DNA from: Octopus vulgaris | Taxonomy: Eukaryota | Assembly: GCA_951406725.2 (NCBI GenBank) | Contig: OX597835.1 | Span: 992,001-1,056,000 of the forward strand | Length of the DNA stretch: 64,000 nt | Direction of reading: 5' to 3' | Shown here: positions 1-64,000 of the stretch, one piece after another | How positions within the stretch are numbered: position 1 is the first letter of the stretch | Layout of the letters: the number at the start of each line of letters is the position of its first letter | Notes under the pieces: generated by a model | The model's database searches: none | What the model was told of the DNA's origin: nothing | What the model saw: only the letters and a program-made list of their open reading frames with translations | Position numbers and translations under genes: made by a program

Positions 1-64
1 TCTTGGAAAACTGTACTTCTCAAAATATTCCAACCTAGAATTAGTTATTATATATATATATATA

Positions 65-532
65 CTAGCATTATGACCCGTCGTTGCCAGGTCATAGTGC
101 TAGTGCATGTATATATGTGTATATATATATATGTGTACATATTACATGTACATCTATATATATACATCTACACATAAAATACAAAATACAAAGTTATATC
201 TTGATATCGCTAGTGATAACAATACTCAAAATATGTAACAGACTGGAATTGTTAGCCCATCTCTTGTAATTTCAATCAATTGTATCTTGTCCTCCCTCTT
301 GTATAGAAGTGTGGCTACAATCCAGCCTACCTCAACTTCTGGGGGGTGGGGACATTTTTAATTTTTATCCGGCATGTTCTACATCCCAGATATAAAGGTA
401 AAAATAAAATATGAAACTACATGGACCCTAAGTAAGGCATGTGTAAAATTTGAATGAAATTGGTTGTGTAGTTCTCAAGTTTTAGGGAAACACACAGACA
501 GACACACATTCTCAGTTTTATATATAGAGAGA
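65..532 (-). mobile_element. Non-autonomous Helitron-like element
   Basis: On the - strand it starts TCTCTCTATATATAAAA and ends with a GC-rich hairpin (ATGACC...GGTCAT) plus CTAG; termini related to 61634-61995. Confidence 0.6.
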
Positions 533-601
533 TATATAGCGTCTGTAAACATAAATCCCAAAAAAGAAATACACTCTAAGTTATAGAGCAGTATATGTTA
601 T

Positions 602-899
602 GGAGGCACATGGCCTAGTGGTTAGAGCAGCAGACTCGCAGTCGAGGAATCGCGGGTTCGAATCTCAGACCGGGCAATGTGTGTGTTTATGAGTGAAACA
701 CCTAAGCTCCACGCAGCTCCAGCAGAAGGTAATGGCAAACTTCTGCTGATTCTTTCGCCACAACTTTCTCACTCTTTCCTCCTGCATTTAGCAGCTGACC
801 TGTGATGGATCAGCGTCCCGTTCAGGTGGGGAACCTATACACCAAGAAAACCGGGAAGCCGGCCCTTATGAGCCAGGCATAGCTCAAGAAGGAACAAAC
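602..899 (+). mobile_element. tRNA-derived SINE
   Basis: Pol III A box (TGGCCTAGTGG) and B box (GGTTCGAATC) head, then a non-tRNA body and AAAC tail; related copy at about 2745-3040. Confidence 0.75.
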
Positions 900-1620
900 A
901 TATATTAAATTTAGATAAGGCTGGTTTATGGGATTACCTTAGGTTTCATAGGTCTAACTTTATGGCATATCATCAGATCCCAAAATCTGTTGGTTAAAGG
1001 CCTCTCTTGAATATGACGGTTGAAAGGACCCTGTTATTCAATGTCAACAAAGGGGATTGTCTCTCCTTAGCTATCAATCACCGATGTCAACAAAGGGGAT
1101 TATATCTCTTTGGCTATCGATCACTGGTATTCTGTTATCCCATATGTTACAATAGGTTACCAGAAATTTCCTGAAGAGTAAGCACAGTCCAAAGACCTCC
1201 ATTCTGGAGTTCAGGATGTTTCCTGGGTCGAGGGATTCCTCTAGGGTCCTCGCCTATTCCATTATGCATAATTTATAGCAACTGGTCCTGTTAATTTAGG
1301 GGCCTAGATTTTCTCCATGATATTGTGTATGGAATTCTATCATCTATCAGCTGCCATATATGGTTGGCTAATGATGTGACGAATTCCCTTTCTGGTATCC
1401 TGAAGGAAGATCTGTGGTTGGAAAGGCATTGTTTGAACGAGTTCCTGGAACAACCGATGTATTGCCAGGGTCGAGTGTTGGCAGTGGTGTGCATGTTGGT
1501 ATTGGCCACTCACTAGAGAGGCATTTAGCCAACAGCTTTAGGGATCTGATGAAATGTCATAAAGCTAACCCCTTTCTGGACATGAAACCTAAGGTAACCC
1601 TTGTCTAACTTTAATATACA
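900..1620 (-). mobile_element. Truncated Penelope-like element: GIY-YIG endonuclease fragment flanked by inverted pseudo-LTRs
   Basis: ORF 1291-1509 (QYIGCSRNSFKQCLSNHRSSFR...TSLANHIWQL...YTISW) resembles the PLE GIY-YIG domain; about 900-1006 and 1516-1619 are inverted copies. Confidence 0.8.
1541..1600 (+). ncRNA. Minimal type I hammerhead ribozyme in a Penelope pLTR (inverted copy at 930-981)
   Basis: gggat-CTGATGA-a-atgtc...gacat-GAAA-cctaagg-TA-accc; the - strand copy at 930-981 has a perfect gggat/atccc stem I. Confidence 0.7.
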
Positions 1621-2393
1621 TATATGTGTACATCGTGTGTGTGTGTGCGGGTATGAATAAATGTGCATGTGTATGGTTACATATATATGTGGGTGTATAT
1701 GCATGTGTTCCATGCGAGTGTGAGTGAGCATATGCATTATAGCATCTGCTTATTTTAGATGCGTATTTGAATATAATTGTGTGCATATGGGTATGTGCAC
1801 ATGTATGGTTGCATATATATATGTGCATATATAGGCGTATGTGTGAGTGTGCATGTATGTTTCGCGTGAGTGTGAGTGAGCATATGCATATAGGCACATG
1901 TACGTGGGTGTGTGTGCGCGCATGTGTATGTATGTACATACGCGATTTCTATGAGCATTTTTACTTGTTTACTTTCTCCCCTTCAGTTTTTCCCCTTATT
2001 TAACGGTCATTCTAATAATAGCTCTTTTGTTTTAATAACGGTCAATTACATAGTAATTTCCCTTTATTCAACAGTCATTTTCATAGCATCTTTTGATTGC
2101 CTTGATAACTGACAAAATGCTGGAGCAGATTTCCGCCCCGATATCTGAAACTCTGAGTTTTATTTTGGCAACCAAATAATTGTGACATATTATATCACAG
2201 ATAAATTCCTCTATTTACATAATATCAAGGTCTCATTCATTCTTTTGTTGTCTTACCATTATTATTAATATATATATGTGTGTGTGTGTGTGTATCATCA
2301 TCATCGTTTAGCGTTCGTTTTCCATGCTAGCATGGGTTGGATGGTTCGACCAGGGTCTGAGAAGCCAGGAGGCTGCACCAGGCACCAGTCTGA

Positions 2394-2439
<46 letters not shown>

Positions 2440-3169
2440 TATGTATATATGTGTGTGTGTATATATATATATATATGTGTGTGTATATGAGTGTGTATTT
2501 TTACTGACTCATTGCCATGACATCAGGCAGTAGTTGTAAGCAAGTGTCACTGTTATGGAAGAGGTGTTCTTTGTTTTTTCAATCTTCCACGTAATCGTGT
2601 TTGGCCATGGTGAAATATTACCTTCCTTGGAAAGAACTAAGGTTTGGCAATGGGAAGGACATCTGGCTATATGAAAACTGTCTGATCCATGTGAGCACAC
2701 AAAACTGGATGTTTCATATATACATACATTATATTACGTGGACAATGGCCCAGTGGTTAGGACAGCGGACTCGCGGTCAAAGGATAGTGGTTTCGATTCC
2801 CAGACCGGGCGTTGTGAATGTTTATTGAGCGAAAAACACCTAAATCTTCATGAGGCTCCAGTAGGGGTGGGTGAGTGGGTGATCCCTGCTGTACTCTTTC
2901 ACCGCAACTTTCTCTCATTCTTTCTTCTGTTGGCCTGCTCACTTAGCCAGCAGGGTGGCGTCATTGAAGGCTAGAACAATGTGAAGCACATTGTGACCAG
3001 CGATGTGTAGCAACATCTGATGGCCTGGTTGGTCACGTGATTACGTGGACAATATTTTCAACCAAGACATTACAACTATACCTGTTCATGTGCTTCAGTT
3101 GTGTGTGTGTGCATACATGAGTATGCTAGAAGTTAATATAACATGAAAAACGTACATCTATTTTTTTAT

Positions 3170-4520
3170 AGAGAAAGTAGGGTGTGCATTAGGGTTTGTG
3201 GTGAAGTGAGTGGTTTGATGTGAAGGTGGGGTTAAGACAGAGTTGGGTGATGTCTCAGTGGCTGTTTAATTTATATATGGATGGTGTAAATGCTAGAACT
3301 CTTGGTAGGGGAGTCCAAATGGTGGGAGAAAATGGAGAGAAAGGCAGGTGAGTCAGTTGTTGTTTGCTGATGATACAGAACTGGTGGGGGATTCAGAAGA
3401 GCAACTGAGGAGACTGGTGGTAGAGTCTGGAAAAGTGTGTGAGAGGAGGGAACTGGAACTGAATGTAGCTAAGAGTAAGGGGATGAGATGTTGGAGAGAT
3501 GGAATGGCTGGTAGGATGGATGGGAGTATAAATGGTGAGATGCTGGAGGAGGTGAGTGTTTTTAAGTATCTGGGATGGTGGGGTTAGCTGAGGCAGTGGG
3601 ATATCGAGGGAGGTAGGTGAGTATGATACTTGGAGTTGTGAAAGGTAAGCTGAGAGATAAAAGACTGAGTATGAAAGTGGAAAGAAGTGTGTATGAGGGC
3701 ATGATTGTGCCGACAATGTGATATGGTGCAGAGACATGGGGGCTGAGAGAGGTGGAAAGGAGGCAACTGGATGTGTTTGAGATGAGATGTTTGAGGGCTA
3801 TGGATGGTGGGACATGGATGGATAGGATGAAGATGAGCAGGAATGAGAGAAAAACTTTATTGAGGTAAATGTCTGTCTGCCTGCATGAGCACCAATGGCG
3901 AGCAACTAACACACGTCTTACTTGCAGATGAGACTGGACTGATCGTTGAAAGCAGAGGCCAGCTGCAGACCATAATGACAGCCGGACATTCAGAGGTCAG
4001 CAACAGGCCTTAAAGTGAACTGTTTGAAAATAAAATGTATGTTGGAAGATGTAGCAGAAAGCCGAATAGAGGTGGGAAGCAATGAAATCGAGGTGGTAAA
4101 GGAGTATGCCTCCTTAGGTCACACAGTGAATATGGATGCTGAGGTTTCAAAGTGAATAAGAGCAGGCAGAGAGACATTTACCTCAATAAAGGATGTGCTA
4201 TACTGCAAAGAGGATAGAACATCGATTGGCTACAACGCAAAGGGCAATGAAAAGATCCATACTTGGAATATTGTGAGAGCATATTCGAAATATAGTAAAA
4301 TTCGAGAATGGTGCGGAGTGAACGATGTTATCGCAGAATACTGAAATCACAAGTTTCACTGGGCCTAATGTTGCAAGGCTCACAGACAACAGGTGAAGTT
4401 CTGCAGTTGCCAAGTGGCAACCAAGGAATTGGAAAAGGCCATTAGGAAGGCAATAGGAAAATTATTTAGTTAAGCGATTTCGATCAAGAAGGGGAAAAAA
4501 ATGATGCAATCAAGGCAGAA
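3170..4520 (+). mobile_element. Degenerate RTE-clade LINE reverse transcriptase fragments
   Basis: QLLFADDTELV...LNVAKSKGM...VFKYLG and ...YGAETWG motifs, interrupted by stops and frameshifts. Confidence 0.75.
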
Positions 4521-5035
4521 TTGGAAGTGCATTGTGACCAGCGGTGTACAATAGTATCTGATGGCCTGGTTGATACTGTTATGAATCTGTAAACTTAGAT
4601 TCACTATTTTTTCTATTTCCGATGCAAACCTGACATTTAAAACTCGCCACTTCCTTGATTCTCTCATTGTTCCACGTTTTTGCCTCACTAGATCTGTAAT
4701 TAAAGGCATTCCAGTCATGACCATCCAGTATTTTCGATTTCTCAGACGTAATTCGTCTGATACATTATCTAGTGTGTCCTGTTTTTATTCTGTAGAGGAC
4801 GAATTGGCTCACTTGTTCGTTTCCTATGCATTGTCCTGTGTGCCCTTAATTTAAGACGGATGGGAGGAGGGTGTGGTTCCGAGGGGAAATCTGGTTGCTA
4901 ATCCAGAGTAGGTTGAAGAACCATTTAGCGGTTCCATCATTGGATTTACCTTGTTTCCAATGAAATATGTGGTTTGTACGAGCACTCATAATTGGAGGTA
5001 AAAAAAAACAGGTCATTTAAGACAAGCCGCAAATG

Positions 5036-5439
5036 AAATGAAAGGAAAAATAGGAGAGAGAGAGAGAGAGAGAGAGGGAGGGAGAGAGGAAGAAAGAGGG
5101 AGGAAGAGAGAGAGGGGAGAGAGGAAGAAAGAGGTAGGAAGAGAGAGAGAGGAAGAAAGAGGGAGGGAGAGAGGAAGAAAGAGGGAGGAAGAGAGAGAGG
5201 GGAGAGAGGAAGAAAGAGGTAGGAAGAGAGAGAGAGAGAGGAAGAAAGAGGGAGGAAGAGAGAGAGGGGAGAGAGGAAGAAAGAGGTAGGAAGAGAGAGA
5301 GAGGAAGAAAGAGGGAGGGAGAGAGAAAGAGCGAGGGAAGAAGAAAGAGGGAGGAAGAGAGAGAGAGAGAGGAAGAATGAGGGAGGGAGGAAGACAGAGG
5401 GAGAGAGAAAGAGCGAGGGAGGAAGAGAGAGAGAGAGAA
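5036..5439. repeat. Polypurine (GA-rich) low-complexity tract
   Basis: About 400 bp of almost pure A/G on the + strand, with imperfect GAGGAAGAAAGAG repeats. Confidence 0.95.
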
Positions 5440-5542
5440 ACACTTATCAATAACAACAATAAGCGTCGTTATCGCCGTCCCACACTGCTCCTCCGCACTG
5501 AATAGCTCGCCTATTTCTCATTGGCTATTATTTATACGCGAC

Positions 5543-5620
5543 ATGGCGGCTGGCGTAGGAAATCACTTTAGCGGAGCTGTTCTCCTCACCAACCTAGACG
5601 ACTTTATCACACCTTCACAG
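5543..5620 (+). CDS. CIAO3: CIAO3/NARFL coding exon 1
   Basis: ATG...[26 protein letters not shown] then GTAGAT donor; matches the NARFL N-terminus. Confidence 0.93.
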
Positions 5621-8600
5621 GTAGATTAATTATCTTTATAAATAACAAAAAAATTTTATAGCAACGAATATAAAGGGAATAAGTTGCCTCACAACTTTAA
5701 CCATGTTCGAAGCTGAGAATTGTGCTGTTAGTTTTAGTAGTAGGGCAATAATTTCAAAAGGGACTTTTCTCAGGCGACACCTATTTTAATGATCTTTTAA
5801 GGGAAGAAGCTTTGCATGTGACTAAGTTTTCGGGTTTGAAAATTTTTTTTTCATGTCTTTGAATTAGAATATATTCAGAGAAATATATAAATATAGGAGT
5901 AAGAAAAGATAAATGTAAACCGTGGCTGCTGTTTAACCTCAACTCGGGCCTAGAAGGCGTTCCATCCATGACTTTGCCGTATTAGTTCATCTCGGGCCAT
6001 GTTACATTTGTTCTCTGTTAATTTTAAACGGTTTTAATTGGAATTGAGATTTGGCTTTTATTTCTGGGAGGTTCACTAACAATGGTGCTCGCTCCTGGCG
6101 CAAGATATTTTTGCTTCTGTTATACTTTTACTCTTTTATTTGCTTCAGTCATTTGACTGCGGCCATGCTGGAACACCGCATTTAGTCTAGCAAATCGACC
6201 CCAGGACTTATTCTTTGTAAGCCTAGTACTTATTCTATCGGTCTCTTTTGCCGAACAGCTAGATTACGGGGACGTAAACATACCAGCATCGGTTGTCAAG
6301 CAATGTGGGTGGGTGACACACACATATATATACACGACGGGCTTCCTTCAGTTTCCGTCTACCAAATCCACTCAAGGCTTTGGTCGGCCCTAGGATACAG
6401 TAGAAGACACCTACCCAAGGTGCCACGCAGTGGGAATGAACCCGGAAACTTTGTTTCAATTAAAGAATATTCTTAGTTAATTACTAAGGCCACCGAAAAA
6501 AACGAGTGTAATAGGTGTAAAAAAAAATGTATATTAAACGAATCTGAAAACCAAAATTTGCGCCAACGAACTGGGGTGGGGAGAGGACTTTCAGAAAATT
6601 CCGAAGACCCGATATTTTCCCTCATAACTTTTAGGAAAATGGATATCTTTTGATGGAATTTTATAGAAAACCTTTCAAGCGGCGTAGATTACGATTATAA
6701 AGATATTTGTGGGGTAAAGTTTTTTTTTTCGAGGAGGACTTTTAGAAGATTCACACGATCCGATTTTTTCCCTTATAGCTTTTAGGAAAACGGATATCTA
6801 TTAATGAAATTTTATAGGATTATCTTCCAAACGGCATAGATTACGACTATAAAGAAATTTGTGGGGAAAATTTTTTTCCAAGGGGAAAACTCGGCCTTGC
6901 TTTTATTCCATAGTGAGACTCAACACTGTATGAATTTGTTTCTCTCATCATGATACAAAAGATCTTTTTAAAAACCTTTATCTATTACTCAAACGACAAA
7001 TAAACGAATCTAAACATTTTTTTCCAACTTTTTTCCATTACACTGAAGCAAAAAAATAATTTATGAATTTCTTTCTCTTCGAATGTCCTCCTCTTACCTC
7101 ATCGGAAAAAAACATTTTCCCCACAAATTTCTTTATAATCATAATCAATGCCGCTTGAAAGGTATTTATATAAAATTTCATTGAAAGATATCCATTTCCC
7201 TAAAAGTTATGATGGGGAAAAAATCGGATCTTGTGAATTTTCCGAAAGTCCTCTCCCGACCTCACCCCGGTTCATGGACGCAAATTTTTGTTTTCATATT
7301 CATTTAATACACATCTTTTAACACCTATTTTTTTGTTTTGGTGGCCGAGTGTTAAAGTAGTAATTAGCCAAAAAAATGTTTTAACGTGGCCTTACTATTC
7401 TGAAAGTCCCTTCTCCGCCAAGTTCCTTTGTCGGTTGGGGATGTAAAGCGTGACTCTGGCCCCAGATCAGCCCTGACCGAACTGACCTATGATCAGTTAA
7501 AAGGTTCCATCTGTCAATATGTGACCATCTCAACAAATTGTAACTATATTATGAAATGTTTCGATTTTTTGGCAGTAGGGTGTTATTTGAGGAAATTTAA
7601 CTGGTGTTTCTAGCAGATTGCATGACCTCGTACCTGCATGTCCTGTCGAGGTCTGTGGTCATTTTATTCACCTTTCGTAAAACTGGTTCTAAGTATTCTA
7701 ACCTCAATGAATAGAAGCAGGCGGAGGTGGAACTGAATGAATGAATGAAGCAAATAACAATAGTGCCGGCATACTTACACAAGTGTACCAATAGTGCGAA
7801 ATATTTACCATTCATGGATAGATTGCTCATCCCACCCCCGCCTCCGAAAACCGATTATTCATTGATAAAAGCGATCCTCTATTCCTGCACGAGTCTATAA
7901 TTTGCTAAAACGGGTAATTAGTCGTAAGAAGTAGAGATATAATATATATATATAACGAAACAGGTAAGAGGATGCTTAAAGGGGGAATTAAAGCGGCCCT
8001 GGTCGAAATATACGTTTTTCTCTCCTTAGTTATTTAATATCCATCCATGCTCTTTCTACTTTCATATTTCAAGGTTTGTCGGTTTTGTGGCGGCTTCCAC
8101 AAACGTTTAGCTTTGTAAGTGTTTATCAACATAGAACGACGCAGTTTATTTTCGTGGGGAGGCTGAGTGTGTTTTCTTTCTCCTCTTTCAGACTATAATA
8201 CCTTCAGTACAGAGAGAAAGCGAGAGGGTGGGGGGGGGAAGAGAAATTAAGAAACGTTGGTATTTATATCAAGAAGGAAAATGAAAATGGCTTATTTACA
8301 ACCGAGAAACAGAACTTGTTTGCTCTCCGTGCATTTTTTTATGCTTAACGACGATTGCCACACGTTTTTCTGGATTTTGAAATCGCCGAGTTGTTCGTGT
8401 TTTTAATGCAATGCGGATTTCACTTTGGAAACACTTCACTGTTTGGGAGACGCACACCATCCAGTCTCTTACTTTCATAAGAACATCCAAAGACATTTCT
8501 AATTAAGATGTGGAAGTGCAAAAGGCCTGTCTGAACAACCGCACACACACGCACACAAAGGAACCTTGCCATATCCACGCGCACACAAAATACTCCAATA

Positions 8601-9230
8601 GAAGGGTTTATGCAGTACTAGTAATAAATTACATCGGAGCAGAATTATGATGGGTCTTTCAAGCCCAACAAATACCGTTTTATTTTGTAAAACTATTGAT
8701 ATATTTACTAATTAAGCATCAAAGTGTTACATCACACATCTGCAACTTTCTCTTTCTCTCTCTCTCGGGGTGTTTCGAGGTTACGATGAACGATCGGCCA
8801 CAAACAATTGTCGCGGGTTGAACACTCGATCTCATATCAAATAGCTCGTCAAACAACTTCGAAACGGTACGTGTGTGTGTATATAAATATGTATGTATAT
8901 GCGTTTGCATGTATATTGAAATGATAACCACTTACGTGTCCGAGACAGTTAATTCCCTCCGTTTGAACACCAATCACTGATGAAACCCCTGAAATACAGA
9001 GCCCCATTCGTTCGTCAAGGGAGTTGGTTTTGTTGTTTGAGTATTTTGGGTGGGGAGTGGAAAGGAATAGAGATAAAAGTTTCACCACAAGACTTGACGA
9101 CGTAGATAATTCCTGCTGCTGCAGTTCCTGCTACTGCTTTCACGAGTGTTGCTGCCGTTGCTGCTACATAAACACCGATTCCAAATCGATCAAATATGGG
9201 TCTGCTATATATGCGTGTGTGTCGTGTGTG

Positions 9231-9294
<64 letters not shown>

Positions 9295-12200
9295 TGCGTG
9301 TGTGTATGGGGATGTATTTATATAAATTGGCTTTTTGGAACTCTTTTATTTATTTTATATGTATGTATTTTCATCTTTTGTGTGGTATGAGAAATGCTGC
9401 TTTCTCGGTGGTACTTGTTGATTTACTCCAAGGAAATGAAGAAAGCAGGAAACACCAAAGTAAGCAATGGAATGGAGTGAGTCCCCATAATGTGCTAATT
9501 GTATGAGGAGGATGATGGTGGTGGTGGTGGTGGTGGCGGCGGTGATAGTAGTTAGTGCTCTGCGCTGGTTTCAATGTAATAATAGTTATGGTGGAAACAC
9601 AATGCCAAGATATTTGTTGCCAGTCACGCATTACTTAAGCTTGGACTTTCCAAGACAATCATTTCGTCGTCTTCTTCTTACGGAGAAAGCAAAATGCCGT
9701 TTTCCTTTCGTTTTCACAATTTCCTTTCACTCGGTCGTCTCCTGTCTTTCTCTCCACCTTGTCTTCTTCTTCCAGTCCGCCTTCAGTATCCTTCACTTGC
9801 TCGATTCATCTCCGCTTCCTCCTCCTCCCCTTTCTCTCTAGCTCGAATCTCTGTTTCCTCTTCAGCTTGAAAACCTTTTCTTCTTCATATTTCTTCTCTC
9901 TCACTGGAAACCTTTTCCATATGTTTTCTCACGCTCCTACTCTGTCTACTTGCACGATCCTCAATGGTTCTGTCGTAGCCGCTTCTGCCAAAGCCTTCTA
10001 CCCCTCGTCCGGCTATCTACTTTCTGTTATGTACTAACGGAGAAACAGTCTATTTCTCTCTCTCTCTCTTCACCTTTTCATTGGAGCTTCTCTTCTTCCA
10101 GCCAAGTATTCAATCAGTTCATGTGATGACTAATTGTGATTCGTAACAGGTAGCCTTTGGTGCGCGTGTATAAGCAGCTCCGAATCGTCCTACATAGTTC
10201 ACCTGCTCCCCACCTATGGAGACCTCTTTCTTGTTATTCAGGTGTTCTGCATTGCTATTCATTATTGGTCCTTCAGTTCTATTGCCGACCTCACTCTTTT
10301 ACTCAGTGTAAACCTCCCACTTTTTCTTGATTGTTTTCATTTGTATTTCGTCATTTTACTGTCCACAGACTTTTTAGACGATTAATAAATAAAAAAATAT
10401 TATTTTTAATTCGAAAGCCTTCAACTTTCGCTTTCTCCAACCACGATATAATTTGTTACCAGAGTATCTTGGAACGCACTTCATGATGATATTGCTAGTT
10501 AACGTGATTTAATCAGGTGAGCCCTGATCAAACAGATCCCTGCTCAAAGGTGTTCCAGCTTTGACCATCTCATCACTTTATGTCAGGTACTACACTGTCC
10601 AACACGTCTCCTATGTAAGACACTGGGAAGTGATTTGAGGGAGATTTAGCAGCTCATTTTAGCAAGTAGAATGACCATGTGGAGGTGTCTTTATTGTAAT
10701 TATGGTTGTTGTGGGTTCAAGAGACAGCAGCAGACTTGAACATGGAGTGTATGCACTTTATGTTTGAGGCTCTGATGAAACTTTTCTAGGGAAAGAGGAC
10801 AAGATTAGAAAGGCCACCAATTCCTACATAGACGACATTTTGGTGGACGAAACTGTAGTGCCAGCCAACGAGGTAGTTCGGACTGATTGCGAAGCCACCG
10901 GAGTCGATGGAAGGGGGAGCTGCACTGGGGCTGAAGCTGCGAAGAGATAGATTGGGTGAATTGGTGTTCCGGAGAGGGAATGAAATCCCAGAGCTGAGTT
11001 CCAGCGTCAGCAGGAGAGAGCTGTTCTCGGTGTGTGGGAAGTTGGTCGGTCACTACCCGATCGCTGGATGGCTGCATACAGCGTGCAGTTACACCAAGAG
11101 ATGAGCGGAGGGGGAGAGTTGGGGCTACAAGATGGGAGAAGGGATGGTGGCGATGATGCAGAAAATCCTAGAGAGGACGAGAGTGAAAGACCCGGTCAGG
11201 GGGAACTGGTACGTGCCCAAGACAGAATGCAGGACCGTCTGGTGTGATGCTAGCAGTATAGCGATAGGGGTTGTGTTAGAGATCGAAGGTGCTGAGGTGG
11301 AGGATGCGGCCTCGCTTCGGAAAGCAGATGACTTTGACCACATCAATGTCGCCAAATTAGACACAGTGCTGAAGGGGGTGAACTTGGCCCTGAAATGGGG
11401 GCTGTGCACAATCGAAATCCAGACGGATTCAGCCACTGTGCTTGGCTGGTTAGGATCAGATCTCACCGGTGAGAGGAGAGTTCGGACGAAAGGTGCCGCG
11501 GAGATGTTGGTGAAGTGCCATCTAGGAGTTCTAGGTGAATTGATTGCCGAGTTTGGACTGAAGCTGAACGTGGTTTTCGTGCCTTTGGAGAGAAAAGGAG
11601 CAGACGCACTGACCAGGGTAAAAAGGGCGTGGTTGGAGGAACCAGAGGAGGCACAGAAAGGGATAGCTGCAGCGTGTCGGTTGGATGACTCCGAACTGAA
11701 GAGACTGCACGCTATGCATCACCTGGGTGTGGACAGGACCCTGTATCTCGTGAAGAAAATTGATGCTGCCATTACTAGGAGAAGCATCTGGAAAGTGGGC
11801 GGGAGCTGCGGCAGGTGTCAGTCCATTGACCCTGCTCCGTGTGGGCATGCGCAAGGAAACCTTTTGGTGGAGCACAACTGGAAGAAGCTAGCTGTGGATG
11901 TGACGCACTACTGTCAAGGAATGTATCTCTCCATGGTCGACAGTGGGACAGGCCGGCTGGGCATTTGGAGGGAGTTGAGAACAGATTTTGAACGGGATAT
12001 CTTTAGAGAGGGGTCCCATGGAAGAACTGCTAATGGACAACGGGGCAGCATTGAGGGATATGCTCGACTGGTGGAAAGTGCATCACTTGTTCAGAGCAGT
12101 GTATAGGCCGAGCGGTAACGGAATTGTAGAGAGGCACCATCGGACAGTCGAGGCCATAGCGGAAAGAGGGTTTCGCTGCTGGAAGCAGTTTTTTGCTACA

Positions 12201-15200
12201 TGTCTTCCCGATCCGGACAAGCTGAAGAATCTGTGCCGCACAGAGCGGTATTTAAATATGAGATAGACACCTACCTTCTCTTTGTTGACGTAGACTTCTC
12301 CAGCGGTAACGTGCCCTTCCACGTGGCCCGACCTGAACACTAGAAATAGCAGCTGCTTTTACCCTACCTTGACAAAGCGCTCACACGTCCAGCTCTGTTG
12401 GCTACCCTGATCGAAAAGGTCCAATCCTACCCTACCTGCGCGCGTGTCACTCCTGCCCCTTGCTCTTCAGGTCAGCTCCCCAGCTGCTGACGTCATCCCA
12501 CAGAGAGAAAACATGAAAGATATGTAGTAATACATATGTAGAAGATTCCTGAAGGTCTGGCTCCCAACTTTAGAACTGAAAGCCATACTACTCACTCAAC
12601 TGGACCTCACTGCATCGTACCAAAAGATCTTTCTCTCTTCTGTCAGAGGAAGAACCTAATACTGTAACAAGGTCCACAATTTTTCAGTATCATACCAAAA
12701 GGCCTCAGAAACCTGTGAGATGCAGATGCAGTCAAAGAACAGTTAAGTTTTTATCCGATATATTCCAGATGAACTCACATTACAGTGAAAAACATAAACA
12801 AGTGCAGCTCTGACCCACTTACTACTTCACCTGGATTGATTCTGGTGACAGGACTGGGAAGTGAGTCTAAAACAGACAGGTGTCACTGCAAACGGCCATA
12901 CGGCAGCACCTGGGCTGAAGCTGTTAATAGAATAAAAGATATTTTAAAACTGGCAACCCATCAGTTATGACAATAAGGATTCCAGTTGATCCGATCAACA
13001 GCCTGCTCATGAAATTAACATGCAAGTGGCTGAGCGCTCCACAGACACGTGTAACCTTGATGTAGTTCTCAGGGAGATTCAGTGTAACAGGGACAGCCCT
13101 TTGAAAAACAGGGACTGCTCATTTTTGCCAGCTGAGTTGACTGGAGCAGTGTGAAATAAAGTATCTTGCTCAAGGACACAGTGTGTCGCCAGGAATTGAA
13201 CGCATGACCTTATGATTGTGAGCCGAATACCCTAACCATTAAGCCATGCATCTTCACATATATGATATATATAAGTCTTCTACATACATATATATGATAT
13301 ATATACACCTTGGGCCGACCAAAGCCTTGTGAGTGGATTTGGCTGATGGAAACTGGATGAAGCTCGTATATATTTATATATATATATTAATTAGTAGCTA
13401 GCTTTGTCTGTGGCTTTTACTAGGGAATAGGGCAGCCAGAGTTCTTTGCTGTTTGCGGTGCACCTGTCCATCCCACCACCACCTATACCAGGAGTCTTTC
13501 TGCTCTGAGTCCACCAGATGTCTGTCTCCTGAGCACCTCTGATGGCTTACTATATGGCACACTTTCCCTCCTCCAACCCTACCTAGTGTCTGTCTCCTGC
13601 TGAACGTAGTGTTTATGTAGCGAATAAAATGATGGTGTAGTGTATGCAGGTTGAAGGCTATTTGTATGTTTGCAAGATCTGCCAAATACGAGCTTTCTTT
13701 TCAGATGCAAAATGCTGCTGTCCCCGACCCCAGGGTCTCCCTGGCCCACACCTTCCCCACCCTCACAGTTGGCACATTGAAATGTAGATCTGGTGAGATT
13801 GTTGAGATGCTTGAACATAGACGTGTAGAATTGTGCTGCATCTAAGAAGTAAGGCTGAAAGGAAGTTCTGCTAGGTTCCTCACAGGCAAAGAACATAGGT
13901 ACAAGATTTTCTGCGTAGGGAACACTGATGGGGTTGGGGGCATGGGTATACTCCTAGTGAAGAAATGGGTTTATAAGGTAATCGAGATAGTCAGAATCTG
14001 TGATAGAATACTTACGCTTAGACTGGTGCTGCAACATGGATTAGCAACCATAATCTCAGCCTACACCCCTCAGCCAGGGCTACCTGATGAATAGCAAGAC
14101 CAGTTTTATGACACCCTCTTTGTGGCTGGCGACTTCAACAGTCATGTTTGACTTGAAGTGAGCTTCCATGGTGTACGTGGTGGCAACTGATTTGGTTCCC
14201 ACTATGAGGAGGGAACCAGGCTGCTGGAGTCCTGTGGTGAAAATGATCTTATGATCTTTAATACTAACTTCAGGAAACCTACCAGTCTGGTGGACACCCT
14301 AGTCAGATTGACTATGTTCTCACCAGGAAACGGGAAAGATGGCTACTTATAAAAGCCAAAACTTTCCCAGGTGATGAATGCACCCCACAACATAGGTTAG
14401 GAGTCAGTGACATCAGGATCAGTGTTAAATGGCTGCCCAGAAGACGACCAGCATGGAAAAGAAGGATCTGGAAGCTTATGGATCCTCTGAAATTTAGAGA
14501 TATATTACTTGGAGCTTTTGATGAAAAAGAGGAGGATATAGCACCACATAATGACTACTGTTGTTTTAATTCGTTATAAAAGCAGAAACCTCTAAAATGA
14601 TTATTCATATCAAATCAGATGGATGCTTGGTTTTATGCTGCATATCACCAGTCATTTCTTCAATCAAGATTAGTGAAAATCTTATGCTGTTAGCCGAAAT
14701 TTATGTCATTTGAAAATGCAATTAACCAAATTATGCAATTATACAGAAAAGCACTTTAATGAATTGATTGTATCATCAACAGAGTGAACAAATATATAGA
14801 ACCAGCTGTCTCAACATCCCAGCAGGCATTTAAATTTGTGAACTGTGTGTGTGTGTGTGTGTAACTGAGAAGCAAGAATCAAGATAATTGCAGTGTAGAA
14901 GGTGTTTATAAGCCATTTAAGATTCACTTCAACATTTAAATTTAATTTGTCAAAATATTTTCGTCGCTTTGAGACCGCAACCTGTTCACTGACAGAATTC
15001 TGTGCTGCATCACGGAATCTGCACCTATGCAGAATTTTGTCAGTGAACCTGTCACAGTCTCAAAGCAACGAAAATTTTTAGACAAATTAAATCTAAATGT
15101 TGAAGTGAATCTTAAATGGCTTATAAACACCTTCCGTGCTGCAATTGTTTTTGTTCCAGCACACGATCTCAGATCAGGTCACTTGCTATGCAAGGGCATC

Positions 15201-18200
15201 TCCGTAATAAAAATCAAGACATTAGACTCAAAAACTGTCGCTAGTATTCCTACATTATCCTCCTCTATTGAAAGTTCTTTCTATGTCAGCAAGACATTCT
15301 ACATGTGTCAATATTTTATAAAAAAAACAATGGAGAAACTGTTTTTTGTTTCTCAATAAAATTCACATCGTTTTTCTGTTTCAATCTTCTTGATTCTGTT
15401 TCTTCCATCAGCAATGTGTAAAACCTTTGAATATTGAGAAAAAGACTGGCAAAGTTGGTAAGATCAAGATTGAAGATGATGGAAGCTACTACGAAGTTAG
15501 CACGGTAAGTCGATTCAGGCGGTCGATTCAGATTCTACCTTTTTTTGCAAATTCTTTCTTTCTCATATTCTAGAGTAGGAAGAATTGATTATGATACATA
15601 AGAATATATTCGAAATAAATACATTATAATCTCTCTCTGACCATCTTTCCCTCCTTAAACTGCTCTGTTTTCTGAGTTATGGCAACCTTGCCGGTATAGA
15701 AGGTTCTGAAAAGTTTGAGAGTCCATCTTGTCAGATGGGTTATACCTGTAAATCAAAGTTGTATCTGCGTGAAAATCATTTTTCAATGGTTTAAATGTTT
15801 GCATATCTATGTGTGCACGTATTTATCTATAAGTCTGTCAGTCTGTTTCGTCATCATCCTTGTTTAACATCCACTTTTCCATGCTTGGAGTTGGATGGAA
15901 GGAAACAGTAATGCACACACACAAGTACACACATGCACACACACACATGCACACACACACATGCACACACACACATGCACACACACACATGCACACACAC
16001 ACATGCACACACACACAACACACACACATGCACACACACACATGCACACACACACATGCACACACACACACACATGCACACACACACATGCACACACACA
16101 CATGCACACACACACATGCACACACACACATGCACACACACACAAACACACACGCACACATACAGGGTGAGATGGGTAAATTGTCGGCATTTTATACTTT
16201 CAATTTTGCACATGCACTTTGTCTGTTCTGGTTTTGTCAATTATACCACAGGGTCAGTTGGGCACCGTCTGTGAGAAAAACAGCACCCTGATGCAATTCA
16301 CTCGACCAGAAATTTGGAAACGACATGCTATGCTGCTTAGCATTCATGCTGGAAACTTCATTATGAACATTTCAGAGTGTTTGGGTGTCAATCTGAGGAC
16401 ATATGCCCTGGGTCAAGAGGGTGGCTGCTGAAAGACCCTATGTCTGGCAAAAGGACTCTGCACCATGCCACACAAGCAGGAGAACCCAGTCATGGCTGTC
16501 AGGCAATTTCTGTAACCACATCACCCCTAACATCTTGCCACCTAACTCCCCAGACTGCAACTGCCTTGATTATTGTAGCACCAAAGATGAACTGAAGGCA
16601 AATATTATGGCAGCATTCACCACCTTAAACAAGGAGACCACCCTGAAGAGTTGCAGGAGATTCCAAAGTCATCTGGAGGCCATAGTTGAAGCGAATAACA
16701 ATTTTATTGAATAGATTTACTCTTTAGTATTTCAAGATTTTTTTATGAAATTTTGGTAAATACATCTGTTAAAATGAGATGTTATTTTAATTTTTGCATA
16801 ATTTAGATGACAGCTTATTCACTGTACCCTGTATATATATATATGTATATATATATATGTTATTGCTGAGACCCCCTTCGGTCATGACTGACCATGGGAT
16901 TGCACCTTCAAATTTATCCTCCCAAGCACAAGTCTGGGCAAGGTTGTTTATCAATAAGTAACAAGAACAAACATTTGAAAAAATTGCTTGTAACTAGCAC
17001 CTGTGGCAGTGTCACGTAAGTAGCACCTGTGCTGTGGCACATAAGTAGCGCCTGTGCTGTGGCACGTAAAAAGCACCTTTCGAGTTTTGGGCCTCCCGGA
17101 GGCAATGTGGCCGATGCCAGTGTCGCATAACTAGCACCTGTGCTGGTGGTATGTAAAAATCACCTTTTGAGTGTTGGGCCTCAATGACCGAGACCTTTGG
17201 CAACAAGACCCATCAAGCCAAGTGAAATCATAGTTGCAGCAGATACTGGTGTTACACAACTGGCATGTAAAAGCACCCACTACACTCTTGGAGTGGTTGG
17301 CATTAGGAAGGGCATCCAGCTGTAGAAACTCTGCCAGATCAAACAGGAGTCTGGTGCAGCCGCTCAGATTATCAGCTCTGGTCAAAACTGTCCAATCCGT
17401 GTCAGCAGGGATAACAGAGATTAAATGATGATCCTTATGGTGATATATGGTCTGCAGCAGCTTTGAATTCAAAGGTCCAGCCTTGTTACACACTGAGACT
17501 GCCTGATTATAACATTAACAGAAAGAGTGTCTGTGGAATACCTTGCCACAAAATTTAATGAAATACAGCAAGGCACGTTTGAGTATTTTCTAGTTGAACT
17601 TGTGTTCTAGCAGTTTACAATATATTGATCAGACAAGTGTTTTACACATTGTCAATGCAAAATCCATTAAACTTGCTATTTTACATCTTTCTTTGCTGTT
17701 TTGGCTCCTGTTCCCCTATTTTCATCTCCTCAACCTGTCAATATGTATTATTTATATTATTATTATTTGTTCAGTCAGGTGAAGCTAATAAATTGAAGAA
17801 AGCAAAAATCACATTGAATGATTGCCTTGCCTGCAGTGGATGTATCACCTCAGCAGAAAGTGTACTCATCTCACAGCAAAGTTCTGAGGAATTATACAAA
17901 GTCTTGGAGCAGAATTCTGCCATTCAAAAGGTAGACAAAAATTCTTATTTATTCACTTTATTCAGTTGTTTTTTTTTGTTTTCAGTTTTTACTTAATTTG
18001 TATTTTTAAAAAAATTAAAGTTTATTTTTATTTTCCGTCTTGCAACCTTTTCAATAGTCTTGACTATTGAAAAGGTTGCAAGATGCAACGAAAATTTTAG
18101 GAAAATAAAAATAAGAAATAAGTGGAAATTTTACCAGTGAGTGTGTTACATAATAAGGCACAAAAAGAAAATGACTCTCCCCAGACACAACAGTATATAA

Positions 18201-21200
18201 TAACAGATATGCCTAATGTTAATAATAAGGGGGGAAAATGAATAAGTATTAGTCCAAGCAGTGACAGAGAGAGAGAGAGAGAGTCGGCCTCCATTGTTGA
18301 TGAAAAGAAAATTGTATGTCATTGCTGGGGCAATGTGGACGAGTAAGCAAGTTTCCAATGTTGAAGAGAGAAAGAAAACATAACAATACATCTAATGATC
18401 TGAAAGTTGATTATTATCATTGTTATTAAGCTAGTACTTACTAATTTAATTAACAGGAATTAATATCTTACAGTTTGGTAACAAATCTCCACAAATCTCA
18501 AGAATTTTCCTTAAGATTCTTGCAGAATATAGGATAGTACTTATCTGCAGGTGGACAATACAAATTTCAATTCCAATCTCTTTCAGTCTTTTTGGTAGCT
18601 TTTTGGGGTGTTCTGTCAAGTTTACCAATTACTAAAGGAATACTTGTTGTCTTAGTTTTCCAGTCTCCCCAGCTCTTTGGCTAGACCCTGATATTTCTCC
18701 ACTTTTTCAATTTATTTGATATTGACTTGGGGTTGATAAAATAAGTGCTTGTTGCACACTGGAATCAAGATAGGCAACTAAATCCCTCACCTGAAATTGT
18801 TGGCCTTGGGCTAAATTTTGAAATTATTATTATTATTATTATTATCGAATAAGAGAGCAGTGCATGCCATCAAAATGACACTGGGGTAAACTATACAAAG
18901 CCCAGTATACCCATCATGACTACCTGGCTGATAAGGGTACACCAGGCACATGCATCACAACACATGTGCGCGACATGGTGATCTCATAACAAGATAAACA
19001 GCGCATGACCTTGTAGGTGGGGCCTAGTTAGAATTTTCTTCAGGTCAAGTAGCCCATCCCACTCAAAAGGCCCCTGAAATAAGAGTTGTTTAAGGGTGTT
19101 GAATGAAACACCCATGTTTCCAAAGGTGAATTATTCAAACCCCAAAGAATCCCTCTCAACACCTGGCTATGATGCTCCCCCACTACTTCTGCTCGTGATC
19201 AGAGATGCACATATCGTAAGCCACCAAGGGACATGCTCAACTGGTTATGGTCAAACAACTGACAAGCAAATCTGTGGTATTGAGCAGAATATTTGCTGTA
19301 GCCCATCTTTTATACCAAGACAAAACAATGTACATGATGACACTTCCAATCAGTTAAGATCAGAAGCCATGAGAGCCACTGCCTGGTACTGCATCAGGGC
19401 ATTTATTATTATTATTATTATTTCACAGGAGTGGCTGTGTGGTAAGTGGATTTGGTAGATGGAAACTGAAAGAAGCCTGTCTGTGTTTGTCCCCCCACCA
19501 TTAACTGACAACCAGTGTTGGTGTGTTTACATCCGTAACTTAGTGGTTCAGCAAAAGAGACGATAGAATAAGTACTAGGCTTACGAAGAATAAGTCTTAG
19601 GGTTGATTTGTTCAACTAAAGGTGGTGCTCCAGCATGGCTGCAGTCAAATGACTTAAACAAAAGAATACACAACAGATTGAACTGGTGGAAAGGAGAAAC
19701 TCCTATCACTGGGCTACAAGTAACCTTAATAACCCACAACCTTCCTAAGTATCCTAATAACACTGTTTTCTGGAGCTGCACTAAACTAGATTTTATGACT
19801 ATTTTCTCTGTCCATCTGTTGTTCAAATCTTTAGGGATAGTTCCTAATGTACCTAGAACTACTGGGGTCCATTCTCTGGCACTTTTTATTTTCTTTGTCT
19901 ACTACTACTACTAAACCAGGCTTTCTAAACAATAACTGCAGTTAGCGCAATGTAAACTTTGAACTCATGACTCTCAGGGTTTGGTAAGGAATCCCGAACC
20001 CTAGCCTACTTAGCCAATTTGTCTCTCCAATCTGGGAATAACGTATGTTTCATAGATTCTTCCTTCCAACACTCTCAGAGACACTGCAAAACTAAGCAAT
20101 TGAAGAAGAAAAAAGCTAAATTCTAACATTTTAGTCTAACCAGTATCATTCCAGATCTTTCTTCAGATTCTAGAACTTTCTACAAAGTTAGACTGAGATC
20201 CTCTTGTGTTACATATCAGTCCCTCAACCTTCTCCGTTTCCTTCTATCAGCTGTTTCTCACAAAAGGTCCAGTTTCTCTAGATTTTCTCTAAATGTTCTT
20301 TGCCAAGTTTATGTGGTTCTCTTTCTTCTCTTCCCGTTTCGTGGTAGACAGATTGATGTTTCCATATGTTTTTTGTTCGACATATGCAATAAAATGTCTT
20401 GTGAAGTGAGTCAGCACTGCTTGATGATGTTTGCTAAAAGTTAAGAATCTGCTCTTTCTAGAAATCTTTCATTGATGAGTTTTCTGTCTCTGTATGTGAT
20501 CTTTTCCAGACATCTTTGATGGAGTCTGCTCAGGTTCTGTGATATTGTGATCGTAACTTTTCAAGACTCACCAACATAAATGGTTGTGGGAATGCCAATG
20601 GTTTTTTAGAGTTTGGGTTTATTTGCAGTAGGTAATTATGCCTCCCCCACCACTGTTTTTTTTTTTTTAAACATCACTGATGTTTTCCCAAGTCAGCAAT
20701 GGATGTCACCTTTGGCAACTTTCTACTCTAAAAGAATTTTTAAAAAGTTAATTATCTTTTATTTTTCTCACTTATACTGCTCACCGTGCAAATGCAACTT
20801 GGTTGCTGAAAACTTTGGCACTCAAGAAGTAAAAGGGAAAAAAATTGTAACAGTTTTTGTGCATTTTTTGATGGTTAAAATGACTCTTCCGTGACATAAT
20901 TGCTTCATTTTCAACAGATGGGTTCAGATGAAATTGTTTGTCAGACAACTCAAAAAATTTTTCTTTATTTCTTATAATTATTTTTATTGTTATTGTTTTT
21001 AAGTAAATCCTTTTTTAAAATATTTGTTATAATTGATATATTTAATCTAATCATCTTTTTTTCCATTTATTGTAATTGTTCTTGTTTCTCTTTTTGTTGT
21101 TGTTGTAATTAAATGTTTCCATTGTTTATTTTGAATTTTTAGGGAGAACAATCTGCTAACGAGAAACTCGTTATCGTCTCAATATCACCACAATCTCGAG

Positions 21201-24200
21201 CTTCATTGGCAGCAAACTATAAACTTTCTTTGGAAGACACCGCTAAGAAATTAACAGCCTTTTTCAAAGGTTTAGGTAAGGAATTCTGTTGTTGTATCAT
21301 AACATTGATTTCAAACATTTGGCATAAAAACCAAACATATTGTAGAGATAAGGATACAGTTAATTAAAATGATCACTTTATCATCATCGTTTAACGTCCG
21401 CTTTCCATGCTAGCATGGGTTGGACGATTTGACTGAGGACTGGCGAACCAGATGGCTGCACCAGGCTCCAATTTTGATCTGGCAGTTTCTACAGCTGGAT
21501 CCCCTTCCTAATGCCAACCACTCTGAGAGTGTAGTGGGTGCTTTTACGTGCCACCGGCACGGGGGCCAGTCTGGTGGTACTGGCAACAGCCATGCTTGAA
21601 ATGGTGTTTTTTATGTACCGCCTGCACAGGAGTCAGTCCAGCGGAACTGGCCATGACTTCACTCGAATGTTTTGTTCAGGTGCCAGTGAGGCGACGCAGG
21701 TAACAATCACACTCAAATAGTGCTCTTTATGTGCCACTGGCACAGAAGCTAGACAGCTGCTCTGGTAGTGATCCCGCTCAGATGGAGCTGTTAGTGCGCC
21801 ACTGGCATGGGTGCCAGTCATCGAATTTGGTTCAATTTCAATTTATCTCCTCAGTAATTGAGAGCTATTAATTTTATCACTTTCAGGAAAGGTGAAATGC
21901 AAAGAAAAACCCTTAGCAAGATATGCATTCCCATCATAAAACATAAAAGAATGAAACTAAATACCACAAGGTGGAGGCATAATTGTGTGGTTAGTAGGAA
22001 GTTCCTTTTGAAATTACATGATTCCAGATTCAAATCATTCTATGCAGTACTTGGGTAAGTGTCTGCTTTGACCTAAGGTCAACCAATGGTTTGTGTTTGA
22101 AATTTGGTCAACAGAAACTCTGTAGAAGCCCATTGCAGGAATTGCTCCTGTTCTTAGGTGGTAGATTTAATCTTTTGCTCCACACCACCGTCTGATTCTC
22201 AAGTGTCTTTAGCAGAGGTCATTTTGTTACCAGCATTGAAGCCAGATCTCTCATCTGAGTATAACTTCCTCATGCAAGTCATGGCTTGGAATGGACTGTA
22301 GATGCTTACCCCTCATCTCACTAAACCATTGAATATTTTTTTAAATAAAAAATCTGTTTCTCGATAGTTTATATCAATCTCTCTGTCTGTGTAACCAAAA
22401 GGGAAAAACCCTCCTCTGCCATCCTCCTTAAAATGAAAGTTTAAGACATATGGAGAGGGTAGAAGGAGGAGGGAGAAAAAGAAAAAAGTATTCATAGGCA
22501 GACAATTTTTTTTTAACAAGGAACTGACACATGGTGCTCAACCTGCTGAAAATAACAGCCAAAAGTCAATCACACCCTCTCATCCTAAATAAATGCCATA
22601 TTGAGCAATAATGTTCCTAATGCACAAATGACGAGATTCTTATAAATTTTATGCATTTTGTTGTTGTTTTGTTCAATTCCAACTGATTTGGGAACAAATC
22701 ACCAAAGGTTATTTTTAGCCAAAGGAGTAAAGCTTCTGGATGGGCATCAAATTCCTAGATATCTCTCAAATAATAACCAGAGATCCTCCTTCAGCACTTG
22801 ATACACTGATGTCTCGCTTAATTTTGCTGTGGCAGCCAGTTTTCTGACAGAATGACGAGGATTTTGCTGTAAAGCCGAGAGATTTGCACACTTCTTTTTT
22901 GGTCACATCCAAATCGATCAGCAGTGGAACCAGTCTCTTGAAATTTCTTGACAATTTTCCAGACTGGTGTTCGGTTAATTTAAAGCTTTTTTGCTAAAGC
23001 TGTATTACTTTCACGTCCTTCATTTGGGATATAAAATAATAAAAGTTGGTTATAATATTTTTAATTTATAGTTAAGAGAGAAAAGTTATTTCATATTGTA
23101 TACTAAAATAGTAGTTTAGAATATATTTTAGAAGTTGTTATTGTTGTTGTTATTATTATTATTATTATTTCAATGGACTAACAAATTGATTCTATTATTC
23201 AGAAAAAAAAGTATTAGATATATAAAAAAAATGATAACGTACTAACTTCTCTGAGGAATTTAAATATTATTGCTAAGAAAAATTAAAGGTATGAGGTATT
23301 ATTAAAGAAATAATTGTAAATAATAATGAGTTATCTCCTTTTGTTCATGTGGTTAAATTAACAGATGAACTAATATTCACATGAAAAAATGCGAGCAAGA
23401 GAAATAATATTCTTAAGATTATAAACATGGAAAAGTACAGGAAGAGTTATTACATCTGGTAAAGTACAGATTTTGCTGGGCAAATCAGTCTTACTTTTTG
23501 GTCAGTACAGAAATTAGGTTTATGATCCTTAAGGGATATTCTAGGTCTCGAAGGGATAAAAGGTTCGGTCAAATCATCAATATTATATTCTGTCATTATT
23601 TTGTTACACTCAAGGTTAATATTTTTAAGTATATTCTTATTTACTATTTCATATTTTTTTGTGATTTCCTTCTGTCAGAAAACTGGCTGCCACAGCAAAA
23701 ATAAGCCAGACATTGATGTGTCGAGTGCTGAAGGAGGATCTCAGGACCCACCCCTACAAGATGATCTGCCGTCATCGGCTCACACAAGTTTATAAGGCCA
23801 TGAGACTGGAGAGAAGTTGTCTTCTCCTGCGTCAGATTGCTGAAGGTATGATGCTCAACCTGGTGTTCACTGATGAAAAGAAATTTGACATTGAACAGAC
23901 AGTAAACCACCGGAATGACTGACTTTGGATGTACCTGGCTCTGTTGAGGGTAGTCTCATAAATTGACATTAAATTCCACAGTCATGGTTTGGGTGGCTGT
24001 GACAACCATTGGAAGGTCACCCCTCATTTTTGTACCCTTGGGTATTAAAATTAACACCCATCTGTGAAGGTTGACCTTACCCGCTGTCATCATCATCATT
24101 GTCCTTGTTGTTTTCACCAACGCCAACACCTCTATTTATTACAGAATCATCACCATCGTTATCACCAATAAACTCAAAGCTTTTTCCTGATGAGTTTCTT

Positions 24201-24973
24201 CGGTTTTGACTGTCATCAACATTTCTGTATTTAAAATGGTGATATCCTATCCTGTTTATTCCAGGTGTTGCTTACATCCTTGACACAACATTTTCAAGAA
24301 ATTTCAGTTTAATTGAGAGTGCTCAAGAATTCCTTCATCGCTACAAGACTGCCAACATCAAACAAAGTCCATTCCCCATGTTGACCTCAGCTTGTCCAGG
24401 TAAGAGTAGTTTGTGTGTGTTAGTTGTATGTACACACACAACACACATGTACTTTTTAAAGGTAAACTTTGACGAAGCCAAAAACTTATATTTACAAGAA
24501 AAAGGCAATGAAACCAAAACTTCAAAGAATCTGTCAAACTTTTCATTTGAAAAATAACACATTTCTACCAAGTTAAGCAACCACACAGGTGCGTACCCAG
24601 GTGTGTACCCAGGTGTGTACTTTTGATTTGTATGACACCTATTTCAGTCTGTCTGTTTTACTCTTACACTTTTTTGAAATTATGTTCTTAAAAGTTTTTT
24701 TCTTCTCTCTTGTTCTTCATTTCCATTTCTTCTCAGAATTAGGATTAACTTTTCAATTAACTTGAATGTTTATTCTAAGGCTGTGTGTAAAGTTAAAGGC
24801 GCAGGAGTGGCTGTGTGTTAAGTAGCTTGTTTACCAACCACATGGTTCTTGGTTCATTCCCACTGTGTGGCACCTTGGGCAAAGTGTCTTCTACTATAGC
24901 CTCAGGCCGACCAAAGCCTTGTGAGTGGATTTGATGGACGGAAACTTAAAGAAGTCCGTCGTATATATGTATG

Positions 24974-25051
<78 letters not shown>

Positions 25052-27943
25052 TGTGTGTCTGTGTTTGTCCCTCCAACATCGCTTGACAACCGATGGTGGT
25101 GTGCTTACATCCCTGTAACTTAGTGGTTCGGCAAAAGAGACCGATAGAATAAGTACTAGGCTTCCAAAGAATAAGTCCCAGGGTCGAGTTGCTCGACTAA
25201 AGGCGGTGCTCCAGCATGGCCACAGTCAAATGACTGAAACAATTAAAAGAGTAATGTTAATTGTAATTAATCTCTCCTGAAGTATCTCTGTTTTTTCTTT
25301 TCTGATGATTTCTCCAAGGATGGATCTGCTATGCCGAAAAAACCCACGGATCATTTATTCTCCCTTATATCAGCACAACAAAATCTCCACAGCAAATCAT
25401 GGGATCCTATGTGAAAGACTTGTTTGCCAACCTACACGGCAAGAGGCCCAGTGATGTCTACCATGTCACCGTGATGCCATGCTATGATAAAAAGCTGGAG
25501 GCTTCACGCCAAGACTTCTACAATGACCTCTACAGCACCAGAGATGTTGATTGTGTTATCAGCACTGGTGAGTCATCTAGATGTTTCTATAATATATTAT
25601 GTACACATTAATATCATCATCATCTTCATTTAACATCTGTTGTCCATGCTGGCATGGGTTAGATGGTTTGACCCGGGCTGGTAAGCTGAGGGGCTGCGCC
25701 AGACTCCAGTGTTACCAGGAATACAGCATCAGTGGTGCTTCTCCCTGGAACAAACCCAAACTGCATCTCATCTAAACTAACCCTCACCTTAATTTGTTGG
25801 GCTATGACCCCCGTCCATGACTTTCATTACCTGATCGAACAACTTGGTACCTCTGTAATTATTCGTATCTAATGCATCACCTTTACCTTTGTAGCAGTTG
25901 ACTATGGTGCTGCTACACCAGTCATTGGGTATGACTCCTTCGTGTATCACCTGATACATGAATTTTCAAAATGTTTAGAAAAAGATTGTCAAAAGCAAAA
26001 TGTGAAGCTTTGTATAAAGCTTTGTTGTGTTAAGTCCTGGTTATCACAAAAATATTAAAATACAGATATACATTCTATGATAATAATAGGAAAATGTTAA
26101 AAACAGTTTGCAAGAAAGTATTTAAGAAAATATTCAACAAAAGTATTAGGATTTCAATAAAAGTCATGTTTGTTTGGTAGTAGTATATATATACACTGAA
26201 GCATTGGACTAAGTTTCTTGTAGTATATAGTTACAGCACTTTTCCTTCTGTATTTCAGCTGAGATCAATAGCTAGTCAGGTATTTGGAGGTAATATAATT
26301 GACTGTACCATCCCCTAAATTTTCTCATCTTGTGCCTATGTAAGAAATGATTAATTACGACTGTTGTTATTGTTATAGGGTGTTGTATTGGCAAAGTTGG
26401 TTTGGATGAAATGCTTTTAGGGATTTAGTCATGGCCCTTAACATCCTGAGTTCAAATTCACTGTGATCATCTTTGCTATTCATCAGTCAAATACTTGGAT
26501 CAGTTTAATCCCTAAGTTTGTGATTTTGTGTCTATACTAGAAACTATTGTTTATTTTTTCTTGGCCAGATGAAGTAGATAAAATGTTCCTGAAGGAGAAT
26601 GTGTTGTTAGCAGAGATACCATCAATGGAACTTGATCCTATGTAAGTAACAACTATATATTTTATCTTTTCATTGTCATTTGATGTTAAAGAAGTGGGTT
26701 GGAAATTTCACTTGCTCAAACTATTTCAGAGACTAGATACTTCATATAATAAGATATTGTTGGGACACTGAACACTTCAGTAAGGAAAGTAGACAGCTTG
26801 CACAGTGAATTTCTATCTGTCACTATTCAAACCCTAACTGTGTGACGTATAGAGATTGGTGGTCTCATCTGGTGAAACCATCTAATATCGACTCTGTTCA
26901 GAAAATCGGAATAGAAGATGTCATTTGAAGAAAAAACACTCTACAATGAATTCATAGAACCAAGCTGGAGCTTTTAAATGATTTTACTCCGGCTCACAAA
27001 TATACACAAGTTGAATAAATCATGAAAGGCCATGTTCAGCTTCATTTTACTTCTGCTTTCTATGATGGCATGGGTTAGACAGTTTTACTGAAACTGCTAA
27101 GCCAGAGAGCTGCACCGGGTTCCAACCTGATTTGGCATGGTTTCTGTGGCTGGATGCCTTTCCTAATGCCAAAATACTTAGTAATATTCTGTCTGTCTTT
27201 GCATTCTGAATTTAATTCCCGGCAAGGCTGACTTAGCCATTCATCTTATCAGGGTCAATTAAATACGTTCCAGTTGGACTGGACTTTTACCAAAATTGAA
27301 AATTTATAAACAAAATTATCATCACCACATTTTCATCCATTATTAGACTCTACTAATTTGTTTGCTTCTTAAGTAACACTTAATTCCCTTCAACTTTCCA
27401 CTCCACATGTTGCAGATGTCCTGGTGATGCCCCGCACGAGTTAGTTACCCATGCTGGAGGTGGGTCTGGAGGTTTTCTCAACTATATACTCAGAATGGCT
27501 TCCAAAGACTTGTTTGGCAAAGATCTCGAGGAACTGGAATTAAAAACATTACGGTAAGAAGAAAGTGTCTTGGTTAACAACACCACTCCAGCTGTGACCA
27601 TCCTGTCTTTTTGTGTATATGTATATAAAGTAAATTATTATTATCATTAACACTGGGGTCAATGTAATCAACTAGTCCCCCAAATTTCAGGCCTTGTCCC
27701 TTTAGTAGAAAGGATTGTTGTTGTTGTTATAATTACTGTGGCAAGCTGGTAGACTCGTTAGCAGGTAGACTCGTTAGCAGGCTGGATGAAATGCTTAGCA
27801 GTATTTCGCCCATTTCTACAGAAGTCAACTTTACCTTTCATCCTTTCTGGGTCGATAAATTAAGTACCAGTGAACTACTGAGGTCAATGTAATCGACTAG
27901 TACCCTCCCTGCAATTTCAGACTTTGTACCTTTAGTAGAAAGA

Positions 27944-27974
<31 letters not shown>

Positions 27975-30788
27975 GGGTGGCAGAATCAGTCTTCTGGCTT
28001 TGTTCTGAGTTCAAATGTCACAAGGTTGACTTTGCCTTTCATCACTAGGGTTGTTGTCATTGACTAGCCCCCCCCCCTCCGCCTTCCCAAAATTCCAGGC
28101 CTTGTGCATTTAGTAGAACAAACTATTATTATTGGGCGATGGATTGGCACAGTTATTAGCAAGTTGTCAAAAATTCTTTTTGGTGTTTGACCCAGCTCTT
28201 GACTTTCTGAGTTCAAATTCCACAAACTTTGCCTTTCATTGTTCCAGGGTCAATAATATGAAGTGTCAATCAATGGCATTGACCAGACTCCTCTCTCTCT
28301 CAAAATTGCTGGTCTTGTTCCTAAATAAGAAACGGTAATAATAGTAACCTCTATTATCATAAAGTTATTACATGCAGGCAAAAGTTATCTTGGATTTTGG
28401 TAAAAATAATTCTCTTCAAATCTGAAGAATCTTTCTTAGGATTCTTGCAGAATACAAGTTGGCACTTTTCTGCAGATTGACAAAGCATGTCTCGGTTCCA
28501 ATATCCTTCAGCTGGTGCAGCAGTTTGGCTGTTGTTCCACATGCACCATTTACCACAAACAACAACTGCCATCTTTGTCTTCCACACTCTCTTTATCTCT
28601 GGTTAGGTTCTGATATTTCTCTGACATTGGCACACTGGATGAAATGCTTGCTGGCATTTCGTCTGCCTTTATGGCCCGAGTTCAAATTCCATTGAGGTCA
28701 GCTTTGCCTTTCATCATTTTAGGGTCAATTAAGTACTGATCGCATACTAGGATCAATGTAATTGACTTACTTCCTCCCGTCGAGATTGCTGGCCTTGCGC
28801 CAAAATTAGAAAGAATTATTTATGGTGGTCAAATGGAATTGGCAGAACTTTTAGAGTGTTGAACAAAACATGTTCTATTTATATTCTAAGCTCATGTAGT
28901 GACGCCATTTTGGAAATCTTCAGCACACATGTGCAGAGCTTGGATTCTTCCAGGGGGTCTGCCAGAAGTTCCCTCATGCACAGAAAACTAGCAGCAGCAA
29001 AATTTCCCGTGTATCGATCTCTCTCGAATGCTGACAGCCGAACAGGGTGGTCGTGTTGTAGCAGCTCTCTCAAACTGCTGCCTCATGGCGTTGCTACACT
29101 GTGCCTGGACGGACAGGATTTGGCTCACTCCACTCGACTACTGCGACGAGCTCCTTGGCTACCGATTCGCCCTGAAGAAGAATGTATATATTGCGAATCC
29201 AGAAATAAAAATATTTATGCTGTTGAAGATATTCGGAAGTCTTGGCTTTTCCTTTGATTAACGTAAGGGATGAGAGCTGCACCCCTCCAGTGTTACAGAC
29301 CTTTTCATCCTGTTACACTCAAATCCTGTGGATGTCAACATTGCCTCTCATCCATCCAAAGTCAATAAAATTCCAGTCAAGTACTGAGGTTGATATAAGC
29401 AACAGTTCACCTTCCTCTCAAATTCATAACATTGTGCTCTTGTTAGAAATGACTATTGTTTGTTTTAATATACTTTTAAAAAAGAACAACTGAAAATGTT
29501 ATATAAAGGAAATATTATACTAAATCAAGGGTTAGCCCTATGTATCCTATGACAGTTTTCTCTTTTACGTGCCATGGTTCCCTTTTTGAGTCAGTATCTT
29601 GCAACCAGCAGCACTCCTTGTTGCTAACCCTCTTACAACATAACTATTCTAAAACTGGGAATGTGTGCAGGATTAAAAGTTTAACTAGAAAATATTATGT
29701 AGTCAGAAATATTGATTAATGTCTTATATTATTTTCACTTTTTCCAGCAAATAGGGGACAGTCTTAGACATGTTTTAGACTTATTTTGACCTCATCAGCA
29801 AAATATAACTTTCCCCATGCCTTCCAAAGTAGTGATGACACAATAGCTAAGTATATGTACAAGATTGTAAATTAATTGATTGAAGAAAATAGGACTGTAG
29901 AAAAATAATTGAGTCACCATCTGTATGGAAAAATAATTTCATCATTTTTCCTCATCTTTGTTTATCTCTCTATATATAAACGGCAGTTTGTCTGTGTGCG
30001 TGTCTGTGTGTCTGTTAGGTTGTACCCTCACCCTGACCACGGCTTTCAACCGATTCTGATGAAACTTGACACACACATAGCCCAATGTCATAATTCAAAA
30101 CTAACGCAGCGAAAATTTTGAAAAGTTCCCCCAGTTCAGAAAAAGATCGATAAATTCGACATGGGGTCGACAATCAGAAACACAAACCACAGATGGTCTA
30201 GGGGACGCAACTCGACCTTTTTAACTCTCAAAAAAAATTTACCGTTATTTTTTTCACATTTTTTTGCTATTTTTTGGCTATAGCTCTCTAAAAATGCTTT
30301 ATAGTTATTTCCCTTACAAACCCGAGCAACGCCGGGCGATACTGCTAGTTGATTTTAAATGCTTCCCTTTCTCTTTCCACAGAAACAACGACTCTAAAGA
30401 AATCACAGTAACTTCAGAAGATGGGAAAGAACTGAAGTTTGCCATTGCTTATGGATTCCGAAACATCCAAAATATTGTCCAGAAGATTAAGCGAGGCAAG
30501 TGCCCATACCATTTTGTCGAAATTATGGCCTGTCCCTCTGGCTGTAACAATGGTGGGGGGCAAATCCGAGCTGCCTCCGCCACACAAGAAATGGCAAAGA
30601 GCACATTCTTACAAGTTGAAGAACTTTACAACTCCATTGACCTGATTGAACCCACAGAGGTTGAAGATGTTCAGAAACTGTACACTGAGTGGCTTGGAGG
30701 GCACGACTCCGAGAAATGCGCCTCCATGCTTCACACCCAGTACCACCATATAGAAAAAAATACAAATGTTTTAAATCTTAAATGGTAG
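5543..30788 (+). CDS. CIAO3: Cytosolic Fe-S cluster assembly factor NARFL/CIAO3 (Nar1-like, [FeFe]-hydrogenase-like); complete, 9 coding exons, 486 aa
   Basis: Exons 5543-5620, 15412-15504, 17775-17930, 21143-21275, 24265-24399, 25319-25567, 26569-26641, 27416-27553 and 30383-30788 join in frame (1461 nt) with GT-AG sites. Family motifs: [93 protein letters not shown]-terminal Trp. Confidence 0.97.
6123..6449 (-). mobile_element. tRNA-derived SINE (same family as 24798-25253)
   Basis: Reverse complement of the 24.8 kb SINE body. Confidence 0.8.
6478..7367. mobile_element. Foldback/MITE-like element with long inverted arms
   Basis: 6478-6870 and 7110-7367 are reverse complements; the left arm contains a tandemly duplicated ~145 bp unit. 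Confidence 0.7.
10770..12270 (+). mobile_element. Degenerate Ty3/Gypsy-type LTR retrotransposon pol (RT-RNase H-integrase) in CIAO3 intron 1
   Basis: NSYIDDILV (RT), VWCDAS...IQTDS (RNase H), H-x3-H...C-x2-C zinc finger, AVDVTH / MDNG / [11 protein letters not shown] (integrase core); frameshifted. Confidence 0.88.
13745..14545 (+). mobile_element. RTE-type LINE AP-endonuclease fragment
   Basis: [28 protein letters not shown]...SAYTPQPGL...AGDFN motifs with stops. Confidence 0.8.
14886..15207. mobile_element. Inverted pair of a pLTR-like repeat (related copy at 53485-53690)
   Basis: 14886-15000 is the reverse complement of 15030-15147. Confidence 0.75.
14948..14994 (-). ncRNA. Putative minimal hammerhead ribozyme with G3:C8 swapped core
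   Basis: tgtca-GTGAACA-g-gttgc-ggtctcaaa-gcgac-GAAA-atat-TT-tgaca: stem I, stem II and palindromic stem III all in register. Confidence 0.55.
15412..15504 (+). CDS. CIAO3: CIAO3/NARFL coding exon 2
   Basis: Polypyrimidine tract + AG; [31 protein letters not shown]; GTAAGT donor. Confidence 0.94.
15912..16160. repeat. (CA)n-TG compound microsatellite
   Basis: Repeated CACACACACACATG-type units. Confidence 0.95.
16163..16831 (+). mobile_element. Internally deleted Tc1/mariner (DD37D/maT-like) transposon
   Basis: TA-CAGGGT...ACCCTG-TA ends; transposase remnant [12 protein letters not shown]...[12 protein letters not shown]...[13 protein letters not shown]. Confidence 0.8.
17775..17930 (+). 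CDS. CIAO3: CIAO3/NARFL coding exon 3
   Basis: [36 protein letters not shown]...IQK; contains the N-terminal Fe-S cysteines. Confidence 0.95.
18064..18100 (+). ncRNA. Putative minimal hammerhead ribozyme with U3:A8 core
   Basis: cta-TTGAAAA-g-gttgc-aagat-gcaac-GAAA-at-TT-tag; preceded by a 22-bp inverted copy of its own 5' half. Confidence 0.5.
18490..18715 (-). mobile_element. 3' fragment of a REL-endonuclease non-LTR retroelement (R4/Dong-like); similar pieces at ~19730-19870 and ~28420-28590
   Basis: ...[33 protein letters not shown]; LQKTVLLG in the second copy. Confidence 0.6.
21143..21275 (+). CDS. CIAO3: CIAO3/NARFL coding exon 4
   Basis: [44 protein letters not shown]; AG/GTAAG boundaries. 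Confidence 0.94.
21381..21840 (-). mobile_element. RTE-LINE 3' end / SINE with (GAT)n tail and internal tandem repeats; other copies at ~17020-17430, 31120-31695, 42550-43520, 43905-44490, 52575-53060, 58250-58510
   Basis: Shared catcatcgtttaacgtccgctttccatgctagcatgggttggacg...ggatgcccttcctaatgcc sequence; adjoins RTE RT remnants (LHGSETWA...SMLRWMCNV) at 43067-43430 and 50680-51040. Confidence 0.75.
22780..24060. mobile_element. Rearranged Tc1/mariner transposase fragments (22780-22980 on -, 23670-24060 on +)
   Basis: [13 protein letters not shown]...[20 protein letters not shown]; a 70-bp segment is present in both orientations. Confidence 0.7.
24265..24399 (+). CDS. CIAO3: CIAO3/NARFL coding exon 5
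   Basis: [26 protein letters not shown]...PMLTSACP; CAG/GTAAG boundaries. Confidence 0.95.
24798..25253 (+). mobile_element. Full-length tRNA-derived SINE with internal (TA)n
   Basis: tRNA-like head, CCTTGGGCAAAGTG core and AAAAGAGTA tail; copies at 6123-6449, 19425-19670, 37402-37781, 54925-55215. Confidence 0.85.
25319..25567 (+). CDS. CIAO3: CIAO3/NARFL coding exon 6
   Basis: [29 protein letters not shown]...[16 protein letters not shown]...DVDCVIST; GTGAGT donor. Confidence 0.96.
26569..26641 (+). CDS. CIAO3: CIAO3/NARFL coding exon 7
   Basis: [24 protein letters not shown]; phases fit both neighbours; CAG/GTAAGT boundaries. Confidence 0.9.
27416..27553 (+). CDS. CIAO3: CIAO3/NARFL coding exon 8
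   Basis: [46 protein letters not shown]. Confidence 0.94.
27640..28880 (+). repeat. Tandem cluster of a short SINE family
   Basis: Repeated ...ttctgagttcaaat...tttgcctttcatc...ggtcaatgtaatcgactag...ggccttgt...tagaaa-(TTA)n units; - strand clusters at 30850-31120, 35900-36840 and 42015-42545. Confidence 0.75.
29965..30348 (+). mobile_element. Non-autonomous Helitron-like element
   Basis: A|TC start, terminal hairpin CCCGAGCAACGCCGGG and CTAG|T end; near-identical end at 57719-58116. Confidence 0.7.
30383..30788 (+). CDS. CIAO3: CIAO3/NARFL last coding exon 9
   Basis: NNDSKEITV...[42 protein letters not shown]...[19 protein letters not shown]-stop. Confidence 0.96.
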
Positions 30789-30806
30789 AAAACGTTTCAA
30801 CTATAA

Positions 30807-30812
30807 AATAAA
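30807..30812 (+). terminator. Candidate polyadenylation signal AATAAA of CIAO3
   Basis: AATAAA 18 nt after the stop, followed by T-rich sequence; unverified. Confidence 0.4.
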
Positions 30813-33261
30813 TTAATTAATGTTTTAATTATTTAATCAGATTTGGTCGGGTGGATATAGTTGATTAACTTGATCCCAGTACTTGATTGGTATTTTATTT
30901 TATCAATCCTTGAAGAATGTAAGTGGGATTTGAACTCAGAATGTGAAGAGCCTTAACGAATGCTTTAATACATTTTGTCTGACACGCTAACGATTCTACC
31001 AATTTACAGTCCTTAATGATATATTCTAACATGGGCACAAGGCTACAAATTTGGAGGGACAGCTTAATTGATTAAATTAACCCTGACTTCACAACTGGTA
31101 CTTTATATTATTAATTCTGGGACCTTTGGAAATATGCTGTGCTTGAGAAGACTTGGCAAGCTCAAGTGAGACCATAACCTTGTGGCCTATGCCAGGGGTG
31201 TAACCAGCCCACTTATGCGTACCTTAAACCCTACTTGCGGAGACCTGTTGAGGCAAGTGAAATTGAAATCAAATTCAATGACTGGCATCCGTGCTAGTGG
31301 AGCGCTAAGAGCACCATCCGAGCGAGATCGTTGCCAGAGCAACAAGCTGGCTTCCGTGCCGATGGCACCATTCGAGTGTGATCATTACCTGCGTCACCTT
31401 ACTGGCACTTGTGCTGGTGGCACGTGAAAAAACATTCGAGTGATGTCATTGCCAGTGCCACTGGACCGGCTCCTGTGCAGGTGGCACATAAAAAGCACCA
31501 TTTGAGTGTGGCCGTTGCCAGTACCACTACACTCTTGGAGTGGTTGGTGTTAGGAAGGGCATCCAGCTGTAGAAACTCTGGCAGATCAGATTGGAGTGTG
31601 GTGCAGCCATCTGGTTCGCCAGACCTCAGTCAAATCGTCCAACCCATGCCAGCATGGAAAGCAGGCATTAAACGATGATGATGATGATGATGATGAATTA
31701 AACTTAGAGGTTTTTCCAAATAATTTCCAAGATAAGCTGAAGGCCTGAGATTTTGAGAGAGTGTACAGTTGATCCAAGCAGTCACCATGGTAGTTAATTT
31801 ATCAATTTACCCCACCCCTCAAGAATGCTGCCTTGTGTCAAAATTAGAAAGAATTATTATTACTAAAGGGACCCGTGGAAATTCCACCGAATGAAAAAGA
31901 TTAAGAGAAGCTATTTAAGAAAGGATGATTTTCATTTTTATTATGCTAAGTTATTTCACTTCTAGTCACAATAATATCTTATATGATTTTAAAATTTCCC
32001 TCTGTTAAACCTTTCTATATTCCTCTCTTTCTACCTACCTCTTCAACCAATTTTTTAACCATGTAATTCCCCTCTTTGTGTCTTTAATATTTCTGTCTTT
32101 CTTCTCACCTCTCACTTCCACTAACCACATGAATAGCAGCATAATGCATCAGCTGGCTATCTGCTCTCTCACATTCCCTCTTCCTCTCTCTCACTCTACT
32201 TCCTCCTCCTCTCTAACAAACTAAAGTGTAAAGTGTGAATGAACAGGTTGAAGAATAATATAGATTTAGTTCAATAAAAAAACAATACTTTTCTCTATCA
32301 ACACCACCACCACCATCACCACCACCATCATCACCATCATCACCATCATCATCACTATAGTTTTCAGTAACAAAACTCGTTTCATTTCACTTCAGTCCAG
32401 CTGTGTGTTTATATCTACTTTTTCTTGCTGTCAATGTATCTCTACTCTGACAATACAAATGCTCTCTGCCTCTCTCTCTCTCTCTCTTAATGTAACTGCC
32501 TCACCTGTCCATCTCTCTCTCTATCTGCCTTTCTTTAACCTCACCTTCTACTAAATATTAAACCCTAAACATATCTCTTCCTCTTTACCTTCCCCCGCCT
32601 CCCCTACACCATGTACTTAACACTTCTATTGCTCTCCGTCTCTCCCTTCAACTCTCCCTTCAACTCACCATTTGACACATTTGGTCTTCTCTACTTCTTT
32701 CTTCTCTACTCACACTCCTCCTCCTCCCTCCTCCCCACTTACTCCACATCCACCTTTCGAACCAACTAAAGTATAATGGGTGGATGAACAAGTAGATTAT
32801 TCTGCAGATTATTTATGGTGGTGAAATGGAATTGGCAGAACTTTTAGAGTGTTGAACGAATTTGGATTAAGTTGGCTGCTACAGCATTTTCCAGTATTTT
32901 AACTTTTAGGGAACCTTTGGAATACATTCCATGCGTCAATGAAACCCAACATAAAATTTATTATAAATTTTTATTAATCGCTTCCTGACTCTCTGATGGG
33001 GCTGGCCCCTCTTTTCATAATTTCTTCTTTTCCTCTATTTCTTTTATTCTGTGACAACAGGCTGTTGGTCCCTATCAGCCTACATTTGGATCTTATGTTT
33101 CTACTGGCAAGGTGAGTCCTGTTGTTGCTCTGAAAAAGCCTCCAATTTATGCTTCTGGCCACATTTGCACATATTGCTTATATCAGTTGTTTGAAATCAT
33201 TTCCAAACTTCTTTTCAGTGCTTAATAGGATGAAATTTTGCATCTAGCTATAAAAAATATA

Positions 33262-33882
33262 TGAGGGTAAGTCAAAATTATTTGCATTTTTTCCATAACA
33301 TCTCTTTGTTATTGTCACTCTGCCTTGGGCACATGCATGCAGTACCACATGGTACTATGGTGGTCATGTGATCAAAGTTTGAACCTGGTCGTACCATTTT
33401 TCTTTCTAGTTTTATAGTGTAAGCATGGCCACTCCACTAGCAATGTGCACCAAAGAAGAACAAAGATCTGAGAGATGGTAATGGTGAACCAGTTTACCAT
33501 TACCCTCTCTTGAGCTTGTTGAACCTTCTCTCATCAGTGGTGGAGGTTGACGTGTGTCATGCTTGTCCGGCCACTTTTAAACTTTTTGATCCACTCATAC
33601 ACACCTCTACGCATTACTGCACTCTCCCCATATTGTGCTCCAATGAATTTCACACCTGATCAGAGAAATTGGATCACTGCTCTTTGGTGCACATTGCTAG
33701 TGGAGTGGCCATGCTTACACTGTAAAGCCAGAAAGAAAAACGGTACGACCAGGCTCAAACTTCGATCACATGACCACCATAGTACCAACCATGTGGTACT
33801 GCATGCATGTGCCGAAGTCAGTGTGATAATAATAATAAAGATACGTTGTAGCGAAAGTTTGGATTATTTTTGACTTCCCTTG
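33262..33882. mobile_element. Mariner-derived foldback MITE made of two 5' ends
   Basis: TA-flanked, ~200 bp inverted arms beginning GAGGGTAAGTCAAAA; both arms encode the transposase start MATPLAMCTKE; the - strand continues into an HTH (YGESAV...VYEWIKKFKSGRTS). Confidence 0.8.
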
Positions 33883-35373
33883 TAATTTCCCTGTAACAAT
33901 ATCAAATGCTGATATACAACTTCACTCAACCTGTTCCCTGCTAAATGGAAAACAAAGAAAAAAATGTTAAATAGTTTCACAGGTATCTCAGGTATCTATT
34001 TTAGCCAGCAATGTTAATTCTTTAAGATTAGAATTCTTTTTTCTCCTGGATAAGACACCCGTCTTTCTCACAAGCAATTATTTTTCTTTAGAAGAGGAAT
34101 TAACCCCAGAGTTGCAAACCAATCAAAACACTTGTCAGTTTGATGAAGTTGTCATTGATGTCATTTCTGGTTGAGCAAATGTTTAAAGACACTCCAGCCA
34201 TGATTACCCTGTCTTTTAGGGGCACATGTACAATTACGCTACACTATTCAGCCTGTTCCTTTTGCTCCCCCCCCCTAGATGGCTAAAATTTGATGTAAAT
34301 CTGGCTGCTATTTCTAGCAGGTCAAGTGACAAGACAGGAGTTGGTTCATGGTAGCTAAGTGTCTTTTTAGATCATAGACATATTACAGTGTTTGCTAATA
34401 TGACCGTGTTATCCCGTTACTTCATTGACTCAGCTGTTTGTGGACCCAATAGAAAAACAGCTCTCAGGAATCAATCTTAAATTATATTAAAGAGTTTTCG
34501 TTATTAATGAACATTCATTTATATTCTGTTATGGAAATTAAGTTTTCACAGAGAAACTATTCTAATGATTTCCACTGAATTTTGGTTCATGTACAAATGT
34601 AAATTGTGTTATGAATTAAAATTTTAAATGTTCACGAAAGGTTTAATTTGGTTATATCTTTCAATTTATTCTTGTTGTAACATTTATCAAACAATGGTGC
34701 ATGTATGGTTTTAGGGTTAAGAAGTTAACTGCAATCCTAGGATTTTTAGGTTCACTCCCACCGTGTGGCTGAGGTAAGTGTTATCTTTCTGCATAAAACA
34801 AAAGATGTCTGTATGTGTAGTACATATGCATTTCTACTGATTTCCACCAAACTTTACACACACATTACTTATGTCCCAAGGATGGTCATGCACTAAACAT
34901 TTTGACCAGAGCTCCCGCATAAAGTGAGAAACCGAGAAAACTGGCGTTTTACATGGGTTTTTTCCCTAAAAACTTTTGCAGTTTTCAACTGATTCTCTCC
35001 CTTTTCTCATTTTGTTTCTCTCTCCCCTTCAGTACCCCCTGACTGGCCCTCGTGCTGGTGGCACGTAAAACCACCCACTCAGTCAAGGGTGGCTTACCAA
35101 CAACAGCATATCCTGTTGAACAAGCAAACTAATTAAAGAAAAACAACAAAGAGAAGTAATGATTATAAACCTTTTTATTTGAGTAGAGTCAATGGTAAAT
35201 GATAATGAGATGAATATGAGATGAGTTTACAATCTAAATATGTTTTGTGTTTCCAAATTGGTAAATAGAAAGACATTTTTTTAAGAAGTTATATATATAT
35301 ATATATATATTCGCCATGATAGATCGTTAGCCTCTACACACATTTGTTTCTCTCCTTGTTTTTTCTGTGTCCC

Positions 35374-35407
35374 TTTCTGTAGAGGAGCGTAGGCTCGAAA
35401 CGTAAAA
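35374..35407 (+). ncRNA. Minimal hammerhead-like motif in a short repeat (~35312-35490)
   Basis: ttt-CTGTAGA-g-gagc-gtag-gctc-GAAA-cg-TA-aaa; palindromic ACGT stem III; core position 6 is U rather than A. Confidence 0.5.
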
Positions 35408-37063
35408 AACTTTTTCTATTCCTGAGCGTTATACTAATACATCTGTTTGTTTTGTACACCACCTGTCTTTGTCTTTTTCGTAAACTCTCCCTATATATAT
35501 TTATATATTTATTTACTTAATATACAGTATTTTGTCTCCATGGTCACCATTTTAAAAAAGTGTGAGTAAATAAGTTTGCATATAGTTGAGGAGAGGTTGA
35601 GTGTGAAAGATCTCCCTACTTTTTTAAATTGATTGTTATTGTTATTTGCCTGTCCCCATAATCAGCAGCTGAAAAATATCTGGGAACCACAAAGATGGCA
35701 ACTTGCATTTGACTTTTCCTTCTTTATTAGGTTCTTCATTATATATTTTTTTTTTTGCTTTTGTTTGTGGAGAAGAGGGATGGTGACATCTCAAATTGAT
35801 AAAACCAGGACAATTAGCTGAACTGGAGTTTGTTGAGAAGGATGATGAGGCAAGAAATAGAAAAGAAATTTACACTAAAATTGCAAATCAATAAAAATAA
35901 TTTTCTAATTCAAGCAACAAAAGCAGCAATTTTGTGAGGAGGACTGTTCGTCGATACCACTGACCCCTATATTTAACTGGTGATTCATTCTACCAGCCCT
36001 GAAAGGATGAATTGCAAAGGTGACCTTGGTGGGATTTGAACTCAAAATGTGAAAAGCCAGAATGATTAGTGAGGATACTTTATCTGACACTAATGATTCT
36101 ACCAATCCACCTTAGAAAACTGAAAGGAAATTCTTCCTTCCAGATTCAATACATTGACTTGAATTGGAATCCCTACCAAAGATTTCGGATTCTGATTCTG
36201 ACATAATCATTAATTCAGAGTTCCAAGCTTGAAGCTGCTGCCACAACTTTTTTTCCCACCCATGTTAAATAGAAATCTGAAAATTATAATAATTATTTCT
36301 AATTTAGGCCCAAAGCCAGCAGTTTGAGGAGAGGGAATTAGCTGATACCATCAACCCCAGAACTTGGTACTTTATTTCATAAACCTTAAAATGATTAAAG
36401 GCAAAGTTGCCCTTGGCAGTATTTGAACTCAGAATGAAATAATGATTCTGTCAGTTTGTTGCTATTTTGAACATTTTAATAATTCTGCCATTCCAGTTCA
36501 CAAAAATACCAAGTTACAAGTTTAGGGTAAAAAGAAGGGTCAGTTCCACAAAGGATAACTGAGCTACTCAGGGTTTGAGCTCAGAATGTTGAGTAACATC
36601 ACTGAATGCCACATGGCAAAGTATTCGAATGATAATAATAATGGTTTCAAATTTTGGCAGGTCAATTTGAGTAGGTCAATTACATCAACCCCAGTGTTCA
36701 ACTGGTACTTATTTTATTGACCCTAAAAGGATGGAAAGCAAAGATGACCTCGGTGGAATTTGAACTCAGAACATAAAGATGGACAAAATCTCGCTACGCA
36801 TTTTGTCTGGCATTCTAACGAGTCTGCTAAGTTGCTACCTAAATAAATGATTGAGAGGAATGTTTAACAACTGCTTAATAAGATGGAACAATCAGGAGAG
36901 ACTCAGAGTTTGTTGTTCTAGAGGCAGGTTTTTTTGTGTGTGTCTCTGGCTGTTTTTGGATCATCATTAAAGTGGGCAACACAGAACAGAAGCAAATATA
37001 TTCCAAATGTTTGGGGCAAACAATGAATATGTTTGTCTCTCAATCTCTATAAAAAGTAACATT

Positions 37064-37179
37064 TTACTGTGTAGTCTCCAAGTTCAATAACTGAAGGGCT
37101 TCAGATATATAAGAGCTGGTCTCAATGGCTGTTACTATTCCAACAACAAACGCTTTCTCAAGAATCACACTGGCGTGTT
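37064..37179 (-). CDS. INTS1: INTS1 last coding exon
   Basis: EHASVILEKAFVVGIVTAIETSSYISEALQLLNLETTQ-stop (TAA at 37064-37066). Confidence 0.93.
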
Positions 37180-40100
37180 CTGTGGGAGCAGAGGAAAAAG
37201 ACCAAAAGTCAGCAGCAGATAAATACACAGAAATAAAAACAGTTGAAAATCAACATAATTAGATATGATTTAAATAATAATATTCCAGCTTATTTAACTT
37301 AATCCTTTGTGTGTTTTACACTTTACTCCGTAATTGTCCATTGAAACACTGAGGTAGAAATAAAGGTACTGAGTTGCAAACTGGCTTAGACAAAGGATAT
37401 ATACTCTTACTCGTTTCAGTCATTTGACTGTAGCCATGCTGGAGCAACACCTTTAGTTGAGCAAATCGACCCCAGGACTTATTCTTTGTAAGCCTCATAC
37501 TTATTCTATCGGTCTCTTTTGCCGAACTGCTAAGTTAAAGGGACGTAAGCACACCAGCATCGGTTGTCAAGCGATGTTGTGGGGGATAAACACATACACA
37601 TATATATATACATATATACGATGGGCTTCTTTCAGTTTCCGTCTACCAAATCCACTCACAAGGCTTTGGTCGGCCCGAGGCTATAGCAGAAGGCACTTGC
37701 CCAAGGTGCCACGCAGTGGGACTGAACCCGAAGCCATGTGGTTGGTAAGCAAGCTACTTACCACACAGCCACTCCTACGCCTTTATGTAGAAATTGGATT
37801 AACTTTTTGGAAGAAAGTTATATCAACAATGAAGCCAGTGATCAGCCTTAGTGCATTACTGGTACATGACTCACCTGTCAGTCTCTTTTCCTCCCACTCC
37901 AGGAAGAAAAAAAAAAAAAAAAGGTAAAACGTGATTAATAATAAGATTTGAACTTGACTTGCTAGAAGTATCAGCGTGCCCCAGCATGGCCACAGCTCAT
38001 AAGCTGAAACTAGAATCAATCAATCAATATCTCTTTCAAATCATAGCCTATTAAAAAAAAACACAGAAGGATATATTAGACAATGTAAACGAAAAGGCAC
38101 TCGAACATATCCATCAGTCCACCATTCTAGACTAGTATTTTAGTTATCAACACTGGAAGGAGAAAAGGCAAAGCTAACCTCGGAGGGATTTGAAGTCAGA
38201 ACCAAGAGAGTCTGATGCTCTTAAACTCTGCCAATTTACTAAACAGAACATGGAGCAGTGAAGGCTGACAGTGAATACTATTGAGCTCAATTCTTGTTTT
38301 CCATTCTATTCCATGAAGTTATCTTCACTGATTCGGAACTGAAAAATATTTGCTGCTATGAGACAACAAAAGGACATAGTCCCTTGACCTACTAAACATA
38401 ATAGTGAAATTCTCCTTCCAACCACACCCAATTGTCTTAACAAAAGAAGTGACAGGCAATGTCAGAATGTCTTAGATATACCAAAAGATGGGAATGGCTC
38501 CAAGTGAAATATCTTTAATTACTGGCTTGCTGAATCAGGACAGACCTGGCATTAATGACCTGCAGCCATAGCAGAAGTAGCTTGGAAGAAATTAAATGCA
38601 CAAATGTTGATGAAACACACAGAAAAGCAAATATTAACTTTACCTTGACACAGTGCCACAAATTCCGCTAAATTCCTCAGAGCACTTATCACAATATCTG
38701 GACTGTCATCACCAAGACACTGAACTAACACAGGTACATATTGGGAACCGTTCCTGTACAAAAAAAGGGGAGGGAGGGAGAAATAAGTATCAAAGAATAT
38801 AAAGGTGTTGTGAGACAGGTAAAATATAAGTGGGGTAATGGAGTGACAGTGATGAAAAATTGTGAAATTTGGGGAGGTAAAAAGAGTCTTAAGTGAGAGG
38901 AGAGTGGGGTTGGATGATAAAAAGGGGTTAAGAAAATGGCAGGGACAATTTCAAGATTGGTAGGGATTTCAGTATTGAGGGATGAGACCTCAGAGAGGTG
39001 TATCTTGTTGTGGAAGAGATTCATGGATAACCTGGTTGAAAAAGAGAAAGTGAGAGATGGTGGTAGTGATGGGACTGAGAACAAAGCCTTGGTGAACTTG
39101 TGCACTAAATTCATCACTGTGTTCATGGTTAACATTTACCTCACAGCTCTCCTCAACGTGGTCTGTACAGCTTTTACAACCCATTCATCTATCCCGAGCT
39201 TCTTGTAACTCTCTGATTCTTAAAATAACTTTCAAAACTCGTAAGTTTAGCAATATTCTCCCCCATTTCATAATCCATGTGTCACCCCTGTGGTCTCTCC
39301 ACGATTTCCCCATGTGTCACCCCAGTGGTCTCTCCACGATTACCCCATGTGTCACCCCAGTGGTCTCTCCACGATTACCCCAGTGATCTCTCCCTCTCCT
39401 TGTTTTATTACTCATGTCTTATACTTGCCATGATTTCTCCAGCGATAAATTCTTCCCGCTCTCTCTCTGCCCCACTAGCGTCTATTTTGGCTGCTATTTC
39501 TCGAAGTGAATCCGGCCTTTTACTTGACCACTTCTGCTTGTTCCACTGCAGAGACACTATTATCCCATGCAAAATGACCAGCTAAGCTAAGAAAATTTCT
39601 CCAGTTTTAATCGCTCTTTCATTCATTTAACTTGTAATACTAAACATGCTGTAATTTGATTTAAAATAACTTCCAAAATTCGTAATTCTTTAATTTATCA
39701 AGATACAGAAATGTTGGCCCTCTCATTTTGGCAATAATTGAGAGAGTGCAGCTGTACTGAAACATAACCAGCAATCGTATGAGTGTGATAAACCTGTTAA
39801 GAAAGACACTCGTTATTTATGTTAAATAAATGGTGAGAGATAAAGCTGAGGAGAAAGACAGAGAGAAAGAAGAATGGGGGGTGAGGTGGGAGGAGGGAGA
39901 CTATCAGCCGAGAATAACAAAGATTACTGGTGTCAAAACTGCTAGATTACAGACTATCAGAATGGGATTCATTTACAATAATGAATACTTACACACACAT
40001 AAATATACCTATACAATGCCTATAGTTTGTCCATAAATTGTATAGGTATATTTATGTGTGTGTATATAGCTACACACACACATTTACTTGTGTTTGTGCA

Positions 40101-43100
40101 CCTGATGGCATGTAAACAGCACACCTGGAACCTTCCCTCCATCAGATCTGTAGCTCACAGTGGATTGTGAAACTACATACTGGCATGCATGAGTATATCA
40201 TTTCATGTACATGTATGCTCATGTAGATTTGTTCATAAGCATGTTTGCATGGCTCAATGGTTAAAGTGTTGAGTTCACAATCATGAGGTTGTGAGTTCAA
40301 ATCCTGGACTGGGCTGTGTTGTGTTCTTGAGCAAGACACTTTATTTCATGTTGCTCCAGTTCACTCAACCTGTAGAAATGAGTTGCAGCCCATTGGTGCC
40401 AAGCTGCACCAGTCTTTTGCCTTTCCCCTGCATGGACGACTGCTGGTCTTCCATAAACAAACCTGCCCAGGCTTGTGCATCAGAGGGTAACTTTTCAAGG
40501 TGCAATCCCATGGTCATTCATGATTGAAGGCGATCTTTACCCTTTATACATGTGTGTATAAAATACTCAACATCATAGACATCTAAAGTAAATGGTGGGG
40601 TATCAGTGGTACCCTGGAGTATTCTCTGGGCCCTGGGTTTTCAGTTTGTAAGTTGTTATGGAAATAGTTTTGTGACATCTATTTTTACTCGAAAGCAAGA
40701 ACCAGAAGTCTGCATGTTGATCTTTTTAATGGCATTGATTCTCCAGCTTCCAGTGCGACCTGTCTGCAAGTCAACCACAAATACCTACTTTGGCAACCCC
40801 AAACGAAGGGTGTGACCTATCCACGAGTATATACAGTTATGTGTGTGTGTGTGTAATTATAATATACCCATATGACTGCTCTTGGGTGGTTCAAAAAGTG
40901 ATTAAGATGCTGATTTGGATTATGAAAAGGCTTGAAAAGAATTGTGCTTTGATCTAACACATAGGCAGTTAACTACTTTATGGTTGTCATAAAATGTAAT
41001 AGACAAACATTTTTTTAAATGCTTCATAAGTTTCCACTCGGTCCCATTAAAGCTAGTATTATTAGAATTATGTATAATGAGAAAAGCATTGTCCCTATAA
41101 AGACTGCCTTCTAGCTTCTAAAAATCACCCTTAATATCATATCATATTATATATATATATACACATCCCTATACAATCTGTAACTTGGCAGAGTTGTTAG
41201 AGTTCATGGTGATATCAAAACAATTCTGCCTACTCTTTCTAATCCAAAACTTATTAAATTTAACAATAGTTCTCATAGCTGCTAAAATAATATCTATGTC
41301 TTTTAAGGTTAAATCAGAATTCTTCAAGACATGCATCTTAGCCTCCCTCTCATCCATCCTGTCTTTTTACCCTTGTCTACTGTATCATTATTACTATTAT
41401 TATTATGTTGCTCTTCCCCACCCAACTCTCATTTCTGCACTGTCAGTAATCCCTCCTCTACTTCCTCTAACCTCTGGGTTCTCAACCATTTTTTTTTTTA
41501 TCTCTGGATCCCCTTTGATTACTATGTTATTCAGATGCCCCCCCCCCCCATTTAAGTCCAAAATCTTAGGACAGCACACTGGACTGACATAAAGTCTTGC
41601 TCTTAGTCACAATTTGAAAGAGAGAGAGAGAGAAATTAACCCTTTCGTTACCAACCCGGCTGAAACCGGCTCTGGCTCTGTAGTACAAATGCCTTGTTTT
41701 CATAAGTTTTGAATTAAAATCTTCCACCAAACCTTAGTCACAATTTATGTTCCTAACACTAGCTGAATGATAACTAAGTTATTTCATGAAATTCTTTGTT
41801 ATATTTAATGTAATTGAAAGAAACACAGAACCCCTCAAAATAAATTCAGTAACGAAAGGGTTAAGAAACTAGAATCTTTTTCTTACGAAGGGTTCTGACG
41901 GATACTTCTCATCACCATGGTATAGGCATAACTGCGACACTCATCATTTAGGTCAGCCATCAGTCTCTTCAAATCAGCCTGGTAAAGAGAACAATCAAAT
42001 TTTCATCATAATAATAATAATTCTTTCTACGATAGGCAGAAGGCTTGAAACTTTTTGGGGAGGGGACCAGTCAATTACATCAACCCCAGTGCATAACTGG
42101 TACTTAATTTATGGAACCCTGAAAGGATGAAAAGCAAAGCTGATCCAGGCAGCATTTGAACTTAGAATGTGAAGTGGCTAAACACAGAGAGGACAAACAA
42201 GGACAGAAAAATGGATTAAGTCGATTACATCGACCCCAGTGCGTAACTGGTACTTATTTAATCGACCCTGAAAGGACAATAGGCAAAGTCGACCTCGGCG
42301 GAATTTGAACTCAGAACGCTAAGCATTTCACCCGGCATGCTTATAGTTTCAAATTTTGTCACAAGGCAGCAATTTTGGGGGAGGGGATGAGTCAATTCCA
42401 CTGACCCCAGTACGCAACTGGTATATATTTTATTGATCCTGAAAGGATGAAAGGCAAAGTTTGACCTCAGTGGAATTTGAACTCAGAACGGAGTGATGAG
42501 TGAAATACAGCTCAGCATTTTGTCCAACGTGCTAACCATCCCGCCATCTGAATCCTCATTATTTAACATGTTTTCCATGCTGGCATGGGTTAGAGGGTTT
42601 GGCTGAGGATTGGTAAGCTGGGGTGCTGCAGCACCAGATTCCAATCTGATTTGGCAAGGTTTCTACAGCTGGATGCTCATCCTGTTGCCAACCAGTCTGA
42701 GTGTGTAGTGTGTGGTCTTTATGTGCCACTGACTTGACACCAGCATCAGCCACAACTATAGTCTCACTTTGCTCGACAGGTATACACAAACATGGTGTAT
42801 CACCAAAAGTCTCAATCACCTGTCACTGCCTCCATGAGGCCCAATGCTTGAATGGTGGTTTTTACATGCCACCAACACAGGGGCCAGGCAGACAGCACTT
42901 GCATCAGCCACAATTATGATTTCACTTGGTTTAACAGGTTTTCACAAGCACAGCATATCGCCCTACGTTTGAAGGGTGCTTTTTTTGTGCCAGTTACGCG
43001 ACGCTGGCATCAGCCACAACCACGATCTCACTTGGCTTCACAGGTCTTCTCAAGCATGGCATATCGCTAAAAGTCTTGGTTGCTTGTCATTGCCTCCACG

Positions 43101-46100
43101 AGGCCCAAGATTCGAAGATCATGCTTCACTACCTCGTCCCATGTCTTCTTGGGTCTACCTCTTCCACAGGCTCCCTCCACCATCAGAGTGCAATACATCT
43201 TCATACAGTTATCCTTGTCCAGGCACATCACACGACCATTCCAATCCAGTTGTCTCTCTTGCTCACCACATCTGATGCCTCTTATGCCCAACTTTTCTCT
43301 CAGGATCCTTACACTCTGTCGTGCATGCACACTGACATTGCACATCCAGCGAAGCATACTGGCTTCATTCCTTGCAAGCTTACACTTGTTCTCAGCAGTC
43401 ACAGCCCATGTTTCACTGCCATGTAGCATGGCTGTTCACACACATGCAGCATACTGTCTGCCTGTCACTCTCAGTGAGAGGCAGGAGCTCTCTGAACTTT
43501 GCCCAGCCTATTCTTATTCAAGCAGCTACATCCACCCCTGCTACTGACTTGGTCACCTGACCATCCACCCCTGCTACTGACTTGGTCACCTGACCATTCA
43601 CCCCTGCTACTGACTTGGTCACCTAGATGATGGAAGCTATTGATTACTAGTTTTGCCCCTGGCATGAGATGGAATCAAACTGTCCAACCCATGCCAGCAT
43701 AGGAAACGGACGTTAGACAACGATGATGATGATGATGATGATGAATAAGTTGGGTTGAGTTTAATGTGAATCCATCCTCTTCATTGGGAGAAATATTTGG
43801 TTTGAAATTTACCAAAAAATTAGCAGAAGAATATCGAAAGGAACAATTTCCAACAGTGAGGGGTGCAGTCGATATCTGGCTGCATTTTGTGTTGATATAG
43901 TAAGTCATCATCATCATCGTTTAATATCTGCTTTCCATGCTGGCATGGGTTGGACGGTTTCACAGAAGCTGACCAGTTCAGGCTCCATCTCTGTTTTGGC
44001 AAGGTTTCTATGGCTGGACGCCCTTCCTAATGCCAAAATATGTATGAGAATATATTTTACACTTACTATTATACGTAGTCTGTATTTGACTGTTAGCAAT
44101 TATAACATGGAATTCCTGTGTGAATATATTTGACAAAACTAATTCCATCTCCAAACATCCAATCCATGCAAATATGGATTTGAAATGGATTTGAAAGAAG
44201 ATGATACGGATGCTGTTTCAATATATTTCACATCATTAACTGTTATATTTGTAGCAATAATAAATAAATGATAAATGAATGTGGCCGTTGCCAGTGCCAC
44301 CAAACTGACCCTCATGTGCCGGTGGCACGTAAAAAGCACCCACTACACTCTCGGAGTGGTTGGCGTTAGGAAGGGCATCCAGCTGTAGAAACCCTGCCAG
44401 ACCAGATTGGAGTCTGGTTCGCCAGACCTCAGTCAAATCGTCCAACCCATGCTAGCATGGAAAGTGGACATTAAATGATGATGATGATGAATAAAAATAT
44501 AAAAGCAATAAGGAAATGAAATTAGAATAATGTTCTGTTACCTGGAAATTGTCCAAGATGTTAACTTTTCTCTTCGACGCTTCATCTAAATCTTGAAGAA
44601 CTCCTAAAATTTCTGTAGAAAAAAATTTAATAATTCAATGAATGGCCAAAACAGGCAGAACTTTAATTATTTGATATTATCAGCAATTAATTTGCAAATA
44701 AAGGGTTCAATATGTAAAAACTACAGTCAATGATATGTTATCAACAACGAAAATCGTTTTACTACCCACAAATTCATAATCAGAGTTTTACATTCAATCC
44801 TGGTATTTGGCATATTGAGAAAGTGTTTTCTACTAAAGACCTGAGCAAAATTTGGTAGAAACTTGTGTGTGTATGTATGAGAGGGAGAAAGAGAGAGAAC
44901 TGCATTCCAGAAGTTTCGAGACAGGAGAGACAGTTATAATTGTCTGCGATTATTGTAATTTTAGTACATCGTTATTATATATTTAATAAGCTAACCTGCC
45001 AACTTTTGTTATTCTAGATTGAAGGAGATGACTGTAACAGCTCTTTGAAGACACTGCTTGTTACAGCTAACTTGTTTGGGGGAGGAAGTGAGAGATGACG
45101 AAAACCTCGGGAGGGAAAGGACATTCGGAAGAACACAGAACTCGTTTAGAAAATTCACAATTTTCTGGGTGAAGACTACACTGAATCCCTCACCCTACTG
45201 ACAGCATCCCTCCCTGTACATGGTTTGTGTCCTTAGTTTCTGCAATGACCACCAAAGAAGAGAGGGGGAGGGGGTGTTTGCCGAAGGCTTGTTCCATGTC
45301 AACAAAAGACAAGGGGATTTTCTTTGGCTAGACTTCTCCTGCAGCTGCCTTACCAGAAATATAGCATTGGTGGTGCTTCTCCCTGGCACAAAACCAAACA
45401 GTATTTCATCTACACTAACTCTCTTCCTGACTAGTTGGGCTACGATCCTCTCTCTAACCTTCAACACCTGGTCCAACAATTTGATACCTCTATAATTATG
45501 GCTTTATCTACCAAATTGATAGCAATTAAAACAGGTCATGAAACAAAAGATAATTTATGAAAAATGCTGAACATCTGCCAAACATGAAACAAAATTGTTC
45601 ATGCATGATGGATACTTAAGGAAGAGAGAGATGAATCAGAAATGTTCCATAAAATCCCTCTCTGTGTAAAGGAGATGATGCTGATAACAATGACTGTTTC
45701 TCATTTAAGGGATTGGGGCCAGATCTGTTATATCCTGGAAGGATAAATGGCGAAGTTGACTGGCAGGATTTGAACTCAGAACATGTACTAGAAGAAATAT
45801 AAAAACAGCAGTTTGTCCAATGTTCTAATGATTCAGCCAAAAAGGTGGGATTTCATTTGATAAATAAAAAATCTCGAGTTTGGTTGTTGACCTGGCAAGA
45901 TGGGAGAATGTTGGTCTCTTAATGGCAGGAATTGCAACTGACATAGGTAAAATTTTGTTGTTAGAAAGGTAAAAGGGAGTGGGGTCATTAAGAGGGTTAA
46001 CATTTATTTAGCGAGGAGTCCAATGCCAGAGGATAATTTTAAGGTTAGAAAGGTAAAAGGGTGATTACCAGCTTTGGGAGAGTCTTTGGAAAGTCTGGCA

Positions 46101-49100
46101 AAGAACGGTGCCAACTGATTGAAGCTCCACAGGGAGTTTGTTTGCATATTCACAAGAGGTGGTGTGACTGAAGTTTCAGTCTCATCAGCCTCTCCAGTAC
46201 CCTTGGTCAGTTGTCGAGGCAGAGAAAGTCCGGCCAAGAGAGACTTCAGGACAGATAAGTCTGGATAATAGTTTGACACAACACTGAAAACAAAACAGAA
46301 TAAAAATTTATATAAGGGAAAAAAAGCATAAAATATCAGAAATCAATTTAAATTCCTCTTCCTTGATTTTCCTTAATTCATATTAATGATTTTTCTTCTC
46401 ATTACACAGAATCTCAATTGATTAAAAGTTCTTTGTCAACTTTACTATATCTATGTTCTTCATACAGAAGACATCTCTTGGACATTTTCCCAATTTCCAA
46501 TGATTATTCCTGCTACTACATAGTCATCATCATCATCATCATCATCATCATTATTATTATTATTATTTATACGAAACATTTTGTTTTCCCTGTTAGCAAA
46601 CCTCTGAGCAATGCACCTTCACTGTCAAGTTAGTGAAGGTTTGACAGGAGCTGCACCAGGCTCCAGCCGTCTGTTTTGGCAAGGTTACTAGGCTTGGATG
46701 CCAACTGCTTTACAGGAGCATACCAGGGGCTTTTTACATGATTATGACATTCTCTTGCAATTGTATGGTTTAAGGTTACACCTTGCTCTATGGTACCTTG
46801 GCCAGGTATCTTCTACTATAGCCCGAGGCTGACCAATATCATGTGAGTAACACTTAATACATGGAAACTGTACATAAGAGTTCGGAAAGAAAAAAAAAGG
46901 AAGGGGGGGGGCACATGGAAATCTTTCTATCATGATTGACCTTACCCTAAAAAAACAGTTATTAAGTCTTCAGTAATGTTATTACAACCTGAGGTTCCTT
47001 GAGAACTTATTGTAGACAACTATTGATTATTCATTGCTATTTCATCTACTAGTGCACAATATATGCAATGTTGTATGAGCCTTAATTGAGAAGCATATCA
47101 AAGACCTTCTAACTATGATCACCCAACTGCATTTTTAAGACAAAATATATTTAGAACTATATTATCGAAGTTTTTTTAATTTTTTCTTAAGATGATAGGT
47201 AGGGATGTGGAGGGAGATTTGGCTACTATTTTTAAAAGGTTGAATAACTTCATGGAGGCCCCCTCATTAGCTTGTTGTGTGTATAATTGCTTTACTCCAG
47301 GTCAGACCTATGCTTCAAGACATTTCAGAGCTAGATTTGTATTTTAAAACAGTAGTGGGACTTGAAAAAGATTTAACTGTTATTGGTCAAGCAATCATTT
47401 GAGAGTCCCTTCTTGGTTTAATATGTGTGACATTACACGATCCTGCACTGGTGACACAACAGAAACACATCTCCAAACATCAACAATGAAACAGGTATTA
47501 GTACTCAAGCACGAAAGGGTGCCTCTACAGGGTCACCTTGAAAATAATAGCAGCCAAATCTTACTCATGCAACACCATACTGTCTTAAAAAAAATATAGA
47601 TTGAATAATGTATTCATAAATACAATATGCCTGAAAAAGAAGTGGAACATTTTTGATCATAGTTCTAATAGAACTAAATAACGACAACCATATCTTTTAT
47701 GAATGTGCCAACGATATGCCTCTATTTCCATCAAATCACACAAAAAAATGAAGAACACATTAGATAAATGTAATTCTAAGAATCTCTAAAAGATTAAAAA
47801 CTGGTCAGCAGACAGTCTTGGTTGGAGATCTACTCAACCAGGACTGACCAGCGGCCAAACGACCATCAATAAATTAATAAATTTGTTACTTATCTGGATC
47901 TTGATTATTTTCAAATTGGATTGCTAGATACGGACAATGTATTTTGTTAGTAAACTACGGCTAAACGAAACCGATACAGACGCGTAAGGTGAATACTGAC
48001 CTGAGAAGTTCAATATATTTCTGCAGAATATGAACAGCTCTGTTTGGTTCATGAAGCACAAATCTTTGTAGAAACTGGATGAACTTGACAATAATAGAAG
48101 ATAAATTCTTGTACTCTTGGCCATGGTTCTATAAATATAATAAAATAGAATGAGATGAAGAATGCAGTGTATTTCAAATAAGTTAGACATTTTTGGAAGG
48201 TAGTGGCAAGAGTTCTGGTGTTCTTTGCTATGGTTCTCTGGATATGACCAGGTTAAATATCCATCTTTTGCATCATGCCTCTCTATCGCTTGCCTCTCTA
48301 TCACAAGAATAAACTGTGTATGTGTGTGTGTGTATCATATTGTATCCTCATTGTCATTTAATGCCTACTTTCCATGCTGATGTGGGGGTGGAGGTTCAGC
48401 AGGATCTGACTCTCCAGAGGATGGCATTGAGCCCAATATCTGCTTTGACTAGGTTACTTTGGTTGGATGCCCTTCCTAATGCTTACATCTTTACAAAAAT
48501 GTACTGGGTGCTTTTTACATCTTCCATCCCTCTGGAGTTGATAAAATAAAGTACTAATTAAGTACTAGGATGATGGTATACACACACACACAACCATAAA
48601 ATCCTCATAGTTTCAGCTCACCTTGATGAGAGAGAAATAGGCTTCCAAGACGTCATCCAGTGCCGTGTGCTCCTTGCGGAATATGTGTGGCTCAAGAAAC
48701 TCCAACAAACCAAGGACATATGAGAAGAGAAGCAGATAATTACGACTTCTCATTTCTCCAATCGTGAAATGAGTTTTACCCTGGAGGAGTGCAGCAATGA
48801 GGGGCAGTTGCCTGGAAAAAGGAGACAAAAACATGTGTTACATACAAGGAAGATGGTATACAAGAAGGAAAAAAACCAAACGACCAATAAGCAAAGAAGA
48901 AAGAAGATAATATTCAAACAATCTTTAGGTCAATCTTGACCAAGCTGACATTTGAACTGACATTCCAGTTGTCCCCCTATTCTGTTTTTTTTTTCTCTGT
49001 GTGTTATTAAGGATACATTAACCAATGTGTACTTACTTTTATTGTTATTTAAAGCCCAATTTTGTTTGTGTCTAGACCAGATAGAACTATAATTAAAATA

Positions 49101-52100
49101 TTTTACAAATGACCATCCAATCTATTGGGTTGTCTGGAAAGTTCGTGCCGAAAAGGAAAGAAGAAGGTCTATAAACTTGCCATTACATTTTTAATCAACC
49201 AAATATGAACCATTTTGTTGCACAATGCATCTCCATCTTTCCTTTAACTTGAAAATACCCTCTTCCCAGACCTCAGGTGCCTGGGAGGGTAAGTCGAAAG
49301 GTAAGCTACTATAAATCGGCACAAACTTTCTGGACAACCCAATATATATTCATCAGACAAGGTATTTAAGACTACATCACCCAATGTGGTGAGCTCTCAT
49401 TACACAGTAGTATGCTATGATTTTAGAAAGATTTGCCTGCTATTTCTAGCAAGTATAAGAAACACAGCATAAAGATCCATTCAGTTGCTCTAAGAGTCAA
49501 TGTCTAAAATTGGTAACATTAGAAATAGAAAGAAATTTATTGTCTGTATTAAGTTAAGCTGTTCATAACGAAAGTCAGTGTGTTTCATTTAGAATGTTTT
49601 AACAATCAAATAATTAAATGTAAGCAAGGACGATTGTGTAGACTAAAAGTAGAAACACCTTTGCTGAGATAATTGTTTCAGAGATGAAATTTTCTCATTG
49701 TCCATAACGAGAATTTATTTTCCAAAATAAATTATCGCAGCAGAGAGGAACGAGTTAAATATAAATGTACATAGCTTTATCTTTCATTTAATTTTTAGTA
49801 AATTAACTTATTCATTATTAAACAGCTGTTTGGGACATAACTTTAACAGAAGTTAAATCTCTGGCAAACAAGTTTAATTTTGAATATAAATACTTGAAAT
49901 AGAAATTAATGTGAATTTTGTATCTAGGAACCAAAGATGGTCTCAGCAGTCAAAAATAAAAACCAAAAAAGTAGAACTATACTTTCAGTGCATAGTGTCA
50001 CCTTTAGTGTCACCTTCAGTGTCACCTTTAGTGTCACCTTCAGTGGATATAAGAGCAACACAATAAACCCACCTGAGAATAAGAAGAGGGTGTTCAGCAG
50101 CTAGTTTCCTGCTAGCATTGTTAGCATCGTACATTCTGTTTTCAGCTGCTTTACCTGGTAAAGCATTTCCAAGGGCCGAGAGCAGGCGATGAGAGATGTG
50201 GTCCAGCTGGGGAGAGAGAGAAGAAAATAACAACAAAAATAATAGTAATAATGGTTTCTGACAAAAGCAGAAGGCCTGAAATTTGGAGGCGGGGGGAATT
50301 GTGAATATTGTTGACCCCAGTAGTTGACTGGTACTTCATTTCATCAATCCTGAAGGATGAAACTTGACCGTGGCAGAATTTGAATTCAAAAGAAAAGGGC
50401 CATAGAACAGATTCTGTGAAGCATTTTGCCTGATGCCGCAAAAATTCTGACAATCCATTACTACTACTAGCCACTGGCATGGGAACCAGTCAGGAGTACT
50501 GGCATCGGTCACGTTTGGATGGTGCTTTTTATGTGCCACCGGCACGGGAACCAGTCAGGGAGCACTGGCCACACATACGATTTTGGTTTTACTTGACTAA
50601 ACAGGTCTTCTCAAGCATATCATATCACCCAATGCATCAAGGGTACTCTTAAATGGGCTGGACATGCAACACTCCTCGCATCAGTTTCCAGGTCTTCCCA
50701 ATCACAGCATAACTCCAAAGGTCTCGGTCTCCTGTCATTGCCTCTGTGAAGCCCAGTGTTTGAAGGTCATGCTTCACCACCTCATCCCATGTCTTCCACA
50801 GGGTGTGGCACTTTCTCACACAGCTGTCCTCACCCATATGCAACACATGACTATACCGGCACAGTCGTCTCTCTTGCACACCACATCTGATGTTTCTTCT
50901 GTCCAACATTTCTCTCAGGGCGCTTACATTCTGTCATGTTTGCACACTGACATTACACATCCAGCGGATCATACTAGCTTCATTTCTTTCAAGCCTACAC
51001 ATGTCCTCAGCAGTCATGGTCCATGTTTCATTGCCATGTAGAGTGGTGGTGAGCTCATCATTTTATTGAAACTTGAGCAAATTTCAACTTGGGTGCTCCC
51101 AAGCCATCAGCCCTTTATCCAGACTGCTTCTTTTTATTTTTTTTTTGTTTTACATAACATTAATATACACTAGAGTCTAGGTATTTTGGAGGAGAGTGTG
51201 ATAGGTCAGACAAGCCTGTCCAGGAACTGGCAAAGCCTGTTGCTGGAAGTTTCAAGCTAGAGTCTCACACGTGGATGGCAGAGCGGATGATGGCTGTGTC
51301 TTTGTAGAATCTGAAGGCACCTGCAAGATCGGTGTCCTTTTTTGTGTGGCAAGCAATCCACAACTCTGCTGATATTGGAGGTGGAGTGAGAAAAGGAACC
51401 CTAAAAAAACGTGTTGTCTTCAATAAGCTTGGCATTACCTGTAGATGTCTAGCCACCAAGTTTATTGCAGTCGGTAAAGATAAGAAGAAGAATAAAGGAA
51501 ACCTAAATCTTTGGTTCTTAGAATGTAAGAACTTTACAAGACAGCAAAGAAAAACAACATCAATCGTAAAGGTAATCAGTTCAAATAATATTGATATTGC
51601 TACTCTAAGAGATTCTACGCTTGCAGATTGTGGTGAGTCAGAAGTTGGGAAACGGTTATAGTATTTTAGAGGGTGAAAAACTGGCAGAAGAGCAAAGAAG
51701 TTATGGTGTTGGATTTGCTATTAAATCGACTTCAGACACTCATTGGTAATTCCTTGTTTATGCACATTACCAGTGCATATGCAGCTACTTTGCAGCATCT
51801 GAGCAAGGACGTAACATTTTCTACTCTAATAAAGTTGACCATAGCAGGATTTGAACTTGGAACATAAAAGGAATTATGAAATGATGACTGCTGGTTTGCC
51901 AGCTATTCCCACAACTCCATGTCAGAATTGTTGTTGATATGACTGTGACATGCCGTGAATTTTTAGGTTACATCTTCCCAAAATATCATCTTATAAAAAA
52001 AGCTTACTTGTAATCAGATACTTAAAACTAAAATACACATGTATAAAAAAGAATATAAAAAAATAAATAAAGTTTTCAACATCAGACTAAAAAGTTTGAT

Positions 52101-54846
52101 GATGCTAACGAGAAGCAGCAGCAGCAGCAACGATGAAGAGGATGATCAGACTTAATGACAAACACATCTTTCATCTCTGCCACCTGCTGTTCTGCGTCTT
52201 GGACTCAGAATGTCCACTCCTATCTTACTGTCTTATTTTGGTCACAACAAGTAGACTTCTTTTCCAATGTTCTGCTGACACAGAGCTGTGAGAGTGATTG
52301 GCAAACCAAGACAGCTTCTTAAATGTACAGGTAATTATATATAAAGAATAAAAGTGAAAAAAAGAAAAAGAACCAAGTAACTTACCTGACTGGCACATTT
52401 TTGTGTGGTTTGTACATCTCCTAACAGTAAACTGGTGTCTTGTAACCAACTGAGAAGGTAAGGATACTGTAGGTAGAGCTCCAGCAGAGTATGTTGGTAG
52501 AGATTTGAGAGTGAACTGGAAATACAGAGGCAGAAGAAACAGATACATAGAGAGGAAGGGAGATTAGACAAGTCATCATCGTTTAACGTCTGCTTTCCAT
52601 GCTGGCATGGGTTGGAGAGTTTGACTGAGGACTGGTGAGCCAGAGGATGCACCAGGCTCCAATCTTGATCTGGCAGAGTATCTACAGCTGGATGCCCTTC
52701 CTAATGCCAACCAATCCGAGAGTGTAGTGGGTGCTTTTTACATGTCACTGGTATGAGGGCCAGTCAGGTGGTTCTGGCAACGACCACTCTCAAAAGGTGT
52801 TTTTTACATGCTACCTGCACGGGAGCCAGTCTGGTGGCACTGGCAACAGACCATACTCGAATGGTGCTTTTTACATGCTACCTGCACGGGAGCCAGTCTG
52901 GTGGCATGCTGGCAATGATCACGCTCGAATGGTGCTTTTCATGTGTTAACAGCATGGGAGCCAGTCCATGGCCCTGGCAACGATCACGCTCGGATGTGCT
53001 TTTCACGTGTCACTGGCACAATCAGGAGGCACTGTCATCAGCCACGTCAACGATTTTGATTTATAGAAATAATTAACACTAATCAACCAAGAAAGAAAGA
53101 AATAACCAGGAGGAGGAGAGAGAGGAGGATTGGCTCACCTGGAACTGAGAGCATATTTTTCCGTGTGTCTCACCAAACCCTTCAACTTAGTATCACTGTT
53201 GCTAAGACAATTCTTCACTAACTCAATACGACAATTGATCACAGAGGCAGAGTCATTGGAGACTTTCTGGTCAGAGATGTCTTCTCCTTCTTCCGTTTCC
53301 TGCAGACAAGATTCACTCGCCTCCTGTACAACATAGTCCACAACTGTACAGATTTGCTCAAGTCTCAACCCAAGAACATCATCTGAAGTGAAACTCTGAA
53401 GAAAAAGAAAACAAAAATGAAAAATAAAAAATTTTCAATTCATGGAACAACAATTACTTAAAAGGAAACAACGTTTGATGCATCTCACGGATTTTTGTCA
53501 GTGGAGAGGTCATTGTAGTCTCAAAGCAACAAAGATATTTCGACAAATTAAATTTAAATGTTGAAGAGAATCTAACGGCTTTTGTGTGTTTCTTAAATGG
53601 CTTATAAACACCTTCCACACTGCAATTGTTTTCATTCCAGCACACAATCTCAGATCAGGTCACTTGCTATGCAAGTACATCTCTGTAAATGTTTGAAAGT
53701 TATATCAAATTATCAGAAAAGAAAGAAAACTAAAAAGCTCCAGCTTCCAAGGTGGAGGGAGTATTTGAGAAGGGATAAAAGAAGATAGTGATGATAAACT
53801 CTCAAGGTACAAAAAGGTGAGCATAAGAGAGGATACAGAGAGTGGGTCATGAGAGGAGTGGTGGGAATAGATACTTTGTTAAAAGTATCAGGGAGAGCAA
53901 GAGACGGAAAGTGATGAAGGTAGATGTGAATGTAGCAAGTGATGAACAAGGGTGGAGGCAGGGTGGATGGAAACGGCTCAGGAGAAATAGGTGAGAAGGC
54001 AAGTGGGTGATATGGAAGGGGTGTAAGAGTAGCGAGAAAAGAAATGCGGAGTACATAAGGGTGGCAATAGAAAATGGTGCACACTGGTGGATATGAGAGG
54101 GTGCATGTGAGGTATAAAAATGGAGTATGATAGAGGAGAGATACCTGAATGCAGAGAAAGGTGACCAGTGAAAATAGTGTGGGTGAGGAAGGGAGGATGA
54201 TGGGAATAAGAAATGGGAGTGGTTTCAGGGGGTGAGGAGCTAACTGGTAGTGAAAAGAAAAAAAGGGAGGAGTAATATGTGCCAGTATTTCCCTCAAGTG
54301 ACGAGTCACTAAAAAGTGCCATGGACAGAGGAGTGATGGAGGGCTGGGTGTTAGAGGAATGCTTGATGGGGCAGAATAAATTGCAAGTGTAACCAGAATG
54401 CTTTTAGGGCATCATTTAAGCTGTGGTGGGCAGGTCTTCTCAAGCAAACAGCCAATCCTCTCAGTCATTTGTTGTCTTCTCCGTGGGCTGAGTATCTCTA
54501 CTTCTCTGACGTCTTCCTGGCCCTCCCCATTCCACAAGTTCCTTCCACTTTGAGCAACCAGCACTTCTTTACACAATTGTCCTCATCCATACGCATCACA
54601 TACTTCCATAGACAGGAGTGAAGTTAACTTAGTTGATTCAGTTGAATATTCCAGTCAACACTCAACAAAAGAGAATAAAAAAGGGGTGTAAAATGTACCA
54701 ACCTTTTGACCTTTTCTTTCTTGTCCTTGCCACAACTTTGGAATGTGAATACAGGCCCAAAGGAAGTCGAGCACAGAGGTCGGGTCGTGCCTGCAACAGA
54801 AAACAGTAAAGAAAACATACACTAAATATGTGTGTGTGTATAGATA

Positions 54847-54910
<64 letters not shown>

Positions 54911-57900
54911 GTGTATCTTTTATCTTTCTTTTACCTGTTTCAGTCACTAGACTGTGGCCATGCTGGGGCACCACCTTGAATTTTTAGTTGAATGAGTCGA
55001 CCCCGGTACTTATTTCTCAAGCCTGGTACTTATTCTATTGGTCTCTTTTGCTGAAACGCTAAGTTACGGGGACTTAAACACACCAACACAGACACACACA
55101 TATAGATACATATATACGATGGGCTTTTTTCGGTTTCCGTCTACCAAATCTACTGACAAAACTTTGGTCAGCCTGGGGCCGCTTGGTAGAAGACACTTGC
55201 GCAATGCGCCATGCAATGGGAAAGAGATATGAGAGGTGACACAGGAAGGGGAGATGTTATCCAGCACCTGAACAAAAATGCTCCCAGGATCGTTTGGTAA
55301 CAGGTGTCATAATAGTTGTTCTTGCTTTTAACCTACCATCATTCATACCTGTTAGAACTGTTCAGGTTGTTGTTTCTCCTGGTGGGGTAGGAGTAAGGGA
55401 GCAATTGTACCCGAAAGTGTTTGGGGTGTTGTAAATAGAAGCATTACTGATACTGCAGCTATAAATGGAAGAGAGAGAGGCGGGGGGGGGGTAAGTGGGT
55501 TGCTTTGTGGTTTAGTTAGTCCAGAGAGTGGGGAGAGAAATGAAAGGGCGGCGAGATAAAGGGTTTAACAACATCCCGGGAGTTCAACTCCTTGCTCAAT
55601 TTTTCCTGTTTTCTACTAAATACGACTTACTATCCCGGATTTAAATGCTGGGACACTTAAGCAACATTTAGCTCCCTTGTAATTATTCCCCTGGATTTTT
55701 CCTTTAAATTGTAAACTCTACATATTTATATATAATATGCTTCAATCAACATACACTCTCTCACTCATTACATCTATAGAAGTAGAGGTATAAAAAGAAT
55801 GACAGACTTATGCTGAGACAGCAACACTAAGAGAGGCAACAATTAAGAGGCAGTCGGTTATCAAATAAGAAGATCACAGAAAAAGAATATAAAAGGTGAA
55901 AAAAAAAAACCCCACAAAATAGGGAAACCAGGTGACTTACTTGATGTGTTCGTCAGTCTGCAACAGGTAACTGATACACCTGTGTAAGGTACCCCAGTGG
56001 CTTTGGTGAGTAAGCAGGGCCAAGAGGTATGCCTGCTGTTGGCGTGGACGACCCTTAAAGGATTCCTTCACCATGCTGTTGCTTAAGTGACCGTCAGAGT
56101 AGTTGCTAGGCACAGAGTTCATGTCATTGGTGGTAGACGGCAGCATCTTAGACGATGATGATGATGATTCGGATTGTTGTTGTTGTTGTTGTTGTTTTGT
56201 AAATAGCAGCAACATCTGCAGATCTGGAGCATTGTGGATTACTTCAGGATCAATGAGTTCCAACCAGTCAACAAACAGCCAAGCAGCTGACGATGGCACT
56301 GCCAATCTGGAGATATATTTAAAGAGAGTGTGTGACTAAAAGTTGTCCCTGCAAATCTGGAGATCCCTTTAACGACACCACAAATAACGATCCCGACAAA
56401 AGTTAGCTTCCCATTCAGAAAATATAGTCTAACTTACCCCAACTGATTGTCTTTCAACATTCTGCAGGCAACTTTGGTTATGGAACACATCTTCTGAGTT
56501 TTTATTTGATTCTTCATGCAACATTCAACCACAGACTCAAACAATGGATCTTTCTCTAAACCAAGTTTTTTGAAATCTAGTCAAAAGAAAGCAAGTCAAA
56601 ATATACATCGAAATCAACCCCATTCTGAAACAGAAGATTACTTTTTGTATAAGAGGAATATTCTCAAGTAAACTGATCCAAATATATTGAGACCCTTTCC
56701 TTTATAGTAAGACACCTACCTCTATTCCTCTATTATACTTTAACCCCTCAACTGGCACAAGCCACTTCCCTCAGCATCACACTCTCTCCCAGCTAAGGTG
56801 TGCAAGTTACTTGGTGACCCTGTCGGTGCTGGTGCCACATAAAAAGCACCCAGTACGCTCTGTAAAGTGGTTGGCATGTTAGGAAAGGCATCCAGCCATA
56901 GAAACAACAAGCAGACAACACAGCCTGGTGCAGTTCTCTGGAGTCAAACCATCCAGCCGATGTCAGCATGGAAGAAGGATATTAAATGATGATCACGATG
57001 AGGAGGAAGAGGATAAGCAATCATCCAATCACCAGTTTGCTAAGACTATTTAAATGTTTTCCTTTTTTCTTCTCATTATCAAAATACTCACCTGATACAG
57101 TTTTATCTTCTTCAAGTTCTTTGTTAGAATTGAAGATTTTTGAAGCTACGGTTTGTATTTCTGATGCTCCTGCTTGTTGCTTGGAGGAATGGTGACAGTA
57201 AGATACCATATACTGATTAACCACAGCTGCCACTGGAGATCTGTGACCTTTACACAAAGACCAGAGTTGTTCCATCATTTGTCTTAACGAATCCTGTAGT
57301 TGTCGCTGTAAAGTAAGAAATACAGAAATTAATAAACGGATAAAAAAATTTGTTTCTGTTTCGGGTGCAAATGTAAAGCTAGTTTCTTACAAACAAGAAA
57401 CTAACATTTGGTACATAAAGTAAAAAAAACAAAAAAAAAAACCGCATTTAAAAATGTATTTAAAAAAAAAAACTCAGTACAGAGAAATACATTTATTAAT
57501 AGTTGTTACTGTTTAGCCCAAGAGAAATCTTGATACAGCCCTAGTGTCACCCGGGTTAACACCACTTACCTCTTGGGTACCTTTAACATAATCCACTCTG
57601 TGGCAAACATTCAAGCCCAGTGGAGGAAGGATAATTTCCTCCCCTCCACCCACTAGTTTTGAAGATGCAGAAAAAAGGTCAAACGATGTACTTTATCTAA
57701 ACTATCAAAATATCTTTATCCATATATATATATATATAAAGCTGAAGTTGTCTGTGTGTGGCAGGTTTGGTAGCCTTCAATTAACACTATCTCCTCCAAG
57801 ACCCTGCGGCGCAAGCTGACCAAAATTGAGAGTATGTTAGAAGAAGGCTTGCTCTTCATTCCATAGAAGATAAAATTCAAATCGGACCATGTTAACACCA

Positions 57901-60900
57901 AAAATTATTTACATCAAAAAGGTGCTTTTTGTTTATGAAGACCCCTATTTTTTACAATTTTTTGACTGCTGTGTCGCCCTTTTTTGGTGTATTTCAACCA
58001 GAAAAATGTTTGCTTAAAGAGAATAACAAACTACATAATGCAAAAGTTTTACTTTTCAAAAATTCCAATTCTAAAGGGTTGAAACAGACCCGAGCAACGC
58101 CAGGCGATACTGCTAGTTTAAATACATTTTCTCACAGACCAAAAGTTTTTGAAAGGTTTGTCTTTCTTGGCTTTGTCTTTCAACTAAAACATATATGTAT
58201 GAATAATTATGTGTAATTTTTTTTACAGGTGTGGCTATGGTAATAAGCTGGATCCTGTGCAGGTGGCACATAAAAAGCACTGTTTGAGCGTGGCCGTTGC
58301 CAGTACTGCCTGACTGACCCTCATGCCCGTGGCACGTATAAGCACCCACTACACTCTCGGAGTGGCTGGTGTTAGGAAGGGCATCCAGCTGTAGAAACTC
58401 TGCCAGATCAGATTGGAGCCTGGTGCAGCCATCTGGTTCACCAGTCCTCAGGTAAATCGTCCAACCCATGCTAGCATGCAAAGCGGATGTTAAAACGATG
58501 ATGATGATGATACCAATAGTTCTTCACTTCAAACAATTGTCCAGAATGCTTCTTGAATTTACAGTAATGAGTATATTAAATTAAACAACCTCAACAACCT
58601 AATGATAAAAATTAACGAGATCACTTGATTCCTCACCTGTTTTGCAATGAGCAGCTTCAGTAAAGGGCCGGCCTTGTTTGCTGATTTCAACATCTGTTCA
58701 ACAAATACTTCTTGCTGAGGAGAGTTCAATATCTGAAAAGAAAAAAGAAAAAAGGAAGGAATTTGCAACTGAATGTTTCACTGGCTTTATTCTTTCAATA
58801 CAAACCTGCCAAAGACCATCTGTAAGTTCCTACTTATCAAAGCACCCACAACTGCTGATATATAAAAATCTTGCGATTAATATAAAGCTATAATGTAAGA
58901 TCTCAGTCAATAAACATATATTGTGTTTCAAACATGAATGCGAGCAATAATTTTTTTTTTTTTAAATTATCTATTTTGCTGCTAAACCTATGCAAATTTT
59001 TGATTATTTTGAGCTGTGAATTTGGGTTTGAGATGAAAGGTCATGAAAGTGTCAAAAGGAACACGTGCACACACACACACACACACACACACACGGTACC
59101 TTGAGTGAGCATCTTCTACAACAGCCTTGTGAGTGGATTTGGTAGAAAACTGAACGCCCATGTATATATTTGTGCATTGTGAAATGAAATTCTTTTGTGG
59201 CATAAACTGCGATGCCACTAACCTGCCAAGTATGATAAACAATAGAATTGGATGGCAACAGAGAATCGCGGGAATCCATGCAAACCACATGAATGAATTA
59301 TGATGAAGATGATAACCAAAATTTGAAACCATTGTTGTTATTCTCCGCTGAAGACTGTATATTGCTCAAAAGCAAATACCATCATGAGTGTTATCCAGGC
59401 TCCAGTGGAAAAGTGAACCACTGAATTTGGTTAAAAAGAGACGATGAGCAACAACTAGAAGAATATTGAGTGAAACCAAGAAACCAGATGATCTCACAAA
59501 TAATTTCACATTGCGTTTGTTGAATATTTTATGGTATCTATGTGTACGTAAAAAGAACTTATTGAGGGCCCTAAAGAAGATGTCAGGTATTATCTGTAGC
59601 AATGTTCAGTGCAAGGGAGTGGGGCTAAACCAGAATTTCAGTTTTACTTATGTGTGTTTTCTTTATATGTACAATCATACATAAAAGAATAGCCAAACAT
59701 TAATTGAAAACTGAATAGATTTGGGTGAAACATTTTTACAAAGGAAAAATGTTGACAGTGACTTCAAAGTTTGGCCATGGACTAGTTTCTGATAACAGTA
59801 GAAGCAACTATCAAATAAAAAAAACTCAAGGTGCAAACTCTTAAGATCCTGTTGAAAATTGTCATATTTATAATGGTTTTGTTACAGAAGTGAATGACAG
59901 ACGAAGGAATTAGAGTTTTTTTCCCTTTATCTTAAGAAGTTCTTCACTTCCTCCAAAAGCAATGTAAACAATTTATGTAACAACATGTTTCATGAACAGA
60001 TGAGCAATGTAGACCCAGATGACATTGTATCATATAGAAAGTTAGGAGTTAATCACCGGCTGAATGTTTCAATTTTGTCAGATTTGCTCAGACATGATCG
60101 GTAAACACAAACCATTCTGTAGGCTATCATCAATCATTATAAAAAAATATATTTTCTTTATCTCCACACACACACACACACAAACATGTATATACACATC
60201 TATATACATACATACATACAACACACACACACACACATGTAGCAATGTAATGCAACAGAACGCTGTCTACAGTATACAATTCCCATATAATTCTATGAGC
60301 ATTGACCAAACTCTGTAGGAGTCTGTTTCTGAACTACTACAGAAAATGCTGTTTGGAATCTTTATTTGGCCAGAAAGTACCAGTAATTTTAAGAACTCAC
60401 TACTTACCAAGCTAAGGGCCTTTGTGATATTTAATGCCACTTCATTGCTGGATGTCAAACTCTGAAGAGAAATGGAGAATGAGAAGAATGTGACAAAATG
60501 TTACACATTGAGAAACTTGCAGAAATACCACAATTTTTTCAAAGATGAAGAAAATATTTAGAAAACATAAAAAGATCCAAACAAAAACAGGAAATAATGA
60601 CAAAAGGTCAGTTTTAGAGTTTTAATGTGAATTCAAGTAAAAATAATGATGATATTTCTTCCAAATATTGGCACAGGGCTAGTAATTCTAGGAGGGGACA
60701 ATTAAATACATGCCCAATAAACAAACACAAATTTATATGCAAATGTGAGCCAGCATGGAAAGCGGACATTAAATGATGATGAAGATGATGTGTACATGAA
60801 TGGTCTTATGTGCCCATGAGGTTAGATATGTGTATCTGTATGGATGCACATATAGAACTATAAATGTATGCACGTACTCAGACATGTAAGTTTTTACAAT

Positions 60901-63900
60901 AATTATCTTTTGGTTTTAGGAATTTACAACTTATTCTTCTATATTTTCTAAATTTTTAAGGATCTTGTGACACAGTTTTGAATGTTTCTATCATATTATT
61001 GTATTTTATTCACTATTATTCAACCATTTCTATTTATTTTAATTTATTTTAGTTTACAAAATATCCTTGATTTTTATTTCCTTTTATTTTAATTTATAAT
61101 TTTGTGTGGCCACCTAATTTAGGGAGGAGTCAGCTTACTGCATTTAGCCAAAGAAAGGGTAAGAGGTTGCTGAACAAATGAACAAACAGAACTATAAATT
61201 ACGGACAGTGACTTAACAAATTAAAGAAACCACACCTCTTTTTGCAGTTGATCTAAGAGAGACATGTGATTGACAGTTTGAAAAGCGTTTTAACCACTCC
61301 TACTCAGTTTGTAACTCAGTCATACATTCTTTGTCCTGTAACGGTTGATACACAATACTAAATCTATTTCGATAACAAGCAGTCGTGTACCTGATGTGAA
61401 GGCAGATTAACCCCTGATTTGCTGGATTTTCTACTTCTGAAACACATGTACAGAACTCTGACTATCCATATATCCCATAAGTATAGTCCACCCTTGAGTA
61501 TAATACGCAGGGGATTTTTAGGGGGCTGTACCTCTGAAAAACCTAAACCTTGTGTTTAATATGCACCACTTCTCTAACTTGAGTTGTGCATAATTAAGCC
61601 AGCAGTACCTAGTCGAACAAACACTTCCATGCATCTCTCTATATATAAAAGGCAAAATGTCTGTGTGTGTCCTTTATACAAATCCACAATCTTTCAGTTA
61701 GAGGGCTCGCACTTTCTATGGTCATTCGAAACCGTCCAAGGGTGGTTGTGCACATCTTTACATTTCCCCAGTCACCCTGCAAAGCCATTAAAAAATCAAT
61801 AGAAGTGACTTTTTTGTGAATTTTCTATCCAAAACCGAATCAAAATGCCAGAAACTTGATACGCCAATCGAATACCAGCTAGCTGTGTGTGATTGGTTCG
61901 AGATTTGGACAGTACTCGCGTGTATGTGCGCACGCACACAGCTGTATATGCAAGCACTAGCACTATGACCTGGCGTTGCCGGGTCATAGTGATAGTATAT
62001 GTATATATGATTATATATATATATGACGGGCTTCTTTCAATTTCTGTCTACCAAATCTACTCACAAGGTTTTGGTCGGCTCATGGCTATAGAAGACAGTT
62101 GTCCAAGGTACCACGCAGTGAGATTGAACCCGGAAGTACGTGGTTGGGAAGCAAGCTCCTTGTGTGTAATACAATAATGGTGATGTTCTCAACTGTTATA
62201 TGGGAATGTAAATATGTTTGCAAATTGTTTTTTTTTACATGTTATTCTGTGTTCTGAATACATTTATTTTAATCAATGTTGCTTACTTCAAGTTATGGAT
62301 GATTCTTTTATGATTTCATTGCTTTCATGCTTAGCTTAAGATATTTTCACGCCCGACATCACAAAATGTGTCTGAATAAACATTGCTGGACAGCAAACAG
62401 AGACTCGGACATTGCTTAGAAAATATTTTTCATTTTTAACCTCGTATATAGTACGCACTAGGGATTTTGACCTTTAAATTTGGGGGGGAAAATGCGGATT
62501 ATACTTGAGGATTTACGGTATTTATTGCATACTGTGCAATGCAAGCTGCTATTGAATTCAGAGTTGTGTAGCACTCGTCATCTTGTTAAAATTATTCTAT
62601 TAATTTTGGAAAAGGATGAAGGGAATCATACATTTTAATTAATAAATGTTATTCTGAGCTGAAATTCTGATGAGAATGACATTGCCTGTCATCCTTAAAG
62701 GGTCAATAAAATAATTACCTGTCAAATACTGGGATTGATGTAATCAACTTGCCTTCCCCTCAAAAATACTAGCGCTGTGCCAAAATCTGAAACTGGTATT
62801 ATTAAGTTCCCACCAGTTTTTGGAAATTTATAAAAACAAAGATTACCTTTAATATTTTTTGGTACTGTCCAGCAGCCAAAGAGTTACTGTTCACAGGACT
62901 TGAAACAAATAACTAAAAAATAGAATGAAATGAAAGGCCATTTGTAAGAAGTGGGATAAAAGGTTATGTGGTAAGTGAAGTTGGTGGGGAGAGTAGAAAT
63001 AGCGAAAAAAGAAATAAAGTGAAAAAAAAAGGATGTTGAGAAGTAGAAAGGGAAATAGAGGCAATTGAGGTGTTGATGAGGCAAAAGTACAGAGAAATGT
63101 AAGGATTATTAATCAATGGGTAAGTGGGAATGAAAAGTTGAAACATTAGAAGGCTCCGAATTTAAAATGGTCATAGACATTTCAGAGACAGAGAGATCAA
63201 TAGATAGATCCGTTTCCTTGTCAATATCATCAGCTGACTAACCACTAACACAATCAAGTCTCTCTGTGTGCTTGTCTGACTCTTTTCCACAACTTATTTA
63301 CTATTCTTTTTATAAGCTGTAGTAAGCACACTCAAAGCGTGACTGATTTTCAATCAACAATTTTGGATTCGTTTGAATTTTCACTGACATCAGTCAAAGA
63401 ATATGACTTGTAGTTGTTGAGCATCGTTGCTTAGGTTTCTCTTGACACCAACACATCTGTGAACTACTTTGATCTGATTCCAAAGATTACTACAAGACCC
63501 TTGGTCAGACTATTGCTGACATGACAAACTACAGGTTACAACTTTTCATATTAGGAATCCCAAAGAATTCCAAGTTTGAATCACAGCAGAGATCTGCTAC
63601 AGACTGTTTTCAGTTGAACTCACAAAATACATTGAGGCAATAAGTACCAAACGGCGGTTCACAGGTTTGTTAAAGCAATGGTGAACTCAAAAAGGAATAT
63701 TAGAAAAGGAAGGAAGGCAGAGAAGAGGGAAAGGGTGAAAGCAAGAGGGAAAGGAAAGAAAAGAAAGGAAGAAAGAAAAGAAAGAAAGAAAAGAAGAAAG
63801 GATTGAATAAAGGAGGTAAATAAGAGGTTTATATACTAACTTGTTGCAGATATGTTACCATATCTTTAATCTCGGTAGAAAGTGTTACTTGACCAGTTTT

Positions 63901-63956
63901 TGGTGGGGGAGTCCACTCTGATGACTTAGACTCTTCATAATCCATTGCAAAATCTT
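37064..63956 (-). CDS. INTS1: Integrator complex subunit 1, C-terminal ~860 aa (18 coding exons; 5' part outside the window)
   Basis: Exons in transcription order: 63841-63956, 62847-62912, 60408-60461, 58637-58732, 57092-57305, 56438-56576, 55941-56306, 54703-54790, 53139-53395, 52386-52515, 50073-50206, 48622-48811, 48001-48128, 46069-46283, 44542-44612, 41887-41978, 38644-38753, 37064-37179. All join in frame. Motifs LFVDWLELIDPEV, YLLALLTHQSHW, DPTSVLDFLWACIHIPKLWQG, RKLAAEHPLLILRQLPLIAALLQG, LKSLLAGLSLP and SALRNLAEFVALCQEHA match vertebrate INTS1 as I recall it. Confidence 0.95.
37402..37781 (-). mobile_element. Full-length tRNA-derived SINE
   Basis: Reverse complement of the 24798-25253 family. 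Confidence 0.85.
38644..38753 (-). CDS. INTS1: INTS1 exon
   Basis: NGSQYVPVLVQCLGDDSPDIVISALRNLAEFVALCQ; AG/GT boundaries. Confidence 0.93.
39275..39395. repeat. 35-bp minisatellite, ~3.3 copies
   Basis: Unit CCATGTGTCACCCCAGTGGTCTCTCCACGATTACC. Confidence 0.9.
40880..41340 (-). mobile_element. Degenerate Penelope-like reverse transcriptase fragment
   Basis: ...WIRKSRQNCFDITMNS...GSLYRDN resembles the PLE RT FDVTMGS / GLYRDDG motifs. Confidence 0.65.
41640..41860. mobile_element. piggyBac-like MITE
   Basis: TTAA on both sides and 12-bp TIRs CCCTTTCGTTAC / GTAACGAAAGGG. Confidence 0.85.
41887..41978 (-). CDS. INTS1: INTS1 exon
   Basis: ADLKRLMADLNDECRSYAYTMVMRSIRQNPS. Confidence 0.92.
43529..43625. 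repeat. 33-bp minisatellite, 3 copies
   Basis: Unit CATCCACCCCTGCTACTGACTTGGTCACCTGAC. Confidence 0.9.
44542..44612 (-). CDS. INTS1: INTS1 exon
   Basis: EILGVLQDLDEASKRKVNILDNFQ. Confidence 0.92.
46069..46283 (-). CDS. INTS1: INTS1 exon
   Basis: VVSNYYPDLSVLKSLLAGLSLPRQ...LAPFFARLSKDSPKA. Confidence 0.92.
48001..48128 (-). CDS. INTS1: INTS1 exon
   Basis: NHGQEYKNLSSIIVKFIQFLQRFVLHEPNRAVHILQKYIELL. Confidence 0.91.
48622..48811 (-). CDS. INTS1: INTS1 exon
   Basis: QLPLIAALLQGKTHFTIGEMRSRNYLLLFSYVLGLLEFLEPHIFRKEH...FSLIK. Confidence 0.94.
49125..49342 (-). mobile_element. Mariner MITE
   Basis: TA-TTGGGTTGTC...GACAACCCAA-TA TIRs; internal transposase C-terminus WEEGIFKLKERWRCIVQQNGSYLVD-stop. 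Confidence 0.85.
50073..50206 (-). CDS. INTS1: INTS1 exon
   Basis: LDHISHRLLSALGNALPGKAAENRMYDANNASRKLAAEHPLLILR. Confidence 0.94.
52386..52515 (-). CDS. INTS1: INTS1 exon
   Basis: SLSNLYQHTLLELYLQYPYLLSWLQDTSLLLGDVQTTQKCASQ. Confidence 0.9.
53139..53395 (-). CDS. INTS1: INTS1 exon
   Basis: SFTSDDVLGLRLEQICTVVDYVVQEASE...INCRIELVKNCL...EKYALSS. Confidence 0.9.
54703..54790 (-). CDS. INTS1: INTS1 exon
   Basis: HDPTSVLDFLWACIHIPKLWQGQERKGQK. Confidence 0.94.
55941..56306 (-). CDS. INTS1: INTS1 exon (with polyQ/polyS insert)
   Basis: LAVPSSAAWLFVDWLELIDPEVIHNAPDLQMLLLF...QQQQQQQSESSSSSS...YLLALLTHQSHWGTLHRCISYLL. Confidence 0.93.
56438..56576 (-). CDS. INTS1: INTS1 exon
   Basis: FKKLGLEKDPLFESVVECCMKNQIKTQKMCSITKVACRMLKDNQLG; open frame, phases fit, TAG/GTAAGT boundaries. 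Confidence 0.82.
57092..57305 (-). CDS. INTS1: INTS1 exon
   Basis: RQLQDSLRQMMEQLWSLCKGHRSPVAAVVNQY...EEDKTVS; CAG/GTGAGT boundaries. Confidence 0.85.
57719..58116 (+). mobile_element. Non-autonomous Helitron-like element
   Basis: A|TC start, terminal hairpin, CTAG|T end. Confidence 0.7.
58637..58732 (-). CDS. INTS1: INTS1 exon
   Basis: ILNSPQQEVFVEQMLKSANKAGPLLKLLIAKQ. Confidence 0.87.
60408..60461 (-). CDS. INTS1: INTS1 small exon
   Basis: SLTSSNEVALNITKALSL; CAG/GTAAGT boundaries, phase 0-0. Confidence 0.8.
61634..61995 (+). mobile_element. Helitron-like element nested in a pogo/Tigger-like MITE (~61465-62520)
   Basis: TCTCTCTATATATAAAA start; hairpin CTATGACCTGGCGTTGCCGGGTCATAG at the end. 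The host has CTTGAGTATAATACGCA / TGCGGATTATACTTGAGG inverted ends. Confidence 0.6.
62847..62912 (-). CDS. INTS1: INTS1 small exon
   Basis: LFVSSPVNSNSLAAGQYQKILK; polypyrimidine tract + TAG, GTAATC donor, phase 0-0. Confidence 0.75.
63841..63956 (-). CDS. INTS1: INTS1 exon (most 5' exon in the window)
   Basis: DFAMDYEESKSSEWTPPPKTGQVTLSTEIKDMVTYLQQ; CAG/GTTAGT boundaries. Confidence 0.75.
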
Positions 63957-64000
63957 CTGATCAACGAAAAAAAACAAAAAAACAACAGTTCACCAGATAA

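Follow-up and report, generated by a model that had tools for sequence, protein, structure and literature searches.

On the minus strand of the 64,000-nucleotide stretch of Octopus vulgaris DNA analysed here (the window), positions 14994 to 14948 take the layout of a minimal type I hammerhead ribozyme, whose core carries G3 and C8 in place of C3 and G8. The G3:C8 motif is the normal, fixed state of its repeat family, and the parent of this family is an endonuclease-bearing (EN+) Penelope-like retroelement (PLE). To judge from sequence comparison, the motif is homologous to the canonical hammerheads of sister families. We favour, with some reservation, the view that it represents the hammerhead of a Penelope-like terminal repeat (pLTR) with a derived G3:C8 swap and a likely weak self-cleavage, which would need a second copy or the protein of the element.

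The motif in the window and its genomic setting

The hammerhead layout (14948..14994, minus strand) can be read directly from the letters. Stem I comprises five base pairs (14994-14990 with 14952-14948, minus strand) and is followed by the core G3 (14989) U G A A C8 (14984) A9, by a single extra G at 14982 between A9 and G10.1, and by stem II; the latter also has five base pairs (14981-14977 with 14967-14963), starts with G10.1-C11.1, includes one U.G pair and closes a 9-nt loop. G12 A13 A14, the palindrome AAUAUU of helix III (14959-14954) and U17 at 14953 complete the motif; its cleavage site is predicted between 14953 and 14952, after U17. The letters, stems and GUGAACA core reported in the first-pass annotation are hence confirmed on the minus strand. 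A three-way junction in which stems I and II follow the type I order is present, and so are all hallmarks of the PLE min-hammerheads, i.e. the extra nucleotide 9/10.1, G10.1-C11.1 and the palindromic 15.2-16.2/loop III. What deviates is the consensus CUGANGA, which demands C3 and G8 and is replaced here by G3 and C8, a combination that is still Watson-Crick.

Within the motif, the window copy differs from the family majority at one position (10.3 C->U), where a U.G pair is still formed. The minimum free energy structure from RNAfold consists of stems I and II, with an ordinary folding energy (z -0.94) and pairing probabilities of 0.996 for G10.1-C11.1 and 0.94 for 2.1-1.1. The same kind of prediction assigns a probability of 0.67 to a G3.U17 wobble that lengthens stem I, and only -0.2 kcal/mol to the AAUAUU palindromic duplex by itself. 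When we applied a hammerhead descriptor that accepted any Watson-Crick 3:8 pair, the site at 14948..14994 was the sole match in the 64-kb window; 150 simulated windows of this size gave three matches in total, none of them with G3:C8. Searches against Rfam returned no hammerhead among 64 window matches up to E 5.

The motif belongs to an inverted, 5'-truncated pLTR arm (14886..15012, minus strand), which ends at the proximal (first) of the family's two 3' end points and includes the start codon of the element at 14916-14914 (minus strand). The direct arm of the same insertion (15032..15208, plus strand; start codon 15116-15118) ends at the second (distal) end point. Both arms form a 127-nt inverted repeat with 86% complementarity, and the locus is exactly a short+long inverted pair (short arm 15012-14886, long arm 15032-15208); no head-to-tail array of hammerhead monomers is found at the window locus. 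The stretch of about 62 nt between the two end points (15147..15208, plus strand), a 'tail' delimited by the end-point clusters of the family, corresponds to the first ORF codons. In the direct arm the hammerhead (15038..15084, plus strand) is decayed, with A9->C, the extra G->U, two breaks in stem II and a change at 1.1, and the descriptor does not match it. Two further copies had been proposed from the letters. The one at ~15035-15087 is indeed decayed, but it lies on the opposite (plus) strand and is the second arm of one insertion rather than an independent copy. The other, at ~53493-53548, is an independent decayed pLTR end (53476..53688, plus strand) with A6->G and G12->A; it has G at position 3, but position 8 is G and not C.

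The insertion lies in what we infer to be the first intron (5621..15411, plus strand; GT donor 5621, AG acceptor 15411, in phase) of an iron-hydrogenase-like host gene, the exons of which span window positions 5543-30782 (plus strand). Its last exon (30456-30782) matches PF02906 and PF02256, and the small exons gave no match in Pfam or PDB; we take the gene product to be NARFL/CIAO3-like. As the insertion is situated within the first intron of a plus-strand gene, the intact motif would be antisense to the host intron and pre-mRNA. The window copy is an old, probably neutral stub. The same intron also contains decayed RNase H/integrase-like frames of an LTR-type retroelement (11105-12358, plus strand; judged by eye).

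The parent element, its family and related hammerheads

Walking 5' from the motif, one meets a (TACA)n-rich UTR, a GIY-YIG endonuclease, a CxxxCxxC linker and a PLE-type reverse transcriptase (RT). The endonuclease was recognized on a 186-aa C-terminus (PF01541, E 9e-5); Pfam searches with the longer ORFs yielded no match. A younger subfamily possesses long stop-free ORF stretches, up to 839 aa in the locus L140. The linker before the endonuclease has the form CX2-5CxxC; compared by eye with Fig S2 of PMC8557442, its short spacer after CxxC is closer to the Nematis rows than to the Neptune rows. In the tandem copies L131, L144 and L145 the same sequence continues past the hammerhead and reaches the ORF start after 57 nt. 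As is characteristic of a pLTR, these three loci contain the same sequence both up- and downstream of the ORF, and the motif accordingly occurs 5' of the element ORF and again 3' of it.

Among 290 aligned pieces, the 3' end falls within reference positions 160-174 in 98 cases and within 220-234 in 148, and from these two end-point clusters follows a tail of 62 nt. A head-to-head partner is present at 91 of 183 loci, and in 87 out of 94 such pairs a short arm is combined with a long one. Two 3' end points with a tail and an inverted truncated partner correspond to the architecture described for PLEs (PMC8557442), for which the short+long layout has been attributed to initiation of the RT at two internal sites (PMC11167929). 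The link to Penelope that had been suggested before is therefore borne out by the ORF with RT and GIY-YIG, the pLTR layout and the two 3' end points. On the 5' side, an acceptor-like pyrimidine tract with AG is located 21 nt before G3. In 71 stubs that start at this AG we found no shared upstream exon that could point to splicing as the cause of the 5' end cluster.

Some observations on individual loci may be added. Unrelated Penelope-like ORFs adjoin family copies on the minus strand of L092 and at L139:7870-9378, one of them with a Hydra-clade-like RT motif (by eye). At an inverted junction, the locus L044 (1496-1741) repeats the 5' half of the hammerhead head to tail in units of about 50 nt. 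The contig C16, which makes up about 2% of the genome, holds 19 of the 40 best long, older copies; a LINE-rich Z chromosome has been reported for octopuses. On the element sense strand, A>G differences occur at L145:6894, 6933, 6934 and 6945 and at window position 14956; they reach up to 24% of contig depth in runs that we guessed to be RNA, and less than 0.2% in two large runs. The pattern might reflect A-to-I editing of the double strand formed by inverted pairs.

Counts over the 2.8-Gb genome agree with the idea of a dispersed repeat family: the exact 19-mer of stem I, core and stem II with G3:C8 has 5,888 matches (control 0); position 8 is altered in 357 copies and position 3 in 182. In order not to depend on the motif, 68 copies were picked by their upstream UTR or ORF. 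Of these, 59 could be parsed, with the 3:8 pairs G:C in 49, G:G in eight, G:U in one and A:C in one; deletions or other changes account for the nine unparsed copies. The family consensus thus lacks neither GUGAACA nor the stems, which are intact in the 49 copies with G3:C8. U4, G5, A6, A9, G12, A13, A14, the pair A15.1-U16.1 and H17 are the majority letters everywhere, with U17 in all 59 parsed copies. In the youngest subfamily G3:C8 is present in 34 out of 34 matched motifs, and contigs from four runs labelled as four organisms contain no alternative letter of 2% or more at positions 3 or 8, while loop II varies. Loop II also varies between subfamilies, the core and stems being constant; even between subfamilies with 77-84% protein identity the core and stems are kept and loop II is changed. 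Because the flanks of the motif are likewise well conserved between the two G3 subfamilies, a test of selection within the family is weak. C3:G8 does not occur among the first 100 of the 182 non-G3 copies, and the double mutants within the family reveal no compensation, with four A3:U8 against four A3:A8 in the same 100 copies.

The relation to canonical hammerheads becomes apparent outside the G3 family. Sister family B, reached via its protein (55% identity), is present in dozens of copies that are 99% identical and contain open frames of as much as 1,312 aa. Its hammerhead has the same place and register, the same extra G and the core pair C3:G8, and the pairs 10.4:11.4, 15.2:16.2 and 2.3:1.3 have changed in a compensatory manner. 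Family B and the G3 family are also homologous in the start of the ORF and in both 3' end points. The strict descriptor overlooked family B on account of C9. A pattern without G3 and without C8 identified 5,846 register-matched motifs (control 4), and among the 100 of them that were listed nearly all are C3:G8, fully canonical CUGAAGA families included. In metagenome contigs, a search with a single protein found no relatives, whereas an alignment search found 26 related loci, nine of them with a descriptor match (11 matches, one on the minus strand); among those of 42-48% protein identity, the core pair is C3:G8 in L397 and L401 and U3:A8 in L398.

In an alignment of 12 representatives, whose 3:8 pairs are C:G, G:C and U:A, 139 of 144 pair cells are paired, against a shuffle mean of 83 and none as high in 5,000. 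Seven of the representatives are metagenome motifs chosen by a descriptor that demands stems I and II and a paired 3:8, so that these cells are not independent in them; the independent evidence in this set lies in the comparison A-D and in helix III, the extra nucleotide and G10.1. Pair counting on a MAFFT alignment, which underestimates stems I and III owing to unequal lengths of loop III, resulted in 70.5% paired as opposed to 53.9 in shuffled data (0 of 500 as high). In a protein tree of 23 query-anchored rows from the fetched relatives, the G3 copies form one clade with a support of 96. Because this clade is nested among C3:G8 or U3:A8 relatives, G3:C8 is the derived state; and given the register-matched motifs and the compensatory stem changes in these relatives, the motif is a homologous hammerhead with a derived swap. 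Of the first-pass claim of a natural G3:C8 hammerhead, the core is real, CUGANGA being replaced as a family state and in positional homology, while cleavage is a prediction from the letters.

Expected cleavage and alternative explanations

According to the proposed model, the element RNA would start just upstream of the motif, about 20 nt before the core. Of the 83 copies retaining that 5' motif, 71 stop no more than 2 nt from it. Among 40 copies starting at AG, 21 are preceded by a G, in a position occupied by C or T in the element (p 2e-6 against 19% G), and about half of those G-preceded starts are inverted-arm junctions, which are able to supply the G; the extra 5' G is compatible with a copied cap, a 3' splice site being the alternative. 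The RT would begin copying at two internal sites within the first codons, which would lead to thousands of pLTR stubs of 140-205 nt, often as short+long inverted pairs. Because the stubs span the cut site, their templates would have been uncut. Stems I and II would fold unaided, helix III would depend on a second copy, through the 6-bp palindrome, or on help from protein, and G3:C8 would act as an isosteric stand-in for C3:G8. The cut after U17 would be slow and would trim multimeric or read-through transcripts; pairing of G3 with C17 or U17 would lengthen stem I and give an inactive form, the mirror trap of which, C3-G17, has been described (PMC3884650). Min-hammerheads have low activity and act as dimers only (PMC4209133), and the hammerhead of the anole element is protein-assisted, with partial activity of an engineered C3G/G8C double mutant (PMC11167929). 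Since helix III needs a second copy or protein and G3.U17 mispairing is predicted, weak and conditional cleavage would be expected.

What is more challenging is the role of cleavage in the life of the element. By hand count, the first 100 of the 357 position-8 variants comprise 45 G, 38 U and 17 A, and the first 100 of the 182 position-3 variants 64 A, 27 U and 9 C. Strand-symmetric changes agree (scaled, about 136 versus 116 and 61 versus 49), except for C8->G with about 160 versus about 16 for G3->C, which places the G3:G8 allele about tenfold above the mutational background. G3:G8 is also found in eight of the 59 long copies. G8 is tied to one loop variant (12/45 versus 1/59, p 1e-4), and this linkage indicates that mismatched G3:G8 sources were amplified. 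The G3:G8 state may be either the intermediate of the swap or a later loss: in a tree of 33 long copies (379 columns), which has the shape of a star, copies with G8 and with C8 are mixed and support is low, and the divergence of G8 stubs does not differ significantly from that of older C8 stubs (p 0.12). The very young family B (L146-L175, e.g. L151:184-4119 and L199:1494-1541) mostly has C at the nearly invariant A9, and A9C recurs at the metagenome locus L398, alongside its U3:A8 core. Furthermore, inserted copies read through the predicted cut site. Candidate copies that start at this site with three non-T bases before it number only 42, clearly a minor share, and 18 of the 42 share the inverted-arm (stem I) junction motif. 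These results are evidence against an essential role of cleavage, which is perhaps dispensable for the element.

The same results give weight to an explanation according to which the motif, though homologous, is a relic that has lost catalysis; its fold or its DNA (as part of an internal promoter or 5' UTR) would serve some other purpose, and G3:C8 would be incidental. We regard this explanation as unlikely, though it deserves serious attention: the amplified G3:G8 sources, A9C in the youngest sister family, the insertions across the cut site and the predicted G3.U17 trap all fit it, as does the clustering of stub 5' ends about 20 nt upstream of the core, which suggests promoter overlap. In the anole element, moreover, insertion in vitro was unaffected by hammerhead mutants, and no RNA ends were reported at the cut site (PMC11167929). 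Opposed to a dead relic is the retention of the remaining core letters between families that are about 45% apart in protein and whose flanks cannot be aligned. Three different Watson-Crick 3:8 pairs across the clade likewise speak against it, since this pair is a tertiary contact important for catalysis, and the youngest G3 subfamily is entirely C8. A bolder hypothesis, which we put forward tentatively, holds that an active natural G3:C8 hammerhead became fixed in an animal retroelement lineage in a two-step swap, with G3:G8 as the intermediate, i.e. via a cleavage-dead but still transposing state. If true, PLE hammerheads would be selected in the long term yet dispensable in a single round of insertion, and CUGANGA surveys would miss whole families.

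Two other explanations carry far less probability. Recruitment of the window copy by the host gene, as an intronic or antisense ribozyme, could account for a near-intact motif in the inverted arm next to a decayed sister arm, yet it is highly improbable: this arm is antisense to the host pre-mRNA and has no tandem partner, pairing with the other arm would enclose the motif in a 127-bp hairpin, and over the same 72 nt an identity of 96-99% to it is shared by many unrelated copies. Even less credible is an ordinary repeat that resembles a hammerhead by chance. The missing Rfam hammerhead match and the unremarkable folding energy would suit it, but the 150 simulated windows did not produce G3:C8, and positional homology and compensatory changes connect the motif with canonical hammerheads; the in-register canonical hammerheads of the sister families refute it. 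We retain the homologous hammerhead with a derived swap as the preferred reading.

Relation to known hammerheads and Penelope-like elements

A natural G3:C8 hammerhead was not encountered in the literature searched, the coverage of which is incomplete, so that an earlier report is possible; neither the motif nor G3-C8 was found in the supplement of PMC8557442 or in the part of the PMC4209133 supplement that was searched. Natural U3:A8 (PMC3088659, PMC4209133) and the engineered rescue by G3:C8 (PMC11167929) have already been published, and the natural G3:C8 is an apparent addition. It extends the range of natural hammerhead cores to a purine-3/pyrimidine-8 pair; elsewhere in the literature searched, this pair occurs solely in engineered mutants. 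The family that carries it numbers at least 5,900 copies and is invisible to standard descriptors and Rfam. One genome thus harbours related Penelope families with C3:G8, C3:G8 plus A9C, G3:C8 and G3:G8 cores and nearly identical stems. This natural core series lends itself to the question of whether the PLE hammerhead has a function in transposition, and which.

A close precedent is the min-HHR in the pLTRs of metazoan Penelope-like elements (Cervera and de la Pena 2014, PMC4209133). The octopus family shares with it the pLTR location, the type I order, the extra nucleotide 9/10.1, G10.1-C11.1 and a palindromic helix III suiting dimers, as well as thousands of copies that are mostly solitary or on opposite strands. 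The described min-HHR have C3:G8 plus one natural U3:A8 covariant (Schistosoma Cercyon), in contrast to G3:C8 in the octopus family, and their helix II has 7-8 bp rather than 5. Natural U3:A8 hammerheads (Perreault et al. 2011, PMC3088659) also show a compensatory change at the 3:8 tertiary pair; in the octopus, the purine is at position 3 and the order is reversed, which amounts to two transversions as opposed to two transitions.

With Poseidon PAc of Anolis carolinensis (Frangieh et al. 2024, PMC11167929), the octopus element has in common a hammerhead located at the ORF start or just upstream of it, a tail defined by two internal start sites of the RT, and AT-rich targets. G3:C8 is natural in the octopus family and engineered (C3G/G8C, partly active) in Poseidon PAc; the octopus ORF begins 57 nt after the motif, its tail is about 62 nt, and its zinc-finger-like CxxxCxxC linker between RT and endonuclease is absent from Poseidon. 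Non-LTR retrozymes (bioRxiv 10.64898/2026.07.22.740005) are likewise short non-coding pLTR derivatives with a type I hammerhead, but they form head-to-tail arrays, whereas the window locus is an inverted pair. Comparable in protein architecture, as judged by eye, are the C-terminal EN+ PLEs Neptune and Nematis (Craig et al. 2021, PMC8557442): they share with the octopus element a C-terminal GIY-YIG with CCHH-type residues, the CX2-5CxxC linker, (TA)n targets, partial tandems, an inverted truncated copy and a tail, and the octopus element differs from them by a long insertion between RT motifs 3 and 4.

Follow-up and report, generated by a model that had tools for sequence, protein, structure and literature searches.

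The motif at 18064–18100 (+) in the Octopus vulgaris DNA analysed here (a window of 64,000 nucleotides; GCA_951406725.2, contig OX597835.1, positions 992,001 to 1,056,000) is a real hammerhead motif, and chance resemblance is highly improbable. It is very probably the minimal dimer-type hammerhead of an Octopus Penelope-like element (PLE), and the short repeat that carries it the pseudo-LTR (pLTR) end of such an element, with the copy in the CIAO3 gene an inert passenger. The coordinates of the features concerned are given in Table 1.

Table 1. Features of the hammerhead motif, its repeat and its surroundings (positions in the window)
Feature	Position	Strand	Evidence
CIAO3/narfl coding exon 3 (acceptor 17775/6 or 17778/9, donor 17931/2)	17776..17931	+	Translation, splice sites, contig of a presumed RNA run
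Partial copy of this repeat in inverted orientation	18022..18065	-	BLAST, arm alignment, independent DNA-run contig
Head-to-head junction: palindrome with 4-bp arms and a 2-nt centre, where inverted and direct copies overlap	18056..18065	.	Sequence; family loose ends
Direct copy of the short high-copy repeat, probably the 3' pLTR end of a PLE	18062..18199	+	Contigs of three DNA runs; depth edges
Minimal type I hammerhead motif	18064..18100	+	Sequence, descriptor scan, shuffles, folding
Stem I 5' strand, pairing with 18098–18100	18064..18066	+	Folding
Core positions 3–9, U3:A8 form	18067..18073	+	Folding; family letters
Unpaired G, then stem II (18075–18079/18085–18089) and loop II	18074..18089	+	Folding, family letters
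G12-A13-A14-A15.1, palindromic stem III and H17; predicted cut after 18097	18090..18097	+	Folding; published minimal-hammerhead geometry
ATG and first codons, possibly an ORF start inside the pLTR	18171..18199	+	Sequence; diverged contig
Two clusters of family 3' ends	18192..18199	+	Loose ends of contigs

All parts of the motif named in an earlier note on this DNA (the stems, the U3:A8 core, AATT and GAAA) were found in place. Stem I comprises three base pairs (C18064–G18100, T18065–A18099 and A18066–T18098). In the core TTGAAAA (18067–18073), U3 is 18067 and A8 is 18072, and the required U4, G5, A6 and A9 are all present. The unpaired nucleotide between A9 and stem II is G18074, and stem II has five Watson–Crick pairs opened by G10.1–C11.1 (G18075–C18089). 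GAAA lies at 18090–18093, and the AATT palindrome (18093–18096) replaces stem III, so that U16.1 is 18096 and H17 is T18097 in an N-U-H site. U-U-U is a weak hammerhead cleavage site. The longer stem I that the note had hoped to recover from other copies did not appear: the native upstream letters add no Watson–Crick pair, the next two oppositions being A-G and G-A. Folded alone (37 nt), the motif is of modest stability (z −2.15), and when a pair of motifs was co-folded, the predicted dimer had swapped stems II (−19.7 kcal/mol), the program having no scoring for the active dimer.

A loose descriptor of type I hammerheads, allowing any Watson–Crick 3:8 pair, was applied to both strands of the window (128 kb) and to dinucleotide shuffles made block-wise in 1-kb blocks (n = 150). 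Exactly two matches were obtained in the window, namely the present motif and another at 14.9 kb; shuffled windows gave a mean of 0.087 matches, with one match in 13/150 and two in 0/150. The strict descriptor adds G10.1–C11.1 and a palindromic stem III, which are consensus-derived filters chosen after the motif had been seen. It matched in none of the 150 shuffled windows, and the motif is therefore not a chance product. Rfam covariance models (E ≤ 10) gave 72 matches in the window, with no hammerhead family among them. In a pattern scan of metagenome contigs, three of 107 loci passed the loose descriptor (stem I of at least 2 bp) and none had a minimal palindromic stem III; these three loci (GC 0.46–0.63) were treated as chance. 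The same type of scan of viral contigs gave no match.

Minimal dimer-type hammerheads occur in the pLTRs of metazoan PLEs, as described in the available part of PMC4209133 (Cervera and de la Pena 2014). According to the same part, the U3–A8 core has ~1,300 matches in Schistosoma mansoni (mostly single motifs), the alignment includes many stems I of 3 bp, and minimal monomers did not cleave while dimers cleaved weakly; a review passage reports likewise for the minimal hammerheads of Lunse et al. 2017 (monomers uncleaved, dimers weak). The U3:A8 variant, put forward earlier as a third 3:8 pairing, is not new: the literature already has a PLE-linked Schistosoma example that combines the identical UUGAAAA core with a stem I of 3 bp. 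This element, Cercyon of S. mansoni (PMC4209133, available part), resembles the octopus motif in its UUGAAAA core, its stem I of 3 bp, the G10.1–C11.1 pair with an extra nucleotide ahead of it, U17 and a four-base palindrome that takes the place of stem III. Dispersed single copies and a nearby second motif on the opposite strand are further common points. It differs in a stem II of 6 bp (5 bp in octopus), in the palindrome (ACGU versus AAUU) and in its established PLE linkage, whereas the octopus motif, in an octopod host and with G as the extra nucleotide, is known without an ORF. Stem I of the octopus motif lies within the 2–5 bp range of PLE minimal hammerheads. As far as the available part of PMC4209133 goes, the stem III/cut site A-U-U-U is identical in a Crassostrea PLE hammerhead and stem II is nearly identical in Drosophila Penelope hammerheads, while the >80% consensus has H after A9, where the octopus motif has G. 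The 13 letters at 18101–18113 equal the printed flank after stem I of an Oikopleura PLE hammerhead in the same source, probably an A-rich coincidence.

The motif belongs to a repeat of ~135 bp, from 18062 to 18192–18199. The statement that the repeat continues to ~18200 thus holds, with family ends at 18192/3 and 18198/9. The family was surveyed by comparing contigs from 4 of 24 runs (DNA runs X2, X3 and X7 and the presumed RNA run X16) with 17772–18258 at 80% likeness. The aligned contigs numbered 21,747 (X2), 7,272 (X3), 13,208 (X7) and 208 (X16, called RNA by guess and with a depth that says nothing on expression). Summed depth over 18078–18196 reached millions in X2 and X7 and hundreds of thousands in X3, and the unique flanks had depths of 47.5 (X2) and 6.8–8.8 (X3). 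The repeat/flank ratio of 4–7 × 10^4 is no copy number and is inflated by overlapping contigs, and the claim is therefore limited to a family copy number of thousands or more. Family depth rises at 18062 (at 18027 via the inverted arm), is fairly flat over 18062–18199 and drops after 18199.

The core is kept across family copies, a point on which the earlier note had made its reading depend. In all four runs no other letter reaches 3% of depth at 18067–18083, 18086–18088 or 18091–18099. Because no core letter differs at this threshold, U3:A8 is taken as the state of the family in those contigs that span the core, with the limit that the local fit may have trimmed mismatches near 18062–18073, so that other 3:8 forms could be hidden. 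The changes listed within the motif are at the CpG positions 18084/5 and 18089/90, G18100A (0.9–3.2%) and A18066C. The latter (3–5%) was rejected as a change in stem I, as it represents family minus-strand contigs placed on the left arm. At 18084, where the locus copy has T, 73–78% of the family DNA depth has C, and therefore stem II of the family has 5 bp. CpG decay touches C11.1 and G12 in 3–12% of depth and has also affected the copy at this locus (T18084 and A18136). Outside CpG, and with 18066 excluded, variable positions number 1 of 32 in the motif versus 10 of 67 downstream (18101–18169), a difference that is not significant (Fisher p = 0.073). No compensatory changes in the stems were seen among family contigs. 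Ten of the 15 joints listed (129 more exist) link inverted-arm sequence to the direct copy at 18109–18170, with sides of 20–28 letters, and are read as other family copies with head-to-head inversions. At 18105, 48 contigs of run X3 keep the hammerhead and then diverge into related, indel-shifted sequence, corresponding to at least one further subfamily.

The two clusters of 3' ends fall 95–102 nt past the predicted cut site, and the sequence beyond them is of three kinds: unique DNA rich in AT, (TA)n, or an AC-rich extension (tail) common to several copies. The extension is found behind 18198 in all three DNA runs (agreement 0.46–0.54), while AT-rich or (TA)n loose ends lie behind 18192/3 and 18199; the flanks of the 18064–18100 locus are AT-rich too. 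The ATG at 18171 may be the start of an element ORF, a lead only; a diverged contig of the presumed RNA run retains the ATG and its open frame, as do loose ends behind 18198, as far as these short ends reach. The diverged contig, from X16, covers 18073–18171 at a depth of 1,055 with nine other letters, and has 113 letters beyond 18171 that begin with the ATG and the open frame; it could be an expressed, longer family member. An open frame across 18101–18199 was rejected, the stop at 18119–18121 being the majority form. CCG/GTGAGT at 18134–18142 was set aside as the start of a PLE intron, since a deep contig of the presumed RNA run has 18140 A>C. The family form of these positions resembles a consensus 5' splice site in sense orientation (the locus copy has A at 18136) and could serve as a cryptic donor in introns; no use of it was seen.

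The PLE identity of the family is suggested by its common 3' ends with an optional tail and a hammerhead close to them, by its AT-rich or (TA)n targets, and by a truncated copy in inverted orientation that overlaps the 5' end of the direct copy head to head, with a palindrome where the two meet. Reverse transcriptase and GIY-YIG domains of PLEs were found in none of the 100 reading frames at 12.5–21.5 kb and 51–56 kb (of 432 in the window). This missing ORF link counts against the PLE reading, although a truncated copy would be expected to show none. Further points against it are an inverted arm atypically short for a PLE, the non-significant excess of conservation in the motif with no compensatory change seen, and the G after A9.

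Comparison with characterized elements, in each case with the available part of the source, supports this assignment. In Penelope, an inverted pLTR overlaps a direct pLTR head to head, junction palindromes are ascribed to self-priming, a tail is optional and the first 12 codons of the ORF lie within the pLTR (PMC3846280, Arkhipova et al. 2013). Pen2a_Av of Adineta vaga (PMC3846280) shares with the octopus repeat the head-to-head overlap, the junction palindrome and the optional 3' tail and, if the 18171 ATG is correctly interpreted, the ORF start codons in the pLTR; it differs in that the octopus arm is ~44 bp long, internally deleted, short of the 3' end and accompanied by no ORF body. In PAc (Poseidon of Anolis carolinensis), reverse transcription starts at nucleotides 111–118 of the ORF, 85–92 nt past the cut site (+26). 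The PAc hammerhead depends on the protein, insertion in vitro proceeds without it, and no RNA reads ended at the cut site; its activity is partly rescued by the C3G/G8C double change (PMC11167929, Frangieh et al. 2024). PAc is alike in having its end ~85–100 nt past the cut site, AC-rich, and in its AT-rich target. It differs in its C3:G8 pair and in the position of its ATG, at the start of stem II, the octopus candidate being 74 nt past the cut site; moreover, PAc activity was measured, whereas that of the octopus motif is a prediction. Hydra-1_Obim (PMC8557442, Craig et al. 2021) is also an Octopus element with a hammerhead ~100 nt from the 3' end and G after A9, but with a C3:G8 core and other stems. 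The same source reports a (TA)n preference for the Octopus PLEs Hydra-1_Obim and Naiad_Obim/Ovul, the Naiads being without canonical hammerheads. Three longer strings from the motif gave no match in the part of its supplement available, where line wraps could conceal one. In the O. vulgaris genome, PLEs amount to 6.83% in 190 families (published supplement row), and the available part of that paper is silent on hammerheads. A search of the available literature retrieved no report of octopus variant hammerheads, which Lunse et al. 2017 may list.

The locus has a feature absent from the earlier note, namely a fold-back in which 18022–18059 pairs with 18062–18085 and 18100–18114. The inverted arm contains the native upstream letters, the stem I 5' strand, the core and the 5' half of stem II, followed by a 15-nt deletion that removes everything from the stem II 3' strand through the stem I 3' strand; a further 15 nt from downstream of the motif complete it. 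It is only ~44 bp long and, unlike the usual inverted pLTR, stops at family position 18114, short of the 3' end of the repeat. Loose ends of the family before 18062 terminate in letters identical to those of the arm. The arm is no assembly artefact, because a contig from another DNA run spans 17772–18062 with no other letter and one gap. The 5' half of the motif forms the right arm of the fold-back, and the hairpin reaches −45 kcal/mol (z −10.6; 0/200 shuffles). According to equilibrium folding predictions, imposing the hammerhead stems carries a penalty of 27.4 kcal/mol in 3/3 contexts that contain the arm, where the pair probability of stems I and II is 0.0 to four decimals. In arm-free contexts the hammerhead fold costs 0 (49 nt) or 1.2 kcal/mol (whole element), and stem II has a pair probability >0.99. 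At 18022–18114 the pre-mRNA would contain an A/U-rich duplex of 24 + 15 bp, a plausible substrate for A-to-I editing in a cephalopod.

As claimed earlier, the motif lies in sense orientation in intron 3 of CIAO3, with three coding exons upstream on the same strand (about 5543–5621, 15412–15504 and 17776/9–17931) and the motif 133 nt beyond the donor. The gene is identified by an Fe_hyd_lg_C domain and by a last exon that is 94% identical to narfl of Octopus bimaculoides and 84% to that of Argonauta. Of this region, a contig of the presumed RNA run matches exon 3 only (17774–17935) and then runs into other sequence, the pattern expected of a spliced mRNA. The relevance for CIAO3 pre-mRNA that this position seemed to imply did not survive the folding predictions, as the upstream arm sequesters the motif. 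The copy should not cut, because the arm traps the motif and because no intact same-strand partner is present within the window. Thus, in the CIAO3 pre-mRNA it is probably a passenger, predicted inert and removed along with the intron, and it is most likely ordinary genomic debris.

The following mechanism would account for these observations. The ~135-bp repeat would be the extreme 3' end (pLTR) left by strongly 5'-truncated or non-autonomous insertions. A PLE protein would nick AT-rich DNA, and reverse transcription would start 95–102 nt downstream of the cut site (or further by the length of the tail), as suggested by the clusters of 3' ends and by the Anolis PLE. Synthesis would halt immediately upstream of the hammerhead, where a small native palindrome lies, and self-priming or a template switch there could add the inverted partial copy head to head; this structure is observed, and the route to it is conjectural. 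In element RNA, by analogy with published relatives, two hammerheads would pair via their AAUU palindromes and the family motif would self-cleave as a dimer after U18097, in a reaction that may be slow and perhaps protein-dependent. In CIAO3 pre-mRNA, the inverted arm lies 5' of the motif and is therefore transcribed before it; this antisense arm, made first, would trap the stem I 5' strand, the core and the stem II 5' strand.

The other hammerhead of the window, at 14.9 kb, is of the G3:C8 type and lies on the minus strand (core at 14989). The note took the present motif to represent an independent family with a different repeat. The downstream sequences do differ, as it said, but stem II letters are shared: both families have the stem II 5' strand GGTTGC and a GC(A/G)ACGAAAAT stretch (27-nt match, E 0.05–0.1), and common descent of the two hammerhead families is therefore possible. 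The 14.9-kb hammerhead is situated in a long head-to-head inverted repeat (14876–15156) with 127-nt arms (86%). On its own strand, a hairpin of −171 kcal/mol takes up its letters in other pairs, and its plus-strand mirror copy has a damaged core. A third copy of this family at 53476–53688 (+) shows decay of both the core and GAAA and holds a 20-nt stretch absent from the 14.9-kb copies.

Chance resemblance within an AT-rich hairpin, to which the single loose matches in shuffled windows, the weak isolated fold and the absence of an Rfam match might point, is highly improbable and already largely refuted. The strict descriptor found nothing in shuffles, three features beyond the basic core fit the published consensus, the motif sits 95–102 nt from the family 3' ends, and a second such motif occurs in a second inverted repeat. 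Equally improbable is an intronic ribozyme with a host function, one that would adjust the level of CIAO3 pre-mRNA by cutting it and for which the hairpin might act as a gate. Sense orientation and closeness to the donor are compatible with it, and the locus with its arm also occurs in another data set, whose label names a different organism. However, the orientation is a coin toss (the intact 14.9-kb motif is antisense to the gene), a partner would be required besides crossing the 27.4 kcal/mol barrier, and the copy is one among thousands of similar ones with ordinary CpG decay.

The nature of the carrier and its present activity call for closer weighing. A short non-autonomous hammerhead element other than a PLE is very unlikely, whether related to non-LTR retrozymes but monomeric, or SINE-like and mobilized by some other retroelement. 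It would fit a repeat that is short, very abundant, of fairly flat depth and with no ORF seen, and loose ends before 18062/3 are heterogeneous (agreement 0.44–0.49), which is compatible with a nearby 5' end. The non-LTR retrozymes are likewise short, non-coding and PLE-related, have type I hammerheads and exist as solo monomers, according to the available part of a preprint (10.64898/2026.07.22.740005, Li, Clavereau, Pollet 2026). Yet they are built of at least two tandem units, each with a hammerhead, where the window has a single direct copy and the inverted fragment, and the minimal dimer-type motif, the tail-like extension and the head-to-head inversions are PLE traits. The two readings partly merge, since the preprint derives retrozymes from PLE pLTRs. 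It is also possible, if somewhat unlikely, that the whole family is a fossil, once active, in which U3:A8 and U-U-U are tolerated since cleavage is unneeded and whose uniformity reflects a burst from one master. This reading is consistent with a PLE origin and parts from the preferred one only over present activity. The non-significant excess of conservation in the motif and the CpG decay at C11.1 and G12 favour it, as do the poor cleavage of minimal hammerheads (PMC4209133) and, in Anolis, a hammerhead dispensable for insertion in vitro without RNA ends at its cut site (PMC11167929; available parts of both). Against it, restoring a 3:8 pair takes two matched changes, and the neighbouring family shows another matched pair, G3:C8; the partial rescue by the C3G/G8C double change in the same Anolis study argues in the same direction.

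With the family described here, the known U3:A8 minimal hammerheads come to include one from Octopus, which is of modest value for work on retroelements and ribozymes and of little consequence for CIAO3, the copy being predicted inert. U3:A8 minimal motifs escape Rfam and CUGANGA descriptors, and this high-copy family could be used to examine whether PLE hammerheads are selected for cleavage. A bolder proposal, which is decidedly unlikely, combines a live U3:A8 hammerhead in a still-transcribed non-autonomous PLE derivative (tens of thousands of copies) with a stem II lineage shared with the G3:C8 family, the 3:8 pair having been swapped twice within Octopus. If true, one genome would hold a natural compensatory series (C:G, G:C and U:A) at huge copy number, making selection on cleavage measurable, and host pre-mRNAs could be cut in trans wherever intronic sense copies free of an inverted arm pair with one another.

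Elsewhere in the window, a 333-aa frame in intron 1 (11105–12106, +) has a weak match to RVT_3 (RNase H-like; E 0.0007, below the curated cut-off) and is likely an LTR-retroelement remnant. Further long inverted repeats occur at 33306–33835, 6522–7319, 22777–23745 and 955–1567 (arms of 48–114 nt, 83–94%); the right arm of the last, at ~1545, includes CTGATGA, with no complete hammerhead by the descriptor.
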